Notes under the pieces: generated by a model
Database searches by the model: none
The model's input: the letters and a program-made list of their open reading frames with translations, nothing else
What the model was told of the DNA's origin: nothing
Assembly (NCBI GenBank): GCA_003222675.1
Contig: QHWT01000072.1
Span: 29,110-93,109 of the forward strand
Direction of reading: 5' to 3'
Length of the DNA: 64,000 bases
Source: Acidobacteriota bacterium
Lineage (GTDB): Bacteria; Acidobacteriota; Vicinamibacteria; Vicinamibacterales; 2-12-FULL-66-21
In this document: positions 1 through 64,000 of the stretch, in pieces
How positions within the stretch are numbered: position 1 is the stretch's first letter
Layout of the letters: each line of letters opens with the position of its first letter
Program-made: the position numbers and the translations under genes

Positions 1-1692
1 CCAGCGGTCCCTTGCGTCGTACTGCTTCGCCAGTTCGAGCCAGCTTTCCAGAGCGCCGGGCGGCGCCGATGTTTGATCCCCAACGAGGTAGGGCGGCATC
101 ATGTGACGTGGATCGCGAAGTTCGACGAGGATCTCGCGACGGACCTGCGGCGACGGATCATGCAGCAGCGCCCGTGCCGCGGCCATCACGTCTCCGTGCA
201 TCGCGAGGACGCGCAGACCGAGCACGCGAAACCGCGCATCCTGATCGCGCAAAGCGTCCCGCACCATGTCGGCGGCGTCAGCGCCCGACGCGGCGGCGAG
301 CCAGAGACTACGAGCCCTCAGGACCGGATCCACGCCCTGCCACAACGTGCGCAGCAGCGGAAGTGCGGCACGCCCCTGAGACGCCAGCCGCCAGTGCGCA
401 AGATAGAAGACGTCCTGGTTCGGCGATCGCAGCGCAGCCGTCAGTCCTTGCGAAGAGTCGAGATCGACGGCAGGCACAGCCGGTCGCGCATCGGCCGGCG
501 CGAGCCGGTAAATGCGACCGCGCGCGCCCAGGGGATCTCCCATGCCGTGGCCGCCGACACCGGGGTCGTACCAGTCCGCGATGAATACGGAACCGTCAGG
601 CGCAACCGTAACATCGGACGGCCGGAACCATGTGTCGGACGAAGAGACGAGTGGCTCCGCGCGGGTGGAGTAGCCGGCGCCGTCAGCATCGAGCAGGTAG
701 GCCGCGATGATTCTCTTGCCGGCCTCCGCGTGCAGCAGCTGTCCGCGGTATTTCTCCGGCAGCAACGTCCCTTCGTACACGATCAGCCCGCACGGTGCAC
801 CCGCACCGAGCCGGGCGATGTTCGGCACGACGCCGGGCAGCTCCGCGTGAAAGTGCGTGCCGCGATCTTCGCGCCACGTTCGATTCAGCGGTCCGCGGAA
901 CCCGTAGTTGCCCCCTTCCATCAGATAATTCAGCCGCGTCCACGCGTTGCCGTCATCGTCGTTGTCCGTCTGAAAGATTGTTCCGAAGGAGTCGAGCGCG
1001 AGCTCGTAGGGATTGCGGAAGTTCTGCGCGAGCACCTGCAGCCCGGTGCCGTCCGGATTCACGCGAAACGCCGCGCCCTGGAAGTACGATGTGGCGTCCA
1101 TGCGCACATGTGTGCCGTCCTTGCCGGTGATGTCCCACCCCTCGTTGCCTGCATTGAAGTAGTAACGGCCATCGGGACCGAAGACGACCGCGTGGACGCC
1201 ATGGTCGTGGTCCACACCCTTGAATCCCGTGAGGAGCACGTCCTTGCTGACGATGCGATCGCCGGCGTCTTTTGTGTAGACGATGATGTTGGGGCTTTGG
1301 GAGACGATCACCCTGTCGCCGAGCACGTCGATGCCGAGCGGTGATCGCAGCTCAGGGCTCTGATCGAACACCGTCACCTTGTCTGCGCGGCCATCACGAT
1401 CCGTATCGTCGAGAATGAGGATCCGATCGCCTGCAGGGCGGATGTCCGGCTCGTTGCGCAACCGGCGCCGGTAATTCACCGCCTCGAGGACCCACACCCG
1501 CCCTCGCGCATCAACGGCAATGTTCGATGGGTTGGACAACTGTGGCTCGGCGGCCCAGAGTTTTATCTCGAGCCCAGGCTCTGTCTTCAACCCTGCGACG
1601 CTGGCCTCGGGCGCCTGCTGCGCGGCGGGTCTGGCCAGCAGCAGTCCGCCGGATACGATGACCGCCACACTCAGTGCCCGCGTCCTCGTCAT
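1..1692 (-). CDS. PVC-type membrane-bound dehydrogenase-domain / HEAT-repeat protein, N-terminal 564 codons (3' end lies left of the window)
   Basis: It is not in the ORF track because it runs off the edge. My reverse-complement translation from the ATG at 1692-1690 stays open to base 1: MTRTRALSVAVIVSGGLLLARPAAQQAPEASVAGLKTEPGLEIKLWAAEPQLSNPSNIAVDARGRVWVLEAVNYRR...FQTDNDDDGNAW...ALRDQDARFRVLGLRVLAMHGD. It has a signal peptide and the same architecture as 6092..8911. Confidence 0.6.
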   Translation of the reverse strand, partial: MTRTRALSVAVIVSGGLLLARPAAQQAPEASVAGLKTEPGLEIKLWAAEPQLSNPSNIAVDARGRVWVLEAVNYRRRLRNEPDIRPAGDRILILDDTDRDGRADKVTVFDQSPELRSPLGIDVLGDRVIVSQSPNIIVYTKDAGDRIVSKDVLLTGFKGVDHDHGVHAVVFGPDGRYYFNAGNEGWDITGKDGTHVRMDATSYFQGAAFRVNPDGTGLQVLAQNFRNPYELALDSFGTIFQTDNDDDGNAWTRLNYLMEGGNYGFRGPLNRTWREDRGTHFHAELPGVVPNIARLGAGAPCGLIVYEGTLLPEKYRGQLLHAEAGKRIIAAYLLDADGAGYSTRAEPLVSSSDTWFRPSDVTVAPDGSVFIADWYDPGVGGHGMGDPLGARGRIYRLAPADARPAVPAVDLDSSQGLTAALRSPNQDVFYLAHWRLASQGRAALPLLRTLWQGVDPVLRARSLWLAAASGADAADMVRDALRDQDARFRVLGLRVLAMHGDVMAAARALLHDPSPQVRREILVELRDPRHMMPPYLVGDQTSAPPGALESWLELAKQYDARDRW

Positions 1693-1756
1693 GGTCCCTC
1701 CGCTCCGCGCTTCCACGCCGAGACGAGGAAGCGTATCATCTGCGCCCACCAGGGTT

Positions 1757-2638
1757 ATGAACCAGATTGGCATCACCACGTGGGTCTGGACCGCGCCGCT
1801 CTCGAATGAAGAGTTCCCATCGATCGCCCGGCATATCGCGGAGCTCGGATTCGATCTCGTTGAGGTGCCGGTCGAGCGCACCACCGATCTCAACTACCGG
1901 GACGCCGCCGCGGTCATCAGCGACGTGAGCCTGGCGGCGAGCGTGTGCGCGGTCATGAGCCCCAATCGCGATCTGATACATCCGGACGAGCTCGTCCGCT
2001 CGAACGGCGTCGCTTACGTGCGCCACTGCATCGACGCGGCGCACGCGCTCGGCGCGCGCAACGTGATCGGTCCAATCTACAGCGCCGTCGGGCGCTTGTG
2101 GCAGCCGACGCCTGACGAGCGCGCACGCGAGGTCGATCTGCTCGTGCGCCAGCTTCGCAGCCTCGCGCAGTACGCGACCGAGCGCGGTGTCGCTTTGTGC
2201 ATCGAGCCGCTGAACCGATTCGAGACGAGCTTCATCAACCTGGCGGAGCAGGCGATCGAGATCGTCGATCGCGTGGATCATCCGGCATGCGGTCTTCTGC
2301 TGGATACGTTCCACATGAACATCGAAGAGCGCTCAGTTGGCGAGGCGATCCGTGCCGCCGGCGCGCGGCTGCGCCACCTGCACGCGTGCGAAAACGACCG
2401 CGGGACGCCGGGCACGGGTCACGTCCCGTGGCAGGAGGTGGCTGATGCCTGCCGCGCGATCAGCTACGACGGACCGGTTGTGATTGAAACGTTCACAGAC
2501 CGCGTGAAGACGATGGCGCGTGCCGTCGCGATCTGGCGCCCGCTGGCACCCTCACCTGAGTTCCTCGCGCGCGAAGGCTTGCGCCATCTGCGGGCGCTGT
2601 TCGGGGATCTCAAGGGTGCGGCACGGTACGCGGACTGA
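1757..2638 (+). CDS. sugar phosphate isomerase/epimerase (xylose-isomerase-like TIM barrel)
   Basis: This is the ORF 1520..2638 trimmed to the ATG at 1757 (MNQIGITTWVW...). It shows family-typical motifs: LGFDLVEVP, ALCIEPLNRFETSFIN, LLLDTFHMNIEE and HLHACENDRG. Confidence 0.8.
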   Translation: MNQIGITTWVWTAPLSNEEFPSIARHIAELGFDLVEVPVERTTDLNYRDAAAVISDVSLAASVCAVMSPNRDLIHPDELVRSNGVAYVRHCIDAAHALGARNVIGPIYSAVGRLWQPTPDERAREVDLLVRQLRSLAQYATERGVALCIEPLNRFETSFINLAEQAIEIVDRVDHPACGLLLDTFHMNIEERSVGEAIRAAGARLRHLHACENDRGTPGTGHVPWQEVADACRAISYDGPVVIETFTDRVKTMARAVAIWRPLAPSPEFLAREGLRHLRALFGDLKGAARYAD

Positions 2639-2639
2639 T

Positions 2640-2867
2640 GCGGGAGAGTACGTTTGTCCACGTACGATTCACGCAGAGCGCGCCAAGGCCGCAGAGAGAA
2701 GACAGACGAAGATCTCGACCACGGAATCACACTGATTAACACGGATCAGAGGATTATCACGAACAGCGGCGTGCTGTGCGGAGAAGACAATTGAAGAAGC
2801 GGCTGCCGGTCACCTGCTACGTGCGACTCACGCAACCGCGGCAATCCGGGTTAGCGTGAGCCGCGGC
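2640..2867. repeat. intergenic REP-like element (TCACGCAGAG / GACAATTGAAGAA family, copy A)
   Basis: It shares GTCCACGTACGATTCACGCAGAG (2657-2679) and GACAATTGAAGAAGCGGCTGCC (2786-2807) with 36427-36449 and 36472-36493. It ends in a TCACGC...GCGTGA hairpin that abuts the stop of the TonB receptor gene. Confidence 0.55.
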
Positions 2868-5800
2868 TCAAAACGCGAATCGCGCGGCCAGCTGCAATTG
2901 ACGCGGCGGGTAGGCCGCGAGGGCCTGACCGAACGTCACACGATCGACGAAGCTGTCCGGCAGCTGATAGTTCTTCCGATTCAGCGCATTGAACACTTCC
3001 AGACGCACCGTCAGCAGTCGGCGCTCGCCGGCCCGAATCCTGCGGCTCACCATGGCATCGAGCGTCGCGTAGGCCGGGCCCGTGAGACTGTCGCGGCCGG
3101 CATTGCCGAACGTGTACTGCGGCGCGATTGCCAGAACACGTCCGTCGTAGGTGACGGTGCGGGTACCGGCCGGAGGGATCCCCTGGACGACGTTCGGTCG
3201 ATCATAGGCGAACGTCCCTCCGCCGACGTTGCCCGTGTTGCTGTTGTCGAAGCTCACGCGTGGCGTGAAGGGACGACCGGATTGAGCAGTGAAGACCGCA
3301 CTGGCCTGCCAGTCGCGCGCAAACAGCCGATGCGCCCGCGGCGACGATTGGATCGTGCCCGTGAGCACGACCCGTTGCCGCACGTCGAAGTCGGACGGCC
3401 CCCACTCGGCGGCAAGGTCGCGGCTGTTCTGCGGTGTGTTGTCGTCGCCATCGGTCGCGAGGAATGCGGACGCATCATCCATCGAACGCCCGAGCGTATA
3501 CGCCGCACGAAATGAGACGCCACGCGCGGGACGCCGGACGGCGCCAAGCTCCAGCGCCCGGTACGTCGATGACCCGTGGGACTCGACGAGCAGCACGTCG
3601 CCAAGCCCCTGGAGTGGACGGCGGGGGTCGAGCGGGCCCGGACCGGGCGACGGCTGATTGAGATTCCGCTTTCGCACCAGATCGAAGCCGTACGCCGTTA
3701 CGTAGCGAGCTGTCATCGTGGTGCCTGCGACGGTGCCTTCCAGTCCGACGGTGCCCTGCTGGGAGTAGCCGGTCCGCATATCAGGATCGAGCGTGTTGAT
3801 CGTCGCGCGCGGTGAGAACCCGCGTCCGGCGGGAAACGGATTCGAGAGCGACAGCGGCTGTGCGCCGGGGAAGAACAGCTGCAGCGAGAAGAACGGCGGG
3901 TTGAAGTACAGGGCAGAATTCTCGATGAGCGTTCCTGAATCGTAGAAGATGCCGTAGCCGCCGCGCAGGAGCCAGCGTCCGCTTCCGGTCAGATCCCAGC
4001 TCACGCCCACTCGCGGCGCGACGTCGTTGTCGTCGGCGTGCAGCCCCGATCGCGACACACCATCGGCACCAACTTGCCGCAGCTGCAGCGTCGTCAGATC
4101 GAAGATGCGCATCCGATCGTCTGCATCGTAGGGACGCGCGTTGAACTCGTAGCGGAGGCCCGCGTTCACCGTCAGCCTCGCCGTGACGCGCCAGTCGTCC
4201 TGCATGAAGCTGTGCACGGACCACGTCCTCAGCGCCTGTCGATTGTCGTTGACACCGAGCAGTGTGAGCGAGGGCAGGCCGAGCAGCAGATCGGCAAGGG
4301 GCTGACCGGTGAAGAGGCCCTGGAACGTCGCCTGGCCGCGCGCGAACAAATGGTTGTAGCCGTCGGAGCGATACGCGCGGAACTCGCCGCCGGCCTTGAC
4401 GTGATGGCGACCACGATCGAACGTGAGCGCGTCCGACAGGTGCGTCGTCCACGTGCGGCGGACGACAGGGAGGTTTGGATCGTCGCCGATCGTTTCGAAT
4501 CCGGGTACGACGAGCGTTGGAAAACCGAGATCGGCACCGTCCAGTTGCGGCGCCCCGATGCCGAGCGATGCGAAGCCGTTCGTGCCGGCGCTCTGGGGAA
4601 GGTTTTCGCGCCTCAGCGCATTCACGCCGATACGAAGCTCGTTGAAGATCCGCGCGTTCAGCGCCTTCGTCAGGCCGAGCGCGGCGTTCTGTCCCTGGTC
4701 GAGGACGGAGATGCCGAACCCGGGCAGGTTGCGGCCCCGCACCGGGAACGGTTGATCGCGATTGTCACGACTGAAGCTATACCGGAACATCAGCGGGCTG
4801 CCGCGCCACACCGTGTGATCCGTTTTGATGGTGAACTGGAACGCGCGGCGATCTGCGAGCGGCGACGCGACGAAGTTCGTCTGCGGGTCCGCACTGTCTG
4901 GAGCGGGATAAAGATTCGCCGCCGCCGTACCTGCGGCGTTCAGCCGTGACGAGGGAATCACGTTGCCGGGAAATGGCTGGCCCGTGAACGGATCGCGAAT
5001 CGTCACGCCAGACGCGCTGAAGTCTCCTGCGCGTTCAGCGGTCGTCGGGACGTGCGCCAGGCGCGTGTCCGCCTCCTGGCCATCGATCGCCTCGGCATTG
5101 AAGAAGTAGAACGAGCGCGACAGCCACAGCGGCCCGCCGACGGTGCCGCCGAGCTGGTGACGCTGCAGGAGCGGTTTCGCGCCGTCCCCGCGATCGAGCG
5201 CATTGCGCGCGTCGAGCGCCGAGTCGCGAAAAAATTCGTACGCGGATCCGTGCAGCGTTCGCGTCCCCGACTTCAGCACCATGTTCAACTGCGCACCGGC
5301 GCTGCGGCCGTACTCCGCGTCGTACGTGTTCTGCAGGAGTGCGAATTCCTGGATGGCGTCGAGGCTTGGATTGATGACGAGACGATTGAGGAACTGATCG
5401 TTGTTGTCGACGCCGTCGAGCAGATAGTTGTTCGCCGCTTCACGGGCGCCCGCGCTGTTCACCCCGGTGTTGCCCTGCGTCGATAATCTCGACCCGGGAG
5501 CCGGCGGCGCCATCCCTGGCACCTCCGTCGCAAAGGCGAGCGCTTCGCGTTCCGACACGGGCAGCGTCAGCAGCGTGTCTGAATCAAACACGGCGCCGAC
5601 TGCGCTGTTGCCGATGCGGAGCGTCGAGGCATCCGCCTGGACGACGACCTGTTCGGTATAGTCGCCAGGCTTGAGCACGAGCGTCATCGTTGCGCGCGCG
5701 GCCGCTTCGATCCGGATGTCGCGGACCACTTCCGTCTTGAATCCGCCGCGGACGCCCGTCAGCGTGTACGCTCCGGGCGCGAGCCGCACGATCCACACGG

Positions 5801-6011
5801 TCCCGTCCTCGACGGTCGTGCCGATGCGTTCCACTCCTGTTTCCACGCTCGTCAGTCGCACGACCGTGCCCTGCACCGGGGCTCCAGTCTGGTCGCGCAC
5901 CTCGACCAGTAGTGTCGCACCCGCGGTCTGGCCGAACGCCATGACAGGCCAGCCGGCCATCCCGGCAACCATGACGAGCAGAAATGCGACCAGGACTCGA
6001 CCCTTCATCAC
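2868..6011 (-). CDS. TonB-dependent receptor with N-terminal carboxypeptidase-regulatory-like domain
   Basis: A 1047-aa ORF with a signal peptide. It has a CarboxypepD_reg-like N-terminus (TLLVEVRDQTGAPVQGTVVRLTSVETG), a plug, and a long beta-barrel that ends in aromatic ...QLQLAARFAF. Confidence 0.85.
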   Translation of the reverse strand: MMKGRVLVAFLLVMVAGMAGWPVMAFGQTAGATLLVEVRDQTGAPVQGTVVRLTSVETGVERIGTTVEDGTVWIVRLAPGAYTLTGVRGGFKTEVVRDIRIEAAARATMTLVLKPGDYTEQVVVQADASTLRIGNSAVGAVFDSDTLLTLPVSEREALAFATEVPGMAPPAPGSRLSTQGNTGVNSAGAREAANNYLLDGVDNNDQFLNRLVINPSLDAIQEFALLQNTYDAEYGRSAGAQLNMVLKSGTRTLHGSAYEFFRDSALDARNALDRGDGAKPLLQRHQLGGTVGGPLWLSRSFYFFNAEAIDGQEADTRLAHVPTTAERAGDFSASGVTIRDPFTGQPFPGNVIPSSRLNAAGTAAANLYPAPDSADPQTNFVASPLADRRAFQFTIKTDHTVWRGSPLMFRYSFSRDNRDQPFPVRGRNLPGFGISVLDQGQNAALGLTKALNARIFNELRIGVNALRRENLPQSAGTNGFASLGIGAPQLDGADLGFPTLVVPGFETIGDDPNLPVVRRTWTTHLSDALTFDRGRHHVKAGGEFRAYRSDGYNHLFARGQATFQGLFTGQPLADLLLGLPSLTLLGVNDNRQALRTWSVHSFMQDDWRVTARLTVNAGLRYEFNARPYDADDRMRIFDLTTLQLRQVGADGVSRSGLHADDNDVAPRVGVSWDLTGSGRWLLRGGYGIFYDSGTLIENSALYFNPPFFSLQLFFPGAQPLSLSNPFPAGRGFSPRATINTLDPDMRTGYSQQGTVGLEGTVAGTTMTARYVTAYGFDLVRKRNLNQPSPGPGPLDPRRPLQGLGDVLLVESHGSSTYRALELGAVRRPARGVSFRAAYTLGRSMDDASAFLATDGDDNTPQNSRDLAAEWGPSDFDVRQRVVLTGTIQSSPRAHRLFARDWQASAVFTAQSGRPFTPRVSFDNSNTGNVGGGTFAYDRPNVVQGIPPAGTRTVTYDGRVLAIAPQYTFGNAGRDSLTGPAYATLDAMVSRRIRAGERRLLTVRLEVFNALNRKNYQLPDSFVDRVTFGQALAAYPPRQLQLAARFAF

Positions 6012-6091
6012 TGAGAAGTTACACGATCAGCCAGGCGTCGAGGAACCCCATCGTTGACACTATCTTTGACACCGCCTAAGGTGAGCCCGGC

Positions 6092-8911
6092 ATGAAGCCG
6101 ATTGCAACCCGCGCGTGGGTCGTCGCCGCGGCGGCCATGTTCTCGAGCGTATTCGCCGCCACTCAACCAAGAGTGCCGGCGGACCTGAAGGCCCGCCCTA
6201 GATCTGTAGGCCGGGTCTTCAGACCCGGCGATCACGCCGACGCGCAAGCGCCGCAACAATCACCAGCGGTCGACGAAGCGGGTGATTTTCTCAAGCGACC
6301 GCCCGTCGTCCGTCAAGAGCCCGCGGTGCAGCAGAAATTGTTCCTCCTGCCGCCTGGCTACAACATCGAGCTCGTCCTGAGCGATCCGGAGATTCAGGAT
6401 CCCGTTGGCGTCACGTTCGACGGAAACGGCCGGATGTACGTCCTCGAGATGCGTTCGTACATGCAGGACGCCGACGGATCGGGATCGCGACAACCGATCA
6501 GCCGCATTTCGCGTCACGAGGACACCGACGGTGACGGCGTCTACGACAAGCACACGGTGTTCGCGGACAAGATGGTGATGCCGCGCATCGCCTTTCCGCT
6601 CGGCGACGGCGTCATTCTCGGCCTCGAAACCGACAATCGCGATCTCTACAAGTACACCGACAGCGACGGCGACGGCATCGCCGACAAGAAGGAGCTGTTC
6701 TATCCGGGCTTCGGGCGCGTCACGAACATGGAGTGGCAGCCGGGCGGACTCACGTGGGCACTCGATAACTGGCTGTATTCGACCTACAACCCGTTCCGGC
6801 TTCGTATCGCGCCCAGCGGCAAGGTGCTGCGCGAAGAGACGGAGGCGAACGGCGGCCAGTGGTGGTCGGCGCAGGACAACTACGGCAAGGTGTGGTGGGT
6901 TGACGGCGGCGGCGAGATTGGCCCGGTGAATTTCCAGACGCCGATCGTCTATGGGGCGTTCAATGTTCCAGACAACTTCGAGCCCGAGTTCCAGGTGCCA
7001 TGGCCGGCGCCCGGCGGAATCTCCGACATGCAGGGCGGACTGCGCCGCCTCCGCCTTCCGGACGGCACGCTGAACCATTTCACTGCGGCGTCGGGCGTGG
7101 AAATCTATCGCGGCGATCGGCTGCCGCCGGATGCGATCGGGGATCTCTTCTTCAACGAACCAGTCGGCCGCATCGTCCGACGCGCGAAGATCGTGGTGAC
7201 GGAAGGACTCACGCAGCTGCGAAACGCGTACGCCAGATCAGAGTTCGTTCGATCGACCGATCCGCTCTTCAGGCCGGTCAGCATTTCGAATGCGCCGGAC
7301 GGCTCGTTGTACCTCGTCGACATGTACACGGGCATTATCCAGGACGCGCAGTGGGCCGGTCCGGGGACGTACCTTCGGAGAAAGATCGAGCAGTACGATC
7401 TCGACAAGCAGCACAACTGGGGACGGATCTGGCGGATTAGTTACGAGGGGATGCCGCTGGATCGCGGGCTGCCGCGCATGTATCAGGAGACGCCGGCGCA
7501 GCTCGTCGACCATCTGGAGCACCCGAACGGCTGGTGGCGCGATACCGCGCAGAAGCTGCTGGTTCTTCGTCAGGACAAGAGCGTGGTGCCTGCGCTGCGC
7601 ACCATGGCTCGCGCATCGGCCAACCATCTCGCGCGGATTCATGCCGTGTGGACGCTCGAAGGGCTTGATGCTCTCGATGCCGGTCTGGCACGGGAGTTCA
7701 TGAAGAGTCCCGATCCGCAGCTTCGCATCCAGGGCATCCGCGCGAGCGAGTCGCTCTACAAGGCGACACCCGGCGACAAGTCATTCGCAGCTGACTACCG
7801 CGCGATGACCCAGGATCCCGATCCCGGCGTGGTCATCCAGGCGATGTTGACGATGAATCTCCAGAGGATTCCGGATGCGCGGTCGCTGATTCGGACGATC
7901 GCCGACAGTAGCTCAGTGCGTGGTGTCAAGGAGATCGGCAGTCAATTGCTGCAGCCCCGTCAATCGCAGGGGCAGGGTCCCGCGTTGTCCGACACGGGAG
8001 CCGGCACGGTCAATTTCACAGTGGAGCAGCGCCGCTCGCGTCAGCGTGGCGAGACCATCTACAAGGAGCTGTGCGGCACGTGCCATGGGTCCGACGCGAA
8101 AGGAGCGCCGATGGCGGGGGCGGAGGGTGTCGCGATGGCGCCCGCGCTCGCAGGATCGCCACACGTGCAGGCGCATCGCGACTACGTCATCAAAGTGCTC
8201 CTCAACGGGCTCATGGGACCGATCGACGGCAAGGAGTATCCCGGGGGCGTGATGGTGCCGATGGGAACGAACACGGATGAATGGGTGGCGGACATCGCCA
8301 CGTACATCCGGAGCGGCTTCGGCAACGCTGCTGCACCGGTAACCGCCGACCAGGTGGCCGCGGTCCGGAAGGAATCGGCACGAACGACGCCGTGGACGTT
8401 CGCGGAGCTGGAGCCGCACATACCCGCGTTGCTCGCCAACACGTCCGCATGGAAGGTCAGCGCGAGCCACAACACCGAGGCGGCGGCAAACGTCCTTGGC
8501 AACGTGGGGCGCTGGGACACCGGTGCGCCGCAGCAACCGGGCATGTGGTTCGAGATCGAACTGCCGAACGACGTCACGGTTTCTGAACTGCAGATCGACA
8601 GCACCGTTCGCGGTCGGCCGTTATTTCCACCGGGCGGCGGCCGCGGCGCCGGCGCGACAGGTCGCGGCCGTGGCCGCGGCGCGTTTCTTCGAGCGATCGG
8701 CCCCGTGTCCTATTCCGTGCAGGTGTCTTCAGACGGGAGCTCGTGGGGACCGCCAGTTGCGCAGGGAGACGGTCAGACGCCGACCACCACCATTTCGTTC
8801 GAGCCGGTGCGCGCGAAGTTCATCCGCGTCACCCAGACCGGCACGGCAGAAAACGGCGAGGCCTGGGGCATTCAACAAGTCCGCATCTACGCGCTGCCCT
8901 CTCGATCCTGA
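6092..8911 (+). CDS. membrane-bound dehydrogenase-domain protein with HEAT repeats, c-type haem site and C-terminal F5/8 type C (discoidin)-like domain
   Basis: A 939-aa uninterrupted ORF. It contains LPPGYNIELVLSDPEIQDPVGVTFDGNGRMYVLEM, the haem motif CGTCHG, and a C-terminal WFEIELPNDVTVSELQIDS...IRVTQTG stretch. Confidence 0.8.
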   Translation: MKPIATRAWVVAAAAMFSSVFAATQPRVPADLKARPRSVGRVFRPGDHADAQAPQQSPAVDEAGDFLKRPPVVRQEPAVQQKLFLLPPGYNIELVLSDPEIQDPVGVTFDGNGRMYVLEMRSYMQDADGSGSRQPISRISRHEDTDGDGVYDKHTVFADKMVMPRIAFPLGDGVILGLETDNRDLYKYTDSDGDGIADKKELFYPGFGRVTNMEWQPGGLTWALDNWLYSTYNPFRLRIAPSGKVLREETEANGGQWWSAQDNYGKVWWVDGGGEIGPVNFQTPIVYGAFNVPDNFEPEFQVPWPAPGGISDMQGGLRRLRLPDGTLNHFTAASGVEIYRGDRLPPDAIGDLFFNEPVGRIVRRAKIVVTEGLTQLRNAYARSEFVRSTDPLFRPVSISNAPDGSLYLVDMYTGIIQDAQWAGPGTYLRRKIEQYDLDKQHNWGRIWRISYEGMPLDRGLPRMYQETPAQLVDHLEHPNGWWRDTAQKLLVLRQDKSVVPALRTMARASANHLARIHAVWTLEGLDALDAGLAREFMKSPDPQLRIQGIRASESLYKATPGDKSFAADYRAMTQDPDPGVVIQAMLTMNLQRIPDARSLIRTIADSSSVRGVKEIGSQLLQPRQSQGQGPALSDTGAGTVNFTVEQRRSRQRGETIYKELCGTCHGSDAKGAPMAGAEGVAMAPALAGSPHVQAHRDYVIKVLLNGLMGPIDGKEYPGGVMVPMGTNTDEWVADIATYIRSGFGNAAAPVTADQVAAVRKESARTTPWTFAELEPHIPALLANTSAWKVSASHNTEAAANVLGNVGRWDTGAPQQPGMWFEIELPNDVTVSELQIDSTVRGRPLFPPGGGRGAGATGRGRGRGAFLRAIGPVSYSVQVSSDGSSWGPPVAQGDGQTPTTTISFEPVRAKFIRVTQTGTAENGEAWGIQQVRIYALPSRS

Positions 8912-9038
8912 TTCCGGTCGTCCGTTTGCGCGGGAACTCGAATCGAGGATAGACTCGCGCGCGATCGACGGAATGAAATCGGCAAGATCCATGTGATCCG
9001 CGGTCACCGATCGCGCGCGCTTTTATCCCAGGAGTCCG

Positions 9039-10376
9039 TTGATGAAGAGCAGGCGCACGTTCCTGAAGAGGTCCGCCGCCGCCGTTGCCGTCACCGCAGC
9101 AAGACCGTTGTTCGCCTGGCAAGGATCCAACGATCGCATCCGCATGGCCGTCATCGGATGCGGGAACAGATCGGGACGCGTGTTCGATTCGTTCGCCCGC
9201 AGTGGACACGCGGACTGCCAGTTCGTCGCAGCGTGCGAAGTGAACAAGGCGAAGCTCGATCAATGGATGACGCCCGAGCGTCAGACGTTCAAACTGGAGA
9301 CACTCGTCGACTACCGCCGGATTCTGGACAGAAAAGACGTTGACGCCGTCCTGATTGCGACACCGGATCATTCGCACAGCAGGATCATGGTCGATGCGAT
9401 GGCCGCCGGTAAGGACGTCTACTGCGAGAAGCCCGCCTCGAATACGATCCCGCGCATCAACGCGATGCTCGACGCGTACCGCAAGGGCAGGCAGGTCGTG
9501 CAGATCGGGACGCATCAGCGGAGCTGGGATCATTTCGCCGAGGCAAAACAAATCATCGACGCCGGCACGCTCGGCAACATCACTCACGTGATCGTCGTGC
9601 AGCCGGGAACCTACGCACGAGCGAAGGAGCCGGAACAGCCCGTGCCGGCCGGCCTCGATTGGGATCTCTGGCAGCTCGATGCGCCGAAGCGGCCGTTCAA
9701 GCCGACGCGCCTTGGTTTCCGTGCGTGGTACGCGTACGGCAGCGGCCTCGTCGGCGATTGGGGCGCGCATCATGTCGACATCGCCCACTGGTTCATGAAC
9801 GCTGACAACAGGGTTCCGCTCCGGACATCGGCAATGGGTGCATTCCTCGCCGTGCCCGACGCGGATCCCGAGATGGTGCCGAGCCGTCCTTCCTCAATCA
9901 ACTCGTGCGCGTATGCAATAGCGGGAACGCGGCGGTAGTTGAACCACACCATCGTGCGGCGGCCGCGCGCGGCGTCAACCATCGCTTCCGCCTCGGGGAG
10001 TGACAACGCTCCGCACGTGATCCGAAAGCAGGGGCCGCCACCACCGCCGACGGCCGGCGGCGTAACGCTCGGCGCCGGCGGCGCAGCGATTGCGTCCGGC
10101 GCGCCGGGAGGGGGAGGCGGACGCGGCGGCCGCGGAAACCAACCGCCGATCGACGCAAAGATGTACGTGAATCCACGCGGTGGCGTCGAGGAGGATTACC
10201 CGCTCGACGTGCACACGCGGAATTTCCTCGACTGCGTGAAATCGCGGCGCAAGCCGAACGCGGACATGGAAATCGGCTATCACTCGGCGCTGCCGTGCCT
10301 GCTCGCGCTCGAATCGCTCCAGCAGGGCAAGCCGCTCGGGTGGGACTCTGATTCACGGAAGAGCACAATTCTCTAG
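9039..10376 (+). pseudogene. Gfo/Idh/MocA-family oxidoreductase with Tat signal, interrupted by the left copy of a 139-bp inverted repeat (stop at 9936)
   Basis: ORFs 9039..9938 and 9939..10376 are in the same frame. The N-terminus is MMKSRRTFLKRSAAAVAV...IRMAVIGCGNRSG...YCEKP. The family C-terminus YPLDVHTRNFLDCVKSRRKPNADMEIGYHSALPCLLALESL resumes after 10010. The combined length of 446 codons is typical for the family. Confidence 0.7.
9871..10009. repeat. left copy of a perfect 139-bp inverted repeat
   Basis: A base-by-base comparison shows 9871-10009 is the exact reverse complement of 10865-11003. The match breaks at both ends. The ORF 9770..10006(-) repeats the peptide LSLPEAEAMVDAARGRRTMVWFNYRRVPAIAYAHELIEEGRLGTI from gene 10544..11644. 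Confidence 0.9.
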
Positions 10377-10543
10377 CGGGCGAATCGCCCATCCCTGATC
10401 TCTGATCTGGGATCCCTGACCCTCGATCCATATCGCTGATCTCGATCATCGATGCTGGATCAGTGATCGTCGATCCCCGATCATCGATTTTGGATCGTGG
10501 ATTGTCGATTGGCGATTAGGGATGTCGGATCAGGGATCTAGGG
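10377..10543. repeat. GATC-dense low-complexity intergenic spacer
   Basis: I count 13 GATC tetramers by eye in about 165 nt (CTGATCTCTGATCTGGGATCC...GGATCAGTGATCGTCGATCCCCGATCATCGATTTTGGATCG...GGATCAGGGATCTAGG). It lies between the two Gfo/Idh/MocA genes and inside the 139-bp inverted-repeat pair. Confidence 0.7.
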
Positions 10544-11644
10544 ATGAACGATCGTTTGCTTCGCGTCGCACTGCTGGGACAAGGCTTTATGGGAAAGGCC
10601 CACTCGAACGCCTACGCCCAGGCGCCGCATTTCTACGACCTCCCGTTCCGGCTGCGGCGTACGCTCCTCTGCGGCCGCGACAAGACGTCGCTGGCGGCGA
10701 CGGCCAGTCGCTGGGAATGGGAAGAGATCTCCACCGACTGGCGGAGCGCGATCGATCGCAAGGACATCGACCTCGTCGACATCGCGCTGCCGAATTACCT
10801 TCACGCCGAGGTGGCCATTGCGGCGGCGCGCGCCGGCAAGATCGTCCTCTGCGAGAAGCCGCTCGCGTTGTCACTCCCCGAGGCGGAAGCGATGGTTGAC
10901 GCCGCGCGCGGCCGCCGCACGATGGTGTGGTTCAACTACCGCCGCGTTCCCGCTATTGCATACGCGCACGAGTTGATTGAGGAAGGACGGCTCGGCACCA
11001 TCTACCACTATGACGCGGCGTATCGTCAGCAGTGGGGGCCCGATCTCTCACGGGTCGGCTCGTGGAAGCTCGATCGCGCGCAGGCAGGATCGGGCGTCGC
11101 AGACGACCTGCTCACACACCTCCTCGACACGGCGCTGTACTTGAACGGCCCGGTGGCGGAGGCGATCGCCGTCTCGCGCACGTTCGTGCCCAATCGCGCG
11201 ATCGACGATGCGTTCGAGGCGATGATCCGATTCGACAACGGCAGCCTCGGGATGTTCGAAGCAACGCGCTTCGCGATCGGGTGCAGGAATGCCAACACGT
11301 TTCAGGTCCACGGCGCCGGCGGCATGCTGCGGTTCAATCTCGAGCGCCTGAATCACCTCGAGTTCTTCGATGCCACCCAGCCCGCGCTGGAGCAGGGGGC
11401 GCGCGATGTGCTCGTCACGGAGATGAAGCACCCCATCTTCGGCAATTTCTGGCGGCCGGGTCACATCATCGGCTACGAGCATACGTTCATCGCAGCGCTC
11501 GCGGAATTCCTCGAGTGCCTGGCGCGCGATCTCGAGTTCCATCCGGATTTCGCCGACGGCCTTGCTGTTCAGCGCGTGCTCGCCGCGCTGCAGCAGTCGG
11601 TCACTACAAGGCAATGGACGTCGGTCGCGGAGGCGCGGGTGTGA
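10544..11644 (+). CDS. Gfo/Idh/MocA-family oxidoreductase
   Basis: A 366-aa ORF starting with ATG at 10544. It has the Rossmann N-terminus RVALLGQGFMGKAHSNAY, the CEKPLA motif, and a typical C-terminal alpha/beta domain. Confidence 0.85.
   Translation: MNDRLLRVALLGQGFMGKAHSNAYAQAPHFYDLPFRLRRTLLCGRDKTSLAATASRWEWEEISTDWRSAIDRKDIDLVDIALPNYLHAEVAIAAARAGKIVLCEKPLALSLPEAEAMVDAARGRRTMVWFNYRRVPAIAYAHELIEEGRLGTIYHYDAAYRQQWGPDLSRVGSWKLDRAQAGSGVADDLLTHLLDTALYLNGPVAEAIAVSRTFVPNRAIDDAFEAMIRFDNGSLGMFEATRFAIGCRNANTFQVHGAGGMLRFNLERLNHLEFFDATQPALEQGARDVLVTEMKHPIFGNFWRPGHIIGYEHTFIAALAEFLECLARDLEFHPDFADGLAVQRVLAALQQSVTTRQWTSVAEARV
10865..11003. repeat. right copy of the perfect 139-bp inverted repeat (native coding sequence of 10544..11644)
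   Basis: It is the exact reverse complement of 9871-10009. It is in frame and makes sense as part of the intact oxidoreductase. Confidence 0.9.
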
Positions 11645-12987
11645 GAGTCATCGACCCCGTGCTGACGTCGAAGCAGCGGTGGACGATCGTCGGCCTGCTT
11701 TCGGCATCCATCACTATCAACCTGCTGGATCGTCAGGTGCTGTCGGTCCTCGCCTCCGAGCTCCGGACGCAGTTCCACTGGAGCAACGCCCAGTACGGCT
11801 ACATCGCCGTTGCCTTCAACGTCGGAATGATGTGTGGGCAAATCCCGGTCGGCGCGCTGATGGATCGCGTGGGAACGCGGATTGGTTTGACGATGATCTT
11901 TCTCGCGTGGTCCACGCTGAGCCTCGCCCACGGGCTCGCCGGACCCGGCACGCCGATCGAGGCGATCGCGACGGCGCTGATCTCCTGGATCCCGGGGCTT
12001 CCGGCGCTCGCGGCCGGGCTCGCAGGATTTCTGCTGCTGCGGTTCCTCATGGGCCTGAGCCAGTGCGGCAACTACACTGCGGGCATCAAAGCGCTCGCGG
12101 GTCTGTTTCCGGCGGAGACCCGGGCTCGCGCCGGCGGCGTCTTCAATGCAGGCGCGCAGTTCGGATCGGTCATCGCGCCTCCGATCGTCGTTTTCCTGGC
12201 CTCACGATTCGGATGGCGGATGGGATTCGTCGTTCCGGCCATCGTAAGCCTCGTCTGGCTGATCCCCTGGTTGGCGACATTCCCGGACAAGGAGACGATG
12301 GCGACGGCAGCGCTCAAACCCGCCGCTGCTCGGCCGGCCCTCCCGGAGATGACCGCGGCGATCTCCTTGGCGCGGCTGTTCAGGAATCGGAAAGTGCTCG
12401 GGCTATTTCTGATCCGGGTATTCTCGGGCCCCATCACCACCTTTTACTGGACGTGGCTGCCGCTGTATCTGCGCACCGGGCGCGCGATGTCGTTTCTTGC
12501 GCTGGGCTTCTTCGCCTCGGTTCCAAATCTGATCGGCATGGCGGGGAATGTCGCCGGCGGGCTGCTGACCGATCGGTTCGTCCGCGGAACGGCCGACGTC
12601 GATCGCGGCCGCAAGATCGCGTTCACCTGCGCATTCGCGCTGGGCGCGCTCAGCATGACGATGCCGTTCGTGGCGAACAACTATCTGGCGGTCGTGTTGA
12701 TGGGACTCGCGCTGTTCGGCAACCAGTGGGTCGCCGCAACGTATATCGGTACCGTGGGGGATGTCGTACCGCAGCAGCTCGCCGGCCGCGTGAACGGCAT
12801 CGCCGGAATGGGCGATAACGCTGCGGCGCTGCTCGCCGTCCTTTACACGGGACTCGTCGTCGATCGTTACGGGTGGACGCCGGTCTTCATCGGCGCCGGC
12901 ATGTTGCCGTTCTTCGCCATGCTGAGTGTGTTCGGCGTGCTCGGGAGGATCGAGCCAGCACGGTTCGAGGACGGCAGCGTCGCGTGA
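11614..12987 (+). CDS. MFS transporter (anion:cation symporter / hexuronate-type)
   Basis: This is the ORF 11032..12987 trimmed to the ATG at 11614 (a GTG at 11641 is also possible). It has about 12 predicted TM segments, including WTIVGLLSASITINLLDRQVLSVLASEL and GALMDRVGTRIG. Confidence 0.8.
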   Translation: MDVGRGGAGVRVIDPVLTSKQRWTIVGLLSASITINLLDRQVLSVLASELRTQFHWSNAQYGYIAVAFNVGMMCGQIPVGALMDRVGTRIGLTMIFLAWSTLSLAHGLAGPGTPIEAIATALISWIPGLPALAAGLAGFLLLRFLMGLSQCGNYTAGIKALAGLFPAETRARAGGVFNAGAQFGSVIAPPIVVFLASRFGWRMGFVVPAIVSLVWLIPWLATFPDKETMATAALKPAAARPALPEMTAAISLARLFRNRKVLGLFLIRVFSGPITTFYWTWLPLYLRTGRAMSFLALGFFASVPNLIGMAGNVAGGLLTDRFVRGTADVDRGRKIAFTCAFALGALSMTMPFVANNYLAVVLMGLALFGNQWVAATYIGTVGDVVPQQLAGRVNGIAGMGDNAAALLAVLYTGLVVDRYGWTPVFIGAGMLPFFAMLSVFGVLGRIEPARFEDGSVA

Positions 12988-13024
12988 GTGAATCCCACCA
13001 GTTGTCGCGGAAAGGGACTCCGAT

Positions 13025-14284
13025 ATGGATCGACGAACGTTCTTGACGGTCGCGCTCGGCGCACCGGCTGTTGTCCGGGTGGCCAAGGCAGATGTCCGAA
13101 CCGGTTCGCGGCCTGTGCCCTGGACACAGTGGGGCGGTCCACACCGCAATTTTCAAACCGAAGCCAGTGGATTGAAGGACACATGGCCGGCGTCGGGACC
13201 ACGGGTCGTGTGGAAGCGTCCGCTCGGCGAGGGCTATTCATCCCCCTCAGTCGAGAACGGCGTTCTGTACACGATGTACGGCAAGCCGCGCGAAGAGGTC
13301 GTTCTCGCGGCGAACGCCGACACGGGCAAGACGCTGTGGGAGCATTCGAATCCGATGACATTTCAGAGCGGCGCGCCTGAAAAGGGAAACGGACCGTATG
13401 CAACGCCTCTCGTCGTGGGCGACCGCGTCTTCACGGCAGGAGTCGCGGGCCGGCTCCAGTCCTTCGACAAGAAAACCGGGAAGCTCCTGTGGACGCAGGA
13501 GCTCTGGAAGGATCATCAAGGTTCGCAGCTGATGTACGGCTACGCGTCCAGCCCGATCGCGTTTCGCGAAATGGTCATCGTGCCAGTCGGCGGCGCCGGC
13601 AAGGCGCTGATGGCATTCAATCAGGCGGACGGCAAAGTGGCGTGGGCGAGGAACGACTTCGGCAATGTCTACTCCTCTCCGATACTCATCAATCTCGGAG
13701 GGCTCGAACAGCTCGTCGCATTGATGGATGGCGCCGTGCTCGCCGTGAATCCGCACAACGGCGATCCGCAATGGCAGGTGCCCTTCAAGGCGAACTATGC
13801 AATCTCGGTCGCAACGCCGCTGTGGGGCCCGGGCAACCTCCTCTTCGTGTCGGCGGAGTACGACGCCGGATCAAAGGTGATCGAGCTGCAGCGCAACGGC
13901 CAGCAGACGAAGGCCACGGAACTGTGGAGCTCTCCTCGGCTGCGGCTCCATCACGGCAACGCGATGCGGATCGACGACACGATCTACTTCTCGAGCGGCG
14001 GCAAGGGCAGCCAGGCGATTCTGAGCGCAGTCGATGTGCGCACCGGGAAGATCTATTGGCAACAACGCAGCATTCAGAAAGCGACGTTCGTGTGGGCGGA
14101 CCGGAAGCTGATCACGCTGGATCAGGACGGTAATCTGATGATCGCGCACCCGTCGCCGGAAGCATTCAAGATCTCGGCTCAGGCCTCGCTGCTCACGAAT
14201 TTGTCCTGGACGCCGCCGGTCCTGGTTGGCACGCGCTTGTACATTCGCGATCGCCGGAACATGATGGCCGTCGATCTGGGTTAA
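13025..14284 (+). CDS. PQQ-like beta-propeller repeat protein (BamB-like fold), secreted
   Basis: A 419-aa ORF with a Tat/Sec-like leader MDRRTFLTVALGAPAVV. It has repeated propeller blades (GVLYTM..., DRVFTAGVAGRLQSFDKKTGKLLW, ...LYIRDRRNMMAVDL). Confidence 0.75.
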   Translation: MDRRTFLTVALGAPAVVRVAKADVRTGSRPVPWTQWGGPHRNFQTEASGLKDTWPASGPRVVWKRPLGEGYSSPSVENGVLYTMYGKPREEVVLAANADTGKTLWEHSNPMTFQSGAPEKGNGPYATPLVVGDRVFTAGVAGRLQSFDKKTGKLLWTQELWKDHQGSQLMYGYASSPIAFREMVIVPVGGAGKALMAFNQADGKVAWARNDFGNVYSSPILINLGGLEQLVALMDGAVLAVNPHNGDPQWQVPFKANYAISVATPLWGPGNLLFVSAEYDAGSKVIELQRNGQQTKATELWSSPRLRLHHGNAMRIDDTIYFSSGGKGSQAILSAVDVRTGKIYWQQRSIQKATFVWADRKLITLDQDGNLMIAHPSPEAFKISAQASLLTNLSWTPPVLVGTRLYIRDRRNMMAVDLG

Positions 14285-14293
14285 CGGCGGCCG

Positions 14294-15178
14294 ATGGCAT
14301 CGCGCGCACTCGACGCGGAGATCGATCGACTCTATCAGCTGCCACTCGACGAGTTCACGCCGGCGCGTAACGCGCTCGCGAAAGGGGCCGGCGCGGAGTC
14401 GCCGCGGATCAAGGCGCTCGCGAAGCCGCCCGTCGCGGCATGGGCGGTCAATCAGCTGTACTGGCGCAACGTCGACGTGTGGAACGCGCTCATCGAAGCT
14501 GCCGAGAATGCGCGGCGCGCCCACAAGGCGGTGCTCTCCGGGCGCGCGGGCGACGTGCGCGCGGCGAGCAAGGTCCACGATGATGCCGTGGAGGAGGCAC
14601 TTCGAACCACGCTCGCGCTCGTCGCCAACGCCGGTCATCCAGCGTCCGATGCGACCAAGCACGCAATCGCGACCACGCTGCGCGCGCTCCCCGGCGACGA
14701 ACCGCCCGGACGCCTCACGCACGTGCTTCAGCCCGGCGGCTTCGAAGTGCTCACAGGTGTCTCGCTGGCGCGCGGCGCAGCCGCAAAGCCTTCGAAGCCG
14801 GCGCCCGCGCGTGACACCCGCAGCGCGACCAGATTGCCGTCACCTCCGAAGGTCGATGCGAAGGCATTGACGCGCGCCCGCGAAGCGGCCGCGGCCGCTG
14901 CGCGCGCGCTTCGAGACGCGGAGCAAGCGGCGCATCGTGCAGAGTTCGAGATGGTCCGCACGACGCGTGACGAGGACCGCGCGGCCAAGGCCGTTGAAGA
15001 CGCGCGCGAAGCAGTCCGCGAAGCCACGTCTGAGTTGGAGCGCGCCGAAAGGGCCGCAAAGGCCGCCTCAGGCCTGCGTGAGGCGGCAGCGAAGCGTTCA
15101 GATGACGCGAAGGACGCGCTGTCGAAGGCTCACAGCCGCGCGGAAGCCATGGCAGCCGACTTGAAAAAGATCGAATAA
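14294..15178 (+). CDS. hypothetical protein with Ala/Glu/Arg-rich coiled-coil C-terminus
   Basis: A 294-aa ORF with good third-position GC. The N-terminus is EIDRLYQLPLDEFTPARNALAK...PVAAWAVNQLYW. I do not recognise a catalytic motif. Confidence 0.6.
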   Translation: MASRALDAEIDRLYQLPLDEFTPARNALAKGAGAESPRIKALAKPPVAAWAVNQLYWRNVDVWNALIEAAENARRAHKAVLSGRAGDVRAASKVHDDAVEEALRTTLALVANAGHPASDATKHAIATTLRALPGDEPPGRLTHVLQPGGFEVLTGVSLARGAAAKPSKPAPARDTRSATRLPSPPKVDAKALTRAREAAAAAARALRDAEQAAHRAEFEMVRTTRDEDRAAKAVEDAREAVREATSELERAERAAKAASGLREAAAKRSDDAKDALSKAHSRAEAMAADLKKIE

Positions 15179-15287
15179 GGCACGGGTGCGGCGCGGCGCT
15201 GAGCGAGCGTCAGGCAGGCTCAGACAGAGCTGGCTGGCCTCGCGGGCGCGGTGGCGCCGTGCGCGCGAATGCTGTACGTACACGCGA

Positions 15288-15833
15288 ATGACATTCCTTC
15301 AGAAGCTCATGATTCTCACGGTGCTCGCCGTGGTGATAGCTCTGGCCCGACTCACGCAGACGCGGCCGGTGGTGGCGTCGCCAGCCCGCCTGAGATCATC
15401 GCTTGGAGGGTCAGTTGTGCTCTGGCTGACGGTCATAGCCGGAGCGCTCATCATTGTCGGAATTGTGAGCCATACGCTATTGCGTCACTTCGTCCAGGTT
15501 GTGCCTCTCCTCATCGCAATCGGCCTGTCCTTTCGCCGGCCTGTCCTCGCCGTTCAGGCGGCCGCGCCGCTGTTTGCATTCTGGGTGCTCGTCATGGCTT
15601 CGATCTGGCTGTTTCTGTTGGGCATGGCTCGAATTTTTACTGGCACCTTTACGCCCATCGAAATCGCGCTGACCGTCGTTATCGGGACGGCGGCACTACT
15701 AGGGCTTCTCTCGTCGTCTTTGGGAGGACACAGAGCTCTGACTGCGGCGCGGCTCGGAATTGTCGTTGGCTTTGCTGTTCTGCAATTCGCTGCGATGTGG
15801 ATCAGCGTCCAACCGTTCGTCGCGAGACGGTAG
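15288..15833 (+). CDS. small integral membrane protein
   Basis: This is the ORF 15186..15833 trimmed to the ATG at 15288 (MTFLQKLMILTVLAVVIAL...). It has about 6 hydrophobic segments. Confidence 0.55.
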   Translation: MTFLQKLMILTVLAVVIALARLTQTRPVVASPARLRSSLGGSVVLWLTVIAGALIIVGIVSHTLLRHFVQVVPLLIAIGLSFRRPVLAVQAAAPLFAFWVLVMASIWLFLLGMARIFTGTFTPIEIALTVVIGTAALLGLLSSSLGGHRALTAARLGIVVGFAVLQFAAMWISVQPFVARR

Positions 15834-16031
15834 GTCGACGCTGCGGCGGCGAGCGCGGAGCCGACCGGCACAAGCTGACGCCGAGGCTGTGCGAAATCAA
15901 ACCGCCTGAGCACGTTCTCCGTGTCTTCGCGTCCGGTGCCGAGCGCTGAATCGACGACGGTCACCGCGCTGCTGGTCATCGGGAGGAGGGTGTTTCTTGT
16001 CCGCGCTGCGGTTGTCGGGTAGCGTGGTGCG

Positions 16032-17012
16032 ATGCAGATCGTCAAACTGGGTCGCACGGGACTGGACGTCTCCCGCCTGTGCCTTGGATGCATGACCTTC
16101 GGCGTGCCCGAACGCGGCGCACATCCGTGGACGCTCGACGAGGAGCGGAGCCGGCCGATAATCCGCCGAGCCCTTGAACTCGGCTTCAACTTTCTCGACA
16201 CCGCGAATACCTACTCGGATGGGACGAGCGAAGAGATCGTCGGTCGGGCCGTGCGCGAGCTCGCGCGGCGAGACGAGGTGGCGATCGCGACGAAGGTGTT
16301 CAATCCGATGCGGCCGGGCCCGAACGGCGGCGGCTTGTCGCGAAAGGCGATCTTCGCCGCGATCGACGACAGCCTGCGCCGCCTCGGGATGGATTACGTC
16401 GATCTCTATCAGATCCACCGGTGGGACTACACAACGCCGATAGAAGAGACGCTCGAAGCGCTGCACGATCTCGTCAAGGCAGGCAAGGTCCGCTACATCG
16501 GGGCTTCGTCGATGCACGCGTGGCAGTTCTGCAAGGCGTTATATCTGGCGGACTGTCATGGCTGGACTCGATTCGCCACCATGCAGGACCATTACAACCT
16601 GTTGTACCGCGAAGAAGAGCGGGAGATGCTGCCGCTCTGCGCGGCTGAAGATGTCGGCGTGCTCCCCTGGAGCCCGCTTGCGCGCGGACGGCTGACGCGG
16701 GGCTGGGATGAATCGACCGAGCGCGCAAGGACCGATGAGTTCGGCAACAAACTCTACGCGGGAACCAGGGACGCGGACCGCCGGGTCGTCGAGCGTGTCG
16801 CGCACGTCGCCGCTCGCCGAGGCATCCCTCCCGCCGTTGTCGCGCTCGCGTGGCTGTTGAATAACCCGACGGTCACGGCGCCTATCGTCGGCGCATCGAA
16901 GCCGCACCATCTGGATGACGCGATCGCCGCCCTGTCGGTGACGCTGACGGATGAAGAAGTCGCTGAACTGGAGGAGCCCTACATTCCACACCCGGTTCTA
17001 GGATTTTCTTGA
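16032..17012 (+). CDS. aldo/keto reductase
   Basis: A 326-aa ORF with MQIVKLGRTGLDVSRLCLGCMTFG, FLDTANTYSDGTSEEIVG and YVDLYQIHRWD. Confidence 0.85.
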   Translation: MQIVKLGRTGLDVSRLCLGCMTFGVPERGAHPWTLDEERSRPIIRRALELGFNFLDTANTYSDGTSEEIVGRAVRELARRDEVAIATKVFNPMRPGPNGGGLSRKAIFAAIDDSLRRLGMDYVDLYQIHRWDYTTPIEETLEALHDLVKAGKVRYIGASSMHAWQFCKALYLADCHGWTRFATMQDHYNLLYREEEREMLPLCAAEDVGVLPWSPLARGRLTRGWDESTERARTDEFGNKLYAGTRDADRRVVERVAHVAARRGIPPAVVALAWLLNNPTVTAPIVGASKPHHLDDAIAALSVTLTDEEVAELEEPYIPHPVLGFS

Positions 17013-17150
17013 TCGCAGATCGTTCAATTCTGTTGGTGGTTCCGCACAGGCGACCGAGGACTTCCTCCGAGGCCGCGACGGGACTTACTCAGAGGCCAAG
17101 GAGAAACCTACTTTTCAAATGGATGTTCGATGACGCCGTGCCGTCTGAGT
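17013..17150. repeat. intergenic REP-like element (reverse-oriented relative of the 2640 / 36337 family)
   Basis: The reverse complement of 17013-17045 reads CCTGTGCGGAACCACCAACAGAATTGAACGATC. Compare CTGTGCGGAGAAGACAATTGAAGAAGC at 2771-2800. It also contains CAGAGGCCAAGGAGAA-type words. Confidence 0.4.
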
Positions 17151-17151
17151 C

Positions 17152-18120
17152 TCACGATGTCTCGTTTCCCGGATGCGTGGTTTGCTCATCCATGAACTGA
17201 CGCACGATGGAGTCAACGTCGACGTCGCGCTGGAATCCGAGGCGCGTTGCACGGCTGACATCGAATGCTCCCGGCCAGGTACACACAACGCGCATCAGTC
17301 GCTGATCCGGTTCACAGCGAACACGCGCCCGGGCTGCGGCGCCACCGAGCCGTTCAAGGCTGGCGAGCATCTCCGCGGGGGTTACGCACAATCCGGGGAA
17401 GTTCACGGCGCGTTTTCCTTCCAGTGCGGACGTGGAGAGCGATGCGGCGTGCAGCAGATTCGCGGTCACGACTGCGGGCGAACTGACCCACAGGCGGGTG
17501 TCAAGCGGCACCGGGCAGACGCTGTCGATGCCCGCAAGCGGCTCGCGGATGATGCCGCTGACGAACGACGACATTGCCGAATTCGGTTTCCCCGGGCGGA
17601 TCGCGACTGTCGGCAGACGGCACGCGATGCCGTCGACGAACGCTCTGCGCGAGTAATCGCTAACCAGCAACTCAGCGATCGCCTTTTCTGTGCCGTACGA
17701 CGATTGCGGCAAGAGCGCCACATCTTCCGACACGATATCCGGCAAGGCGCCGCCGAACACCGCGACCGAGCTCGCAAAGACGAATCGTGGCGCGCTGTTC
17801 AGGCGCCGGCACGCCTCGAGCAGGTTGCGCGTCGCATCCACGTTGACGCGCATTCCCACATCGAACTCTGCCTCGGACTGGCCGCTCAGTGCCGCGGCCA
17901 GGTGGAATACGACGTCGACATCTCGATCGACTATTGCGGCGATGAAATTCTCGCCAGTGATCGTTCCCGTTCTGGAATCGACGCGACGGTCGTCGATCGG
18001 ACACTTCGTCAGATCGGCCGCCACGATACTCGAAAGCTCCGGCCCGGCGGTCGGCGCGAGCAGCGCGCGAATCAGTCGGCTGCCGAGAAAACCGGCGGCG
18101 CCGGTTACGAGAATCTTCAT
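17152..18120 (-). CDS. NAD-dependent epimerase/dehydratase family protein (D-erythronate dehydrogenase DenD-like)
   Basis: This is the ORF 17152..18132 with the start taken at MKILVTGAAGFLGS (18120). It shows VFHLAAALSGQSEAEFDVGMRVNVDATRNLLEACR, SSYGTEKA and RLPTVAIRPGKPNSAMSSFVSGIIREPL. Confidence 0.8.
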   Translation of the reverse strand: MKILVTGAAGFLGSRLIRALLAPTAGPELSSIVAADLTKCPIDDRRVDSRTGTITGENFIAAIVDRDVDVVFHLAAALSGQSEAEFDVGMRVNVDATRNLLEACRRLNSAPRFVFASSVAVFGGALPDIVSEDVALLPQSSYGTEKAIAELLVSDYSRRAFVDGIACRLPTVAIRPGKPNSAMSSFVSGIIREPLAGIDSVCPVPLDTRLWVSSPAVVTANLLHAASLSTSALEGKRAVNFPGLCVTPAEMLASLERLGGAAARARVRCEPDQRLMRVVCTWPGAFDVSRATRLGFQRDVDVDSIVRQFMDEQTTHPGNETS

Positions 18121-18132
18121 GGAAATCAACAC

Positions 18133-18205
18133 GGTGTGCCCGTGTGCATCTGTGCTTGTCGGTGTTTATCTGTGTTTATCTGTGGCTCATGTTACCGTCT
18201 AGCGC
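18133..18205. promoter_or_regulatory. divergent promoter region with phased TTATCTGTG repeats
   Basis: ATCTGTG occurs at 18148, 18168 and 18178, giving spacings of 20 and 10 nt. GTGTTTATCT is directly duplicated at 18161-18180. The region is TG-rich and lies between divergent gene starts. Confidence 0.35.
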
Positions 18206-18958
18206 GTGACCACACCACACAAGGTGGCTGTCGTAACCGGGGCGGGCAGCGGCATTGGACGGGCGGTCGCGATCGGGTTGCTCGAGCAAGGCTATTCAGT
18301 CGTCCTGGCCGGTCGACGGGCGGAGCTGCTCGAAGAGACGGCGAAGGAGTCCGGCTCGTCGCGCACGCATGCGGTGCCTACTGATGTGACCGATCCGGAA
18401 TCCGTCCGCCGCTTGTTCCAGGCGGCGCGCGACAGGTTCGGACGACTCGACGTGCTCTTCAACAACGCCGGCATCAACGTGCCCGGCGTGCCGTTCGAAG
18501 AGGTGACCGTCGACCAGTGGAAGAGCGTGGTGGACGTCAACCTGACCGGCGTGTTCCTCTGCACTCAGCAGGCGTTCCTGCTGATGAAGACCCAGGACCC
18601 TCGAGGAGGACGTATCATCAACAATGGCTCGATCTCGGCACATGCGCCGCGCCCCAATTCCGCTCCTTACACGGCGACGAAGCATGCGATTACCGGCCTG
18701 ACGAAGTCGACCTCGCTCGATGGACGGAAGTTCGATATCGCCTGCGGCCAGATCGACATTGGCAATGCCGCCACGACGCTGGCCGCCAGGTTCGCAACCG
18801 GTGTGGTGCAGGCAAACGGCGAGATCGCCGTCGAGCCGCTCATGGATGTCGCGCACGTCGTCAACGCGGTTATCTATATGGCGAGCCTTCCGCTCGACGT
18901 GAACGTGCAGTTCCTCACGGTGATGGCCACCAAGATGCCGTTCGTCGGCCGAGGGTAG
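18206..18958 (+). CDS. SDR-family oxidoreductase
   Basis: A 250-aa ORF with [19 protein letters not shown], and a YTATKHA catalytic Tyr-x3-Lys. Confidence 0.85.
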
Positions 18959-18977
18959 CTCGCAGAGAGAGGTCGTA

Positions 18978-19544
18978 ATGGCAATCAAGTGGAAGGACAT
19001 CGACGAGGCGCTTCGGGAATCCACCAGCAGCAAGAAGCCCGTCCTCGCAGACTTCACCGCGGCACCTGCTTGAGGCGGATGCGTTCGGCTGGAAGCCGAA
19101 TCGTACGGCAACGAAGAGGTTGCCGCCTTCATCCAGCAGCAGTTCATTCCGACGCAGGCGCACATCAAGGAGCAGGGCACCGTATTTCACCGATTCGACG
19201 TCCTGTGGACGCCGACGGTGCTCATCCTCGATCCATCCGGCGTTGAGCGTCGCCGAAGCGAAGGCTACCTGCCTCGCGACGAATTCTTCGCGGAGCTGCA
19301 TCTCGGCCTCGGACGCGCGGCGTTCATGCGCAAGCAATGGTCCGAGGCGGAGCGGTTCTACGATGACGTCATCGAGCAGTTTCCACAGACGACCGGCGCA
19401 GCCGAAGCCGTCTACTGGCGCGGCGTCTGCCGGTACAAGCGGACCAACGATCATACGACGCTGCCGGTCGTGGCCGCCGAGTTCGAGCGGCAGTATCAGC
19501 AGACGTCGTGGGCGAAGAAAGCGTCGATCTGGCGGCGCGGTTGA
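18978..19544 (+). CDS. thioredoxin-fold protein with TPR-like C-terminus, read through an in-frame TGA at 19071 (candidate selenocysteine, or a nonsense mutation)
   Basis: The ATG at 18978 and the stop at 19544 are in the same frame as the track ORF 19218..19544. Translation gives MAIKWKDIDEALRESTSSKKPVLADFTAAPA-TGA-GGCVRLEAESYGNEEVAAFIQQQFIPTQAHIKEQGTVFHRFDVLWTPTVLILDPSG... The TGA sits where the first Cys of the CxxC motif is expected. Confidence 0.55.
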
Positions 19545-19685
19545 GGGCGAACGTCACGCGAGGGTATTGGCTGATCCCGCGCGAACGCGCGGAACACCGC
19601 TTCCCGGTCACCGGCGTCCATGCATGGTCATCGATTGCGGCACGAGGTCGCCGTCGCGTGATGAGCGTTGCGAACGAAAGGTACC

Positions 19686-20531
19686 CTATCTGCAGCACTC
19701 AGAGGTACAGCAACTCGTGACGTCAGGTTTGCGGGCGCGCACGAACGCGCTTGCGACCCGCCCGTCGATCGTCGGCGCGAGGCGGTCGACGTCGACGCCG
19801 GTCTCCATCAAAAACGCGCGCGCGTCCTCGACTTTGTAGACGCGCCACGGTTCGACGGTCACGTCCGCGAATCCCGCCGCCATCAGCCTCGAGGCGTACT
19901 CGGACTCCTCCAGCGCGCCGGCGATGCAGCCGACCCACAGCTCCATGCTGCGGCGAATGTCTGCGGGCACATCGCCGCGGACGATGACGTCCGAAACGGC
20001 AAAGCGGCCGTTCGGTTTCAGCACGCGAAATGCTTCGCGCAGCACTGCATCCTTGTCGGTCGACAGGTTGATCACGCAGTTCGAGATGATGACGTCGACC
20101 GAGTTGTCGGGCAGCGGAATAGCTTCGATGGTGCCTTTCAGGAACTCCACGTTCGTGGCGCCGGCCTTGCGCTGGTTCTCGCGCGCGAGCGCCAGCATCT
20201 CGTCCGTCATGTCGAGGCCGTACGCCTTGCCGGCGGGACCGACCCGCTTCGCGGAGAGCAGCACGTCGATGCCGCCGCCCGATCCGAGATCGAGCACCGT
20301 CTGACCGGGCTCGAGCGTGACCAGGGCCGTCGGGTTGCCGCACCCGAGTGAGGCGGTCACCGCATCGGCGGGCAAGCCATTGGTCTCCGCATCGGAATAC
20401 AGATTCGAGCTAATCGGGTCGCCGCAGCCGCACGCTGCGGGAGCGCAACAGCCGGAGTTCGCTGACGTCGTGGCAACGGCCGTCGCAATCGCACCGTATC
20501 GCTCTCGAATCGCCTGACTGATGTCCGCCAT
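19686..20531 (-). CDS. arsM: arsenite S-adenosylmethionine methyltransferase
   Basis: A 281-aa ORF with N-terminal Cys pairs (SGCCAPAACGCG), LGCGNP, and the SAM motif VLDLGSGGGIDV. It also shows VIISNCVINL and a Cys-rich C-terminus. Confidence 0.85.
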   Translation of the reverse strand: MADISQAIRERYGAIATAVATTSANSGCCAPAACGCGDPISSNLYSDAETNGLPADAVTASLGCGNPTALVTLEPGQTVLDLGSGGGIDVLLSAKRVGPAGKAYGLDMTDEMLALARENQRKAGATNVEFLKGTIEAIPLPDNSVDVIISNCVINLSTDKDAVLREAFRVLKPNGRFAVSDVIVRGDVPADIRRSMELWVGCIAGALEESEYASRLMAAGFADVTVEPWRVYKVEDARAFLMETGVDVDRLAPTIDGRVASAFVRARKPDVTSCCTSECCR

Positions 20532-20607
20532 CGAAAACTCCTTATATGCGTTAACACGAATATATGAGAGTCTATTCGAGTTATGATATATATGTCAAGG
20601 CGAATAT
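20532..20607. promoter_or_regulatory. AT-rich divergent arsM/arsR promoter-operator region
   Basis: This is the only strongly AT-rich stretch nearby. CGAATATATGA is directly repeated at 20557-20567 and 20601-20611. There are TATATG words and an imperfect palindrome centred on GTTAAC (20549-20554). Confidence 0.45.
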
Positions 20608-21012
20608 ATGACCAGCCCGCTCGATGACATGGAACGGCTCTTCAAGGCGCTCGCAGACAGGACCCGGCTGCGAATCCTCGGCCTCCTGTTGACCGGCGAA
20701 GTGTGCGTCTGCGACATCCACCAGGCGCTCAAAATCCCGCAGCCGAAAGCCTCGCGTCATCTCGCGTATCTTCGCCGGGCGGGGCTGGTCGACACGCGCC
20801 GCGAAGGGCTCTGGATTCACTATCGGATGGCGCATCTCTCGAATCCGGTGCTCGTGGCCGTCGGCGACGCCGTGCGCCATGCGCTCACGCATATGGACGC
20901 CGTGCATCGCGATGCGGAACGGCTTCAGCGGAAGACCGGCTGTTGTCTCCCAGCGCCCGGTGACGTGGTGGGCGCACCGTGTTGCGCCGCTCCCTTCGTC
21001 ACTTCCCCGTGA
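20608..21012 (+). CDS. arsR: ArsR/SmtB-family metalloregulator
   Basis: A 134-aa ORF with LADRTRLRILGLLLTGEVCVCDI (wHTH with a CVC metalloid site) and HLAYLRRAGLV. It is divergent from arsM. Confidence 0.85.
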   Translation: MTSPLDDMERLFKALADRTRLRILGLLLTGEVCVCDIHQALKIPQPKASRHLAYLRRAGLVDTRREGLWIHYRMAHLSNPVLVAVGDAVRHALTHMDAVHRDAERLQRKTGCCLPAPGDVVGAPCCAAPFVTSP

Positions 21013-21074
21013 GCCATCCGACAACCGACACCCGGCCTCCGACAGCCAACCTCCGATGATAGGCTGCCGTACGC

Positions 21075-23054
21075 ATGGAACTCGTGGGCGATCTCACGCT
21101 CGTGCTGGTGGCGGCGCTCGTCGGCGCCTTCCTCGCGCAGCGATTCAAACAGCCGCTGATCGTCGGCTACATTCTTGCCGGCGTGGTCGTGGGTCCGTTC
21201 ACCGGCGGACTCACGGTCGTCAACGTCCACGACATCGAGCAACTGGCCGAGATCGGCGTTGCTCTCCTGCTGTTCTCGTTGGGCCTGGAAGTCTCGTTTC
21301 GCGAGCTCGCACCGGTGCGCACCGTCGCACTCGCGGGGGCGACGCTCCAGATCGTGCTCACGATCGCCTTCGGTCATGGCATCGGCCTCGCGTTCGGGTG
21401 GCCATGGCCCGCCTCGCTGTGGTTCGGCGCGCTCATCTCGCTGTCGAGCACGATGGTTGCGCTCAAGACGCTCCAGGCGCAGGGGCGCCTCGGGACGCTG
21501 TCCAGCCGTGTGATGCTGGGCATCCTCGTCGTGCAGGACCTCGCGGTCGTCCCGATGATGATCGTCCTGCCGGAATTGAGCGCGTCGCGTGGGGGCGTCA
21601 TCCCCGTCGTTGCCGCGACCGCCCGTGCGGTCGTGCTCCTTGGCGTCATTGTGTTCGTGTCGACACGCATCGTCCCGCGCGTCATGGCGTTCGTCGCGCG
21701 GTGGAACTCGCGCGAGCTGTTTCTGCTCTCGACGACGACCGCGGCGCTCGGCGTGGGCTACGTGACTTGGTCGTTCGGGTTGTCGCTCGCGCTGGGCGCG
21801 TTCATTGCGGGGCTCGTGATCAACGAGTCGGAGTACGCGCACCAGGCACTCAGCGACGTCATCCCGCTGCGCGACGTGTTCGGCATGCTGTTCTTCGTGT
21901 CACAAGGCATGCTGCTCGATCCCGCGCAGGTCTGGCAGCATCTCGGCACGCTCGCGGTCGTCCTGGTCGCGGTGATCTTCGGCAAGTCCGCGATCCTGGC
22001 CGCGGTTGTCCGCGTTTTCGGTTACCGGAACGTCGTGCCGCTGGCGGTTGGGTTGACGCTCTTCCAGGTCGGCGAGTTTGCGTTCGTGCTGGCGCGCGTG
22101 GGGCAGTCGACCGGCGCGATCCCGAACGATCTCTACTCGCTGATGCTGAACACCGCGATTGCCACCATGGCCCTCACGCCTGCCATTTCGGGCCTGACGC
22201 CCGCGGTTTACGCCCGTGTGCATCGGCGGCGGGCGCGCGAAACACTGGAAGCGATCAATATTCCGGCCGGGGGACTCGCGGATCACATCATCATTGCCGG
22301 CTCGGGACGTGTCGGGCGCAGCGTCGCCGATGCGCTCTGGCAGTTGAAGGTGCCGTGCGTAGTGATCGAGCTCGACGATCGCAGGGTCCAGCACGCGCGT
22401 GTGGCGGGGTTGCCGGTGATCTACGGCGACGCGAGCCAGAGCATCGTGCTCGAAGCGGCCGCTATCAGTCGCGCCCGCGCGATTCTCGTCACCGTGCCGG
22501 CGTTTCCAGACGTCCGCAGCATTGTGACGACCGCGCGGCAACTCCAGCCCGACCTGGCGATCATCGCGAGGGCTGATGGACGCGAGGCCGTTCAGGCGCT
22601 TTACGCGCTCGGGATCGAGGAAGTGACCTCGCCGGAATTCGAGGCGGCCATCGAAATGACACGCCAGGCGCTCATCCACTGCAACGTGCCCGCGCACGAG
22701 ATCCTCCGGGTCGCGAGCGCCATCCGCCGCCAGCGGTATGACCTGGCCGGCGGCGATCCCGAGTCGGGCCGCGGGTTGATGTCACAGATCGGCGAAGTCG
22801 CGCGTCAGCTCGACTTCACGTGGGTGGGCATTCCGCCTGACAGCCAGTTCCATGGACGCAGCCTGCGGGAGCTTCGCATTCGGACGGCGATCGGCGCATC
22901 GATCGTCGGCATCATTCACGCCGCCACACTGGTGCCGAATCCCGCCAGCGAGGTGCGCCTCGAGACCGGTGACCTGGTCGCGGTGCTCGGCACACGCGAG
23001 CAGATCGCGCTTTTCGAACAGGCGGCGCGCCTGGGCCTTTCACCCGTAACCTGA
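21075..23054 (+). CDS. CPA2-family monovalent cation:proton antiporter with two RCK/TrkA domains (YbaL/Kef-like)
   Basis: A 659-aa ORF. It has an N-terminal 12-13 TM Na_H_exchanger domain (QPLIVGYILAGVVVGP), then IIIAGSGRVGRSV (TrkA-N) and a C-terminal TrkA-C domain. Confidence 0.85.
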   Translation: MELVGDLTLVLVAALVGAFLAQRFKQPLIVGYILAGVVVGPFTGGLTVVNVHDIEQLAEIGVALLLFSLGLEVSFRELAPVRTVALAGATLQIVLTIAFGHGIGLAFGWPWPASLWFGALISLSSTMVALKTLQAQGRLGTLSSRVMLGILVVQDLAVVPMMIVLPELSASRGGVIPVVAATARAVVLLGVIVFVSTRIVPRVMAFVARWNSRELFLLSTTTAALGVGYVTWSFGLSLALGAFIAGLVINESEYAHQALSDVIPLRDVFGMLFFVSQGMLLDPAQVWQHLGTLAVVLVAVIFGKSAILAAVVRVFGYRNVVPLAVGLTLFQVGEFAFVLARVGQSTGAIPNDLYSLMLNTAIATMALTPAISGLTPAVYARVHRRRARETLEAINIPAGGLADHIIIAGSGRVGRSVADALWQLKVPCVVIELDDRRVQHARVAGLPVIYGDASQSIVLEAAAISRARAILVTVPAFPDVRSIVTTARQLQPDLAIIARADGREAVQALYALGIEEVTSPEFEAAIEMTRQALIHCNVPAHEILRVASAIRRQRYDLAGGDPESGRGLMSQIGEVARQLDFTWVGIPPDSQFHGRSLRELRIRTAIGASIVGIIHAATLVPNPASEVRLETGDLVAVLGTREQIALFEQAARLGLSPVT

Positions 23055-23124
23055 GGCTCGAAAGGGCCGTCACGCGACGCGTCTCGGACTCTGTGCAATG
23101 ACTGAGCGACGTCACAATCGGCTG

Positions 23125-23480
23125 ATGTCGCCCTCGGCATCAGCACCAGCAAGAGATTCTTTTTTTGCCAGATGTCTGCGTAAGTACAACGCTCGCCATC
23201 GATCGCCGTCACGCTGAAGTGAGGAACAAGACGCCTACATTTCTACAGTCCGGGACCACATCGCCGACCTGACAATGCACGACACCAGTTGCGTGATCAC
23301 CGGCGATGACATCGCGGGTGTGCGGGCTCCGGCAATTGTCATCGCAGATCGATGGGGAGAGGTCGCATTCGTCGCGCTGAAGTGGAATCCGCAGCAGACC
23401 TGCCGCACGTTGACGCCAACATCGAGTGGCTTCGGCATGTGCAGGGCCGATGCCCGGAGTGCGAGGGGGAAGCGCGATAG
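23125..23480 (+). pseudogene. small redoxin (AhpC/TSA-like) gene disrupted by an apparent in-place inversion (about 23135-23217) and a frameshift near 23375
   Basis: The N-terminal piece is on the minus strand (V)TAIDGERCTYADIWQKKNLLLVLMP. The next piece is on the plus strand SEEQDAYISTVRDHIADLTMHDTSCVITGDDIAGVRAPAIVIADRWGEVAFVA. The family-like tail AEVESAADLPHVDANIEWLRHVQGRCPECEGEAR-stop (23478-23480) is in another plus frame. Confidence 0.5.
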
Positions 23481-23599
23481 CGACGCCGGCAGCGCGTTGG
23501 TCGGCGGAACGGACCAGAAGGTCGGCCAGGAAGCGATCAAGCGCTTCGATGATCTGATGAAGCAGCTGAAGGCGATAGAAGCCACCCTGCCGCGATGAC

Positions 23600-23845
23600 G
23601 AAGGTGACCACGGCTGTTCCGAAGGACACGGATCCACAAACGAAACAACGAAGGTAGCGAAGACGAACGGAGGCACGTTCGTCGCCGCGCAGCCCATGAC
23701 GGTCGTATCATGCGCGGCCGAAGCAGCTTCATTGACCTCCGTTCCCTCCGTTGCTTCGTGTTTGAAATCCGTTGCCTTCGAGTGCTTCGGCTCCTCCCGT
23801 CTTCGTCTTCCTCCGTTTGCTCCCGGTCACAGCGGAACATCCAGC
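23600..23845. repeat. imperfect long palindromic REP-like element
   Basis: Arms such as AACGAAACAACGAAGG...GCGAAGACGAACGGAGG face CCTCCGTTCCCTCCGTTGCTTCGTGTTTG...CCTCCCGTCTTCGTCTTCCTCCGTTTGC. Confidence 0.5.
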
Positions 23846-24296
23846 GAATTTGAAGTCCTGCTCGAGGCGCGCCTTCAGCGCGCGCAAGGTGTGGTCCGCG
23901 CCCTTCCGCGCGCGCGACCGCGCGATCGCGCGTTTGACGCTTCCCAGCACGCCGCTCAAGGCGTCGACACGCGAGCGATTGATGTAGATGACGCGCGTCC
24001 GCGGGGCCGACGGCGTGGAGAGGTCGGGTCGCGATATTCGAGAAGGGCGGAGTCTCCGTGCGCGAGGTAACGCGCGGCGTAGGCGACGAGATACTGTCGA
24101 TACGCGTCGGCGATGCGCGACGCGCCGTCAGTGCCGGAGGCCTGGACGGAGCGAATGCGCTCGATACCCGCGACGTCGAGCTTCACCGCGCAGTCGCCCG
24201 TGCAGCACCCTCGCAGATCATCGACGTCCCGTCCGCGATCTGTAATACCGCGATGTTGGTCCACCGCGCAAGAAGCGCCGTCCAGTCTGCAGTCAT
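23729..24296 (-). pseudogene. minus-strand coding signal of unknown family spread over three reading frames (two apparent frameshifts)
   Basis: Third-position GC favours MTADWTALLARWTNIAVLQIADG first. It then favours ...DDLRGCCTGDCAVKLDVAGIERIRSVQASGTDGASRIADAYRQYLVAYAARYLAHGDSALLEY, and finally ...TRVIYINRSRVDALSGVLGSVKRAIARSRARKGADHTLRALKARLEQDFKF. The tail runs into the REP element. Confidence 0.3.
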
Positions 24297-24367
24297 CTCC
24301 GCCGTCTAGCGGCTCCACGGCGGCACGACTTTGGTGCGTCTGAACGCTATGTGCAAAGATCTTCGGG

Positions 24368-25372
24368 ATGCACGACGTCATCGTGATCGGGGCAGGGCCC
24401 GTTGGCCTGGCCTGCGCAATCGAAGCGGATCGGGCAGGCCTTCGCGCGTCGGTGATTGAAAAAGAAGCGCTCGTCAATTCACTCGTCGGCTATCCGGCGA
24501 AGATGGAATTCTTTTCAACGCCGGAGCTCATCGAGATCGGCGGCTATCCATTTCCGGTCCAGGGATACAAGCCGACGCGCGAAGAGGCAATCGAGTATTA
24601 CCGAGGGGTCATGGAGCGCGCGGCAATCGACGTGCGGCTCTACGAGCGCGTGCTGACCGTCAGCGGCGAGCGCGGCGACTTTACCGTCGTGACGAGCAGA
24701 GGCGAGCACCGCGCCCGACACGTGATTGTCTCGACGGGCTTCTTTGATCGACCAAACCTGATGAACGTACCCGGCGAGGGTCTCCCGAAGGTCACGCATT
24801 ACTACAGGGAGCCGTATCAGTACGTCCGCCAGAGAGTCGCCGTCATTGGCGCGCGAAATTCCGCGGCGAAGGCGGCGCTCGACTGCTATCGGCACGGCGC
24901 CGAGGTGACCCTCATCGTCCGCGCGTCCAAGCTCTCCGACAAGATCAAATATTGGATCAAGCCTGATCTCGAGAACCGGATCAAAGAGGGCAGCATCCGC
25001 GCGCACTTCAACACCGTCATCGAAGAGATTCGCGAATCATCAGTCGTGATGCGCGCGCCAGACGGCGTCCGCGACGTCGACAACGACTGGGTGATCGCGA
25101 TGACGGGCTACCATCCGGATTACGAGTTTCTCGAAGCGCTGGGACTCCGCATCGCAGACGATGCCTATCGGACGCCGGTCTTCGACGCCGCGACGTTCGA
25201 GACGACGCGGCCTGGCGTGTATCTGGCGGGGACGGTCTGTGGCGGCTACCGGACGGGTCGGTGGTTCATCGAGAATGGCCGCTTCCACGCGAACCAGATC
25301 GTCAAGCACATTGGAGGACTCGCTCCCGAGCCCATTCCGTTCGAAGCGATTCATTGGAAAACCGAGGAGTAG
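24368..25372 (+). CDS. ypdA: YpdA-family putative bacillithiol disulfide reductase
   Basis: A 334-aa ORF with MHDVIVIGAGPVGLACAIEA, FFSTPELIEIGGYPF, VAVIGARNSAAKAALD and GRWFIENGRFHA. Confidence 0.85.
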   Translation: MHDVIVIGAGPVGLACAIEADRAGLRASVIEKEALVNSLVGYPAKMEFFSTPELIEIGGYPFPVQGYKPTREEAIEYYRGVMERAAIDVRLYERVLTVSGERGDFTVVTSRGEHRARHVIVSTGFFDRPNLMNVPGEGLPKVTHYYREPYQYVRQRVAVIGARNSAAKAALDCYRHGAEVTLIVRASKLSDKIKYWIKPDLENRIKEGSIRAHFNTVIEEIRESSVVMRAPDGVRDVDNDWVIAMTGYHPDYEFLEALGLRIADDAYRTPVFDAATFETTRPGVYLAGTVCGGYRTGRWFIENGRFHANQIVKHIGGLAPEPIPFEAIHWKTEE

Positions 25373-25645
25373 GTCGTGTGCTGTACCGGAATGAGACTCG
25401 GCCTTTGCACATAAATCCTCAGGAATAGGCCTCCCCGCGGGTCAGGTGTTCAACAACAGAACTGCAGGTTCGCGCCGAAACGGAACAGCTCCCCCCATCG
25501 CCCCCTGCCAGCCGTCGCGTCCTGGTAGACCATAACCACATTCAATGCAGTAGTTTAAAGCCATCGTCGCAACATAACGCTGTGCTGGCTGATGAATTGC
25601 TGAGCAGCCACTGCGGTCGACTCTATCTCAACGGACTGACCCTAT

Positions 25646-27436
25646 ATGCATGCAACATTGCGACGTCCCTTTGTTCGCGGGCGATTCGTGGCGCTCGCCA
25701 TCGCTCTCGTATGGCTGGCTTCAGGGACTCACGGCTTTACGGCCCCAGCATCGGACGATTCCGGTACGCGGAAGCTCGATGCGCACCTGCGGCAGGCGAT
25801 CGATCGCGATGGCGACGATCTCGCCGAGCGCGTCATCGTCCAGGTCGAGGCCGGCGCGGCGGACAGCGTCGAGGCGGCGTTGAAGAGTCGCGGTGAAAAA
25901 CCGCTTCGCTACCATCCGGGCATCGGCGCATTCACGGTGCGTTCAAAGCACCTGCTCGCGCTTGCAAAACATCCCGGAGTCAAATCCATTTCCATCGACG
26001 CGCCGCTCGAGGCGCTTCAGATCGCTCCGCTGGCTGTGCTGACGACGGAACAGATCGTTCGCGATTCGGTGAGCATCTCGGGCACGTGGACGGGCGCAGG
26101 CGTCGGCGTTGCGCTGATCGACTCGGGGATCGAGCCGTCGGTCGACTTCACCGGGCGGATCAGCGCGTTCTACGACTTCACGCGAGGAGGGATTGCCACC
26201 GCGCCGTTTGACGACTACGGCCACGGCACCCACGTCGCGGGACTGATTGGCGGATCCGGAGTCCTCAGCAACGGCGCCTACGCGGGCCTTGCGCCCGACG
26301 TGAAGTTCGTCGTGCTCAAGGCGCTCAACAGCACCGGCGGCGGATACACCAGCGACGTCATCAGCGCGATCGAGTTCGCGACGGCAAACCGCGCGGCGCT
26401 CGGCATCGATGTGATGAACCTGTCACTCGGTCATCCGCCCTTTGAGAGCGCGTCGACCGATCCGCTGGTGCGGGCAGTTGAAGCGGCCGTCCGCGCCGGC
26501 ATCGTCGTCGTGGCCTCCGCGGGCAACTACGGCCGGAACGCCACCACGAACGAGATTGGATACGGCGGAATTGCGTCTCCCGGCAACGCGCCGTCGGCGC
26601 TGACGGTCGGATCATTCATGACCGAGGACACACTGCGCCGGTCCGACGATCGCATGAACGGATTCAGCTCGCGCGGTCCGTCGTACTTCGACGCGTTCGC
26701 CAAACCCGACATCGTGGCGCCCGGCTACAAGCTGATCGCAAACGCGGCGAAGCAGAGCACGCTCTACAACACATACCCCAGCCTGCGCGTGTCGGGTACA
26801 AGCGGCGGCGATTACATGATGCTGAGCGGCACCAGCATGGCGGCTGGCGTGACATCGGGCGTCGTTGCGCAGCTGATCCAGGCGAACCGTTCGACGAACC
26901 TCACGCGCGCGCTGCCGCCGAATGCCATCAAGGCGGTGCTGCAGCATACAGCGCTGCGCTTGCACGATGACACTGGCGCGGAATACGACGCGATGACTCA
27001 AGGCGCGGGCGCCCTCAACGGCGCAGGGGCGATCAACTTTGCGCGCGGCGTCAAGAACGCGACTGCGGTCGCTTCATCATGGCTGGACGCCGCGTTGTCG
27101 CCCGATCCCGGCTCGTCAACGATCGACGGCGAGACGGTGGTCTGGGGGAACACGGTCGTGTGGGGCAACACCGTGGTGTGGGGGAACACCATCGGCATCA
27201 ACCAGGCAGCCTGGGCGAACACCGTCGTCTGGGGCAACACGGTCGTCTGGGGAAATACGGTCGTGTGGGGCAACAACGTCGTGACCGATAACACGGTCGT
27301 CTGGGGCAACACGGTCGTGTGGGGCAACGCTGTTCTCGAGGGCAACACCGTCGTCTGGGGCAACAACGATCTCAGTGGCGCGACGGCGAGCAATGCCGTG
27401 CTCGGGAGCAACACGCTGATCAACGCGGTGCGCTGA
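25646..27436 (+). CDS. secreted S8-family (subtilisin-like) serine peptidase with C-terminal NTVVWG hexapeptide repeat domain
   Basis: A 596-aa ORF with a signal peptide. The catalytic triad contexts are VALIDSGI, HGTHVAGLIGG and SGTSMAAGVTSG. Confidence 0.85.
   Translation: MHATLRRPFVRGRFVALAIALVWLASGTHGFTAPASDDSGTRKLDAHLRQAIDRDGDDLAERVIVQVEAGAADSVEAALKSRGEKPLRYHPGIGAFTVRSKHLLALAKHPGVKSISIDAPLEALQIAPLAVLTTEQIVRDSVSISGTWTGAGVGVALIDSGIEPSVDFTGRISAFYDFTRGGIATAPFDDYGHGTHVAGLIGGSGVLSNGAYAGLAPDVKFVVLKALNSTGGGYTSDVISAIEFATANRAALGIDVMNLSLGHPPFESASTDPLVRAVEAAVRAGIVVVASAGNYGRNATTNEIGYGGIASPGNAPSALTVGSFMTEDTLRRSDDRMNGFSSRGPSYFDAFAKPDIVAPGYKLIANAAKQSTLYNTYPSLRVSGTSGGDYMMLSGTSMAAGVTSGVVAQLIQANRSTNLTRALPPNAIKAVLQHTALRLHDDTGAEYDAMTQGAGALNGAGAINFARGVKNATAVASSWLDAALSPDPGSSTIDGETVVWGNTVVWGNTVVWGNTIGINQAAWANTVVWGNTVVWGNTVVWGNNVVTDNTVVWGNTVVWGNAVLEGNTVVWGNNDLSGATASNAVLGSNTLINAVR
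27131..27361 (+). repeat. in-frame 18-bp tandem repeat (about 13 units, consensus AACACGGTCGTGTGGGGC = NTVVWG)
   Basis: The peptide reads ETVVWGNTVVWGNTVVWGNTIGINQAAWANTVVWGNTVVWGNTVVWGNNVVTDNTVVWGNTVVWGNAVLEGNTVVWGNN. It lies within the S8 peptidase ORF. Confidence 0.85.
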
Positions 27437-27475
27437 CGATGAGCGGACCGCGCCCGCTGGGGATTCGTCGGTAAC

Positions 27476-29410
27476 GTGGGGCCGCTCAGGCGCCGGAGCG
27501 AACGGCTGTTTCTGCCGGTCGTCGTGACGACCGGCATTGTCGCGATCCTCACCTCGCTCTATCGGCTTGCCATCGAGCCGGTCGATGAGCGTTGGTACGT
27601 CCTGGCGGCGCTAACGGTCCTCAGCGGCTCGGCGACGCTGCGGATTCCGGGCACATCCGTCAGTTTCTCCATCTCGGACAGCTTCACGATGGCGGCCGCG
27701 CTGCTCTTCGGCCCGGCCGCCGGCACCGTGACCGTGGCGATCGACAGCCTCGTGATCACGATGCGCCTTGCGCGGCAGCCGATTCCGATCAAGCGCGTGT
27801 GCTACAACGCGACGGCGCCGCCGCTGGCGATGTGGACGGCAGCGCAAGTGCTGCAGTGGTTCGCGGGCGCCGACGGAATTGCGCGGGCATCGCTGCCACA
27901 TCTGGTAGGCCCGCTCGCGCTGTTCGCCGCCATCTTCTTCCTGCTCAATACAGGGCTGATCGCAATTGCCATTGCGCTCGAACAACGCCTGAGCGCGGTG
28001 CACATCTGGCGCGAGCACTTCCTCTCGCTCTGGCTGACGTATTTCGGCGGCGCAACGGTCGCGGCGCAGCTTATCGTGCTGATGCAGCAGCGGCACGCGG
28101 ACCTGTCCGTGCTGCTGCTGCTCGCGCCGATCCCGTTGATCATCTATGCCACCTTCCGGCATGCGGTGGGGCGCATGGAGGACCGCGTCGGACATCTGGA
28201 TCAGGTGAACGGCATGTACTTGTCGACAATCGAGACGCTCGCGCAGGCAATCGATGCCAAGGACCAGGTGACGCACGGGCACATCAGGCGCGTGCAGAAG
28301 TTCGCGATGAAGCTGGCGCACGCGCTCGGGATCAGCGATCCCGGGCAACTGCGTGCGCTCGAGGCTGCGTCGTTGCTGCACGACGTCGGGAAGCTCGCGG
28401 TACCGGAGCACATTCTGAACAAGCCGAGCACACTGACGCCGATCGAGTTCGAGACGATGAAGCGGCATGCCGATATCGGCGCCGACATTCTGTCGTCGAT
28501 CCGCTTCCCCTATCCCGTCGTCCCCATCGTGCGCCATCACCACGAGAATTGGGATGGATCCGGATATCCCACCGGTCTTGCGGGAGAGGCGATCCCGATT
28601 GGCGCGCGAATTCTCGCGGTCGTCGATTGCTTTGACGCGGTGACGTCGGACCGGCCTTACCGCCAGCGGCTGTCCCAGCACGAAGCGATTCGAGTGCTTC
28701 AGGCGCGCAGCGGCACAGTCTACGATCCTCGGGTCGTGAAGACATTCCTCGAGATATTCGAGAGCATCCCGACCGAGTCCGAGACGACCGTCCCATCAGA
28801 GGCGCTTTCGAACATCACGCGCACCGCGCAGGACGAAAAACTGCGATCGGGTAGCCCGTATCACAGCGCCGAGATGCTCGCGGCGCTGTTCGATCTCGGA
28901 TTCAATGCGGCCAGCGCGTCGACACCGGCCGACGCGCTGTCGCGAATCCATCCGGTGCTTCAACGGATGATGCCGGCGGACGTCATTGCGGTGTATCTGT
29001 ACTCCGCGCAAGCGGACAACCTCGTAGCCACGTTCGTGAGTGGCGGGCACGCTGACGCGATCGCCGGCACGACGATTCAGTTGGGACAGCGCCTGACCGG
29101 CTGGGTGGCCGCCAACAAGCAGACGATTGTGAATTCCGACGCGGCCCTCGACCTCGGCAACCTCACCATGCACCTCGACCCGATGCCGCTCGCGTGCCTG
29201 AGCACGCCGATGTGCCAGGACGCCGATCTCGTAGGGGTCGTGACGATCTACTCGACCCGCCGGCAGCCCTTCACCGACGCTCACGTCCCTGTCGTCGAAG
29301 TGATCGCGCGCGGGCTGGCGAATCTGATTCCGCCATCAACGGTCGCCACGCCGCCAAAACCGCTGGCGGTTCGAATAGCAGACACGCCGCTGGGCATTCG
29401 CGTCCACTAG
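27476..29410 (+). CDS. membrane-anchored HD-GYP domain protein with C-terminal GAF-like domain
   Basis: A 644-aa ORF with an N-terminal multi-TM region. It contains the HD-GYP signatures LLHDVGKLAVPEHILNKP and HHENWDGSGYPTGL. Confidence 0.8.
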   Translation: MGPLRRRSERLFLPVVVTTGIVAILTSLYRLAIEPVDERWYVLAALTVLSGSATLRIPGTSVSFSISDSFTMAAALLFGPAAGTVTVAIDSLVITMRLARQPIPIKRVCYNATAPPLAMWTAAQVLQWFAGADGIARASLPHLVGPLALFAAIFFLLNTGLIAIAIALEQRLSAVHIWREHFLSLWLTYFGGATVAAQLIVLMQQRHADLSVLLLLAPIPLIIYATFRHAVGRMEDRVGHLDQVNGMYLSTIETLAQAIDAKDQVTHGHIRRVQKFAMKLAHALGISDPGQLRALEAASLLHDVGKLAVPEHILNKPSTLTPIEFETMKRHADIGADILSSIRFPYPVVPIVRHHHENWDGSGYPTGLAGEAIPIGARILAVVDCFDAVTSDRPYRQRLSQHEAIRVLQARSGTVYDPRVVKTFLEIFESIPTESETTVPSEALSNITRTAQDEKLRSGSPYHSAEMLAALFDLGFNAASASTPADALSRIHPVLQRMMPADVIAVYLYSAQADNLVATFVSGGHADAIAGTTIQLGQRLTGWVAANKQTIVNSDAALDLGNLTMHLDPMPLACLSTPMCQDADLVGVVTIYSTRRQPFTDAHVPVVEVIARGLANLIPPSTVATPPKPLAVRIADTPLGIRVH

Positions 29411-29466
29411 AGCAGGCTGCTGAAGAACACAGCATTTGCCATCGAGACGCGGCTCTTCCAGACCTG

Positions 29467-31104
29467 TCAGCGTCGCGCCTGCCGTTCTGCCGCCACCTGC
29501 GCCGCGGTGACGGCCGCCGCGCCTTCGCCGAAGACACGCCGGGCAAACGTCAGAATGTCCGCCGTGTCCGCATCGTTCAACGCCGCGGCGAATGGCGGCA
29601 TCTGGTTGGCGTACTTTGGACGATTTGCCGGCAGCACCTGCGCGGGCCCGTGCAGCACGACGCGGATGAGCGTTGCGGGATCTCCGGCGACGACCGCCGA
29701 TCCAACGAGCGGCGGCTGCATGCCGGAGACGCCGTTGCCATCAGGCATGTGACACGCCGCGCAAATCTGTTGATACAGCTGCGCGCCTCGCGATCGATCG
29801 TCTGGCGGGACGAAGTTGCCTGACGTCGACGCCGCCGCCCGCCGCGCCGCCGTGGTCGTCTCGCCGGTGTACATCACACGCCAGATGCGACCCTTCTCCG
29901 TATCGCTGATGTACAACGAGCCATCGGGGCCCACGGCGACACCCGCCGGCCTGAAGCGCGCATCGCCCGTGTTCACGAAGACGTCCTTGCCCGCAAAGCC
30001 GTCAGCGAAGGTCTCGTACGTCCCCAGAGGCATCCCCTTGGCATCGAACGGCACGAAGGCGACCTGATAGCCGGCCTGCGGGCGCGGCGCGCGATTCCAG
30101 GATCCATGAAATGCGACGAACGCACCGCCGCGATACTTCTCGGGAAATTGTGTGCCGTTGTAGAGGGTCATCTGGATGGGCGCCCAGTGCGCGGGGAAAG
30201 CAACCACCGGCTTGTCGTACGGATCCGGATCGACCCGCTTGAAGTTGTCGCCGCCGAATTCCGGGGCCACCATGTGCCCTTTCTTGAACGGATCCCAGTA
30301 CGAATACGGCCATCCGAGATTCGATCCCTCGTCGAGCATGTGCACCGGATCGACGACGTTCAGATTGTCGCGCCCCATCTGCACCATGAAGAAGTGCTTC
30401 GAGACGGGATTCCAGACGAGCGCGAGCGAGTGGCGATGGCCGGTCGAGAAGCGAGTGCCGTTCGCCTGCGTCTGATTCAGCGTGTTCGGATCGAATCGCC
30501 AGAAGCCGCCATATGTCTTCTGGAACTCCGTGGCATCCATCCCTTTGGCGCCAAGCTGGCGGTCCGGGTTGCTGTAGACGTTGTAGGGGGAGCCGATCTC
30601 CACCAGCATTCGTCCCACGTCATCGAACGCGAATGCTTTCGCATCGTGATCCTTTTCCGCCGGCAGATTCGAGACCACGGTCTGCATCGCCGTCGTGGGC
30701 ACGAGCTCGCCCGGTGTGTACTTGTAGCGATACACCGCGGTGCGGCTGGAGTGATACAGCCACCCGTCATGAAAGGCGATGTGCGTCCCGCCATCGCCGG
30801 GGCCGAACTCCTTGATCATGTCGGCGCGCCCATCGCCATCCGTATCGCGCAGCGCGAAGATGGCGCCCAATTTTCCCTTGGCGTAGATGTCGCCGCTCGG
30901 CGCGACCGCGATGCCCCGCAGGCGTTCGCCGGTGTTGCCCACCTTGCGGTTGACCACGAGGTTGTCGGCGACGACGAGCGCGCGAAAGCCGGGGGGAAGC
31001 GTGATCGCGCCGTCATCGGTATCGGGGGCGGGAAGCGATCGAGGCGCGACGGGACCCAGTAGAGCGATACTGAGCATCACGATCGGGAACAGCGGCTTCA
31101 TCAT
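29467..31104 (-). CDS. PQQ-dependent sugar (sorbosone/glucose) dehydrogenase-like beta-propeller with C-terminal cytochrome c domain
   Basis: A 545-aa ORF with a signal peptide. It shows LPPGFRALVVADNL and GPDGSLYISDTEKGRIWRV, plus the haem motif CAACHMPDG. Confidence 0.8.
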   Translation of the reverse strand: MMKPLFPIVMLSIALLGPVAPRSLPAPDTDDGAITLPPGFRALVVADNLVVNRKVGNTGERLRGIAVAPSGDIYAKGKLGAIFALRDTDGDGRADMIKEFGPGDGGTHIAFHDGWLYHSSRTAVYRYKYTPGELVPTTAMQTVVSNLPAEKDHDAKAFAFDDVGRMLVEIGSPYNVYSNPDRQLGAKGMDATEFQKTYGGFWRFDPNTLNQTQANGTRFSTGHRHSLALVWNPVSKHFFMVQMGRDNLNVVDPVHMLDEGSNLGWPYSYWDPFKKGHMVAPEFGGDNFKRVDPDPYDKPVVAFPAHWAPIQMTLYNGTQFPEKYRGGAFVAFHGSWNRAPRPQAGYQVAFVPFDAKGMPLGTYETFADGFAGKDVFVNTGDARFRPAGVAVGPDGSLYISDTEKGRIWRVMYTGETTTAARRAAASTSGNFVPPDDRSRGAQLYQQICAACHMPDGNGVSGMQPPLVGSAVVAGDPATLIRVVLHGPAQVLPANRPKYANQMPPFAAALNDADTADILTFARRVFGEGAAAVTAAQVAAERQARR

Positions 31105-31206
31105 GACCAGAGTATAGTTGCGCGATCGTGCGAGCGTCGAGTCGATCGACTTACGGCTTACGTTTCAAGAGACGCTGGAGCTATATCCGGTAGCGGGAGG
31201 ACGTGT

Positions 31207-32559
31207 ATGCGTTCCTGGATTGGCATGACGCTCGCGACGGCTCTTCTGGGAATGATGAGCGCGCGATCGGTGCTTCAGACTCCCGTCGTGCGCGCGGTGG
31301 ACGAGAAGGTTCTTCGTGAATACGCCGGCGTATATCGCTGGGAGCCGACCGCGGTCGTGTATCTGCAGATGTGGGAGGAATTCAGCGGATTCGGCAAACC
31401 GAAACTCGTTGCGTTCGATGAATCCGGCGAGGTCCGGACGCTGTATCCGACCGATCGCGATCAGTTCTTCGCCGGTCCTGGCGCCGCAGTACCCACCTCC
31501 GTCGAGTCGCGAATCGAGTTTCAGCGCGACGGCACCGGCAAGATCGCCTCGCTCACCTGGCGGCGCGAAGGTGCCGTTCCGCGTACCGCACGACGCGTGG
31601 AGATCGAAAAGCACGAAGACGTGCGCTTCCCGAATGGCGACATTCAGCTGGCCGGTACGCTCATCAACCCGGCGACGGGCGGGAAACATCCCGCGATCAT
31701 TCTCGTCCACGGGTCTGGCGCCGAGAATCGTGACTACATACTTCCGTGGGCGCGATTTCTGATCCGCCGCGGCGTGGCGGTGCTCGGGTACGACAAACGC
31801 GGTGTGGGCGGATCGACCGGAGACTGGAACACGGCGTCGTTCGACGATCTGGCCGGCGACGTGGTGGCGGCCTTCGAGTACTTGAAGACACGCGGCGACA
31901 TCGATCCCGCGCAGATCGGAGTGCTGGGCGTGAGCCAGGCGGGCTGGATCATGCCGCTCGCGGCCGTTCGCGCGAAAGATCTTGCCTTTCTGATTAGTAT
32001 CTCGGGCGCAGGCGTACCAGCGGCCGAGACAACGATCGATCAGGCGCAGAACGAAATGACGATGACCGGCATGCCCCGACAGGACGTCGAGCAGATCGTC
32101 GGCCTCATGAAGCTGGAGTACCACTTCGCGCGTACGGGCCAGGGGTGGGATGAGTACGCCGCCACCCGTGAGAAGCTCGCCGCTCGGATGGGACCCCCGC
32201 CCGATACCTTCCCGGGAACGCCCGACCATCCTTACTGGCAATTCATTCGGCGGTTGTACTTTTACGATCCTGCACCGACGCTCCGTCAGCTCAAGGCGCC
32301 AACCCTCGCGCTATGGGGCGAGTTGGACAACAACGTCATGGCAGAGAAGAACAAGGCCGCGTGGGAGGCTGCGTTGAAAGCGGGTGGCAACCGCGACTAC
32401 ACACTGCTGATCCTGCCGAAGGGGAATCACGAGCAGTTCGAAGCGAAGCTGGGAAGCAACGCGGAGATGCCGTCATTGCAGCGATTCGTGCCCGCTTACT
32501 TCACGACCGTCCAGGACTGGCTCGCGAAACGAATCCGAGGCTTCGGAGCCTCGAGTTAG
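31207..32559 (+). CDS. alpha/beta hydrolase (S9/dienelactone-hydrolase-like)
   Basis: A 450-aa ORF with VHGSGAENRDY, the nucleophile elbow GVSQAGW, and LWGELDNNV. Confidence 0.75.
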   Translation: MRSWIGMTLATALLGMMSARSVLQTPVVRAVDEKVLREYAGVYRWEPTAVVYLQMWEEFSGFGKPKLVAFDESGEVRTLYPTDRDQFFAGPGAAVPTSVESRIEFQRDGTGKIASLTWRREGAVPRTARRVEIEKHEDVRFPNGDIQLAGTLINPATGGKHPAIILVHGSGAENRDYILPWARFLIRRGVAVLGYDKRGVGGSTGDWNTASFDDLAGDVVAAFEYLKTRGDIDPAQIGVLGVSQAGWIMPLAAVRAKDLAFLISISGAGVPAAETTIDQAQNEMTMTGMPRQDVEQIVGLMKLEYHFARTGQGWDEYAATREKLAARMGPPPDTFPGTPDHPYWQFIRRLYFYDPAPTLRQLKAPTLALWGELDNNVMAEKNKAAWEAALKAGGNRDYTLLILPKGNHEQFEAKLGSNAEMPSLQRFVPAYFTTVQDWLAKRIRGFGASS

Positions 32560-32616
32560 TCGCATACCCCCGTGTGCCCATCAGCCTGCAAAGCGGCGTC
32601 GTATATTGGTACCGCG

Positions 32617-33018
32617 ATGAACGACCGAGAGCTGGTGCAGGCGTTCGAGAACGGCGTCGTGCCGCCAGGCGGTTTTCATCATGCGCAGCACGTGCGTGTC
32701 GCATGGTACTACCTGCGGCATCACCCGGTGCTCGAGGCTCTCGAGAGATTCCAGACGCGCCTGCGCGCGTTTGCGCAAGCGCAGAGCAAGCCGGACCTGT
32801 ATCACGAAACGATCACGACGGCGTTCGTACTTCTGATCAACGAGCGCCTTCACGAAAACGGCGCGCGCGACGAGGGCTGGGAGGCGTTCGCGGCGCGCAA
32901 CGCGGACCTCCTCACGTGGAAGCCATCCATCCTGCAGCGCTATTATCGCGACGAGACGCTGTGGTCCGATCGCGCGCGCCGCACCTTCGTCATGCCGGAT
33001 CGCCTCGACGGCAGCTAG
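32617..33018 (+). CDS. hypothetical protein
   Basis: This is the ORF 32572..33018 trimmed to the ATG at 32617 (MNDRELVQAFENGVVPPGGFHHAQHVRVAWYYL...). Third-position GC is coding-like and I recognise no domain. Confidence 0.55.
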   Translation: MNDRELVQAFENGVVPPGGFHHAQHVRVAWYYLRHHPVLEALERFQTRLRAFAQAQSKPDLYHETITTAFVLLINERLHENGARDEGWEAFAARNADLLTWKPSILQRYYRDETLWSDRARRTFVMPDRLDGS

Positions 33019-33206
33019 CAACGACACGATGTCAATGCCGAATGCCGAACGCACTCCACCCCTCGACAGCGCTGAACCTCGCATCGTAATTCTCGTTGCG
33101 AGCCGCGTCGCGCGAGTATATCGTTCCACGCGCGATGCTCGAGTCCGCGCGATATTTCGCTTCAAGTTGAGGGGATCGATCCTGGCCGCGGGTCGCGTGG
33201 CTATGG

Positions 33207-34892
33207 GTGTCTGCCCCGGGTCTTCGCCGGCTGCGATGGACGTTGGCCGCCTGGATCGTGGTGTTCTGGCGGCTCGGCTACGCGAGCCTTCTCGATCCCG
33301 ACGAAGCGCACTACGCGGAGCTGACGCGCGAGATGCTGCATGCGGGCAACTGGCTCGTGCCGCTGCTCGACGGTCGTCCCTTCATCGATAAACCCGTTCT
33401 CTTTCATTGGCTGCAGGGCGCGTCGGTCTGGCTGCTCGGCGAGACGGAGCTCGCCGCCCGGCTGCCGAGCGCGCTCGCCGCGCTCGCCCTTTTCACGGCG
33501 ACGCGCTGGGCGGGCATGACGCTGCTCGGTGCGGAAGCCGGTGAATGGGGCGCGATCATGTTCGCGACGATCCCCGCCACGTTCGCCCTGTCGAGCATCG
33601 CGCTCTTCGACATGGTGTTCACGGCGTTCCTCTTTGGTGGGATCGCGTGTCTTCTCGTCGGCGCGAAATGCGCGCGGCGCCGCAGCGAGATCGTGGGCTA
33701 CGCGCTCCTGACGCTCGCCGTGATGACGAAGGGCCCTGTCGCGCTGATCCTCGTCGGCGCATTTCTGGGTGCGGCCGCAGTGGCGGGTCGCGATACACGC
33801 GAGATCGTGCAGAGGCTGCGCTGGAAGACCGGTCTCGCCTCCGTGGTAGCGGCCGCATCGCCGTGGTTCGTGTGGATGTCGATCCACTTCGGAGACCAGT
33901 TCGTGCGCGGATATCTGCTCGCAGGGAATGTCTGGTATTTCACTCAGCCCGACGTCTTCTCAGGACGCGCGGTCAGTCACACGTTCTACGTTCGCGCCTT
34001 TGCCGGCGCATTCTTCCCGTGGAGCGCCGTGTTCGTCGGACGCGCCATGGATCTGGTGCGCAAGCCCGCGCGCGACGCGATGCCTACCGAGGAGAAGCTG
34101 CTCCTTCTCTGGGTTGCCGTCGTGATCGGCTTCTTCACCATGGCGCGGTTCAAGCTCGATCACTACATCTATCCTGCGGCGCCCGCGTGCTGTCTCATTG
34201 CGGCCGATGCCTGGCGGAGGGCGCTTGCTGACGCGGGATCATCGGCACGCTTCACGCGCATCAGCGTGCCCGTCGTCGCAGGCGTGATGATTGTCGCTGG
34301 CAGCTTCGGAAGCGTGTTCCTCTTCCAACTGAACCTGGAGCTTCCGGCGATCGCGATCCTTCTGCCGTTCGCGCTGCTCGCTGGCGGGATCGCGCTGATG
34401 ACACAATCCGCGCGACGTAATTGGGATGTGCCGTGCTCGCCCGCCATTCCGGTCACCACACTGGTGGCGGCGTACATCGTTGTCGTCGCAGTGGGATACC
34501 CGGTCCTCGAACACACGCGTCCGACGGCTGTCGTTGCGCGCGCGCTGCGCGAGACGACGTCGGCGAGCACGCCCGTCGGGATTTATCGGCTCGAGCGCTG
34601 GCGAGCGAGCCTGCGGTACTATCTGGAGCGTCCCGTCGAACGGCTGGAGAACCCGGACGAGTTGCGTGCGTACCTCTCGCAGCCGCGGGCCGTGTATGTC
34701 GTCCTGCTGAGAAAAGACTACGACGCGCTCCGCGCCGATGGAGTCCCGTTACACAGTGTCTATCGCAGGCGCGCCGTTGAAGGCACGGAAGGGAAAGGGC
34801 TCAGGCGACAACGCTGGGGATATCTCATCGTGGCCAGCAACGTGCCACGGCACCAGCATCCTCGGACTACCGTGTCTTATCGGCGTCCTTGA
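33207..34892 (+). CDS. GT39/ArnT-like glycosyltransferase (dolichyl-phosphate-mannose-protein mannosyltransferase family)
   Basis: A 561-aa polytopic membrane ORF. It has LLDPDEAHYAELTREMLHAGNWLVPLLDGRPFIDKPVLFHWLQ. Confidence 0.8.
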   Translation: MSAPGLRRLRWTLAAWIVVFWRLGYASLLDPDEAHYAELTREMLHAGNWLVPLLDGRPFIDKPVLFHWLQGASVWLLGETELAARLPSALAALALFTATRWAGMTLLGAEAGEWGAIMFATIPATFALSSIALFDMVFTAFLFGGIACLLVGAKCARRRSEIVGYALLTLAVMTKGPVALILVGAFLGAAAVAGRDTREIVQRLRWKTGLASVVAAASPWFVWMSIHFGDQFVRGYLLAGNVWYFTQPDVFSGRAVSHTFYVRAFAGAFFPWSAVFVGRAMDLVRKPARDAMPTEEKLLLLWVAVVIGFFTMARFKLDHYIYPAAPACCLIAADAWRRALADAGSSARFTRISVPVVAGVMIVAGSFGSVFLFQLNLELPAIAILLPFALLAGGIALMTQSARRNWDVPCSPAIPVTTLVAAYIVVVAVGYPVLEHTRPTAVVARALRETTSASTPVGIYRLERWRASLRYYLERPVERLENPDELRAYLSQPRAVYVVLLRKDYDALRADGVPLHSVYRRRAVEGTEGKGLRRQRWGYLIVASNVPRHQHPRTTVSYRRP

Positions 34893-35256
34893 CGACGAAC
34901 AGGAGTTCGCCGGGGCGCATCAAACCGAGCTCTTGGCGTGCGATCGATTCAATGGTGGCGGGATCTTCCTCCAGGCGGCGGATGTCGTCGCGCAACAGGG
35001 CGTTCTGCTGTCGAAGCACGGCGAGCGATGCAGCCACGTTCGCATACTGCCGGCGCGCCCGCATGGTCTCGATGAGCCCCTTGTCTCCCACCAGCGCATC
35101 CACGACCAGCACGACCGTCACCAGCGCAAGAATGTAATTGAGCAGCCGCCGGCGGATGGGTGAGGGCGGCACCACAGGCTGGACGCGGCGGCGCCTCAGC
35201 GGGGGCGGCGCCTGCGTCTTGACGGATTCCGTATTCGTAACGACAACCTGGGGCAT
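34867..35256 (-). CDS. ftsB: septum formation initiator (FtsB/DivIC family)
   Basis: This is the ORF 34867..35559 trimmed to MPQVVV at 35256. It has a single TM segment (LLNYILALVTVVLVV), then a coiled coil and ATIESIARQELGLMRPGE. Confidence 0.75.
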   Translation of the reverse strand: MPQVVVTNTESVKTQAPPPLRRRRVQPVVPPSPIRRRLLNYILALVTVVLVVDALVGDKGLIETMRARRQYANVAASLAVLRQQNALLRDDIRRLEEDPATIESIARQELGLMRPGELLFVVKDADKTR

Positions 35257-35325
35257 GGCGTGGGGCAACTTCCTTTGTACAATAGTTTCGTCTGTTTTGA
35301 CTCCCCTCATTAGCGATAAATCCGA

Positions 35326-35655
35326 ATGGCCGCAGAATATGTGCTCGTGATGACGACTCTCCCCGCCGACGCGAACGCGTCCGCGTTCGGCCGCGCTCTC
35401 GTCGAGGAGCGCCTGGCAGCCTGCGTGAACCTGCTGCCGCCCATGCAGTCGGTCTACCGGTGGGAAGGGCACGTCGAGCAGGAAGCGGAGCGTCAGATCA
35501 TCATCAAGACCACGCGCGATCGCACGCTGGCGCTGTGGGACCGTGTGCGGGAGCTCCATCCGTACGAAGTGCCGGAGTTCGTCGTCGTACCGATCGTTGA
35601 CGGCAATGACGCGTATCTGCGCTGGATCGGCGAGTCGACCCGCGACGCCAGATGA
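35326..35655 (+). CDS. cutA: divalent-cation tolerance protein CutA
   Basis: A 109-aa ORF with AACVNLLPPMQSVYRWEGHVEQEAE and HPYEVPEFVVVPI. Confidence 0.85.
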   Translation: MAAEYVLVMTTLPADANASAFGRALVEERLAACVNLLPPMQSVYRWEGHVEQEAERQIIIKTTRDRTLALWDRVRELHPYEVPEFVVVPIVDGNDAYLRWIGESTRDAR

Positions 35656-36320
35656 GCACCCTGATCGATTTTGTTCTTCACATCGACAAGCACCTCGCCG
35701 AGTTCGTCACCGCCTATGGCGCGTGGGTGTACGGACTGCTGTTCGGGATCGTGTTCGCTGAGACCGGCTTTGTGGTCACCCCGTTCCTGCCGGGAGATTC
35801 GCTGCTGTTCGCGGCCGGCGCTCTCGCGGCGAAAGGGATCCTGAATCCCTGGCTTGCGGGCGTGCTGCTCGCGTCCGCGGCATTCACCGGCAACACGGTG
35901 AATTACTCCGCAGGCCGCTACGTCGGTCCGCGAGCCTTCAGCGCGAGCGACGCGTCCGGACTGTCGCACAAGCTGCTCAACCGGGAGCATCTTCAGCGTG
36001 CGCACGCCTTTTTCGAGCAGTACGGCGGCAAAGCGGTGGTCTTTGGGAGGTTCGTTCCGATTGTGCGGACGTTCGTCCCCTTTGTCGCAGGGGCCGCGCA
36101 CATGTCCTGGTCGTCGTTTGTCTTCTACAACCTGATCGGCGCCATCGCGTGGGTGGCCCTGTGTGTTGGAGCGGGCTACGCGTTCGGCAACGTCCCGATT
36201 ATCAAGGACAACTTCTCCCTGGTCACGATCGGCATCGTGTTGGTGTCGATGCTGCCGATGATCGTCGAGCTCGTGCGCCACAGGAGAACATCGAGGCCGG
36301 GGCAGCCGCGCACGGAATAG
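35652..36320 (+). CDS. DedA-family (VTT domain) membrane protein
   Basis: A 222-aa ORF whose ATGA overlaps the cutA stop. It has FAETGFVVTPFLPGDSLLFAAG and GRFVPIVRTFVPFVAG. Confidence 0.85.
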   Translation: MSTLIDFVLHIDKHLAEFVTAYGAWVYGLLFGIVFAETGFVVTPFLPGDSLLFAAGALAAKGILNPWLAGVLLASAAFTGNTVNYSAGRYVGPRAFSASDASGLSHKLLNREHLQRAHAFFEQYGGKAVVFGRFVPIVRTFVPFVAGAAHMSWSSFVFYNLIGAIAWVALCVGAGYAFGNVPIIKDNFSLVTIGIVLVSMLPMIVELVRHRRTSRPGQPRTE

Positions 36321-36336
36321 TGGTTCGCTTGCCACG

Positions 36337-36678
36337 ACGAATCTCACGCAAAGGCGCAAAGGCGCGGAGAAACGCGACTGACATCGGTGCTCCCGAGCGC
36401 GGGGATCGCGTACACGACAGCCACTCGTCCACGTACGGCTCACGCAGAGAATACACTGCACCCGACGCGCGGACAATTGAAGAAACGGCCGCGCGACAAC
36501 GTTTGCTACGACACGAGTGCGCGAATACAAGCACGCGGTGTTGAGTGGCGTGCTTGTATTCGCAACTCGCGCGTCGTGCAGTGCCGGCCACAGGCCGGCC
36601 AGCGCAAACGTTGGCATCCGCGGCCTCCTCCGCGGCCTCCGCGCCTTGAGACAAGAATCAGCCTTTGCGTGAGATCGT
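36337..36678. repeat. 342-bp MITE/REP-like element bounded by imperfect terminal inverted repeats, with an internal 16-bp perfect hairpin
   Basis: The left end ACGAATCTCACGCAAAGGCGCAAAGGCGCGGAG (36337-36369) faces the right end CTCCGCGCCTTGAGACAAGAATCAGCCTTTGCGTGAGATCGT (36637-36678). The internal hairpin pairs GCGAATACAAGCACGC (36521-36536) with GCGTGCTTGTATTCGC (36548-36563). Confidence 0.6.
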
Positions 36679-36733
36679 CCGAGCGCCGGTCCTCAACGAG
36701 GAGCCGTTATCGATTCGCGACGTCCATCCGAGT

Positions 36734-37912
36734 CTAAGACAGCGCTTGTTCGAGATCCGCGATCAGATCCGCAGGATCCTCGATGCCGACGGAAATGCGC
36801 ACGAGGCTGTCCGTCAATCCGATCTCCTGGCGCCGCGCGGGCGGCACCGACGCGTGGGTCATCGTCGCAGGATGCGAGATGAGCGTCTCGACTCCGCCCA
36901 GGCTTTCCGCGAGGGACATCAGACGTACGCGATTCAAGACGCAGCGTGCGGCGTTGAACGTGCCGACGTCGAACGACAGCATCCCCCCGAACCCGCGCAT
37001 CTGGCGCTTCGCCAGATCGTGCTGCGGATGATTCGTCAGCCCCGGGTAGATCACATTCGCCACTTTCGGATGCGCGGCGAGGAACGCCGCGACCGCCATC
37101 GCGTTCGTGTTGTGCTGCGCCATCCGCACGGTCAGCGTCTTCGTGCCGCGCAGCACGAGCCATGAATCGAACGGGCTGAGGATGGCCCCCGCTGCGTTCT
37201 GGATGAACCGCAGCCATTCGACGTCCTCGTCCCCAACGGCGATGACGATCCCTCCGACACTGTCGCTGTGGCCGTTCAGGTACTTCGTGGTGCTGTGCAC
37301 CACGAGATCCGCGCCGAACTCGATCGGCCGCTGTACGGCGGGGCTCGCGAACGTGTTGTCGACGACGAGCTTCGCGCCGTGCGCATGCGCAAGGGCCGCC
37401 GCCTGCGACAGGTCCGTCAGCCGCAGCACCGGATTGGTGGGCGTCTCGACGAACAGCATCTTCGTCGCCGGACGCATCGCTGCTTCGATCAGGTCGGGAC
37501 GCGACGTATCGACATAGCTGAAATCGATCTTGTACTTCGTCAGCACTTTGTCGAACAGCCGGAACGTACCGCCGTAGGTGTTATCGGTGACGACCACGTG
37601 GTCGCCGGACTTCAGCATGGTCGTGATGGCACCGATGGCGGCCATGCCCGAGGCGTATGCGAAGGCGGCGTTGCCCCCTTCGATCGCGGCCACGTTCGCC
37701 TCGAGCGCCGCGCGCGTCGGATTCTGCGTTCGCGCGTACTCGAAACCCTTGTGCTTCCCGAGCTCATCCTGCACGTACGTCGACGTCTGGAAGATCGGCG
37801 TGATGATTGCCCCTGTGCTGGGATCGGGGGTCTGTCCGGCGTGAATGCAGATGGTCGAGAAGCGCGCGTCGGGCGGCAGTTTCATGCTCGCCTGACGATA
37901 GTCTGTTATCAT
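36734..37912 (-). CDS. Cys/Met-metabolism PLP-dependent enzyme (cystathionine gamma-synthase / beta- or gamma-lyase family)
   Basis: This is the ORF 36734..38032 with the start trimmed to 37912 (37885 is also possible). It shows FSTICIHAGQ, FEYARTQNPTR, and the PLP lysine context HSTTKYLNGHSD. Confidence 0.85.
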   Translation of the reverse strand: MITDYRQASMKLPPDARFSTICIHAGQTPDPSTGAIITPIFQTSTYVQDELGKHKGFEYARTQNPTRAALEANVAAIEGGNAAFAYASGMAAIGAITTMLKSGDHVVVTDNTYGGTFRLFDKVLTKYKIDFSYVDTSRPDLIEAAMRPATKMLFVETPTNPVLRLTDLSQAAALAHAHGAKLVVDNTFASPAVQRPIEFGADLVVHSTTKYLNGHSDSVGGIVIAVGDEDVEWLRFIQNAAGAILSPFDSWLVLRGTKTLTVRMAQHNTNAMAVAAFLAAHPKVANVIYPGLTNHPQHDLAKRQMRGFGGMLSFDVGTFNAARCVLNRVRLMSLAESLGGVETLISHPATMTHASVPPARRQEIGLTDSLVRISVGIEDPADLIADLEQALS

Positions 37913-37929
37913 CTCGAATTCAATAAGGC

Positions 37930-40019
37930 ATGGCGCGCGAACGACTTCCGGACACGCACCAGACGGGTCGCCGCCGGAGGTCAGCGGCGGCGCTGCCGCT
38001 CCGCGGTCCCGTGCGTCCCGACGATCCGCCACAGCTCTCGCCGCGTGAACTCCTCCTCACGACCTGGCCCGGGCGCCTCTTCCTCATCGCCGCCGGTCTG
38101 AAGATGCTGGTGGCGCTGTGGCGCCTGACCGGCGCGCTGCCCACGTCGGCGCGGGTCGTCAGCAGTGCCGCGACGATCGGTCTGATCATCTCGGTCGGCT
38201 ATTTCGCAACGAAGCTCTTCGTGCTGATGAAGCAGCGCCTGCTCTGGCGCGTGCGGCGGAGGCTGATCCTCTCCTACATCTTCATCGGCGTCATTCCGTC
38301 GCTGCTGATCATCGTGTTCTTTCTCTTTTGCGGCGCGGTGTTGTTCATGAGCGTCGCCGCATACTTGTTCAAGAACGGCTACGACAAGATTGTCGACGAC
38401 GCGAGAGTCGTTGCGCAGGCGGCCGCGCTGGAAATTGCGAGATCGCCGGCGACGGCTCAACAGACCGTCGAGCGGGTGCACCGGATTCGCTCCCAGACCT
38501 ACCGTGCCTTGTCCGTGGTGTACATCGCGCCTGATGGAAGCGTTCATCCCGTCGGCCGCTGGGAGCACATGAAGGCGCCGGTGAAGGCCCCCACGTGGCT
38601 TACCGACGATCTCTTCGCCGGCACGGTCGCGTTGCCGCTGCAAGGCTCGCCTGACCAGTCGGAGCTCGTGGTGCGCAGCGCGGCCAAAGTGGCGAGCGCC
38701 GGGCGCAGCTACGTCATCGTCGACATCCCAATCGATGACGACCGCGTGCAGCAATTGCACGAGAAGACGGCGGTTCGCGCGCGCGGAGTGGTCACGACCG
38801 AGCAGGCGGCGCGCGCCTCGGCCCGAACCAGCGGCACGGCGGGAACGTATCCCAACGGCATCGCCCTGATGTGGACACGGAGCGTCATCCAGCTCGACGA
38901 CGTGGATTGGGAGACAGGCAATCCCGGCCGCGCGACGATCTCGATCAGCTATCGCCTGGGCGAACTGTACAACCAGCTCTCGAGCGCGCAGTCGATTGTT
39001 GTCGGCGGCATGCGACTGGGCGACGCGATTCTCGCGGTCGTCGTGGTGATCGCCTTCCTGTTCCTGATCATCGAAGCCGTCGCTCTCCTGATGGGACTCG
39101 CGCTCGCGCGATCGATCACCAGTTCGGTGCACGAGCTGTTCATGGGCACTGAGCGCGTGCGGCAGGGAGATTTCACGCATCGAATTGAAATCCCGTCACG
39201 CGATCAGCTCGGCGAGCTGGCGGGATCGTTCAACCAGATGACCGGCAGCATCGAAAACCTGCTGCAGACAGCGGCGGAGAAGAAGCGGCTGGAGGAAGAG
39301 CTCCGCATCGCGCACGAAATCCAGATGTCGCTCCTGCCGCAGGGGCCGCTGACTACTACGACTTCTTTCCGCTGGGCAGCAATCGTCTCGGGGTGCTGAT
39401 TGCCGACGTGTCCGGCAAGGGCACATCGGCCGCGCTCTACATGGCGGAGCTGAAAGGGCTCGTGCTGTCACTCAGCCAGATCTATCAGTCGCCACGCCAG
39501 CTCCTGATGGAGGTGAACCGGATCATCTCTGAGAATCTGGACACGCGCAGCTTCATCACGATGACCTACGCCGTCATCGATCTCGGCGTGGGGGTCATGA
39601 CGTTCGCGCGCGCCGGTCACACGCCGATGATCTACCTGCAGGCCAACGGTGCGGATGGGCGCGCCGCGCAAGTGCTGGCGCCGAGCGGTATCGTAGTCGG
39701 CCTTCGTATTCCCGGCGCGACCCAAAAATTTGCGGACCTCCTCGAAGAAGACAGCATCACGCTGCAGCGCGGCGACGTGCTGGTGCTCTATACCGACGGC
39801 ATCACCGAAGCGATGAACAGCGACAGCGACCTCTTCGGGGAAGCGCGCCTCAGTCGTATCGTCACTGAACACGGTCATCTCGACGCCGCCGAGCTGCGGG
39901 AACGGATCCTGCGCGAAGTCGAAGCGTTCGTCGGCAGCGCCGATCAGCACGACGACATGACGATGATCCTGATCAAGATCGAGGAGATGGCGGTGTCCCA
40001 GGAACCGGTCGCCGTATGA
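37930..40019 (+). pseudogene. membrane HAMP-domain SpoIIE/PP2C-type phosphatase, split by an internal deletion with frameshift near 39350
   Basis: ORF 37930..39399 ends ...EELRIAHEIQMSLLPQGPL then runs out of frame. ORF 39393..40019 continues in another frame from (G)DYYDFFPLGSNRLGVLIADVSGKGTSAALYMA... The roughly 15-20 residues normally found between LLP and GGDYYD are absent. Confidence 0.7.
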
Positions 40020-41692
40020 CGCGACGCCCCGGCGGTCTTTGTATCTTCGCCCTCGTCGTGATAAGCCCGTCCCTGGTGATCACCCGCGCCCTGGCGCAAC
40101 CCTGTACTGCTGACCTCGTTATCGTCAACGCAAAAGTGCACACCGTCGACGCGGCGCGGCCCTCCGCCGAAGCAGTCGCGGTGTGTGGCGAGCGGATCGC
40201 GCGTGTCGGCACGAACGACGAGGTGCGTCGTCTGGCGGACGCGGGTACGCGGACCATCGACGCACGCGGCCGGCTCCTCGTTCCCGGATTCAACGATGCG
40301 CACGTGCACCTCGTCAGCGGCGCGGAGGAGCTGATCGGGATTGATTTGCGCCCCGCGATCGACGAGCAGGATTTCGCGCGGCGTCTTGGCGAGTACGCCG
40401 CCGGACTGCCCAAAGGACGGTGGATCCGGGGCGGCTACTGGGATCACGAGGCGTGGCCGACCAAGACGCTGCCGACACATGTGCTGCTCGATCGCGTCAC
40501 ACCCGAGCACCCGGTCTTCGTGCAGCGCCTCGATGGACACATGGGCGTGGCGAACGCGCTCGCGATGAAGCTGGCCGTGATCGCGCGCGACACGAGAGCG
40601 CCCGAGGGCGGAACGATCGTCAGGGACGCATCCGGCGAGCCGACAGGCGTGTTCAAAGACAACGCGATGGATCTCATCACCCGTGCGATCCCGCCCGACA
40701 CGCTGGATGAAACGATCGGCAAGGCGCGCGCGGCCCTGAAGCACGCGGCGTCGCTCGGCGTGACCACGATCCAGGACATGACGGCCGGCGCGATGGAGCT
40801 TCGGACCTACAACGCGCTGCGCGCGTCACGCGAGCTGACGGCACGGATCTATTCAATTCAGAATCACGGCATCGAAGGGCTGGTCGATGCAGGGATTGCG
40901 ACGGGATTTGGTGACGACTGGATCCGCATCGGCGGCCAGAAGCTGTTCGCGGATGGATCGATGGGCTCCGGGACGGCGGCTTTCTTCGAGCCGTACACCG
41001 ATGACCCCTCCACGAGCGGACTAGTGCTTCATACCCCCGAGGCGCTCGAAACAGCGATCTTCGCCGCGGATGCCGCCGGGTTCCAGGTGATCGTCCATGC
41101 CATCGGCGATCGAGCGAACGCGATGGTCCTCGATGCGTTTGAGAAACTTCAGCAGGAGCGCGGCCCTCGCGATCGACGCCCGCGGATCGAGCACGCACAG
41201 GTCGTGCGCGACAGCGACAAGCTGCGGTTCAGGACGCTCGGCGTCATCGCGTCGATCCAGCCGAGTCACTGCATCGACGACATGCGCTGGGCGGAGAAGC
41301 GCATCGGGAAGGACCGCAGCCGCATCGCATACAACTTCAAGTCGTTCGCGAACGCCGGTGCCCGCATCGCGTTCGGCACCGACTGGTACGTCGAGCCGCT
41401 GAACCCGATGCTGGGACTCTACGCAGCCGTCACGCGCCAGTATCCGGACGGCACGCCGGCGGGGGGCTGGTTTCCGGAAGAACGCATCACGATGGCGCAG
41501 GCGATCGAGTACTACACGCTCGGCTCCGCCTATGCCGAGTTCGCCGAAGAACGGAAGGGGAGCATCACGGAAGGCAAGCTCGCGGACATGGTGCTGCTGT
41601 CGAAAGATCTGTTCAGCATCTCGCCGCGCGAGATCCTCGAGACCAAGCCCGTGCTCACCATCGTCGGAGGCCGCGTCGTGTATGGCTCATGA
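40016..41692 (+). CDS. amidohydrolase-family (Amidohydro_3) metal-dependent hydrolase, secreted or lipid-anchored
   Basis: A 558-aa ORF with LVPGFNDAHVHL, QVIVHAIGDRAN, GTDWYVEP and GKLADMVLL. Confidence 0.8.
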   Translation: MTRRPGGLCIFALVVISPSLVITRALAQPCTADLVIVNAKVHTVDAARPSAEAVAVCGERIARVGTNDEVRRLADAGTRTIDARGRLLVPGFNDAHVHLVSGAEELIGIDLRPAIDEQDFARRLGEYAAGLPKGRWIRGGYWDHEAWPTKTLPTHVLLDRVTPEHPVFVQRLDGHMGVANALAMKLAVIARDTRAPEGGTIVRDASGEPTGVFKDNAMDLITRAIPPDTLDETIGKARAALKHAASLGVTTIQDMTAGAMELRTYNALRASRELTARIYSIQNHGIEGLVDAGIATGFGDDWIRIGGQKLFADGSMGSGTAAFFEPYTDDPSTSGLVLHTPEALETAIFAADAAGFQVIVHAIGDRANAMVLDAFEKLQQERGPRDRRPRIEHAQVVRDSDKLRFRTLGVIASIQPSHCIDDMRWAEKRIGKDRSRIAYNFKSFANAGARIAFGTDWYVEPLNPMLGLYAAVTRQYPDGTPAGGWFPEERITMAQAIEYYTLGSAYAEFAEERKGSITEGKLADMVLLSKDLFSISPREILETKPVLTIVGGRVVYGS

Positions 41693-42635
41693 CCTCGTGA
41701 TTATTTTCCGGACGCCGTCCGAGATCGAGGCGAATGTCATTCGCGGCCTGCTGGAGACGCACGGCATCCGCTCGGCGCTGCTGAGCGACAACTCGCGGAC
41801 GGCGTTTCCGCTGGTGCTGAACGATCAGTCGTGGGAGCGTCGCGTCGCCGTCAGCGCCGAGCACGCCGAGGCGGCGCAGCGCATCATCGAGAGTCATCGC
41901 GACGATATGCCCGGGGGCCGCGTGGTGCCGTTCGGGTCGGAGCTCGAGCCCCTGGAGCAGCGGATTGGGTACCGCTTCCGCGATCGCGGACTGCTCGAGC
42001 ACGCCCTGACGCACCGATCACGTGTCCACGAAGATGCGAGCGGCGGCGTCTTCGACAACGAGTCGATGGAGTTCCTGGGCGATTCGGTGCTGGGCTTCGT
42101 GATCGCGGACATGCTCTTCCGCGAGTTTCCGCAGCACAACGAGGGACAGAAATCGAAGCTGAAGGCGTCGCTCGTATCCGCTGCGTCGCTCGCGCGGCTT
42201 GGCGAGGCGATCGATCTCGGGACGTTCCTGATTCTCGGACGCGGAGAAGAGAAGACCGGCGGCCGCCGCAAGCACGCAATCATCTCGGACTGTTATGAAG
42301 CGCTCATCGCGGCCATTTATCTCGACGGCGGCATCGAGCCGGCGCGGGCCTTCATCGAGCGGCAGTTCGCCGTGTTGATCGTTGAAGCAAGGAAGACCGG
42401 CGCGGCCGCCTCGTTCACCGACGATTGGAAATCCGCGCTGCAGGAATGGCTGCAGTCGCACGGCCACGGTCTTCCCGCGTACCGCCTCGCCGACGAGATC
42501 GGTCCGGATCATCGCAAGCAGTTCGTCGTCGAGGTCGTGATCGGCGGTGAATCCGTTGCGCGGGCGGAGGGGCGGAGCAAAAAAGAAGCCGCTCAAGCGG
42601 CGGCGCGAGCGGCACTTGAACGGCTGACCGCGTAG
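41682..42635 (+). CDS. rnc: ribonuclease III with an extra N-terminal domain of about 75 aa
   Basis: This is the ORF 41532..42635 trimmed to the ATG at 41682. The RNase III signature is NESMEFLGDSVLGFVIADMLF, and the dsRBD is DWKSALQEWLQ...GRSKKEAAQAAARAALERL. The N-terminus MAHDLVIIFRTPSEIEANVIRGLLETHGIRSALL... is contiguous in the same frame. Confidence 0.85.
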   Translation: MAHDLVIIFRTPSEIEANVIRGLLETHGIRSALLSDNSRTAFPLVLNDQSWERRVAVSAEHAEAAQRIIESHRDDMPGGRVVPFGSELEPLEQRIGYRFRDRGLLEHALTHRSRVHEDASGGVFDNESMEFLGDSVLGFVIADMLFREFPQHNEGQKSKLKASLVSAASLARLGEAIDLGTFLILGRGEEKTGGRRKHAIISDCYEALIAAIYLDGGIEPARAFIERQFAVLIVEARKTGAAASFTDDWKSALQEWLQSHGHGLPAYRLADEIGPDHRKQFVVEVVIGGESVARAEGRSKKEAAQAAARAALERLTA

Positions 42636-42763
42636 GCTTCAGGCCTCGGGCTTCTGGGGCCTCGGGCTTCTCGGGGTTCGGGCTCTAGGCCCGGGCTGCT
42701 GGCGCTTCGGTTTTCGAGCCGCGCGCCTGAAGTTCCCGAAGCCTGAAGCCCGAAGCCCGAAGC
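42636..42763. repeat. long palindromic GGCTTCAGGC/GCCTGAAGCC REP element between convergent genes (probable bidirectional terminator)
   Basis: The left arm GGCTTCAGGCCTCGGGCTTCTGGGGCCTCGGGCTTC faces the right arm GAAGCCTGAAGCCCGAAGCCCGAAGCC. Confidence 0.7.
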
Positions 42764-43957
42764 CTAATCAATCTCGATGATTCCCCAGCTCTTCTCGCGC
42801 TCGGGCGGCTGTCCACCGGCAAGCGCGAGCGCGGGCTCCGCGAGCGGAAGCCGCGCCTGCATGTAGCTGTGGAGCTCGCGCGCGATTTCTTCCTCCGTCG
42901 GCGGCGCGGGCCGGCAGTGGAGCCGCACCCACACGCGCAGGACCGGATCCGCGAAGCTATACCGCTTCATGCGCGACACGATCAGGTCGACATCCTCGAG
43001 CCACGAGAGATAGTCCTTGGTGGATCCCGGCGTGCGGCGAAGGCGCTGCGCGATCTCGGTGAGCGTCAGCGGCTCTTCTTCCGACAGGACCTCGAGGATG
43101 GCCTTGAGCGCGCCATATCCGCGCGCGCGGTGGAGACGAAGCTCATAGCCGTAGCGGCACGCCTGCGTGAGCTGACCGCCCGGCGCCAGCAGCGCGGCCA
43201 GCGCGCCGACCGGATCAGGACCACCACGAGACGCCATCGAGACGGCGGTCTCCGCGATCGCGCGCGCATATGACGGCCGGCCATCCGAGAGCGCCTGTAC
43301 GAGCCGGGCGAGCTCGTCGCGCTCGCGATCCTGCTCTTCTTCGTTGCCGCGGATTCCGTGCTCCTCGCCGTGGGCGCCCGGCAGCGTGGCGCGAATCTCC
43401 GCCGCCGACAGCGGCGCGGCATGAATGATCTCGAACGGCGCCGGTGCGTCGCGCAGCAGCCGGTGCGCGCGGGCCGCGTAACGCGTGGTCAGCACGAACC
43501 GGTTGCCGCTCGTGCTGAGCGCGCCAATCAGGTCGCGCAGCACGCTGCGCAGCCCGGGGAAGCTCTCGAACGTGCGCAGCTCGAGGAACTCGTCGAGCAG
43601 GAACGTCGCGGGCGCACCGCTGGCCGCGCGCGCGGAGTCGAGGAAGGCGAGCGCGGCATCGAACGCATCGCGCGCGCCGGGCTCAGCTCCCGCGGCCGCG
43701 CCGTACGGATGCGCCGGGAATGGAGAGGCGTCGCGCAGCGAGCGCAGGAACCGTTCGGGCGTCGTGGCGATTCGCTCGACATCGACGTATTGCGCCTGCG
43801 TGCGGCCGATCAGATCGCGCAGGCGGAGGAGCAAGGAAGTGCGACCGGATCCACAGCCGCCGAGAATCACCGGAATTCTCGGCCCGGCATTGCCAGCGGA
43901 TCCGTCGAGCGCGGCGAGCACGCGGCGCTCGAGCGAGGGGCGCTCCGGGATCATCAT
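42764..43957 (-). CDS. AAA/Arch_ATPase-type P-loop protein with C-terminal winged-helix domain
   Basis: This is the ORF 42764..44068 trimmed to MMIPERP at 43957. It has the Walker A motif [14 protein letters not shown], a Walker B-like FLLDEFLEL, and the C-terminal w[33 protein letters not shown]. Confidence 0.7.
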
Positions 43958-45624
43958 CGACCCGTCCCTCCGATCATCGGCATCTGGATGCCCGTATCGC
44001 GCGCAGTGGCAATCGCGTCCGGATACCCCGCGTCGGCGTGGCGCACGACACCGATCCCCGGATCGCACGTCAACACGCGCTGCAGTTTCTCGTCCGCTTC
44101 GCGCGTGCCGTCGGCGACGATCACCATTCCGGCATGCAGCGAATATCCGATTCCCACTCCGCCCCCATGATGCACCGACACCCAGGTGGCGCCGGAAGAC
44201 GTGTTCAACAGCGCATTCAGGATCGGCCAGTCGGCGATGGCATCGCTGCCGTCCTTCATGCCTTCGGTTTCGCGATTCGGCGACGCGACCGATCCCGCGT
44301 CGAGATGATCGCGCCCGATCACGATCGGCGCCTTCACGATGCCACGTCGCACCAGATCGTTGAGCGCCAGCCCGAAGCGCGCGCGCTCACCGTACCCGAG
44401 CCAGCAGATCCGCGCCGGCAGTCCCTGGAACGCCACCCGCTCGGCGGCGAGGCGGATCCACCGGCAGAGCGCCGCATCTTCGGCGAACATGTCGAGCGCG
44501 AGCGCGTCGGTTGCCGCGATGTCCGCGGCATCGCCGGAGAGCGCCGCCCAACGGAACGGTCCCTTGCCGCGGCAGAACAAGGGACGAATGTACTCCGGGA
44601 CGAACCCCGGGATGTCGAAGGCGTTTGCGACGCCGGCCTTCTGCGCCTGCGCGCGAATGTTGTTGCCGTAATCGAACGCGACGGCGCCGCGCGCCGCAAG
44701 ATCGAGCATCGCCCTCACGTGCACAGCCATCGATGCCATCGACCGCTCGATGTAGCTCGCGGAATCCGCGCGTCGCAACGCCTCCGCCTCCGCGATCGAG
44801 AGCCCCGAGGGCACGTAGCCGTTCAGCGCATCGTGCGCCGACGTCTGGTCGGTGAGCACATCGGGGATGACCCCGCGCCGCACGAGCTCGGGCAGCACGT
44901 CCGCCGCATTGCCTTCGACCGCGATCGATCGGGCGTCGCCGCGGCGGCGGCAGGCGTCGGCGCGCGCGAGGGCCTCGTCGAGCGAGGACGCGCGCTCGTC
45001 TACATACCTCGTTGCGACGCGGCGTGCGATGCGCTGCGGATCCACCTCGATGACGAGCGCCACGCCTTCATTCATCGTCACCGCGAGCGGCTGCGCGCCG
45101 CCCATCCCGCCCAGACCGGCGGTCACGACCAGACGACCCGCCAGCGAGCCGCCGAAGTGCCGTCGCGCCAATTCGGCCAGCGTTTCGTAGGTGCCCTGAA
45201 GGATCCCCTGCGTACCTATATAGATCCAACTCCCCGCCGTCATCTGTCCGTACATCGTCAGACCGCGATCTTCGAGATCGCGGAAGACGTCCCATGTCGC
45301 CCACGCGGGGACCAGCAGCGCGTTCGCAATCAGGACACGGGGGGCCCAGGGATGCGTGCGGAAGACGGCCACGGGCTTGCCGGACTGGACGAGCAGCGTT
45401 TCGTCGTGCTCGAGGCGCCGCAGGGAATCGACGATCGCGTCGAAGGCAGCCCATGACCGCGCCGCGCGGCCGGAGCCGCCGTAGACGATCAGCTCGTCGG
45501 GGCGCTCCGCCACGGCGGGGTCCAGGTTATTCATCAACATGCGCAGCGCGGCCTCCTGCGGCCAGCCTTTACAGCTGATCGCCGCGCCGCGGGGCGCGCT
45601 GACTTGTCGGCTGAGGGTCTTCAT
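43954..45624 (-). CDS. hutU: urocanate hydratase
   Basis: This is the ORF 43954..45720 trimmed to MKTLSRQ at 45624. It shows [37 protein letters not shown] and [14 protein letters not shown]. Confidence 0.9.
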
Positions 45625-45738
45625 GACGGGCGGACGCGTCGCGCTCCTCACGCGCGCGACAGCTCGCAGATCTGCCGCGCCGAAGGTTAGCAATCTAGAA
45701 ACGTACGAGCGCGTTGTCAAATCGAAAGGAAAAATTTC

Positions 45739-47259
45739 TTACTTGACTTCCGCGGCGCACGCGCGTTCCAGCGAGCCGTCCGCGAGCATTCGTGCAATCC
45801 ACTCGATGTCGGGGGACGGCGGACGATCGTGGACGAGCATCGGGACACGCGATCGCACGTGCGCGTGCACGGGCGCGAGCGCAGGGGAGGTCGCGAGCGG
45901 CGCCAGCAGATCGAGCGCCTGGCACGCGAGCAGGATCTCGACCGCGACAACGCGCGAGGCCAGCTCGAGCGCCCGCTGGGCCTTCAACGCCGCCGCCATG
46001 CTCATGCTGACGTGATCCTCGCGATTGGCGGAGGTCGGAATCGTGTCGACGCTCGCCGGGTGCGCGAGCGTCTTGAGCTCGGACACCAGCGCAGCGGCGG
46101 TTACCTGCGCAACCATATAGCCCGACTGCAGACCGCTCTCGCGCACGAGGAACGGCTCGAGGCCGCTCAGCGCCGGATTCACCAGCCGATCGGACCGCCG
46201 CTCCGAGATCGTGGCGAACTGCAGCAGCGCGATCACGATGACGTCGGCGGCAATCGCGATCGGAGCGCCATGAAAGTTGCCTCCCGACACGATCTCGCCG
46301 TCACCGGTGAAGACCATGGGGTTGTCGGTCGCCGCGTTGGCCTCTATCTCCAGTGTCGCGCGCGCGTACCGCAGCGCATCGCGGCCCGCGCCGTGGACCT
46401 GCGGCGCGCAGCGCATCGAGTACGCATCCTGGACGCGCCCGCAATTCTCGTGTGACTGATTGATCGGGCTGTCCTGCAGCAGGCGAAACAGATTGTCGGC
46501 CGACGCGAGTTGCCCCTCGTACGGGCGGGGCTCGTGCACGCGACGCTCGAACGGGTGATACGAGCCGCGCAGGCCGTCGATCGAGAGCGCGGCGGCGATG
46601 TCGGCGGCGCGCGCGAGGCGTTCAGCGCCGGCGAGCGCGAGCGTGCCGACCGCAGCGGACGCCTGCGTCCCGTTGATGAGTGCGAGACCTTCCTTCGGTG
46701 CGAGCGCGACCGGCTGTAATCCGGCGCGCGCGAGCGCGGCGCCCCCATCGAGCACCTCGGCATCGTCGCCAACCGTCGCGTGCCCTTCGCCAATCAAGAC
46801 GAGCGCGAGATGTGCGAGCGGCGCGAGATCGCCGCTCGCGCCCACCGACCCGCGGCTGGGCACGATTGGGTGCACCCGCCGGTTGATCAGATCGATCAGC
46901 CGTTCGAGCGTGACGCGGCAGACGCCCGAGTAGCCCTTCGCGAGCACGTTGGCGCGCAGCCCCATCATGGCGCGCACCGCACGGGCCGGGAGCGGCGCGT
47001 CGACGCCGGCCGCGTGGCTGCGCAGAAGGTTGCGCTGCAGATCGCCGAGTGCGTCCTTCGCGATCTTGACTTCCGAGAGCGAACCGAATCCGGTGTTGAT
47101 GCCGTACACCGCGGCATCACCGCCGCTGTGACGATCGACGACGAGACGGGCGGCGTCGACGGCGTCGGCGGCCCCCGGCGCGAGCGCGACCTGTTCGCGT
47201 TCGTCGGCAATCGACGCCAGTTGCGCGAGGGTCAGGGAATGGCCGTCGAGAAGGATCAT
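45739..47259 (-). CDS. hutH: histidine ammonia-lyase
   Basis: A 506-aa ORF with the MIO-forming context GSVGASGDLAPLAH, plus YGINTGFG and QDAYSMRCAPQVHG. Confidence 0.9.
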   Translation of the reverse strand: MILLDGHSLTLAQLASIADEREQVALAPGAADAVDAARLVVDRHSGGDAAVYGINTGFGSLSEVKIAKDALGDLQRNLLRSHAAGVDAPLPARAVRAMMGLRANVLAKGYSGVCRVTLERLIDLINRRVHPIVPSRGSVGASGDLAPLAHLALVLIGEGHATVGDDAEVLDGGAALARAGLQPVALAPKEGLALINGTQASAAVGTLALAGAERLARAADIAAALSIDGLRGSYHPFERRVHEPRPYEGQLASADNLFRLLQDSPINQSHENCGRVQDAYSMRCAPQVHGAGRDALRYARATLEIEANAATDNPMVFTGDGEIVSGGNFHGAPIAIAADVIVIALLQFATISERRSDRLVNPALSGLEPFLVRESGLQSGYMVAQVTAAALVSELKTLAHPASVDTIPTSANREDHVSMSMAAALKAQRALELASRVVAVEILLACQALDLLAPLATSPALAPVHAHVRSRVPMLVHDRPPSPDIEWIARMLADGSLERACAAEVK

Positions 47260-47289
47260 CGAAAACTCGGTTTGAGGCGGCGTGCCACG

Positions 47290-47450
47290 GACGTACTCAC
47301 GCGGAATTCGCGGAGGTCGCAGAGAACTGTTGTGCCGTCTTCCATGAAGCTCCGTCGAAAGAGAGCTGCAAAGTACGCAACCATTGAGTACTTATGACGA
47401 AGGCGCTCTGCGACCTCCGTGAAGTCGTACGTGAGGCAGCCCGAATTCGC
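47290..47450. repeat. imperfect palindrome in the hutH-purA divergent intergenic region
   Basis: There is a 14-bp perfect inverted repeat, CGGAGGTCGCAGAG (47311-47324) with CTCTGCGACCTCCG (47406-47419). The flanking CACGGACGTACTCACGCGGA and CGTACGTGAGGCAG resemble the CCACGTACG-CTCACGCAGAG word of the 2657 and 36427 elements. Confidence 0.55.
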
Positions 47451-47479
47451 CTGTAGAATACTTCGGGACTTCTAAACAT

Positions 47480-48784
<1,305 letters not shown>

Positions 48785-48920
48785 GGCTCAGGCTTCGGGC
48801 GTCAGGCTTCAGGCTTCGGGGCTTCAGGCCCCGGATTTCCACGTTGCCGCATTCGCGGCTCCGTTTCGCGCGAAGCGCGACCAGACGCCTGGAGTCCGAA
48901 GCCTGAAGCCTGCAGCCGGC
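48785..48920. repeat. second copy of the GGCTTCAGGC/GCCTGAAGCC palindromic REP family between convergent genes
   Basis: The left arm GGGCTCAGGCTTCGGGCGTCAGGCTTCAGGCTTCGGGGCTTCAGGCC faces the right arm GGAGTCCGAAGCCTGAAGCCTGCAGCC. Confidence 0.7.
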
Positions 48921-49619
48921 TTACGACTTATTGCGTTCGCAGAAGTTCTCGAGCGCGGCCGAGTCTCCGTCGGTGAACTCGACGCCGGCCCGATACTGCG
49001 GACCCTTCGCGGGTCCTTTCGGCAGCTCGAACTTCGCCCACGCGATCGCGCCGCGGAAGCGCATCACGAACTCTTCGAACGGCAGGCTGATGCGGACCTT
49101 CTGGTTCGGCCGCAGGACCGTGGAGGAGACCACTTGCGCGCCGACCGTCGATAGATCGACGACCATTGCGGGGTTGCCATCGAGCTGCATCTCGACGCCG
49201 GAACGGACGCGGGTCCGCGCGGCCCGGCGCGTGCCATGCCAGTCGAGTGGACGCGGCGTGTCTTCGGTTGCGACCGGCGCCTGCGATGCATGTGACGACG
49301 AGGCCGCATGCGCAACCGGCGCGGCTTCGACGAGCGACGGCTTGACCACCTGGCGGCTGTAGTCGCCGGTGTGTGACATCACGCGCACTTCGCAGATCGA
49401 GAGCTGCGGATCACTTTTGATGCGGTTGATGAGCGCCGCACCGCGCGGCGTGGCCGCGAAGAGGCGCTCGAGGACGATCAGGCGAGGACGATGCTCGATG
49501 ATCGCCTGGAGGGCTTGGATCGGTTCCGTGTCGGCGAACGTGAGAAGATCGCCGTCGACGCGCTCTTTCAGCGCGGGCATGAGATTCTGCGCAGCTATGA
49601 CCAACGCCGCCGTGGGCAT
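48921..49619 (-). CDS. PilZ-domain protein with receiver-like N-terminal domain
   Basis: This is the ORF 48921..50123 trimmed to MPTAALVIAAQ at 49619. The PilZ motifs are TRRAARTRV and DLSTVGAQV. Confidence 0.7.
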   Translation of the reverse strand: MPTAALVIAAQNLMPALKERVDGDLLTFADTEPIQALQAIIEHRPRLIVLERLFAATPRGAALINRIKSDPQLSICEVRVMSHTGDYSRQVVKPSLVEAAPVAHAASSSHASQAPVATEDTPRPLDWHGTRRAARTRVRSGVEMQLDGNPAMVVDLSTVGAQVVSSTVLRPNQKVRISLPFEEFVMRFRGAIAWAKFELPKGPAKGPQYRAGVEFTDGDSAALENFCERNKS

Positions 49620-49634
49620 CCGCCTCAGTCTAGC

Positions 49635-50886
49635 ATGAGCTTCGACGCCGACGTCATCGTCGCGGGCGCCGGTCCCGCCGGCGCCACGGCGGCGCGGCGC
49701 CTCGCGCATGCGGGCATGCGCGTGCTCATCGTCGAGCGCTTCGCGCTGCCGCGGCAGAAACCGTGCGGCGGTGGCATCAGCACCCGCGTGTTCGCGCGCT
49801 TTCCATATCTGCAGGCGGCGCTGGCGCGCATCCCGCACCTTCCGGTGTCCAGTCTGTATCTCGAAGGTCCGTCGGGTGACGTCTTCCGCATGCGATCGAA
49901 CGGTCCTGCCGTCGTCCTCATCCGACGCATCGAATTCGATCACCTGCTGGCGAAGCTGGCGATCGAGGCTGGCGCCGAACTCGTTGCGCCCGCCGCTGTC
50001 GCGCAGGCGCAACAGGATGCCGACAGCGTCATGCTGAAGCTGCGCGACGGACGCCGCTTGCGCGCGCCCATCGTGATTGCGGCCGACGGCCGGATGGCCC
50101 GCGGCCCATCTTGCGCTCGACATGATGGAGGAAACGCCGGTCGCCAGCCTGCAGACGTCTGAGCCGGAGACGCTCTGGGTTTTTTACGGCTATGGCGGCG
50201 CGCATGGCTATGCGTACGTGTTTCCGAAGCGCGAGCACGTCAACGTCGGGATCGGATACCTGTTGCCGTACTTCCGCGAACAGGTAGACGAGGCGCCGTA
50301 CGCGCTGCAGCAGCGGTTCGTATCGGAGCTGCGGGCGCGAGGCTTGATGGACGGCGAGTCGCGGCGCGAACACTTCACGCCGTTTCTGATTCCGGTCGGC
50401 GGTCCGCTGCGGCAGACGGCGCGCGGGCGCGTGCTGCTGGCCGGCGATGCCGGCGGATTCGTCAACGGCTTCTCGGCGGAAGGGATCTACTACGCGATGG
50501 TGACCGGCGATCTTGCCGCGCGCGCCGTGCTGGGATCACGTGCGGGCGGAGCCGTTTTCCCCGCTCGCACGTGCCGCGCCTACGTGCGCGCGTGGAAGCG
50601 GGAGATCGGCGGGGAGCTGCGCGACTCTGTCCTCATCCAGCGCTATCTCTTTCACAGCGCGCCGAGGATGGACATGGTGGTGCGCGGCGCGAACGCACGG
50701 CCGGAATTTTCGCGGCTGCTCGTCGACTACGCGAGCGGCCGTTTGTCGTACCGCGCCGCGCGGCGCCGTCTCCTCTGGCACTTTCCGCGACTGCTCCCGC
50801 GGTTGACGTGGGTCGCGCTGCGCGGCGCGCGCCGCTATAATTCATCGGCCACTCCCGTGGCCGATTCACCGATGCAGCATGGCTGA
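49635..50886 (+). pseudogene. geranylgeranyl-reductase-family FAD oxidoreductase, split by an internal deletion with frameshift near 50090
   Basis: The first frame reads MSFDADVIVAGAGPAGATAARRLA...RAPIVIAADG. The second frame resumes GWPAAHLALDMMEETP...GYAYVFPKREHVNVGIGY...LLAGDAGGFVNGFSAEGIYYAM. The usual stretch of about 13 aa after ADG (xNSxxAxxLGL) is missing. Confidence 0.7.
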
Positions 50887-51220
50887 TTTACGTACACCCG
50901 CACTCCAGGGCTGGCAGCGCGCCAACGTCCTGGCGGCCGCCAACTACATGCGCGAGCAGATCGCGCGGACGCCTGAGGACGCGAGGTTGGTCGCCGTGTA
51001 TGAAGGACTGCTGGACCTCCTCGATCCGGCGCGTGTAGTTGCGCGGCGGCAGCGCGAACAGGCCAGCGCGGCGCGGCAGGCGGCGTCGGCACTGAAAGCC
51101 GAACGCCGGCGGACCGAGCGCCGCGCGGCCGATCGGCGCAAGGCGGATCTCGGCCCGCCGGGCGCCGAGCGACGCACCGGACCCGATCGTCGCAGCGGCA
51201 GGGATCGCCGCGGCCGTTGA
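50879..51220 (+). CDS. hypothetical small basic protein with C-terminal RR/DRR repeats
   Basis: A 113-aa ORF with good third-position GC. It shows ...AERRRTERRAADRRKADLGPPGAERRTGPDRRSGRDRRGR and overlaps both neighbours by a few nt. Confidence 0.45.
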   Translation: MADLRTPALQGWQRANVLAAANYMREQIARTPEDARLVAVYEGLLDLLDPARVVARRQREQASAARQAASALKAERRRTERRAADRRKADLGPPGAERRTGPDRRSGRDRRGR

Positions 51221-51966
51221 CGCCCCACGCGGTGCTGTTCGATCTGGACGACACCCTCTTCGATCACCATCGTTCCGCCCGGGCCGCGCTCGCCGGCGTC
51301 CACGCGGCATTCGCGAGCAGCGCCTCGTTCGACGAGTTCGAGCGCCATCACATTCACTTCCTGGAGGAAATGCACATCGAAGTGCTCGCGGGCCGCGTCG
51401 CGCTGGACGACGCACGGCGGGAACGGTTCCGGCGCGTGTTCGCGGCGCTTGGCCTGGCGATCGACGAGCGCACGACCGACGCCGTGGCCTGCGCGTACCG
51501 CGATGGCTACATGACCGCGCGTCGTGCGACCGAGGGCGCCGCTGCACTGCTCGCCGAGCTCAGGCCTCACGCTCGCGTCGCAATCGTGACGAACAACCTG
51601 CTCGACGAGCAGCAGGACAAGTTGGAGTACTGCGGCCTCGCGTCATTCGTGGACGCGCTCGTCGCCTCCGAGGACGTCGGCGTTTCGAAACCCGACCCGG
51701 CGATCTTCCAGATCGCGCTCGACCGGATAGGCGCCTCGACCGAGCATGCCGTGATGATGGGAGACTCGTGGCAGGCGGATATTGCAGGCGCGCACGCCGC
51801 GGGCATTCGCGCTGTATGGTTCAATCCGCAGCGGCTGCCGCGACCATTACCGCACTACGAGGCCGACGAGATTCACAGCCTCGTACCGGCCGCAGGAGTC
51901 GCGGCGCGACTGCTGCGGCTGTTGAACGCCGGACCTCGGGCCTCGAACCTCGAACCTCGATCGTGA
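51217..51966 (+). CDS. HAD-superfamily hydrolase
   Basis: A 249-aa ORF with the motif I sequence VLFDLDDTLFDH, plus VTNN and GDSWQADIAGA. The C-terminal tail NAGPRASNLEPRS is encoded by a CCTCGAACCTCGAACCTCGA simple repeat. Confidence 0.8.
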   Translation: MTPHAVLFDLDDTLFDHHRSARAALAGVHAAFASSASFDEFERHHIHFLEEMHIEVLAGRVALDDARRERFRRVFAALGLAIDERTTDAVACAYRDGYMTARRATEGAAALLAELRPHARVAIVTNNLLDEQQDKLEYCGLASFVDALVASEDVGVSKPDPAIFQIALDRIGASTEHAVMMGDSWQADIAGAHAAGIRAVWFNPQRLPRPLPHYEADEIHSLVPAAGVAARLLRLLNAGPRASNLEPRS

Positions 51967-52853
51967 TCAGGATCGGCATCGATCTCGGCGGCACGAAGAT
52001 CGAAGCGATCGCGCTCGATCGTGACGGCCGCGAACTGTTTCGCCGTCGCACGGTCACTCCGCGCGAGGACTATGACGCGACCGTTCGGGCTGTCGTTGAC
52101 CTCGTGCACGACGTCGAGCGCGCCACGGGTGCAACGGGCAGCGTGGGCGTGGGAATGCCTGGTGCGATCTCTCCCGCGACGGGCCTCATCAAGAACGCCA
52201 ACTCGACGTGGCTGATCGGACGTTCCCTCGACGTGGATCTCTCGCGCGTCCTCGGCCGACCCGTCCGGCTCGCCAACGATGCAAACTGTCTCGTGTTGTC
52301 GGAAGCCAGCGACGGCGCGGCCGCGGGTGCTGACGTCGTGTTCGGCGTCATCCTCGGAACCGGCACCGGCGGCGCAATCGTTGCGCACGGACGCCTTATC
52401 ACCGGCGCGAACGCGATTGCAGGGGAGTGGGGACACAATGCGCTGCCGTGGCCAGAAGCTGACGAGTCTCCAGGACCTGCGTGTTACTGCGGGCTGCACG
52501 GTTGCATTGAGACGTTCCTGTCTGGAACGGGTCTTCAGCGCGCGTATGGAGCGGGGGCGCCAGACGCCGCGATCATCGCGTCAGAGGCCGACGCCGGTGA
52601 TGCGCGAGCGGCCCGCGCGATTGACCTGTATGCCAGCCGCCTCGCGCGCGCGCTCGCGAGCGTGATCAACATCGTCGATCCCGACGTCGTGGTGCTCGCC
52701 GGTGGCTTGTCGAATATCACCGAATTGTACACACGGGTGCCTGCCGTATGGCATCGATGGATTTTTTCGGACCGCGTCGATACGCGTCTCGTGCGCGCAC
52801 GCCACGGCGATTCGAGCGGCGTACGCGGCGCCGCATGGCTGTGGGAAAAATGA
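51963..52853 (+). CDS. ROK-family sugar kinase (NagK/Mak-like)
   Basis: This is the ORF 51768..52853 trimmed to the GTG at 51963 (VIRIGIDLGGTKIE...). It shows LANDANC, GTGTGGAIV, GEWGHN, the zinc motif CYCGLHGCIE, and ARHGDSSGVRGAA. Confidence 0.8.
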   Translation: MIRIGIDLGGTKIEAIALDRDGRELFRRRTVTPREDYDATVRAVVDLVHDVERATGATGSVGVGMPGAISPATGLIKNANSTWLIGRSLDVDLSRVLGRPVRLANDANCLVLSEASDGAAAGADVVFGVILGTGTGGAIVAHGRLITGANAIAGEWGHNALPWPEADESPGPACYCGLHGCIETFLSGTGLQRAYGAGAPDAAIIASEADAGDARAARAIDLYASRLARALASVINIVDPDVVVLAGGLSNITELYTRVPAVWHRWIFSDRVDTRLVRARHGDSSGVRGAAWLWEK

Positions 52854-52865
52854 ATTCAGCTTACG

Positions 52866-52974
52866 AGTTGTGGCTCAGGGCTCACGCTGGTTCAAGGCCT
52901 TCGAATCATGGCTGAGGCCTTGAGCCGACGGAGCCTTGCGCCTTCATGAGCCGAGACATAAGTCATGAGCCACA
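52866..52974. repeat. TGAGCC/GGCTCA-word palindromic REP element
   Basis: TGTGGCTCA (52870-52878) and TGAGCCACA (52966-52974) bound a stretch rich in GGCTCAGGG, GGCTGAGG, CCTTGAGCC and TCATGAGCC. Confidence 0.55.
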
Positions 52975-53319
52975 TCAATTCGCAGAGGTCGCGCGGTCGA
53001 GCTCGGTCGCGGTGATGCGGAAATGCGACGCGTTCCAGATGACCCTTCCGTCTCGCAGAAGGAGCGCCTGGGGCGTCTCGTGACGCACACCGAGACGCTG
53101 AGCCGCGGCATCGGAGACAGGGCGATGGGTCTGGACCGTGATGATCTTGTAAGCGGTCTGACCGGCCGCTGCCCCAATGTGCGCGTGGAGCTCGTCGAGT
53201 GCTTCGCAGCTCACGCCGCAATAACGGCTGTGTTTGAACAGCAGTACGAGGCGCTCGCTCGATTCCGCGATCGCCGCCTCGAGGTCGGTGACATTGGCCA
53301 GTGGGGTCAGTTGTGACAT
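52975..53319 (-). CDS. ytxJ: bacillithiol-system redox-active protein YtxJ (monothiol thioredoxin-like)
   Basis: A 114-aa ORF with LVLLFKHSRYCGVS (a single active-site Cys), RLGVRHETPQALLLRDGRVIWNASH. Confidence 0.8.
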   Translation of the reverse strand: MSQLTPLANVTDLEAAIAESSERLVLLFKHSRYCGVSCEALDELHAHIGAAAGQTAYKIITVQTHRPVSDAAAQRLGVRHETPQALLLRDGRVIWNASHFRITATELDRATSAN

Positions 53320-53501
53320 TGCGATTGAACAATTGTAGCAACGCCGAGGAAAGTGGTCGAGCAGGGCAGTTTGATGATCTCGATCTGAACCGCAATCGAC
53401 GAGCGAAAAACTGACAAATGAAGGCCGAAAACCTCAGCCGAGCACCCCGACAACCCGGCACGGATAACGAACAACCAGGGAACCGTCAACCGGTAACCGC
53501 G

Positions 53502-53807
53502 TCAGCCCGGCGCTTGATGCGACCGCGTGTGAAAGCCCGCTGCCTCGAGGTGACGGTGGATGTCGGCGACGGCCGTCAACACCTCGACCGGCAATGGCAC
53601 CGGGGTATGCGTCGTCATGCGGTCGACGTTGTACATCCGGAAGCGGATCCCTTCGAGGTGAAACGCCGCAATCGCACGGGCGAGGTTCTCGGCCTCTTCC
53701 ATCATAAGTGTCAGGTGCTCGTGCCGCGGGAGCGCCCGGCCCACCGCAATCAGATCATTGACGCGGCGTTCTGCTGCGAGTCGGTGTTCCGTAGCCATAA
53801 CGGCCAT
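53502..53807 (-). CDS. hypothetical protein
   Basis: A 101-aa ORF with coding-like third-position GC. I recognise no motif. Confidence 0.5.
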   Translation of the reverse strand: MAVMATEHRLAAERRVNDLIAVGRALPRHEHLTLMMEEAENLARAIAAFHLEGIRFRMYNVDRMTTHTPVPLPVEVLTAVADIHRHLEAAGFHTRSHQAPG

Positions 53808-53816
53808 AATTGTAGA

Positions 53817-54176
53817 ATGCGGGTCAATCTCGACAACCCGTCACGTCCGCTGGTGTGTGTCGACCTGAATGGCGTGCTCGATGCTTACACCGGCTGGAAA
53901 GATCCCGACCACTGGGATCCTCCCCGGCCCGGCGCGCGCGCCTTTCTCGAAGCGCTCCACGCCCAAGGCTTCGACATCGTCGTCTTCACGACCCGGCATC
54001 CGGCGGGGGTGCGACGCTGGCTGCGGGAGCACAATTTTCACGATCTCGTGACCGCCGTTACGCGACGAAAGCCGCCGGCGCACGTGTTCATCGATGATCG
54101 CGCGATTTGCTTCCAGGGAGACTTCGACCAGGCGTTGAAGCAGGTGATCGGCTTCAAGGCGCACTGGGAGCCGTGA
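53817..54176 (+). CDS. small HAD-like / 5'-nucleotidase-like hypothetical protein
   Basis: This is the ORF 53418..54176 trimmed to the ATG at 53817. Translation gives MRVNLDNPSRPLVCVDLNGVLDAYTGW...GFDIVVFTTR...HVFIDDRAICF. Confidence 0.55.
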   Translation: MRVNLDNPSRPLVCVDLNGVLDAYTGWKDPDHWDPPRPGARAFLEALHAQGFDIVVFTTRHPAGVRRWLREHNFHDLVTAVTRRKPPAHVFIDDRAICFQGDFDQALKQVIGFKAHWEP

Positions 54177-55920
54177 GGGCGGAGACGTAATGGGCACGCG
54201 CGCGGACGAACCCTTCCCCTTCGTCGGTGCAGGCGAGCGTCTCTGCTGCAACCGCCGTATAGCCGGCGCGGAATGCCGTATACGCGAGGGTGTAGAACGG
54301 CAGCGCGTGCCGCGCTCGTCGATCGCCAGAGGCTCGCTCGTACTCAGCGAGCATCGCTGCCGAATCCTTGTCGTGCAGTCGCATTTCCACGGCGGCGCCG
54401 GCGAGATCCCACGCTGCGCTTTGAGGCCCTGGAAAAAAATGATCGCGATGGTGGTCGAGCGCGTCGACTTTCACGAGTCCCCCGCCCGTTCGAATCCACT
54501 CGTGCGCGAGCATACGGCCGTCGATGAATCCGGCAGGAAGATCACGAGGCACGTTTCGGCACACGCGGCGGATGCGATCCGCTGAGGACACGTCGATCAA
54601 GTGGCGCACGTTCGTATCGATCATGTGCTCCAACGTTGACGTATCTGCCGGAGCACTCGCTGGAAAGGCGCGAGCGATCGTGCCGATGTAGCGGCCGACC
54701 TCGGTCGCATCCATCTCGTCACGACACGCCGTCAGCGGGTGTCCGGGCACCAACGGCAGCTCCAGAAACCCATGCTGCAGCCGGCCGGGACGCGGGCCCA
54801 GCCCGAGATCGTGGAGTCGCTCCGCTCGATCGCGCGCGGCCTCACCGTACCGCCCGAGTCCCGCGAAACGGAGCAGGCGCTGCTCGGAGGGGACGGCCAC
54901 CTTCCATCGCTCGTGTTGCGGCTGGACCGCCGGCCACACGTGACGATTGCACAGGAACGTGGACCGCCATGCACCCGCGGAGAGTTCGACGACGGGTGCT
55001 GCCGGGCTGAAGAGTGCTTCGGGCGTGACGCCCGCGTCGCGGGCGTCGGTGCACCAGCGCGTATGCATGCGCCATGTCCCTTGCGCGGCGTCGGACTTCA
55101 GCCGCTCCGGTCCGGGATCCCAGCTCGGAAAGAGGACGATCCGATCCGCGGAAACGCCGAGCGCGCCAATCGCGTGCGCGACAGACGAGAACGACGATCC
55201 GCTCAATCCCGGACCCTCGTCCACGACCGCGAAAACCGCGCCACGTGCCGCCTCAGCACGCCATGCGGCTTCAACGTCGTCGGCGAGCGCGAGCCGCCGT
55301 TCGAACGGATGCCCCTGCGGACGCACCGTGCACGACCAGGTCTCGCACCCGCGCGCGCGCAGGACTTCCACGACGATCGCGGAGAGACTCGTGCCGATAC
55401 TGCGAATGCCGATGACCGTCGCGCGTGGCGGATGCGAGGCGTTCCAGAATCGCCTGGCGCTCGCCGCGTATGTTTCCGGAAACAGCGCGTAATACGCGAA
55501 GCCCTCCGATACGCGCACCGGGACGGTGTCTGGCAGCGTATAGCGACTCACACGCTCCAGAACCTGAGAGAGAATGGATGCCGGCTCTTCCCCTTCCGAC
55601 ATCCGTCCTCCGTTCTCCGACAACCATCTTTCTTCCTTCGATACCCGATCACCGTTCTCCGTCAACCGATACCAAATGTGCGCGGCTGCCAGCGTCGCGT
55701 TTCGCATTTCCGACGCCAGTGGATCGAGAGTTTCACGGCCGGGCGAGATGGCGTCGGTGATGCCGGCCTCGAGTTCCGCGACGTCGACGAATAACGAGAG
55801 CGCCGCGTCAGGTTCAATGGGATCCGCAGCCGCCGCGAGAGTGACCAGCGCCAGCGCGTCGCGCGTATTGATCCGGCGGTCGTCTTCGCGGTAGATCAGC
55901 AACAGGGGGCCCGCATCCAA
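54154..55920 (-). CDS. large hypothetical protein with a PRTase-like central region and a kinase-like (APH-fold) C-terminal region
   Basis: A 588-aa uninterrupted ORF. It shows ATVIGIRSIGTSLSAIVV...AVFAVVDEGPGLSGSSF (PRTase-like) and DALDHHRDHFFPGPQSAAWDLAG (kinase catalytic-loop-like). Confidence 0.65.
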   Translation of the reverse strand: MDAGPLLLIYREDDRRINTRDALALVTLAAAADPIEPDAALSLFVDVAELEAGITDAISPGRETLDPLASEMRNATLAAAHIWYRLTENGDRVSKEERWLSENGGRMSEGEEPASILSQVLERVSRYTLPDTVPVRVSEGFAYYALFPETYAASARRFWNASHPPRATVIGIRSIGTSLSAIVVEVLRARGCETWSCTVRPQGHPFERRLALADDVEAAWRAEAARGAVFAVVDEGPGLSGSSFSSVAHAIGALGVSADRIVLFPSWDPGPERLKSDAAQGTWRMHTRWCTDARDAGVTPEALFSPAAPVVELSAGAWRSTFLCNRHVWPAVQPQHERWKVAVPSEQRLLRFAGLGRYGEAARDRAERLHDLGLGPRPGRLQHGFLELPLVPGHPLTACRDEMDATEVGRYIGTIARAFPASAPADTSTLEHMIDTNVRHLIDVSSADRIRRVCRNVPRDLPAGFIDGRMLAHEWIRTGGGLVKVDALDHHRDHFFPGPQSAAWDLAGAAVEMRLHDKDSAAMLAEYERASGDRRARHALPFYTLAYTAFRAGYTAVAAETLACTDEGEGFVRARAHYVSALTAPSAP

Positions 55921-55949
55921 AAAGCGCGCCGTGCTGATACATTGAGGAC

Positions 55950-56705
55950 ATGAGCGAACACGGAGTGGACGCGGACGACGCCCCGCGCGGACGCGCGCGG
56001 CTCGAGCCGCCGGACCTGAGCGAAAAAGGCGGCCTGAAGGGCGGAGTGCCGCAGCGGTCTGACGAGCGGCTATTCATGCAGCTTCTCGCGTTCGGTGGCT
56101 GCGCGGACAGCGGCGCGGCCGCGCGTTACCTGCAGCAGGCGGGCATCGAGGGCGTCATATATGAAGACGTCAACGATCCGCGCGGCATCGCCATCGTCAC
56201 GCTCACGGTTGCCCCTGAAGAGTTCGTGACACGCGTCCGTCCCGCGCTCACGAGCGGGCCCTTCGCCTCGCTGACGTTCAAGCCCGACTACACGATGCTC
56301 GGCCGCACGTATTCGCTCGGCTACGAGCCGGATTTGCGTGACGCGTTGATCGATCGGCCACGACGCACCGTCTTGAATCCGGCATGGCCCTGGGGCATCT
56401 GGTACCCGTTGCGGCGGAACGGCCGCTTCGCGCAATTGCCTGCGGACGAGCAGCGCACGATCCTTGCGGAACACGGGTCGATTGGGATGACGTTCGGTGC
56501 GGCGGATTACGTGCACGACATCCGCCTCGCATGTCACGGGCTGGATCGCGACGACAACGACTTCGTCATCGGCCTGATTGGCAAGGACCTCTTCCCGCTC
56601 TCTGCCCTCGTGCAGGCGATGCGCAAAACGCAGCAGACTTCGTTGTATCTCGACCGCCTGGGCCCGTTCTTCGTCGGTCGAGCAATCTGGCAATCGAGTT
56701 CGTAG
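55950..56705 (+). CDS. chlorite dismutase-family protein
   Basis: A 251-aa ORF with LFMQLLAFGG, RGIAIVTL, WGIWYPLRR, LAEHGSIGM and DNDFVIGL. Confidence 0.75.
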   Translation: MSEHGVDADDAPRGRARLEPPDLSEKGGLKGGVPQRSDERLFMQLLAFGGCADSGAAARYLQQAGIEGVIYEDVNDPRGIAIVTLTVAPEEFVTRVRPALTSGPFASLTFKPDYTMLGRTYSLGYEPDLRDALIDRPRRTVLNPAWPWGIWYPLRRNGRFAQLPADEQRTILAEHGSIGMTFGAADYVHDIRLACHGLDRDDNDFVIGLIGKDLFPLSALVQAMRKTQQTSLYLDRLGPFFVGRAIWQSSS

Positions 56706-56718
56706 ACTGAGGACTCAG

Positions 56719-56739
56719 GGCTCATGAGCCATGAGCCCA
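56719..56739 (+). terminator. stem-loop immediately after the chlorite-dismutase-family gene
   Basis: GGGCTCATG-AGC-CATGAGCCC forms a 9-bp perfect stem with a 3-nt loop. There is no U-tract, so its function as an intrinsic terminator is uncertain. Confidence 0.4.
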
Positions 56740-56761
56740 TTTCTTGCTTGGGCGGTGCGAC

Positions 56762-57685
56762 ATGAGCATTCCACAACGCCCCTTCGGCCGTCACGCCGAT
56801 CAGATGGTCTCTGCGCTCGCGCTCGGCGGGTATCACATCGGTGCCATCAGCTCCGTCCGGGAGGCGATCCGGATCATCCAGGCGGCCATCGATCAAGGGA
56901 TCACGTTCCTTGACAACGCCTGGGAATACAACGAGCACGAAAGCGAAGAGCGCATGGGGCGCGCGATCGCGGATCGACGCGAGCGTGTCTTTCTCATGAC
57001 GAAGGTCTGCACGCACGGGCGCGACGCCAGGGTCGCGATGCGGCAGCTCGAAGAATCGCTGAAGCGCCTGCGCACGGACTACCTCGATCTGTGGCAGATC
57101 CACGAGTGCGTCTATTTCAACGAGCCCGATCTCCACTTCGCGCGCGGAGGCGTCGTCGACGCGCTCGAACGCGCGAAACGCGATGGCAAGGTCCGCTACG
57201 TTGGCTTCACCGGCCACAAGCACCCCGAGATTCACCTCCGAATGTTGGCGTTCGGCTATCCGTTCGACAGCTGTCAGCTCCCGCTCAACTGCTTCGACGC
57301 ATCGTTCAACAGCTTCGAGCAGCGCGTGCTGCCCGAACTGCGCCGTCAGCAGATCGCCGCCCTCGGGATGAAGAGCCTGGGCGGAAGGGGCGATGCGGTG
57401 AAGCGTCGCGCCGTGCGGGTCGAAGACGCGCTGCGCTATGCGATGAGCCTTCCTGTGACGACGACCGTCAGCGGGATCGATTCGATGCACGTGTTGAAGC
57501 AGAACGTCCGCATTGCGACGAACTTCAAGCCAATGACGGCGGAACAGATGGCACGCCTCCGCCATCGGCTGGGACCAGTGGCCGCGGACGGGCGGTTCGA
57601 GTTGTATAAGACGTCCGCGTTGCACGACGGGGATGAAGGGCGTTCGCAGCACGGCTTCCCGTCGCCTGAAGCCATGGGCGGATAA
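56762..57685 (+). CDS. aldo/keto reductase
   Basis: This is the ORF 56744..57685 trimmed to the ATG at 56762. It shows LALGGYHIG, FLDNAWEYNEHESEERMG, YLDLWQIHE and VRYVGFTGH. Confidence 0.85.
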   Translation: MSIPQRPFGRHADQMVSALALGGYHIGAISSVREAIRIIQAAIDQGITFLDNAWEYNEHESEERMGRAIADRRERVFLMTKVCTHGRDARVAMRQLEESLKRLRTDYLDLWQIHECVYFNEPDLHFARGGVVDALERAKRDGKVRYVGFTGHKHPEIHLRMLAFGYPFDSCQLPLNCFDASFNSFEQRVLPELRRQQIAALGMKSLGGRGDAVKRRAVRVEDALRYAMSLPVTTTVSGIDSMHVLKQNVRIATNFKPMTAEQMARLRHRLGPVAADGRFELYKTSALHDGDEGRSQHGFPSPEAMGG

Positions 57686-57688
57686 CGC

Positions 57689-58347
57689 TCACAGGTTCGA
57701 GTGCTTCATATACATGCAGCCGGCCGGGACGCCGCGTCCGCAGCGCACGAGCGTCAGCGGCCGGCCTTCGACGTGGGGAAGCATGGCGCTCGTCACGCGA
57801 TCGTAGTAGCGGACCAGGTCTAGCTTCGTGAGCGGCGGACGCTCGAACATGATGCGGTCGGCGTTGCTGATCTGCACGCCGCGCACCACGATGCCCGTTC
57901 CGCCTCCGGGAGGGGTCGTCTTCGATCCGCTCGCGGGCAGCGGCGTCTCCGCGGGGCGCTCGCGGATCCCGCTCTTCGGATCGCGATCGCGGCGCAAGCC
58001 CTGAAAGGATGGATACCGAATCTTGCCCTCATCCGTCCACTCGGTGAAGACGGCTTCTGCCACCAGCGCCGGTCGCACCAGTGCGCGTGGCGCCCCAGCC
58101 AGCCGGATGGAGGCGGTGAGAAGGGACACTCCTTGGTTTCCATCGCGTTCACTGCCGTGCGGAGCTCACGCGCGGCAGCCGCGGTGAAACCCGTTCCGAC
58201 CTTTCCGGCGAAGACCAGACGATCGGCGTCGAAGTAGCCGACCAGCAGCCCGACCGGCAGGAAGGTCCAGAACCCGCCGAGACGGACGCCATAGACAACC
58301 GCGACCGGCAATAGAAACCCAAGCAGATGCGGCAGCGCCTGGACCAT
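57689..58347 (-). pseudogene. ligD: remnant of an ATP-dependent DNA ligase LigD (end of the ligase OB domain plus start of the polymerase domain), frameshifted and truncated at both ends
   Basis: The first frame reads LLVGYFDADRLVFAGKVGTGFTAAAARELRTAVNAMETKECPFSPP...GRHAHW. The second frame reads VRPALVAEAVFTEWTDEGKIRYPSFQGLRRDRDP...VQISNADRIMFERPPLTKLDLVRYYDRVTSAMLPHVEGRPLTLVRCGRG...MKHSNL-stop. Confidence 0.65.
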
Positions 58348-58348
58348 T

Positions 58349-58399
58349 GGGGTCAGATCTCAATTTTCGATCGGAACTGAAAAATCGAGATCTGACCCC
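58349..58399. repeat. hairpin MITE-like unit, copy 1 (GGGGTCAGATCTC...GAGATCTGACCCC)
   Basis: It has a 13-bp perfect stem and a loop region rich in ATTTTCGAT. Confidence 0.8.
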
Positions 58400-58446
58400 A
58401 ACCGGAGGTGCCGGTCAACCGCTATCTGTGCCGGCGCAGAACATCT

Positions 58447-58494
58447 GGGGTCAGGATCTCGATTTTTCGATAATGGAAAATCGAGATCTGACCC
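58447..58494. repeat. hairpin MITE-like unit, copy 2 (GGGGTCAGGATCTCGATTTTTCGATAATGGAAAATCGAGATCTGACCC)
   Basis: It is a near-identical palindromic unit lying 47 nt downstream of copy 1. Confidence 0.8.
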
Positions 58495-58548
58495 GGAGGG
58501 CGCCCGGAACACGGCCTGAATCCTGCTTCAGAAACGGCCGATCGCCGA

Positions 58549-58988
58549 ATGAGGATCAGAAGAGGAGGACTTGTGCAACTGACGCGGATGGTGGGAGTGC
58601 TCGCGATAACGGGGACGCTTGCGATCGTCGGAGGGTGCAGCAAATCGAAAAGTGAAGTGCCCTCCGAGACGCAGGTGGCGGGCGATGTTCGAACACCGGG
58701 CGTGCCCATGACGGTTGCAGGATGCTTGCGCGCCGGGGAGGCGTCAGACACGTACGTGCTCACGCAGGACGCGTCCAACACCGGCGTGGCGCAGACGGCG
58801 AACTATCAGCTCGTCGGGGCGTGCTCGCGACACAGCAGGAGATCGCCACCCGGTCGACACCGACGCAACAGGACAAGGCGACCGGCACCGCCGGGAAGCC
58901 GACCGTGCAGACCGAGACCCAAATTGACATGCGGACGCTGCAGGTCAACTCCGTCAACCCGCAGGGCGGCAAATGTGAGATGAAGTAG
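58549..58988 (+). pseudogene. small lipoprotein, apparent 1-nt frameshift near 58812 in a G-run
   Basis: The lipobox is LAIVGGCSKS, followed by ...TVAGCLRAGEASDTYVLTQDASNTGVAQTANYQLVGA in frame 1. Frame 2 (ORF 58722..58988) carries the plausible C-terminus ...QQDKATGTAGKPTVQTETQIDMRTLQVNSVNPQGGKCEMK. Confidence 0.5.
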
Positions 58989-59088
58989 GACTCAGGACTT
59001 ACGACTCAGAACTCAGGGTGGCTCAAGGCTTAAGTCGGCCCAAGGCATGACCCACCTCGAGCCCTGAGTCATGCGCGTCTTTCAGATT
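58989..59088. repeat. CTCAGG/TGAGTC-word palindromic REP element between convergent genes
   Basis: It contains GGACTCAGGACTTACGACTCAGAACTCAGGGTGG...CCACCTCGAGCCCTGAGTC. Confidence 0.55.
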
Positions 59089-59985
59089 TCAGGACTCTTC
59101 GCGTGACTCCGCGCGCTCTTCGGAGCGCTCGTCCCACACATCGGACTCGGCGATGGTGCGGATGGCCGGGAGGTTGCGCGCCTGCCGGATCAACTCACCG
59201 CGAGGATCGGAGAACCCCCACTCGCGGACGTCGATTGCGAAACTGAACCGCGAGATGAGTGTGCCGCGCGTGACGTCGGCATCCTCGTCGTCGCGGCTCG
59301 CGTCGGCGCGCGCCTGTTCGATCAGCCGTTCCATCACCCACGCCGGCACGTGACTGCGATAGCCCGGATACACGTAACTGAACGTTTGAAGCTGCGCCAG
59401 CAGCAGCGGCCAGTGCGGTCCGACGCGGCCGACGAGGCGCTCCCAATCGAGGATATCGCCGACGCACAGGATCAAGTGAAGAATGTCGGCGACGTCGTGT
59501 CGATGGCGCTCGCTGATGAACAGCCGGTGCCAGATGAGCTCTTCCGGCGGCGCGATGCGCACAGGCTGTGCTGCGATGACGCCCGGACGGCTGTGATTGA
59601 GCCACCCCTCATCGATCACCGACACGCCGTTGCCCATGCCGTAGATCAAGTCGACGAACCGTTCGCCGGCAACGGCCTTGGCGAGCCAATGCAGATCCTC
59701 GAGCCGCATCGTGAAGCCCGCGGCGTGCAGCGCGTGCGCGGCCGCCACGACGACGGACGGTTCGACGAAGAGATCGAGATCCTTGGTCTGCCGGTAGATG
59801 CCTGTATGTTCGTAAATCGCATAGGCGCCGGCCACGACATAAGGGACGCCGGCGTCGTTCAGCGCCTGCAGTGCGCGCCGGTAGACCTCGCGTTCCTCTT
59901 CCGGGATCCAGAAATCGCCGTGCGTAAGAGATTTCCGCTCTTCCGGGGACAGGCGCCGTGGACGGCGGCCTCGAATTGTGGGCAC
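59089..59985 (-). CDS. nucleotidyltransferase-fold hypothetical protein
   Basis: This is the ORF 59089..60189 trimmed to the GTG at 59985. It shows VPYVVAGAYAIYEHTGIYRQTKDLDLFV (an NTase-like G-x-x and DxD context). Confidence 0.6.
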   Translation of the reverse strand: MPTIRGRRPRRLSPEERKSLTHGDFWIPEEEREVYRRALQALNDAGVPYVVAGAYAIYEHTGIYRQTKDLDLFVEPSVVVAAAHALHAAGFTMRLEDLHWLAKAVAGERFVDLIYGMGNGVSVIDEGWLNHSRPGVIAAQPVRIAPPEELIWHRLFISERHRHDVADILHLILCVGDILDWERLVGRVGPHWPLLLAQLQTFSYVYPGYRSHVPAWVMERLIEQARADASRDDEDADVTRGTLISRFSFAIDVREWGFSDPRGELIRQARNLPAIRTIAESDVWDERSEERAESREES

Positions 59986-60212
59986 GCAGGTTCTCTCCCC
60001 CGCAAGTTCAGCAACACGCGGGCCACATTTTGAGCCGATGGGTCGGGCAATGCGGGTTGCGGGACACAAGATGCGACTGAGAGCGGCGCCACGCCCGTGG
60101 CCGAGTTCACTCCGTTGCCCGGAATGGGATTCCGCAGCCCACACGCGCGGAACTGAATGCCGAAGTGGGTAAACCAAGTTGCTCGGCATTCCGTCTACAA
60201 TCCTTGGTGCTT

Positions 60213-62663
60213 ATGCTCGAGCCACTCCTTCGCGATCTGCGATACGCGGCGCGCATGCTCCGCAAGACGCCCGGCTTCACCGCCATCGCGCTCGTGACGC
60301 TCGCGGTCGGCATTGGTGTCAATACCGCGGTCTTCAGCGTCGTCAACGCGCTCCTGTTGAAGCCGCTTCCGTTCCCCGAGCCTGACCGCCTCGGCGCGGT
60401 CACCACGTTGTTCCGTTCGCCGCGAGGGCAAAGCGAACAGACCTCCGTCGACGGGAAGACATTCTTCGCGATTCACGACAATGCGACGACGGTTGCAACC
60501 GCGGTGTCATCCGGTGGACTTGGCGGTGGAATAAACCTCGTCGCAGGCGGCATGGCGGCCAACGTGGAGCAGCGCCGGGTCAGCGCGGGGTATTTTGGCG
60601 TTCTGGGTGTTGCGCCATTAGTCGGTCGCGAATTCACCGTGGATGAGGACCGCGAGGGAGGGCAGACCGCTGCCGTGCTCAGCCATGCGTTGTGGACGCG
60701 CGTATTCGGCGGCGATCCCAACATCATCGGCCGTGCGATCACGCTGCGGGGCGAGCCCTACACTGTTGTCGGCGTGATGCCGAATGGCTTCACGACGGGA
60801 GCGCCGACCGACGTGTGGACTCCCTTGCGTCCATCGACGAAAGGCGAAGGAGGTGGATCGAACTACGGAATGATTGCGCGGCTGCGCCAGGGAGCGACGT
60901 GGGAGCACGCGAATGCGGAGATCGCCCAGCTCGGTTCGGCGGCCGCCCGCGAGGGCTACAAACCTGACGTCACCGCGGTGTGCAGGTTGATTCCGCTTCA
61001 GCAGGATGAGACGTCGGAAATCCGCGAGCCGCTGCTCATGCTCTGGGGAGCGGTCGGCCTGGTGCTCCTCATCGCGTGCGTGAATCTCGCGGGACTGCTG
61101 CTGGCGCGCTCAGGCATGCGCACGCGCGAGATCGCGACGCGCATGGCCCTTGGCAGCGGACGTGGCGCGGTGGTCCGTCAGCTGCTCATCGAGAGCGGCA
61201 TGCTCGCTCTTGCCGGCGGTTCACTCGGCATCTCGGTCGGATGGGGCGTACTCGACGCGCTGAAGCGGCTCAGCACGAACGTGTTCCCAATCGGTTTCCC
61301 GATTCAGCTCGACGTACGCGTGCTCGCGGCGACGCTGATTATTGCGCTTGTCACGAGCGTGCTGTTCGGACTGGTGCCGGCGCTCCACGCGAGCCGCGTG
61401 AACGTCCAGAGCGCGCTCGCCGAATCGGGCACACGCGCGGTTGCGGGCGCCACGGCGCGCTGGCCGCGCCGGCTCCTCGTCGTCGGCGAGGTCGCGATGG
61501 GCGTCGTGCTGCTCGTCAGCGCGGGACTGCTCGTTCGTACTTTCGTGCACCTGCGCAGCCTCGATCCAGGCTTCGATCCTACGCACGTGATCACCGCATC
61601 GGTGTCGCTGCAGGACGCGCGTTACCAGGAAGTCACCAAGGTGGATCGGCTGTTTGGCGATACCTTGACGCGCATTCGCGAGGTGCCAGGCGTGCAGGCC
61701 GCGGGCGTTTCGCTCGGCCTTCCGTACACGCGGCTGCTGAATCTCGGGTTCCGACGGCTGGATGGGCCGCGCAGCGGTGACGAGGGGGGCATCACGAACC
61801 TGAGTTACATCACTCCGGGGTACATCGAAGCGCTGCGCATTCCCGTCCGCGAAGGCCGAAGCTTCACCGACCGGGATGCGGCAAGCGCGCCCGGAGTGGC
61901 GATCGTCAATGAAGAATTCGTGAAGAAGTACTACAAGGGACAGACCGTCGTCGGGCGGCGCATCAGTGTCGCGGGAGAGCGGGCGATCATCGGCATCGTG
62001 GGCAATGCGCGCGCGACCTCGTCGGGATTCTCCGATTACAGCCAGCCGCTCGTGACGCCACCTATCATTTATATTCCCGCGGCACAGACTACACCCGGAT
62101 TCCTGAAGCTCGTGCACACCTGGTTCTCTCCCTCATGGGTTGTTCGAGCGTCCGGCCCGTCGGAAACCGTGGCCGCGGCGATTCGGCAGTCGATGGCGAC
62201 CGTCGATCCGATGCTCCCTATTGCGCGGCTCGAAAGCATGTCGGACGTGCAGGCGGCCTCGCTCGCGTCGCAGCGTTTCATGATGGTGCTGGTGCTCGGT
62301 CTCGGCGGGGTCGCGCTGCTGCTCGCGGCAATCGGTATCCATGGGTTGATTGCGAGCTCGGTCTCCGAGCGCACACGAGAGCTCGGCATTCGTCTCGCGC
62401 TGGGCGCAACCACCGGCCAGGTCATGCGGACCGTCGTGCTGCCAGGCGTAGCCCTCGCGACGGCGGGGGTTGCGATCGGCAGCGTGGTCGCGTTCGCGGC
62501 CGTGCGGCTCATGCAGTCGTTTCTCTGGGGCGTCGCGCCTACGGATCCGATCACGTTTGGCGCGGTCATCGTCACGCTGCTGTCCGTCGCACTCATCGCG
62601 AGCGTGATTCCGGCGCTGCGCGTGCTGCGGCTGGATCCGGCCCTCACTCTGCGTGCGGAATGA
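60213..62663 (+). CDS. ADOP-family duplicated FtsX/MacB-type ABC transporter permease
   Basis: This is the ORF 60165..62663 trimmed to the ATG at 60213. It starts [60 protein letters not shown] and contains two MacB_PCD plus FtsX halves. Confidence 0.85.
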
Positions 62664-62777
62664 GGTTCTTCCGCCTAAAGGCGGAAGCCACGAGAGTGTC
62701 GGTCGGATCGCGTGGTGTCGGTCAGATCGTGTGGTGTCGATCAGAGCGTGTGGCTTCCGCCTTCAGGCGGGAAGGCA
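62664..62777. repeat. composite palindromic element with three tandem units of about 19 nt
   Basis: It has the CTTCCGCC-TAAA-GGCGGAAG hairpin, with GGCGGAAGCCAC pairing GTGGCTTCCGCC. The interior is GTGTCGGTCGGATCGC GTGGTGTCGGTCAGATCGT GTGGTGTCGATCAGAGCGT. A second hairpin is CTTCCGCC-TTCA-GGCGGGAAG. Confidence 0.7.
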
Positions 62778-64000
62778 TTACGGTTCTGCGCTCGCTGTCT
62801 CCACAGCCTGCAGGATGCCGCGCTGGATGTAGATGGGGCGGACGATAGTGCGCAGAGCGGGCAAGCGAGCAGCAAGCCACGCGCCGCTGAGCAGGCAGGC
62901 CACGCCGCCGATGGCAATCGTGGCCGCGGTGCCGATACGATCGGCGAGAAGACCGGCAAGCAGGCTTCCGATCGGGGCAGTACCGAGAAAAGCCATCGTG
63001 TAGAACGCCATCACGCGCCCGCGCATCTGATCGTCGACGAGCGTCTGCAGCACGGTGTTCGTCGCCGCCATCTGCACCATGAATCCGGCGCCCACGATAA
63101 CGAGGATCGCAAGCGCCACGGGCAGCTGCCGCGTAAAAGCGAAGGCCACGAGACCCGCCCCGAATGCCAGCGTCGCGTACATCATCACGCGGCCCAGCCC
63201 TATAATCGATTTCCGTCCCGCGAGGTAGAGTGCGCCGCCGAGCGCGCCGACCCCTGTCGCGCCCATCAGCAGTCCCAGCGTGTTAGGGCCGCCGTGCAGC
63301 ACGTTCGCGGCGATGACAGGCATCAGTACCGTATATGGCATTCCCATCGCGCTGACGATCGCGAGCACGATCAACGCCGTTCGGATCGGGACGGATCGGA
63401 CGACGTAATCAAAGCCACTGCGCAGCTCTGCGCGGAGGCGCGTGTCGCGTCTTAGCGCGGAACGCCGGACCCGCATCGCGAGCAGCGATCCGATGACGAA
63501 GAGGTACGACACCGCGTCGAGCATGAAGCACCAGCCTTCGCCGGCCGCGGCAATCAGCACTCCGCCTATCGAGGGGCCGACAATGCGGCTCGCGTTCACC
63601 ATCGAGGAATTGAGCGCGATAGCGTTTGCGAGATCGCTGCGATCCTCGACCATCTCGACGACGAAGGCCTGGCGCGCGGGCGTGTCGAACGCGTTGATGA
63701 TGCCCTGCAGAGTCTGCAGCGCTACGATGTCGCGCACGGTGACCCAGTGACCGAGCGTCAGCACGCCCAGGGCCAACGATTGCAGCAGCGACGAAACCTG
63801 CGTGATTACGAGGATGCGGCGGCGGTCCCACTGATCCACCAGCACGCCGGCAAACGGGGCAAAGACAAGTGTAGGAATCTGTCCGCAGAAGCCAACGACG
63901 CCGAGTAGCAGCTCGGACCCGGTGAGCCGATAGACGAGCCAGCTCGTCGCGATGCGCGTGATCCACGTGCCGACGAGCGAGATGCTCTGCCCACTGAAAA
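62778..64000 (-). CDS. MFS transporter (MFS_3 / EntS-like), 5' end outside the window
   Basis: ORF 62778..63845 is extended by my translation, which stays open to base 64000: FSGQSISLVGTWITRIATSWLVYRLTGSELLLGVVGFCGQIPTLVFAPFAGVLVDQWDRRR... Confidence 0.8.
   Translation of the reverse strand, partial: FSGQSISLVGTWITRIATSWLVYRLTGSELLLGVVGFCGQIPTLVFAPFAGVLVDQWDRRRILVITQVSSLLQSLALGVLTLGHWVTVRDIVALQTLQGIINAFDTPARQAFVVEMVEDRSDLANAIALNSSMVNASRIVGPSIGGVLIAAAGEGWCFMLDAVSYLFVIGSLLAMRVRRSALRRDTRLRAELRSGFDYVVRSVPIRTALIVLAIVSAMGMPYTVLMPVIAANVLHGGPNTLGLLMGATGVGALGGALYLAGRKSIIGLGRVMMYATLAFGAGLVAFAFTRQLPVALAILVIVGAGFMVQMAATNTVLQTLVDDQMRGRVMAFYTMAFLGTAPIGSLLAGLLADRIGTAATIAIGGVACLLSGAWLAARLPALRTIVRPIYIQRGILQAVETASAEP

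Follow-up and report, generated by a model that had tools for sequence, protein, structure and literature searches.

Two genes for oxidoreductases of the Gfo/Idh/MocA family follow each other on the forward strand of the analysed DNA, a stretch of 64,000 nucleotides here called the window. Both products show the N-terminal NAD-binding Rossmann domain together with a C-terminal domain of the family (Pfam). The upstream gene (gene 1) matches PF01408 (1.3e-17), PF19051 and PF22725 and begins with a twin-arginine leader (SRRTFLK), and the downstream gene (gene 2) matches PF01408 (1.6e-21), PF02894 (2.6e-21) and PF22725 (1e-26). A scan of genome contigs with the gene 1 N-terminus gave ~41% identity as the best value among the matches listed. 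The features of the locus are the following.

9042..10376, + strand: gene 1, Tat-signal Gfo/Idh/MocA oxidoreductase, broken in the deposited contig (Pfam, flanks of the native protein P0121)
9871..10009, no strand assigned: left arm of the inverted repeat, exact reverse complement of 10865-11003
9871..9880, + strand: left junction with the 10-nt microhomology AGATGGTGCC, codons E-M-V-P (three-way comparison)
9936..9938, + strand: in-frame TAG from antisense filler, terminating the annotated 298-aa PYR90095.1
10009..10010, no strand assigned: right junction, a blunt join with zero microhomology and a mismatched terminal base
10377..10543, + strand: intergenic spacer made up of degenerate GATC heptads, folding into a single long hairpin
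10544..11644, + strand: gene 2, intact cytoplasmic Gfo/Idh/MocA oxidoreductase of 366 aa, PYR90097.1 (Pfam)
10865..11003, + strand: right arm and source of the copy, coding natively for residues 108-154 of gene 2, where the Rossmann domain ends

The two arms are 139 nt long, 100% complementary and separated by 855 nt. A repeat search and a base-by-base comparison confirm what a preliminary description of this DNA had claimed, namely an exact match over 139 bases that stops sharply at either arm end. Measured from the right end of the left arm, the right arm is at 856-994 nt, and the outer span of the repeat is 1,133 nt (1,166 nt in native DNA). Besides this pair no inverted repeat longer than 42 nt occurs in the window, the next best being 37-42 nt long at 71-73%. 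A perfect pair of 139 nt far exceeds what chance would give.

The frame 9039-10376 is open save for the one TAG. In the public record the product of gene 1 is PYR90095.1 (P0115; locus tag DMF84_21580), a protein of 298 aa annotated as 'MAG: hypothetical protein' of an Acidobacteria bacterium and encoded on a contig of 171,943 nt that belongs to a metagenome-assembled Acidobacteria genome at NCBI. It was found at 100% identity by a protein search with gene 1 in which the repeat-encoded part had been masked, and its C-terminus is the antisense-encoded tail ...EMVPSRPSSINSCAYAIAGTRR, ending at the same TAG. Since this public protein has the antisense tail, the repeat belongs to the assembly as deposited and is no planted sequence. 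Overwriting a stretch by an exact reverse complement of roughly matching length does resemble a scripted edit, but the swap shifts the length by 33 nt and begins at a microhomology, and that the repeat was introduced into the window or the sequence corrupted after deposition has a practically negligible probability.

A second protein (P0121, from JGI/IMG and MetaClust, 455 aa) belongs to the same 90% cluster as PYR90095.1. It is identical to gene 1 on either side of the swap and has the 54 residues DSFSIAWVYDNFLMTFANGEIYMSDGIENWGVFFIGNRGSLQVNRQGYAVRPIV in place of the 43 codons, stop included, of the window. In the same kind of search more than 100 homologues of gene 1 at 60-87% identity proved to be full-length throughout (417-481 aa), and the truncated product of 298 aa was found solely in the NCBI record. 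For four out of five products of neighbouring genes, exact copies were found in JGI, Logan or ENA assemblies as well.

The same clone has been assembled independently several times. Five loci were found with the gene 2 product (from Met16) and two further ones (L090, L091) with the product of an upstream gene of 939 aa; these seven contigs or scaffolds represent five other assembly datasets from at least four samples or runs. They are given below with the positions at which they break, counted in gene coordinates (ATG of gene 1 = 1).

L081: ENA SAMN08902856, scaffold_4 (144 kb); left part to 953, then N10 and 119 nt of foreign coding DNA, native again from 967
L082: JGI 3300026315, Ga0209686_1000861; start at 953
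L083: ENA ERZ27286001, k141_301165; start at 958
L084: Logan SRR5207237, SRR5207237_69913; start at 929
L085: ENA SAMN08902844, scaffold_18856; left part to 989, then N10, sequence again from 1031
L090: JGI 3300026315, Ga0209686_1002187; end at 945
L091: Logan SRR5207237, SRR5207237_552328; end at 951

According to blastn, six of the seven loci have no mismatch to the window in the 3.7-7.6 kb of flank that they cover, and the seventh (L085) has nine mismatches in 3.7 kb of the left flank and none in the right flank. On the right side the only apparent mismatches are at 10006 and 10009, both within the end of the left arm. In every locus agreement with the window ends exactly at 9880 or begins at 10010. 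None of the seven contains the left arm, and wherever they cover the stretch in question they have native DNA in place of the filler. The two left-side contigs L090 and L091 continue for 106-112 nt beyond 9880 as native sequence, and L085 and L084 can be joined by an identical overlap of 61 nt to give a gene that translates exactly to P0121. Each of the five independent loci that extend over the right arm has a single copy of it, at 100% identity. Independent assemblies of the same population thus fail to reproduce the sequence of the left arm. The GATC-heptad spacer is identical across all independent assemblies; it is real and not connected with the anomaly next to it.

These loci settle several points of the preliminary description. 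It had regarded the right copy as native to the intact gene 2, which agrees with the Pfam domains and with the single copy in the independent loci, and the left copy as an overwrite of gene 1 that creates the TAG at 9936, which agrees with the otherwise open frame and with the native DNA of the other assemblies. It had also proposed to recover the native DNA of gene 1 from orthologous loci in related genomes; the other assemblies of the same clone supply it, as 172 nt that encode the corresponding part of P0121. The supposed in-frame, length-preserving substitution is correct as to the frame only, as 172 native nt are replaced by 139 nt in the window (net -33 nt). Retention of the frame after a loss of 33 nt is a one-in-three chance. 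Finally, 446 codons had been considered as normal length; the native protein has 455 aa, whereas the window offers 444 codons counted from the ATG.

The geometry of the repeat had additionally suggested a recombination-invertible segment. In such a phase-variation switch recombination between the arms would flip 10010-10864, a segment running from the last part of gene 1 across the spacer into the first part of gene 2, and perfect inverted arms do bracket 855 nt with the upstream region and the 5' end of gene 2. A length of 139 bp is sufficient for RecA-dependent recombination. Yet the left arm is not found in the natural population as sampled, and the segment has the orientation of the window in all five loci that cover it. 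Moreover, a flip would interrupt gene 2 at 11003, gene 1 would stay defective, and no alternative product arises. Domains of recombinases, integrases or transposases were not detected by Pfam in the open reading frames scanned (window 73-23,051) or in the called genes of L081. The segment resembles invertons of the Hin, Gin and FimBE type in having inverted repeats around a segment that holds a gene start, but it differs from them in arms ten times the usual length, in the absence of a recombinase gene from the 1-23 kb scanned, of a second orientation and of one arm in nature, and in the lack of a functional alternative upon inversion. In the orthologous loci L086-L089 the order of gene 1, gene 2 and a gene for an MFS transporter is the same, gene 1 is intact, and no inverted repeat exceeds 34 nt at 71-76% complementarity. 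A functional invertible segment is therefore hardly credible.

A three-way comparison of the junctions reveals how the foreign piece is joined. The native order is CCCG, AGATGGTGCC, 162 nt and TCCGCAC, and the order in the window is CCCG, AGATGGTGCC, 129 nt (reverse complement of 10865-10993) and TCCGCAC. The motif AGATGGTGCC is native to gene 1 and also occurs as the reverse complement at 10994-11003 in gene 2 (antisense of G-T-I). As it is already present in native gene 1, only 129 of the 139 nt of the left arm are foreign to this gene, and these bases (9881-10009), a filler not present in the natural population, replace 162 native nt (gene coordinates 840-1001). At the right junction the window reads CAACGC|TCCGCAC versus native CATCGT|TCCGCAC, with four of six bases matching in front of the join. 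Gene conversion between the two paralogues was rejected as an origin of the copy, which is antisense and lies at a non-homologous position (the counterpart in gene 1 is at ~9425-9570).

The left junction has the appearance of a template-switch mutation. Short microhomology is a classic mark of polymerase template switching, and here 10 nt of it lie exactly at the left junction where, by a rough estimate, ~0.002 chance matches are expected in a 2-kb neighbourhood. In this course of events the nascent 3' end at 9880 would anneal via AGATGGTGCC to the complementary strand at 10994-11003, 129 nt would be copied, and gene 1 would be rejoined 162 nt downstream, leaving a pseudogene and an inverted repeat of 139 bp. 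An inverted copy of nearby sequence does replace local sequence here, as in quasi-palindrome or MMBIR-type events. The deposited contig is continuous through both arms, and IDBA-UD with k up to 200 could resolve a real repeat of 139 nt (PMC6784897). Against this stands that seven contigs of the same clone, from five independent assemblies, lack the allele, and that six of these contigs have no SNP in the flanks. Microhomology is not found at both switch points, the return junction having none and a mismatched terminal base. The distance to the source matches the fragment size of the library and the 1-kb pool of reads used in repair. The perfect identity of the arms means that the event cannot be old, and a switch would need to have hit, by coincidence, a stretch of ~100 nt where every other assembly breaks. 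Compared with known template-switch mutations (quasi-palindrome correction, fold-back priming, MMBIR/FoSTeS), the nearby inverted copy and the microhomology at the first switch are alike; the copy is, in contrast, long (129 nt) and distant (~1 kb), the return occurs without microhomology, and the allele is in no other assembly. We therefore regard a genuine, very recent template switch (fold-back or cross-fork) in a sub-population of one sample as unlikely. Its specific form, a switch days to years old in one soil sample, in which a replication fork or broken end switched to the opposite strand ~1.1 kb away so that gene 1, encoding a conserved periplasmic oxidoreductase, was pseudogenised and the start of gene 2 became flippable, is quite improbable. 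If real, it would be merely a single, ordinary pseudogenising rearrangement, whose 139-bp repeat could flip the start region of gene 2 by homologous recombination.

The positions of the breaks point in another direction. All seven other contigs show a break, a gap or a misjoin between gene coordinates 929 and 1031, within ~100 bases of the same spot. The two Logan contigs L084 and L091 overlap by 23 nt, which means that native DNA is continuous in run SRR5207237. Breakage caused by coexisting native and repeat alleles was considered and rejected: the breaks lie inside the native segment and not at 9880/10010, so they are not due to a coexisting repeat allele, and the left contigs from Logan and JGI run through 9880 without a branch. 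In L081 the foreign piece joins at GTGAACCGCC, which suggests k-mers common to other members of the community. Distant orthologues share an exact match of 29 nt inside the replaced segment, but also one of 32 nt elsewhere in gene 1, and such shared k-mers support repeats between genomes as the cause of the breaks only weakly.

The genome set was derived from 60 soil samples of the Angelo meadow; reads of 2x250 nt were hard-trimmed to 200, with an inter-read spacing of 500 bp corresponding to fragments of ~1 kb, and assembled by IDBA-UD 1.1.1 (mink 30, maxk 200) with scaffolding (PMC6784897). 'Scaffolding errors ... corrected as previously described' (PMC6784897) refers to a procedure in which reads mapped to the 1-kb region flanking an error are re-assembled by Velvet and unfixable regions are replaced by Ns (Anantharaman et al. 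2016, PMC5079060). Local assembly errors were described as 'particularly prominent in IDBA-UD', with 13 of them in a genome of 1.13 Mb (Chen et al. 2020, PMC7111523). The arm of 139 nt is shorter than a 200-nt read, and its source, 856-994 nt away, is near enough to fall within a ~1-kb fragment and within the 1-kb pool of repair reads. The read library or the pipeline can account for the filler.

Thus, the left arm is very probably a local assembly or curation/repair error in a short-read MAG and absent from the DNA of the organism, and the inverted repeat of 139 nt is most likely no biological feature. An assembly chimera had been listed in the preliminary description among the alternatives, and it is the reading favoured by the evidence. 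The error may have arisen as follows. Gene 1 is intact in the natural clone, as the other assemblies show, and its codons ~310-345 are a place where short-read assemblers break, probably due to sequence common to co-occurring relatives. The IDBA-UD contigs of the deposited assembly presumably broke at this site too, and the hole would then have been bridged in the wrong orientation by 129 nt whose source, either reads or a local contig, lay ~1 kb further downstream on the same fragments. Candidate forms of the inserted piece are a chimeric fold-back molecule, the tip of a contig end or a Velvet patch, held on the left by the coincidental match of 10 nt. On the right the next contig would have been butt-joined without Ns and with a spacing error of 33 nt. 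The scaffold writer of IDBA shortens the following contig whenever its distance estimate falls below zero. Since a k-mer join requires more than a microhomology of 10 nt (k at least 30), a real chimeric molecule, formed in vivo or during library preparation, may have seeded the error. Judging from the assembled sequences, read support for both junctions is presumably absent. Native and right-arm reads would tile the junctions at two mismatches or fewer, helped on the left by the match of 10 nt and on the right by the 4/6 similarity, and given such tiling a test for zero coverage would pass over the region unflagged.

Local and scaffolding errors described for IDBA-UD (PMC7111523, PMC5079060) also affect a short region at a contig join, a presumed one in the present MAG, with a consensus that is not reproduced elsewhere, and here a MAG of the same pipeline, a broken gene and a break point in other assemblies come together. 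The present case differs in that joining of a reverse-complement copy from ~1 kb away at a 10-nt match is not described in these two papers, where insertion of a reverse-complemented piece is not documented as a step of IDBA-UD or of the repair script.

When a pipeline produces a perfect inverted repeat, checks based on coverage can miss it, and in genome scans it can be mistaken for a phase-variation switch. Exact inverted copies that are shorter than the read length, lie within one fragment length of their source and occur where other assemblies break should be distrusted in such screens. For the organism this would mean that its public MAG holds a falsely truncated protein in PYR90095.1 (298 aa, 'hypothetical protein'), and that the true product is probably a conserved Tat-exported Gfo/Idh/MocA oxidoreductase of 455 aa.

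Between gene 1, the Tat-signal Gfo/Idh/MocA oxidoreductase gene that is broken in the window, and gene 2, its cytoplasmic counterpart, lies a spacer built of short tandem words, which can be compared with the equivalent intergenic position in two relatives (loci L089 and L086).

Window 10377-10543: intergenic spacer from gene 1 to gene 2, about 21 degenerate tandem heptads, GATCnnn
L089 5381-5597: equivalent spacer, heptads GGTTCnn, then GAACCnn
L086 5384-5453: equivalent spacer, short, GGTTCG-type

GATC sites number 13 within 150 nt of the window spacer, versus 10.4 per kb window-wide. The GATCnnn heptad spacer is real sequence, because it is the same in every independent assembly of this clone. 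It is predicted to fold into a single long hairpin (-87.9 kcal/mol, z -5.7), and for the L089 spacer, whose heptads are GGTTCnn/GAACCnn instead of GATCnnn, likewise a single long hairpin is predicted (z -5.85). Judged from these predicted folds, the word changes between the window and L089 while the hairpin structure is kept.

Further repeats are found elsewhere in the window.

42642-42764: short period-7 tandem array
48784-48829: second short period-7 tandem array
27110-27371: 18-nt-period repeat, about 13 copies, within the ORF 25646-27436

The two period-7 arrays, across which the words CCCGAAG / GCTTCGGG and TCAGGCT occur, both sit between convergent genes and may belong with the gene 1/gene 2 spacer to one type of intergenic heptad-hairpin element. 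The 18-nt repeats encode tandem hexapeptides of the G-N-T-V-V-W type.

L081, a 144-kb scaffold assembled independently from the same strain, likewise has an error at the gene 1 site, of a different form from that in the window.

L081 5258-5386: misassembly at the gene 1 site, N10, then 119 nt of foreign coding DNA
L081 1309-1408: N100 gap elsewhere in the scaffold, with 55 nt (window 6146-6200) duplicated on its flanks

A word-indexed protein search with a 56-aa query, the first 26 residues of which are the C-terminal tail of the truncated gene 1 product PYR90095.1, missed this very protein. Negatives of such searches with short queries should not be trusted.

The gene neighbourhood is conserved in the relatives L086, L088 and L089; Gluconate_2-dh3 and 3-keto-disaccharide-hydrolase genes are additionally present in relatives.

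Window 6092-14284: DUF7133/cytochrome-c protein, Tat Gfo/Idh/MocA, cytoplasmic Gfo/Idh/MocA, MFS transporter, PQQ-like beta-propeller

The neighbourhood resembles a sugar-oxidation cluster.

Follow-up and report, generated by a model that had tools for sequence, protein, structure and literature searches.

A thioredoxin-fold gene of soil Acidobacteriota with an in-frame TGA and a SECIS-like hairpin: a candidate selenoprotein with a TPR-like tail

Does the TGA at 19071-19073 of this window mark a broken gene, or does it encode selenocysteine (Sec)? The window is the whole stretch of DNA that was analysed, 64,000 nucleotides from one contig of an Acidobacteriota bacterium. The frame in question lies on the + strand and runs from the ATG at 18978 to a terminal TGA at 19542-19544, and its sole internal stop is the TGA at 19071-19073 (codon 32). 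Read through, it yields 188 residues, with the surroundings ...ADFTAAPA-U-GGCVRLEAE... and the motif U32-G-G-C35. The first-pass annotation of the window had described a single disrupted frame with exactly these ends, and that description was correct. We present evidence that the locus is very probably a genuine Sec-encoding gene and treat its product as a candidate selenoprotein; Sec insertion itself and the redox activity of the product we infer. The features of the gene are as follows.

18966..18972, + strand: purine run AGAGAGG, a possible ribosome-binding site, 5 nt before the ATG (read from the sequence alone).
18978..19544, + strand: putative selenoprotein gene, 188 codons plus stop, encoding a thioredoxin-fold domain and then a TPR-like helical tail (from the ORF, Pfam and AlphaFold2).
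19071..19073, + strand: in-frame TGA, predicted selenocysteine, residue 32, first position of the UxxC redox motif (from column conservation).
19080..19082, + strand: TGC codon of Cys35, the resolving cysteine of U-G-G-C, Cys in 94/94 aligned genes.
19206..19217, + strand: W77-T78-P79-T80, the cis-proline loop, conserved and facing the active site.
19275..19532, + strand: C-terminal helical TPR-like domain, residues 100-185, five helices (from the model, sub-cut-off Pfam TPR matches and a profile search against structures).

The position of the TGA is best understood from the protein. Over residues 5-107 the Pfam families Thioredoxin_2 (PF13098; E 3.5e-10, 40.6 bits) and Thioredoxin_7 (PF13899; E 5.4e-10, 39.7 bits) both score above the 27-bit cut-off, and PF03190 (DUF255, Thioredox_DsbH) scores 24.9 bits against the same N-terminal domain. 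TPR_6, TPR_2 and TPR_16 match residues 104-142, all under cut-off. An AlphaFold2 model built on a 75-sequence alignment (pLDDT 92.1, pTM 0.88) places the thioredoxin elements at residues 22-27 (strand), 32-35 (motif), 38-43 (helix) and 80-84 (strand), followed by tail helices at 100-117, 121-134, 140-156, 161-172 and 177-185. The UxxC motif thus falls between strand 1 and helix 1 of a thioredoxin fold that also has its cis-Pro loop, with the active-site loop itself modelled at low confidence: residues 31-36 have pLDDT <50 and are the sole low-confidence stretch of the model. W77, T78 and P79 are invariant and T80 nearly so among 75 homologs, and in the model the W77-T78-P79-T80 loop directly precedes strand 80-84; its cis-Pro role we take from general knowledge of the thioredoxin fold. 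Cys35 is encoded by TGC in 66 and by TGT in 28 of the 94 aligned genes. The N-terminus of the ORF lines up with the first Met of full-length homologs. Since that N-terminus is hydrophilic and carries no signal peptide, the 188-aa product should be cytoplasmic.

The TGA recurs in the same place in related genes. When 60 related genomes were searched in six frames, 14 orthologs (42-50% identity) came up, and 13 of them have TGA in the identical column; the exception, in genome G044, has CGA there. With each GTDB species represented by a single genome, a further scan found 132 relatives, and in all 80 of the loci that were kept TGA stands at the column. Their hosts are mostly Acidobacteriota (Pyrinomonadaceae, Blastocatellia, Bryobacteraceae, Terriglobales, Ca. 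Angelobacter and Korobacteraceae), and further TGA loci come from single MAGs with the labels Binatia, Chthonomonadaceae, Verrucomicrobiia, Eisenbacteria and Nitrospirae. Among 401 genomes sampled evenly from the phylum, 20 others have the gene, 19 of them with a single in-frame TGA, a count of that one property, the column itself being confirmed in the other sets; two of these TGA carriers are at just 29-30% identity. The family is present in well over 100 soil bacterial species. As the same TGA occurs in more than 110 other genomes, a base-call error at this position is irrelevant.

Homologs without the TGA show what the column otherwise holds. Scanning 1.84 billion representatives with HMMER produced 2745 matches, 51 of them full-length (180-260 aa, 28-53% identity), and in 42 of the 51 the column is Cys, as CxGC. 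The first-pass annotation had placed the TGA at the N-terminal redox Cys of a thioredoxin fold, giving a UxxC motif, and had proposed homologs as a check on that placement; the check came out in its favour. The Cys-containing homologs are single proteins of 186-215 aa. For two closer Cys forms (P0031 and P0034) the TGC codon was verified on their contigs.

Translation across the TGA is also indicated by the way the gene has varied. It has no other stops or frameshifts, and in every gene the frame runs on through the TGA. Amino acids are kept both before and after it while synonymous codons are free to change (Ala codon 26, for example, is GCG in 29, GCC in 27 and GCT in 23), and from this combination it follows that both halves are translated in one frame. 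The earlier proposal that both halves are coding and that the second ends in a TPR-like tail is thereby upheld, with purifying selection found on either side of the TGA and the five helices of the tail modelled.

Directly after the TGA comes the hairpin:

19084..19100, + strand: core SECIS-like hairpin, 17 nt, a 7-bp stem UUCGGCU/AGCCGAA with GGA loop, set 10 nt downstream of the UGA (with the 11th nt as the first of the stem).
19080..19105, + strand: extended hairpin with an extra 4-bp lower stem UGCG/CGUA and a bulged U at 19101; 26 nt, MFE -12.4 kcal/mol.

The first-pass annotation had noted a 6-bp stem here, TTCGGC (19084-19089) with GCCGAA (19095-19100) around a TGGAA loop, and had called it compatible with bacterial SECIS elements. 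The stem is as described, and folding adds a U-A closing pair that brings it to 7 bp and reduces the loop to GGA; the MFE of the 17-nt core (19084-19100) is -8.2 kcal/mol. The lower stem is weakly supported: three of its four pairs are kept across 94 genes, and 51 of the 94 do not pair at 19082:19103. A 66-nt stretch folds at z = -2.96 against shuffles. The consensus bSECIS model asks for an apical loop of 3-9 nt, a stem of 4-16 bp, an MFE of -7.5 kcal/mol or lower, a G in the first two loop positions, a UGA-loop distance of 16-37 nt and the loop pattern N1-G-[G|U]-N-N2 with N1 and N2 paired (PMC13188914). The hairpin lies within every one of these limits, with a loop of 3 nt (5 without the U-A pair), a stem of 7 bp, the loop U-GGA-A and an MFE of -8.2 or -12.4 kcal/mol for core and extended forms; its UGA-to-loop distance, 16-17 nt, sits at the model's minimum. 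A scan of 18900-19700 against Rfam 15 at E up to 10 gave no match, for this short hairpin or otherwise. Searching the rest of the genome for the hairpin-core motif gave three other matches, none after an in-frame TGA. One of the three, on contig C139, lies at the 3′ end of an ordinary ORF.

The SECIS of E. coli fdhF is likewise a short in-ORF hairpin with G in its apical loop. We take the minimal fdhF element to be a 17-nt upper stem-loop located 11 nt after the UGA; here the core is 17 nt and located 10 nt after. The two are unrelated in sequence, and the present one differs in its GGA loop closed by U-A and in its bulged U, a poorly conserved base in the 3′ strand of the lower stem.

To look for selection at the RNA level, 60 nt around the TGA were aligned without gaps for 94 genes. 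The RNAalifold consensus of this alignment contains one helix, made of exactly the 7 core pairs. Pair 19084:19100 (columns 20:36) is C-G in 52 genes, U-A in 31 and mismatched in 11, and is never U-G. Pair 19087:19097 (columns 23:33) is G-C in 89, G-U in 4 and A-U in 1. In that sole A-U case (locus L104) an Arg-to-Gln change, to CAG, occurs together with GCC to GCT, so that the G-C pair becomes A-U. Column 20 changes at least 11 times on the maximum-likelihood protein tree; among nine phylogenetically independent contrasts, drawn on a tree that includes the amino-acid columns of the hairpin itself, the partner column moved the same way in about six and the opposite way in none (sign test p ~0.03). 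When the 3′ partners are shifted by 1-3 columns, pairing falls from 91.9% to 19-45%.

The codon profile of the whole gene is plainer still. In the hairpin three degenerate codons are frozen or nearly so, namely Ala GCT (57/58), Arg CGG (93/93) and Leu CTG (94/94), and the fourth, Ala, is GCC in 89 genes and the wobble-compatible GCT in 5. The Arg and Leu codons are the only zero-entropy synonymous codons of the gene, and codon entropy is 1.4-2.5 bits at conserved Arg, Leu and Ala columns elsewhere in these genes. RNA-level selection is limited to the hairpin, and this codon-by-codon profile is the strongest evidence for it. Conservation of the hairpin, which the first-pass annotation had wanted examined, thus extends to all 94 aligned genes and comes with covariation and with synonymous codons that are frozen. 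In the two Cys-form genes available as DNA, exactly two bases that are otherwise invariant differ, T21 and the G27 of the loop, Leu being CTT there. Such changes would suit a relaxed RNA constraint after loss of the UGA, as seen in two related sequences of one lineage.

The host is equipped to insert Sec. The source genome (7.16 Mb in 152 contigs, 99.9% complete) encodes selA (539 bits), selB (335 bits), selD (343.9 bits, with an in-frame TGA of its own) and a tRNA-Sec (ARAGORN anticodon TCA; Rfam RF01852, 61.4 bits), all four above curated cut-offs; these are the genes that had been named earlier as the thing to look for. A reassigned genetic code was considered and ruled out, TGA being an ordinary stop here: it is the commonest one, closing the selenoprotein gene itself and 39 of the window's 60 long ORFs. 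Co-occurrence is uninformative in this group, since selA is present in 55 of 61 related genomes with or without the selenoprotein gene.

Three other explanations of the locus were weighed. A recent TGC-to-TGA nonsense change, needing one base, could have killed an ordinary CxxC thioredoxin-like gene and left a pseudogene, and the first-pass annotation had kept such a change as a live alternative. It is excluded because orthologs of 43-63% identity, from many genera and several phyla, share the TGA at this column; with the counts given above (13 of 14 relatives, 80 of 80 loci from other species and, for a single in-frame TGA, 19 of 20 genomes of the phylum sample), the lack of other lesions, the protein-level purifying selection on both sides and the conserved, covarying hairpin that follows the TGA, we leave a pseudogene next to no probability. 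Alternatively the locus might be two genes, a 31-codon upstream ORF that the TGA closes, followed by an independent TPR protein translated from an internal start. Public annotation reads it this way, in that NCBI and many JGI records call products of 131-150 aa downstream of the TGA, and an internal GTG ORF does exist at 19218-19544. Such a split would, however, part strand 1 of the thioredoxin fold from helix 1, and no gene shows a break of frame at the TGA; conservation of residues 20-31 (LLDFSAAPA) is as strong as that of the rest, and the Cys-containing homologs are undivided. The truncated calls themselves range from 108 to 155 aa with variable starts, as annotation artefacts would. We consider two genes extremely improbable.

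The last alternative accepts readthrough of the UGA without Sec, by near-cognate insertion of Trp or Cys or by SelB-independent readthrough that the hairpin stimulates. Which residue is inserted is beyond what computation can tell, and some JGI pipelines put Trp at the TGA. The 188-aa database proteins with 'W' at the site are, however, code-4 gene calls by JGI on short contigs, in which TGA is read as Trp, and are no evidence for that residue. The column is Cys in homologs and is the nucleophilic position of CxxC, where Trp would abolish redox function; the hairpin suits the SelB-type bSECIS model down to the GG of its loop, the genome has kept the full Sec machinery, and TGA is a normal stop here. 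Readthrough to another residue is, in our judgement, very unlikely.

Decoding as Sec is the reading we go on with, and on it the ribosome would decode the UGA at 19071-19073 as selenocysteine. The 17-nt in-ORF hairpin that begins 10 nt downstream would be the bacterial SECIS element, and its GG-containing apical loop would recruit SelB with GTP and Sec-tRNA(Sec). The predicted product, cytoplasmic and 188 residues long, has U32-x-x-C35 as its redox centre and carries a five-helix TPR-like domain. Its thioredoxin domain could work as an oxidoreductase while the helical tail binds partner or client proteins. A selenol/thiol-disulfide oxidoreductase with a client-binding tail is tentative, being an argument by analogy to which we give somewhat less than an even chance.

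Structural relatives were sought for both domains. In a profile search against the PDB the nearest matches of the N-terminal domain are DsbD gamma (1uc7, E 3.6e-7) and a Bacteroides disulfide isomerase, and the tail matches the TPR structures of YbgF/CpoB (2xev, 6g5s). Foldseek ranks highest DsbH (2ju5), E. coli YbbN/CnoX (3qou) and DsbD gamma (2fwg, TMt 0.71); thioredoxins also match the N-terminal domain. The closest relatives of that domain, in sequence and structure, are therefore the DsbD gamma/DsbH/Thioredoxin_7/DUF255 group. Members of the group are periplasmic or membrane-tethered electron-transfer domains, or N-terminal domains of large DUF255 proteins, whereas the 188-aa protein is small, stand-alone and apparently cytoplasmic, and has a TPR tail and a predicted Sec.

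The only full-length two-domain matches from Foldseek are E. coli YbbN (3qou) and a Salmonella thioredoxin-like protein (3qdn), over 197-199 columns at E about 1e-5. CnoX/YbbN is a cytoplasmic Trx and TPR protein that unites redox protection with holdase activity, and its order of domains, an N-terminal thioredoxin fold and then a helical TPR domain, is like the one found here (PMC10998233, PMC6282202, PMC8129009). It differs in size (about 284 aa against 188) and in active site, which in E. coli CnoX is SQHC (PMC10998233) and here UxxC. The arrangement of the domains differs too: over the 197 columns aligned with 3qou the TM-score is 0.40 and the rmsd 11.3 Å. The YbbN chain is absent from the profile matches against the PDB at E up to 1, and TPR_20 has no Pfam match in the 188-aa protein. 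Membership in CnoX/YbbN was rejected on these grounds. Homology to CnoX/YbbN being undetectable, CnoX serves as a working analogy only, and a CnoX-like way of working could be proposed at most by analogy.

Several known selenoprotein families share the N-terminal half of this design. Sec-thioredoxin, Sec-glutaredoxin, the PF13098 'thiol:disulfide interchange protein', DsbG-like proteins and SaoT (Table 1, PMC13188914) have in common with it the fold, Sec at the N-terminal position of UxxC, Cys homologs and an in-ORF SECIS right after the UGA; the 'thiol:disulfide interchange protein' also has the same best Pfam domain. None of the UxxC families listed there has a C-terminal TPR-like domain, while the 188-aa protein has one. 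The nearest entry is the Geobacter 'thiol:disulfide interchange protein' (WP_011366075.1), which shares PF13098 and UxxC and for which the table gives no TPR domain. More broadly, the prokaryotic selenoprotein table of that 2026 review has 119 families and subfamilies, and no thioredoxin-TPR selenoprotein is among them (PMC13188914). No model of NCBIfam release 20.0 reaches its cut-off. Two candidates from that collection were tried and rejected: the TsoB rhodanese/DsbD fusion-like model (NF045694), at 36.7 bits against a cut-off of 805, with only its C-terminal thioredoxin domain matching, and the VPGUxxT family (NF041383 / NF041382), at 25.9 bits against 275 (type 2) and 17.4 against 350, the motif here being APAU and not VPGU. 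The TsoB model is defined by the rhodanese-DsbD fusion and by UxxxxU. A literature search for a Trx-TPR selenoprotein or for selenoproteins of Acidobacteriota found no description.

The chances are about even that the family is truly uncatalogued as a selenoprotein, the nearest listed entry having been compared by description only. The fuller proposal is of an uncatalogued, chaperedoxin-like Trx-TPR selenoprotein family with a UxGC centre, essentially obligately Sec in its core clade and found in soil Acidobacteriota and scattered MAGs of other phyla; we would as soon bet against it as for it. UxxC thioredoxin-fold selenoproteins with an in-ORF SECIS are already well known, and the family would extend them without a new principle, while bringing a Trx-TPR architecture into the bacterial selenoproteome. 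In most redox selenoprotein families Sec forms are rare, and earlier surveys tied Sec forms mainly to anaerobes (PMC1794560). Here, in contrast, Sec would be nearly universal in a close clade of mostly aerobic soil lineages, which suggests that soil Acidobacteriota, abundant and largely aerobic, make use of selenium. If the proposal is true, the protein would be among the commonest selenoproteins of aerobic soil bacteria other than FdhA and SelD, and could be one reason for these lineages keeping their Sec machinery. The very uniform 17-nt SECIS and its natural compensatory variants would make a handy model for SelB recognition outside Proteobacteria and Firmicutes.

Public annotation now breaks the gene. 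NCBI records show 150-aa proteins named 'thioredoxin fold domain-containing' or 'tetratricopeptide repeat', and most database entries start downstream of the TGA. A family profile would mend hundreds of gene models.

The surroundings of the gene in this window are not shared. Next to it lie a convergent arsM-like methyltransferase gene and then an ArsR-type regulator gene, which the first-pass annotation had seen as a metalloid and redox context. The genes are as it reported; the metalloid or arsenic link was rejected, since the arsM/arsR neighbourhood is not conserved across the 94 loci and the context is incidental. When the flanking ORFs of the 94 loci were clustered, the window's own neighbours fell in no shared family, and the largest shared neighbour family covered 7 loci. 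On the upstream side an SDR gene ends at 18958, 19 nt before the selenoprotein gene, a spacing at which the two may possibly be co-transcribed.

The window selenoprotein gene (18978-19544, + strand), which encodes a thioredoxin-fold protein with a TPR-like tail, groups apart from the copies found in its own taxonomic family and genus (L024-L037) and falls within a large clade of Pyrinomonadaceae/Blastocatellia type. The own-family and own-genus copies are 42-50% identical to it and carry the motif APM-U-SGC...VYPD; identity to the large clade reaches at most 63%, with the motif APA-U-GxC...SY. The split between these two groups of copies has support of 100/99 in an unrooted tree, where the branch of the window gene is long (0.7). 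Its odd placement could reflect either horizontal replacement or old paralogy.

Among the 14 orthologs inspected, a single one lacks the TGA: in L035 (G044:C4:333196-333759, minus strand) the Sec column is occupied by CGA (Arg), within the motif AAPL-R-TGC. Its ORF is otherwise intact, its hairpin sequence is complete (CTCGGCTGGATGCCGAG), and selA is also found in its genome. The CGA could have arisen recently from TGA, could mark a loss of function, or could be an error in the consensus of the metagenome-assembled genome. Another motif variant, SAPH[AT]-U-GCC, defines a sub-clade from uncultured Acidobacteriota (L115, L117 and L122), in which an additional Cys adjoins the resolving Cys and the core hairpin is the same.

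One gene lies immediately upstream in the window:

18206-18958, + strand (same strand as the selenoprotein gene), short-chain dehydrogenase gene

Only 19 nt separate its stop from the selenoprotein start at 18978, and that ATG is preceded, at a distance of 5 nt, by the purine run AGAGAGG. The two genes are likely co-transcribed in this genome; the pairing was not found beside orthologs of the window gene.

The selD of the same genome (G000:C36:78330-79259, minus strand) is a selenoprotein gene too, with the motif ...ACAG-U-ASKL.... Folding 3' of its TGA appears unlike the core hairpin of the window gene, and SelB of this genome is therefore presumably tolerant of diverse SECIS shapes. Around G000:C139:60366-60400 the hairpin core recurs in nearly identical form (TTCGGCTGGTAGCCGAG), and this site was rejected as a second selenoprotein: it sits 14 nt 3' of a TGA that is out of frame, right where an ordinary ORF ends, with the TAG stop of that ORF inside the loop. 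Either the resemblance is due to chance or the element is terminator-like.

Public gene calls for the family of the window gene are systematically wrong, in two ways (P0004-P0017 and L133; P0028-P0051). JGI calls on short contigs render the TGA as Trp (code 4), while NCBI and other pipelines place the start 3' of the TGA, giving products of 131-150 aa labeled as ‘thioredoxin fold domain-containing’, ‘tetratricopeptide repeat’, ‘TolA-binding’ or ‘BamD’ proteins.

Follow-up and report, generated by a model that had tools for sequence, protein, structure and literature searches.

A predicted peroxiredoxin-fold gene very probably inactivated by a natural microinversion and a frameshift in a soil lineage of Acidobacteria

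The locus considered here lies within a stretch of acidobacterial DNA of 64 kb, analysed over its whole length and referred to as the window, and it occupies the interval between a gene for a CPA2-type cation/proton antiporter and a gene for a ypdA-family flavoprotein. The features recognized in and around this interval are the following, in window coordinates.

21075-23054, plus strand: CPA2-type cation/proton antiporter gene, intact, 659 aa, upstream of the small gene
23098-23113, plus strand: 5' end of the small gene, left in place: ATG at 23098, codons 1-5 (MTERR) and codon 6 position 1
23110-23113: left repeat arm CGTC, flush with the inverted block; the breakpoint falls anywhere inside the arm
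23114-23229 (116 bp), readable on the minus strand only: inverted block, from codon 6 position 2 to codon 44 position 3, LVPHFSVTAIDGERCTYADIWQKKNLLLVLMPRATSADC
23230-23233: right repeat arm GACG, the partner of CGTC in a 4-bp inverted repeat
23230-23376, plus strand: middle piece, codons 45-93, DAYISTV...IADRWGEVAFVA, orientation unchanged, in frame with the start
23377-23378, plus strand: 2-nt insertion causing a frameshift, its exact site ambiguous within GCGCT (23374-23378)
23379-23480, plus strand: 3' piece, codons 94-126 and the stop TAG (23478-23480), EVESAADLPHVDANIEWLRHVQGRCPECEGEAR, with the invariant CPEC motif
23422-24474, minus strand: remains of an antisense neighbour gene, in fragments mapped by tblastn and blastn, overlapping the small gene
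23497-23849: insertion of 353 bp, 16 nt past the stop of the small gene, in the 3' coding region of the antisense gene
24026/24027: site of a 294-bp deletion in the antisense gene
near 24242-24290: loss of about 350 bp in the antisense gene
24368-25372, plus strand: ypdA-family flavoprotein gene, intact, 334 aa, downstream of the small gene

The antiporter gene gives a full-length tblastn match to its orthologue in the related locus L004, with 85.7% amino acid identity, and the orthologues carry the Pfam domains Na_H_Exchanger, TrkA_N and TrkA_C, while NCBIfam matches of the antiporter (CPA2/YbaL/Kef) stay under the cutoff. The ypdA-family gene scores 452 bits against TIGR04018, for which the cutoff is 340, its product is 84.8% identical to that of the L004 orthologue, and it is named in NCBI as YpdA family putative bacillithiol disulfide reductase (PYR90112.1). 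The gene order in the closest relatives is the antiporter gene, the small gene, the antisense gene and ypdA, with the antisense gene absent from locus L002. The antisense gene is intact in L003 and L004, where it encodes 371-383 aa, and the intact L003 protein has no match in NCBIfam. In the window, this gene is broken up by the insertion, the deletion and the loss listed above, and these lesions are common to the independent contigs that reach them. The 353-bp insertion is absent from L003, L004, L005 and L007, in which the flanking blastn segments are contiguous; its GC content is 58.6% versus 64.9%, it has TTG at both edges, and no other copies, as would be expected of a repeated mobile element, were found in the window or in the loci compared. 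As a known RNA it was also rejected, the Rfam matches being sub-threshold (Hammerhead_II at 20.9 bits versus a gathering threshold of 37, and Corio-PBP at 21.1 versus 63.5). The whole is a short zone of gene decay, of about 1.4 kb, between two intact flanking genes.

The small gene was recognized through its homologs. A collection of 5.8 billion protein clusters, searched with a provisional restored protein, yielded about 30 proteins of about 126 aa that start with MTxRxxVPHF and end with CPECEGEAR, the best of them 73% identical over 97% of the query. An earlier reading of the letters, made without database searches and referred to below as the sequence-only reading, had described a redoxin-like gene with two pieces facing away from each other. 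Both of these pieces are real: the minus strand of the region reads ...VTAIDGERCTYADIWQKKNLLLVLMP... (in the fuller reading ...RRLVPHFSVTAIDGERCTYADIWQKKNLLLVLMPRATSADC), encoding RRLVPHFSVTAIDG...LMPRATSADC, and the plus strand reads, from about 23230, DAYISTVRDHIADL... (in the fuller reading DAYISTVRDHIADLTMHDTSCVITGDDIAGVRAPAIVIADRWGEVAFVA). The pieces are three, however, not two, the third being EVESAADLPHVDANIEWLRHVQGRCPECEGEAR in the other plus-strand frame, ending at the TAG at 23478-23480. With a profile made of 29 intact homologs and searched against the six-frame translation of the locus, and then against the whole 64-kb window, the minus-strand piece matches profile positions 5-54 (E 8e-18), the piece in plus-strand frame A positions 38-96 (E 8e-22), and the piece in plus-strand frame B positions 95-127 (E 3e-14). 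Each piece is thus significant by itself, and the three, which occupy both strands and three frames, together tile profile positions 5-127. The profile has no match in the window beyond these three, so no paralog is present there; some relatives (MEDJ01) do have two copies of the family.

That a segment of the gene is reverse-complemented in place, as had been claimed, is borne out by comparison with the orthologous loci. An opposite-strand blastn block connects window positions 23110-23228 with L003 (854-736), L004 (3663-3549), L002 (6136-6022) and L005 (617-505), at 74-79% identity, and positions 23118-23235 with L007 (4128-4011), at 78% identity, also on the opposite strand. Both flanks of the block align on the same strand in the orthologous loci, and the block is the sole opposite-strand match over 10-13 kb of shared synteny. 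The five syntenic loci (L002, L003, L004, L005 and L007) are un-inverted, and the loci downstream of the antiporter gene in relatives, which the sequence-only reading had pointed to for comparison, accordingly have the ordinary arrangement. That reading had also set beforehand, as the test on which it would stand or fall, the existence of homologs across both junctions, and intact homologs do span both. A scan for the family was further carried out over one genome per GTDB species with an alignment-based query, the restored protein used as a single query over the GTDB genomes having found no related loci. The family is present in at least 80 species, nearly all of them Vicinamibacterales or other Acidobacteriota MAGs. 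Its pieces lie on one strand in 84 of the 84 related loci with a family match, and 67 of the 84 have a single full-length ORF, the former count showing that the inversion in the window is the derived state relative to these outgroups. Location of the family next to the CPA2 and ypdA genes is found only in the window's own clade (1-2 of 80 GTDB loci).

The extent of the inverted block was defined by the opposite-strand blastn match, by the minus-strand profile match, by a breakpoint scan and by codon-level comparison with orthologues. In the scan, every pair of a left edge in 23095-23149 and a right edge in 23200-23249 was re-inverted and scored against the family profile, and the top re-inversions, at 133-134 bits, have a left edge at 23110-23120 and a right edge at 23223-23233, with a common centre (a+b = 46343). 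A shorter block of 83 bp, at 23135-23217, had been proposed from the letters; it scores 114 bits, its left edge being misplaced by 21 nt and its right edge by 12 nt, and its re-inversion was rejected, as it opens a frame but one that is 20 bits under the best, has a spurious start and ignores the frameshift described below. At the protein level each breakpoint can be moved by as much as 6 nt at a nearly equal score, and edges 23114/23229 are favoured by codon-by-codon comparison with four orthologous genes: with these edges codons 6-7 become CTT GTT (CTG ATC or TCT GTT in orthologues), and codon 44 becomes TGT (CGT in orthologues), the resulting Cys44 being specific to the lineage of the window. 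The reverse complementation in place is exact, with 0 bases gained or lost, as seen from the gapless alignment of the restored gene and from the same-strand flank abutting the opposite-strand match.

At these edges a short inverted repeat, CGTC/GACG, lies flush with the block on both sides, so that the block measures 116 bp, or 124 bp if both repeats are counted. Breakpoint pairs from 23110/23233 through 23114/23229 all result in identical restored DNA, since CGTC and GACG are mutual reverse complements, and L003 positions 851-854, corresponding to the right arm, are covered by both the minus-strand and the plus-strand blastn alignments. The earlier statement that no repeat flanks the segment holds at the breakpoints then assumed and does not hold at the corrected ones. 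Four or more inverted-repeat bases are found at 2.6% of random positions in the window (chance probability 0.026, or about once in 40 trials), and the support offered by the flush repeat is moderate, because the repeat has 4 bp and the breakpoints are resolved to about 6 nt. No longer inverted repeats bracketing the block were found. A 10-nt pair, 23121-23130 and 23135-23144, was considered as a flanking repeat and set aside, as it is a by-product of the flip and brackets nothing.

The start codon had previously been placed at the ATG at 23125, which is inside the flipped block. The true start is the ATG at 23098, backed by the starts of homologs (MTDRR, MTERH or MTELR...VPHF), and as the sequence stands it opens an ORF of 39 aa only, closed by TGA at 23215-23217. 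Re-inversion alone had been expected to restore the gene, and it does not, as a 2-nt insertion within 23371-23381 still shifts the frame: the window reads TTC GTC GCG CT GAA (GTC GCG CT GAA being 23371-23381) where the orthologues read TTC GTC GCN GAA, and this puts the last 33 codons, the C-terminal third with the CPEC motif, out of frame with the middle piece, the DNA of which is 81% identical to L003. With both lesions undone, the gene has 381 nt, as do six orthologues, and its 126-aa product aligns without gaps to the homologs of about 126 aa, is 77% identical to the best homolog (P0001) and keeps 18 of the 18 family-invariant residues. Either the inversion or the 2-nt insertion alone abolishes the product, which is lost because translation from the true start now stops after 39 residues.

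So precise an inversion, with hardly any repeat at its flanks, may at first seem artificial, and the sequence-only reading carried an implied suspicion of an artefact; the real gene would then be intact and the inversion would come from assembly, from sequencing or from an edit to the window. We now have ten contigs with which to judge this. ENA, JGI and Logan together have nine contigs, representing at least eight samples, with an exact copy of the 107-aa ORF at 23275-23598; the ORF is in NCBI too, as PYR90109.1, from an Acidobacteria MAG, and a slight variant of this ORF (P0030) is present on a further ENA contig, L001. The 24-mer of the left junction is found in 10 of the 10, L001 and L087-L094 among them, and all are collinear with the window over 22900-24500, at 99.4-100% identity, although they come from different assemblers. 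L001 is identical to the window over 23098-23480 and differs from it elsewhere, and since L001, L090 and L092 carry SNPs or indels, the contigs are not copies of one assembly. The assembled sequence has the inverted orientation in every one of the ten, with identical junctions across three data sources, and De Bruijn-graph assemblers would have no reason to flip a segment bounded by a 4-bp repeat. The lineage has no intact allele in the protein collection, and the presence of a further, independent lesion, next to a neighbour gene in ruins, is consistent with real decay. As independent assemblies agree on a flip bounded by only a 4-bp repeat, misassembly and an edit to the window are therefore excluded for practical purposes, an artefact of any sort being barely credible. 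The inverted allele appears to be fixed in the lineage, as no intact allele of more than 73% identity exists among the 5.8 billion protein clusters. Exact matches to the junction 24-mers, inverted and restored, were also sought in genome contigs and in JGI metagenome contigs, with zero found, and these scans are uninformative, because the JGI contigs L088 and L093 carry the inverted junction and yet the scans miss it.

The same data bear on whether the block may be a programmed invertible switch, flipped by a site-specific recombinase in the manner of phase variation. The block is inverted in place and includes the 5' part of the gene, as in some phase-variable systems. However, the repeats at its edges are of 4 bp only, versus roughly 10 bp or more for recombinase sites; the genes called on L087 over the 10 kb to each side, with their Pfam matches, include no recombinase, invertase or transposase, and the ORFs of 20000-27000 include no recombinase or invertase. 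All ten assemblies have the same orientation, the protein search gave no un-inverted allele, the other orientation would still be frameshifted, and opposite-strand pieces occur in no other family locus with a match. A programmed switch is thus exceedingly improbable.

As to what the gene encoded, the description 'redoxin-like' appears to be right for the fold, while for the chemistry it is a putative one. The restored protein and both ORFs as they now stand match nothing at threshold in Pfam or NCBIfam. AhpC-TSA is touched by 10 of the 29 homologs, with the best E value of 3.9e-4, and Redoxin by 2 of the 29, at E 0.064 or weaker, so that neither peroxiredoxin family, AhpC-TSA (PF00578) or Redoxin (PF08534), is reached at the curated thresholds in profile searches of the kind proposed by the sequence-only reading. 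The family profile, compared with PDB sequences, has a best value of 0.012. An AlphaFold2 model of the intact homolog P0001, made with the family alignment, has pLDDT of 86.3 and pTM of 0.80, and its top Foldseek matches in PDB are Bcp, Tpx, AhpE and 2-Cys Prx, with probability 1.00 and TM of 0.56-0.73, which makes a thioredoxin-type peroxiredoxin fold the predicted one. In peroxiredoxins, the peroxidatic Cys is part of the PxxxT/SxxC motif that follows strand beta3. A peroxidatic Cys is absent from the family alignment, the column in question being Arg in close homologs and variable among the others; invariant cysteines of the family are confined to the C-terminal CPEC, and the DRWGE motif is also invariant. 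The family thus resembles the Bcp/PrxQ, Tpx and AhpE peroxiredoxins (PDB 3hjp = Bcp4, 1y25 = Tpx, 1xvw = AhpE) in its predicted fold (Foldseek E of about 1e-5), in a segment of a hydrophobic strand followed by P, in a D-x-x-G turn and in its weak AhpC-TSA matches, while it differs from them in identity of 10-16%, in falling under the Pfam and NCBIfam thresholds and in having Arg or variable residues at the peroxidatic Cys position. It is also small, at 126 aa, unlike peroxiredoxins of 150-170 aa, and its invariant CPEC is on a tail modelled at low confidence. Its position next to YpdA in the window's clade suggests that it could be a thiol-disulfide partner of the YpdA reductase.

Taken together, the locus between the CPA2 and ypdA-family genes is very probably a unitary pseudogene of recent origin, left by a gene for a peroxiredoxin-fold protein of 126 aa that a natural microinversion and a frameshift have disabled. 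The disabling lesions are two, the inversion and the 2-nt insertion, whereas elsewhere the family is intact in about 30 proteins and forms one full-length ORF in 67 loci. The dN/dS ratio of the restored gene versus its orthologues is 0.17-0.26, and among intact orthologues it is 0.15-0.40, giving no signal of relaxed selection; the number of internal stop codons in the three pieces is 0. With the ratio within the range of intact genes and with no stops, the inactivation would be recent relative to the divergence of these lineages, and the age of the pseudogene may be given no finer than 'recent'. Could the present arrangement instead represent a different, functional gene model, such as the 107-aa ORF (23275-23598) or a minus-strand ORF of 98 aa (22916-23212)? 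The former is called in NCBI, JGI and ENA and is identical in most of the contigs. Yet it begins at residue 60 of the family fold, without strands beta1-beta3 and helix alpha1, it has lost the invariant CPEC through the frameshift, and it runs into the 353-bp insertion, while the 98-aa ORF runs antisense into the antiporter gene; conservation across contigs that are 99.4-100% identical is uninformative on selection. A functional gene in the present arrangement is thus highly unlikely, and the pseudogene remains the reading to be preferred.

Biologically, the event is a minor one, one small accessory gene having died in one soil lineage. The mutation adds a case to a kind already known, and the pseudogene is an ordinary one. 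The loss does show that this lineage can do without the small gene, whereas ypdA next to it has been kept. The 107-aa ORF is annotated as a 'hypothetical protein' in NCBI (PYR90109.1), in JGI and in ENA. This leftover should be flagged as a pseudogene fragment, and the locus illustrates that ordinary pseudogene detection, based on frameshifts and stops, is blind to small in-place inversions. It also points to an unannotated peroxiredoxin-fold family, with the DRWGE motif and the C-terminal CPECEGEAR, in at least 80 species that are mostly Vicinamibacterales. The inversion itself is an unusually clean case, for bacteria, of a precise inversion of more than 100 bp with a minimal flush inverted microhomology, documented with many outgroups and many assemblies.

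As to the mechanism, we consider it reasonably probable, judging by the end product alone, that the block arose through replication- or repair-associated copying primed on microhomology, most probably through an inter-strand template switch in two steps or through microhomology-mediated break-induced repair at the 4-bp inverted repeats. In such a scheme, the nascent 3' end, ...CGTC, would anneal to the far-edge GACG of the opposite template and prime backward copying of the block; once the GACG of the near edge was copied, synthesis would switch back and resume on the original template past the far GACG, the 4-bp inverted repeat thus providing the pairing for both the jump out and the jump back. 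The outcome would be 116 bp, codons 6-44, swapped for their exact reverse complement between CGTC and GACG, with the 2 nt at codon 93/94 inserted separately. Two routes of this kind have been discussed for human-chimpanzee microinversions, template switches at repeats in replication and microhomology-mediated break-induced replication (MMBIR) after a break inside the segment; the study argues that two polymerase jumps within a repeat of 3-4 nt are hard to picture, and it favours MMBIR for repeats that short (PMC8755829; Sci Rep 2022).

A different route, one proposed earlier and discussed in the same study (PMC8755829), would be repair of two double-strand breaks, with the excised 116-bp fragment re-ligated in the inverted orientation by end joining of the Ku/LigD type (NHEJ). 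The end product is compatible with this, and the three lesions of the antisense gene in the same 1.4-kb zone, with 353 bp inserted, 294 bp deleted and about 350 bp lost, could mean repeated breakage and sloppy repair. However, 0 nt lost or gained at the junctions would be unusual for end joining of two breaks, a flush 4-bp inverted repeat would not be required, and the free 116-bp fragment would have to be kept and re-ligated. We therefore regard the two-break course as unlikely, and copying primed on microhomology as the mechanism to be preferred, with what remains of the probability going to other routes. A bolder claim, that the locus is a clean natural record, in uncultured soil Acidobacteria, of a 'pure' inversion of more than 100 bp made by two template jumps on a 4-bp inverted microhomology, is a tentative one, which we would rate at somewhat below an even chance. 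If true, it would extend such inversions to several times the length of the definite microinversions of primates, of 17-33 bp (PMC8755829), and would add a process to those by which bacterial genes die, overlooked since gene callers label the leftover ORF hypothetical.

Among known systems, the closest likeness is with the pure microinversions of the human-chimpanzee comparison, in which inverted repeats of 3-75 nt are juxtaposed to the boundaries (PMC8755829). The block shares with these the exact in-place reverse complement, with nothing gained or lost, and the short repeat at both boundaries, the 4-nt repeat here belonging to the 'intermediate' class of 4-7 nt in that study; it differs from those cases, of 17-33 bp, in being 116 bp long, bacterial, inside a coding sequence and, as part of a pseudogene, apparently fixed in a natural population. 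Another likeness is with the template-switch models. In the four-point model of Loytynoja and Goldman one configuration inverts a fragment only, and the model is a generalisation of Ripley's bacterial one, where a switch between strands leads to inversion of the spacer that separates the inverted repeats (PMC5453318). The present case is like the Ripley/Lovett quasipalindrome and four-point models in that a switch and a return can invert the spacer between repeats. The classical bacterial quasipalindrome model, however, involves a pre-existing, near-perfect and longer repeat, and few to tens of bases, versus a repeat of 4 bp and a spacer of 116 bp here, in a sequence compatible with either replication or repair. 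A third comparison is with the invertible systems, Hin/Gin, FimB/FimE and the shufflons, which resemble the locus in having a segment inverted in place that overlaps the start of a gene, and from which it differs in having no recombinase nearby, repeats of 4 bp as opposed to tens of bp, and a single orientation in ten assemblies, with neither orientation being functional.

The small gene between the CPA2 antiporter gene and ypdA carries two lesions, the inversion and a 2-nt insertion within 23371-23381, where the window reads GTC GCG CT GAA versus GTC GCN GAA in the orthologues. This insertion, which the sequence-only reading overlooked, shifts the final 33 codons out of frame, and with them the invariant CPEC motif. 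As to the inversion, the exact 24-mer spanning a junction of the inverted block returned zero matches in the scan of the JGI metagenome_contigs collection; it is present, however, in two JGI contigs collinear with the window, L088 (3300026315) and L093 (3300005187), so the scan covered a subset of the JGI contigs. Negative junction scans in metagenome_contigs or genome_contigs should not be read as absence.

The surroundings of the gene contain the following features:
23497-23849: 353-bp insertion, relative to four loci of relatives (L003, L004, L005 and L007)
23422-24474, minus strand: antisense neighbour gene, of which only fragments remain
19686-20531, minus strand: arsenite-methyltransferase-like gene
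20608-21012, plus strand: ArsR-type regulator gene
25646-27436: 596-aa ORF, conserved in the relative locus L004 (85% identity)

The 353-bp insertion is single-copy in the window, has a GC content of 58.6% (vs 64.9%) and is edged by TTG on each side, and its start resembles the 3'-terminal part of a coding region (..LVGGTDQKVGQEAIKRFDDLMKQLKAIEATLPR, followed by a stop). A search of it against Rfam produced just a sub-threshold Hammerhead_II match (20.9 bits versus a gathering score of 37). The antisense neighbour gene, which in relatives overlaps the 3' end of the small gene, matches no Pfam or NCBIfam family; intact, it encodes 371-383 aa in L003, L004 and L007, while in the window it has a 294-bp deletion at 24026/24027 and has lost approximately 350 bp near 24242-24290. 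It is wholly absent from the relative locus L002.

The arsenite-methyltransferase-like and ArsR-type genes lie directly upstream of the CPA2 gene, a position occupied in L002 by an Ion_trans_2 channel gene instead, and thus the cassette upstream of CPA2 varies among relatives. The 596-aa ORF, without a Pfam match in the gene table of the collinear metagenome contig L087, has at its end a long array of tandem (N)TVVWGN heptads.

The family of the small gene is unannotated, its members (P0001-P0029) being proteins of approximately 126 aa with a predicted peroxiredoxin fold. They lack the peroxidatic Cys and share two invariant motifs, DRWGE and a C-terminal CPECEGEAR. The family (loci L007-L086) occurs in at least 80 GTDB species, most of them Vicinamibacterales, with YpdA and CPA2 as neighbours solely in the window's own clade. 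At four of these loci (L068, L073, L074 and L077) the gene forms two ORF pieces on the same strand, a split that looks like frameshifts; as all four are from 'MFD' MAGs, the splits may reflect errors in sequencing or assembly and not additional pseudogenes.

Restored codon 44 (window 23114-23116) is TGT (Cys), versus CGT (Arg) in close orthologues. This difference, located 1-3 nt inside the edge of the inverted block, could be a point mutation associated with the junction, or it could be a transition unrelated to it. The resulting Cys accidentally creates a PxxxSxxC pattern resembling the peroxiredoxin active-site motif.
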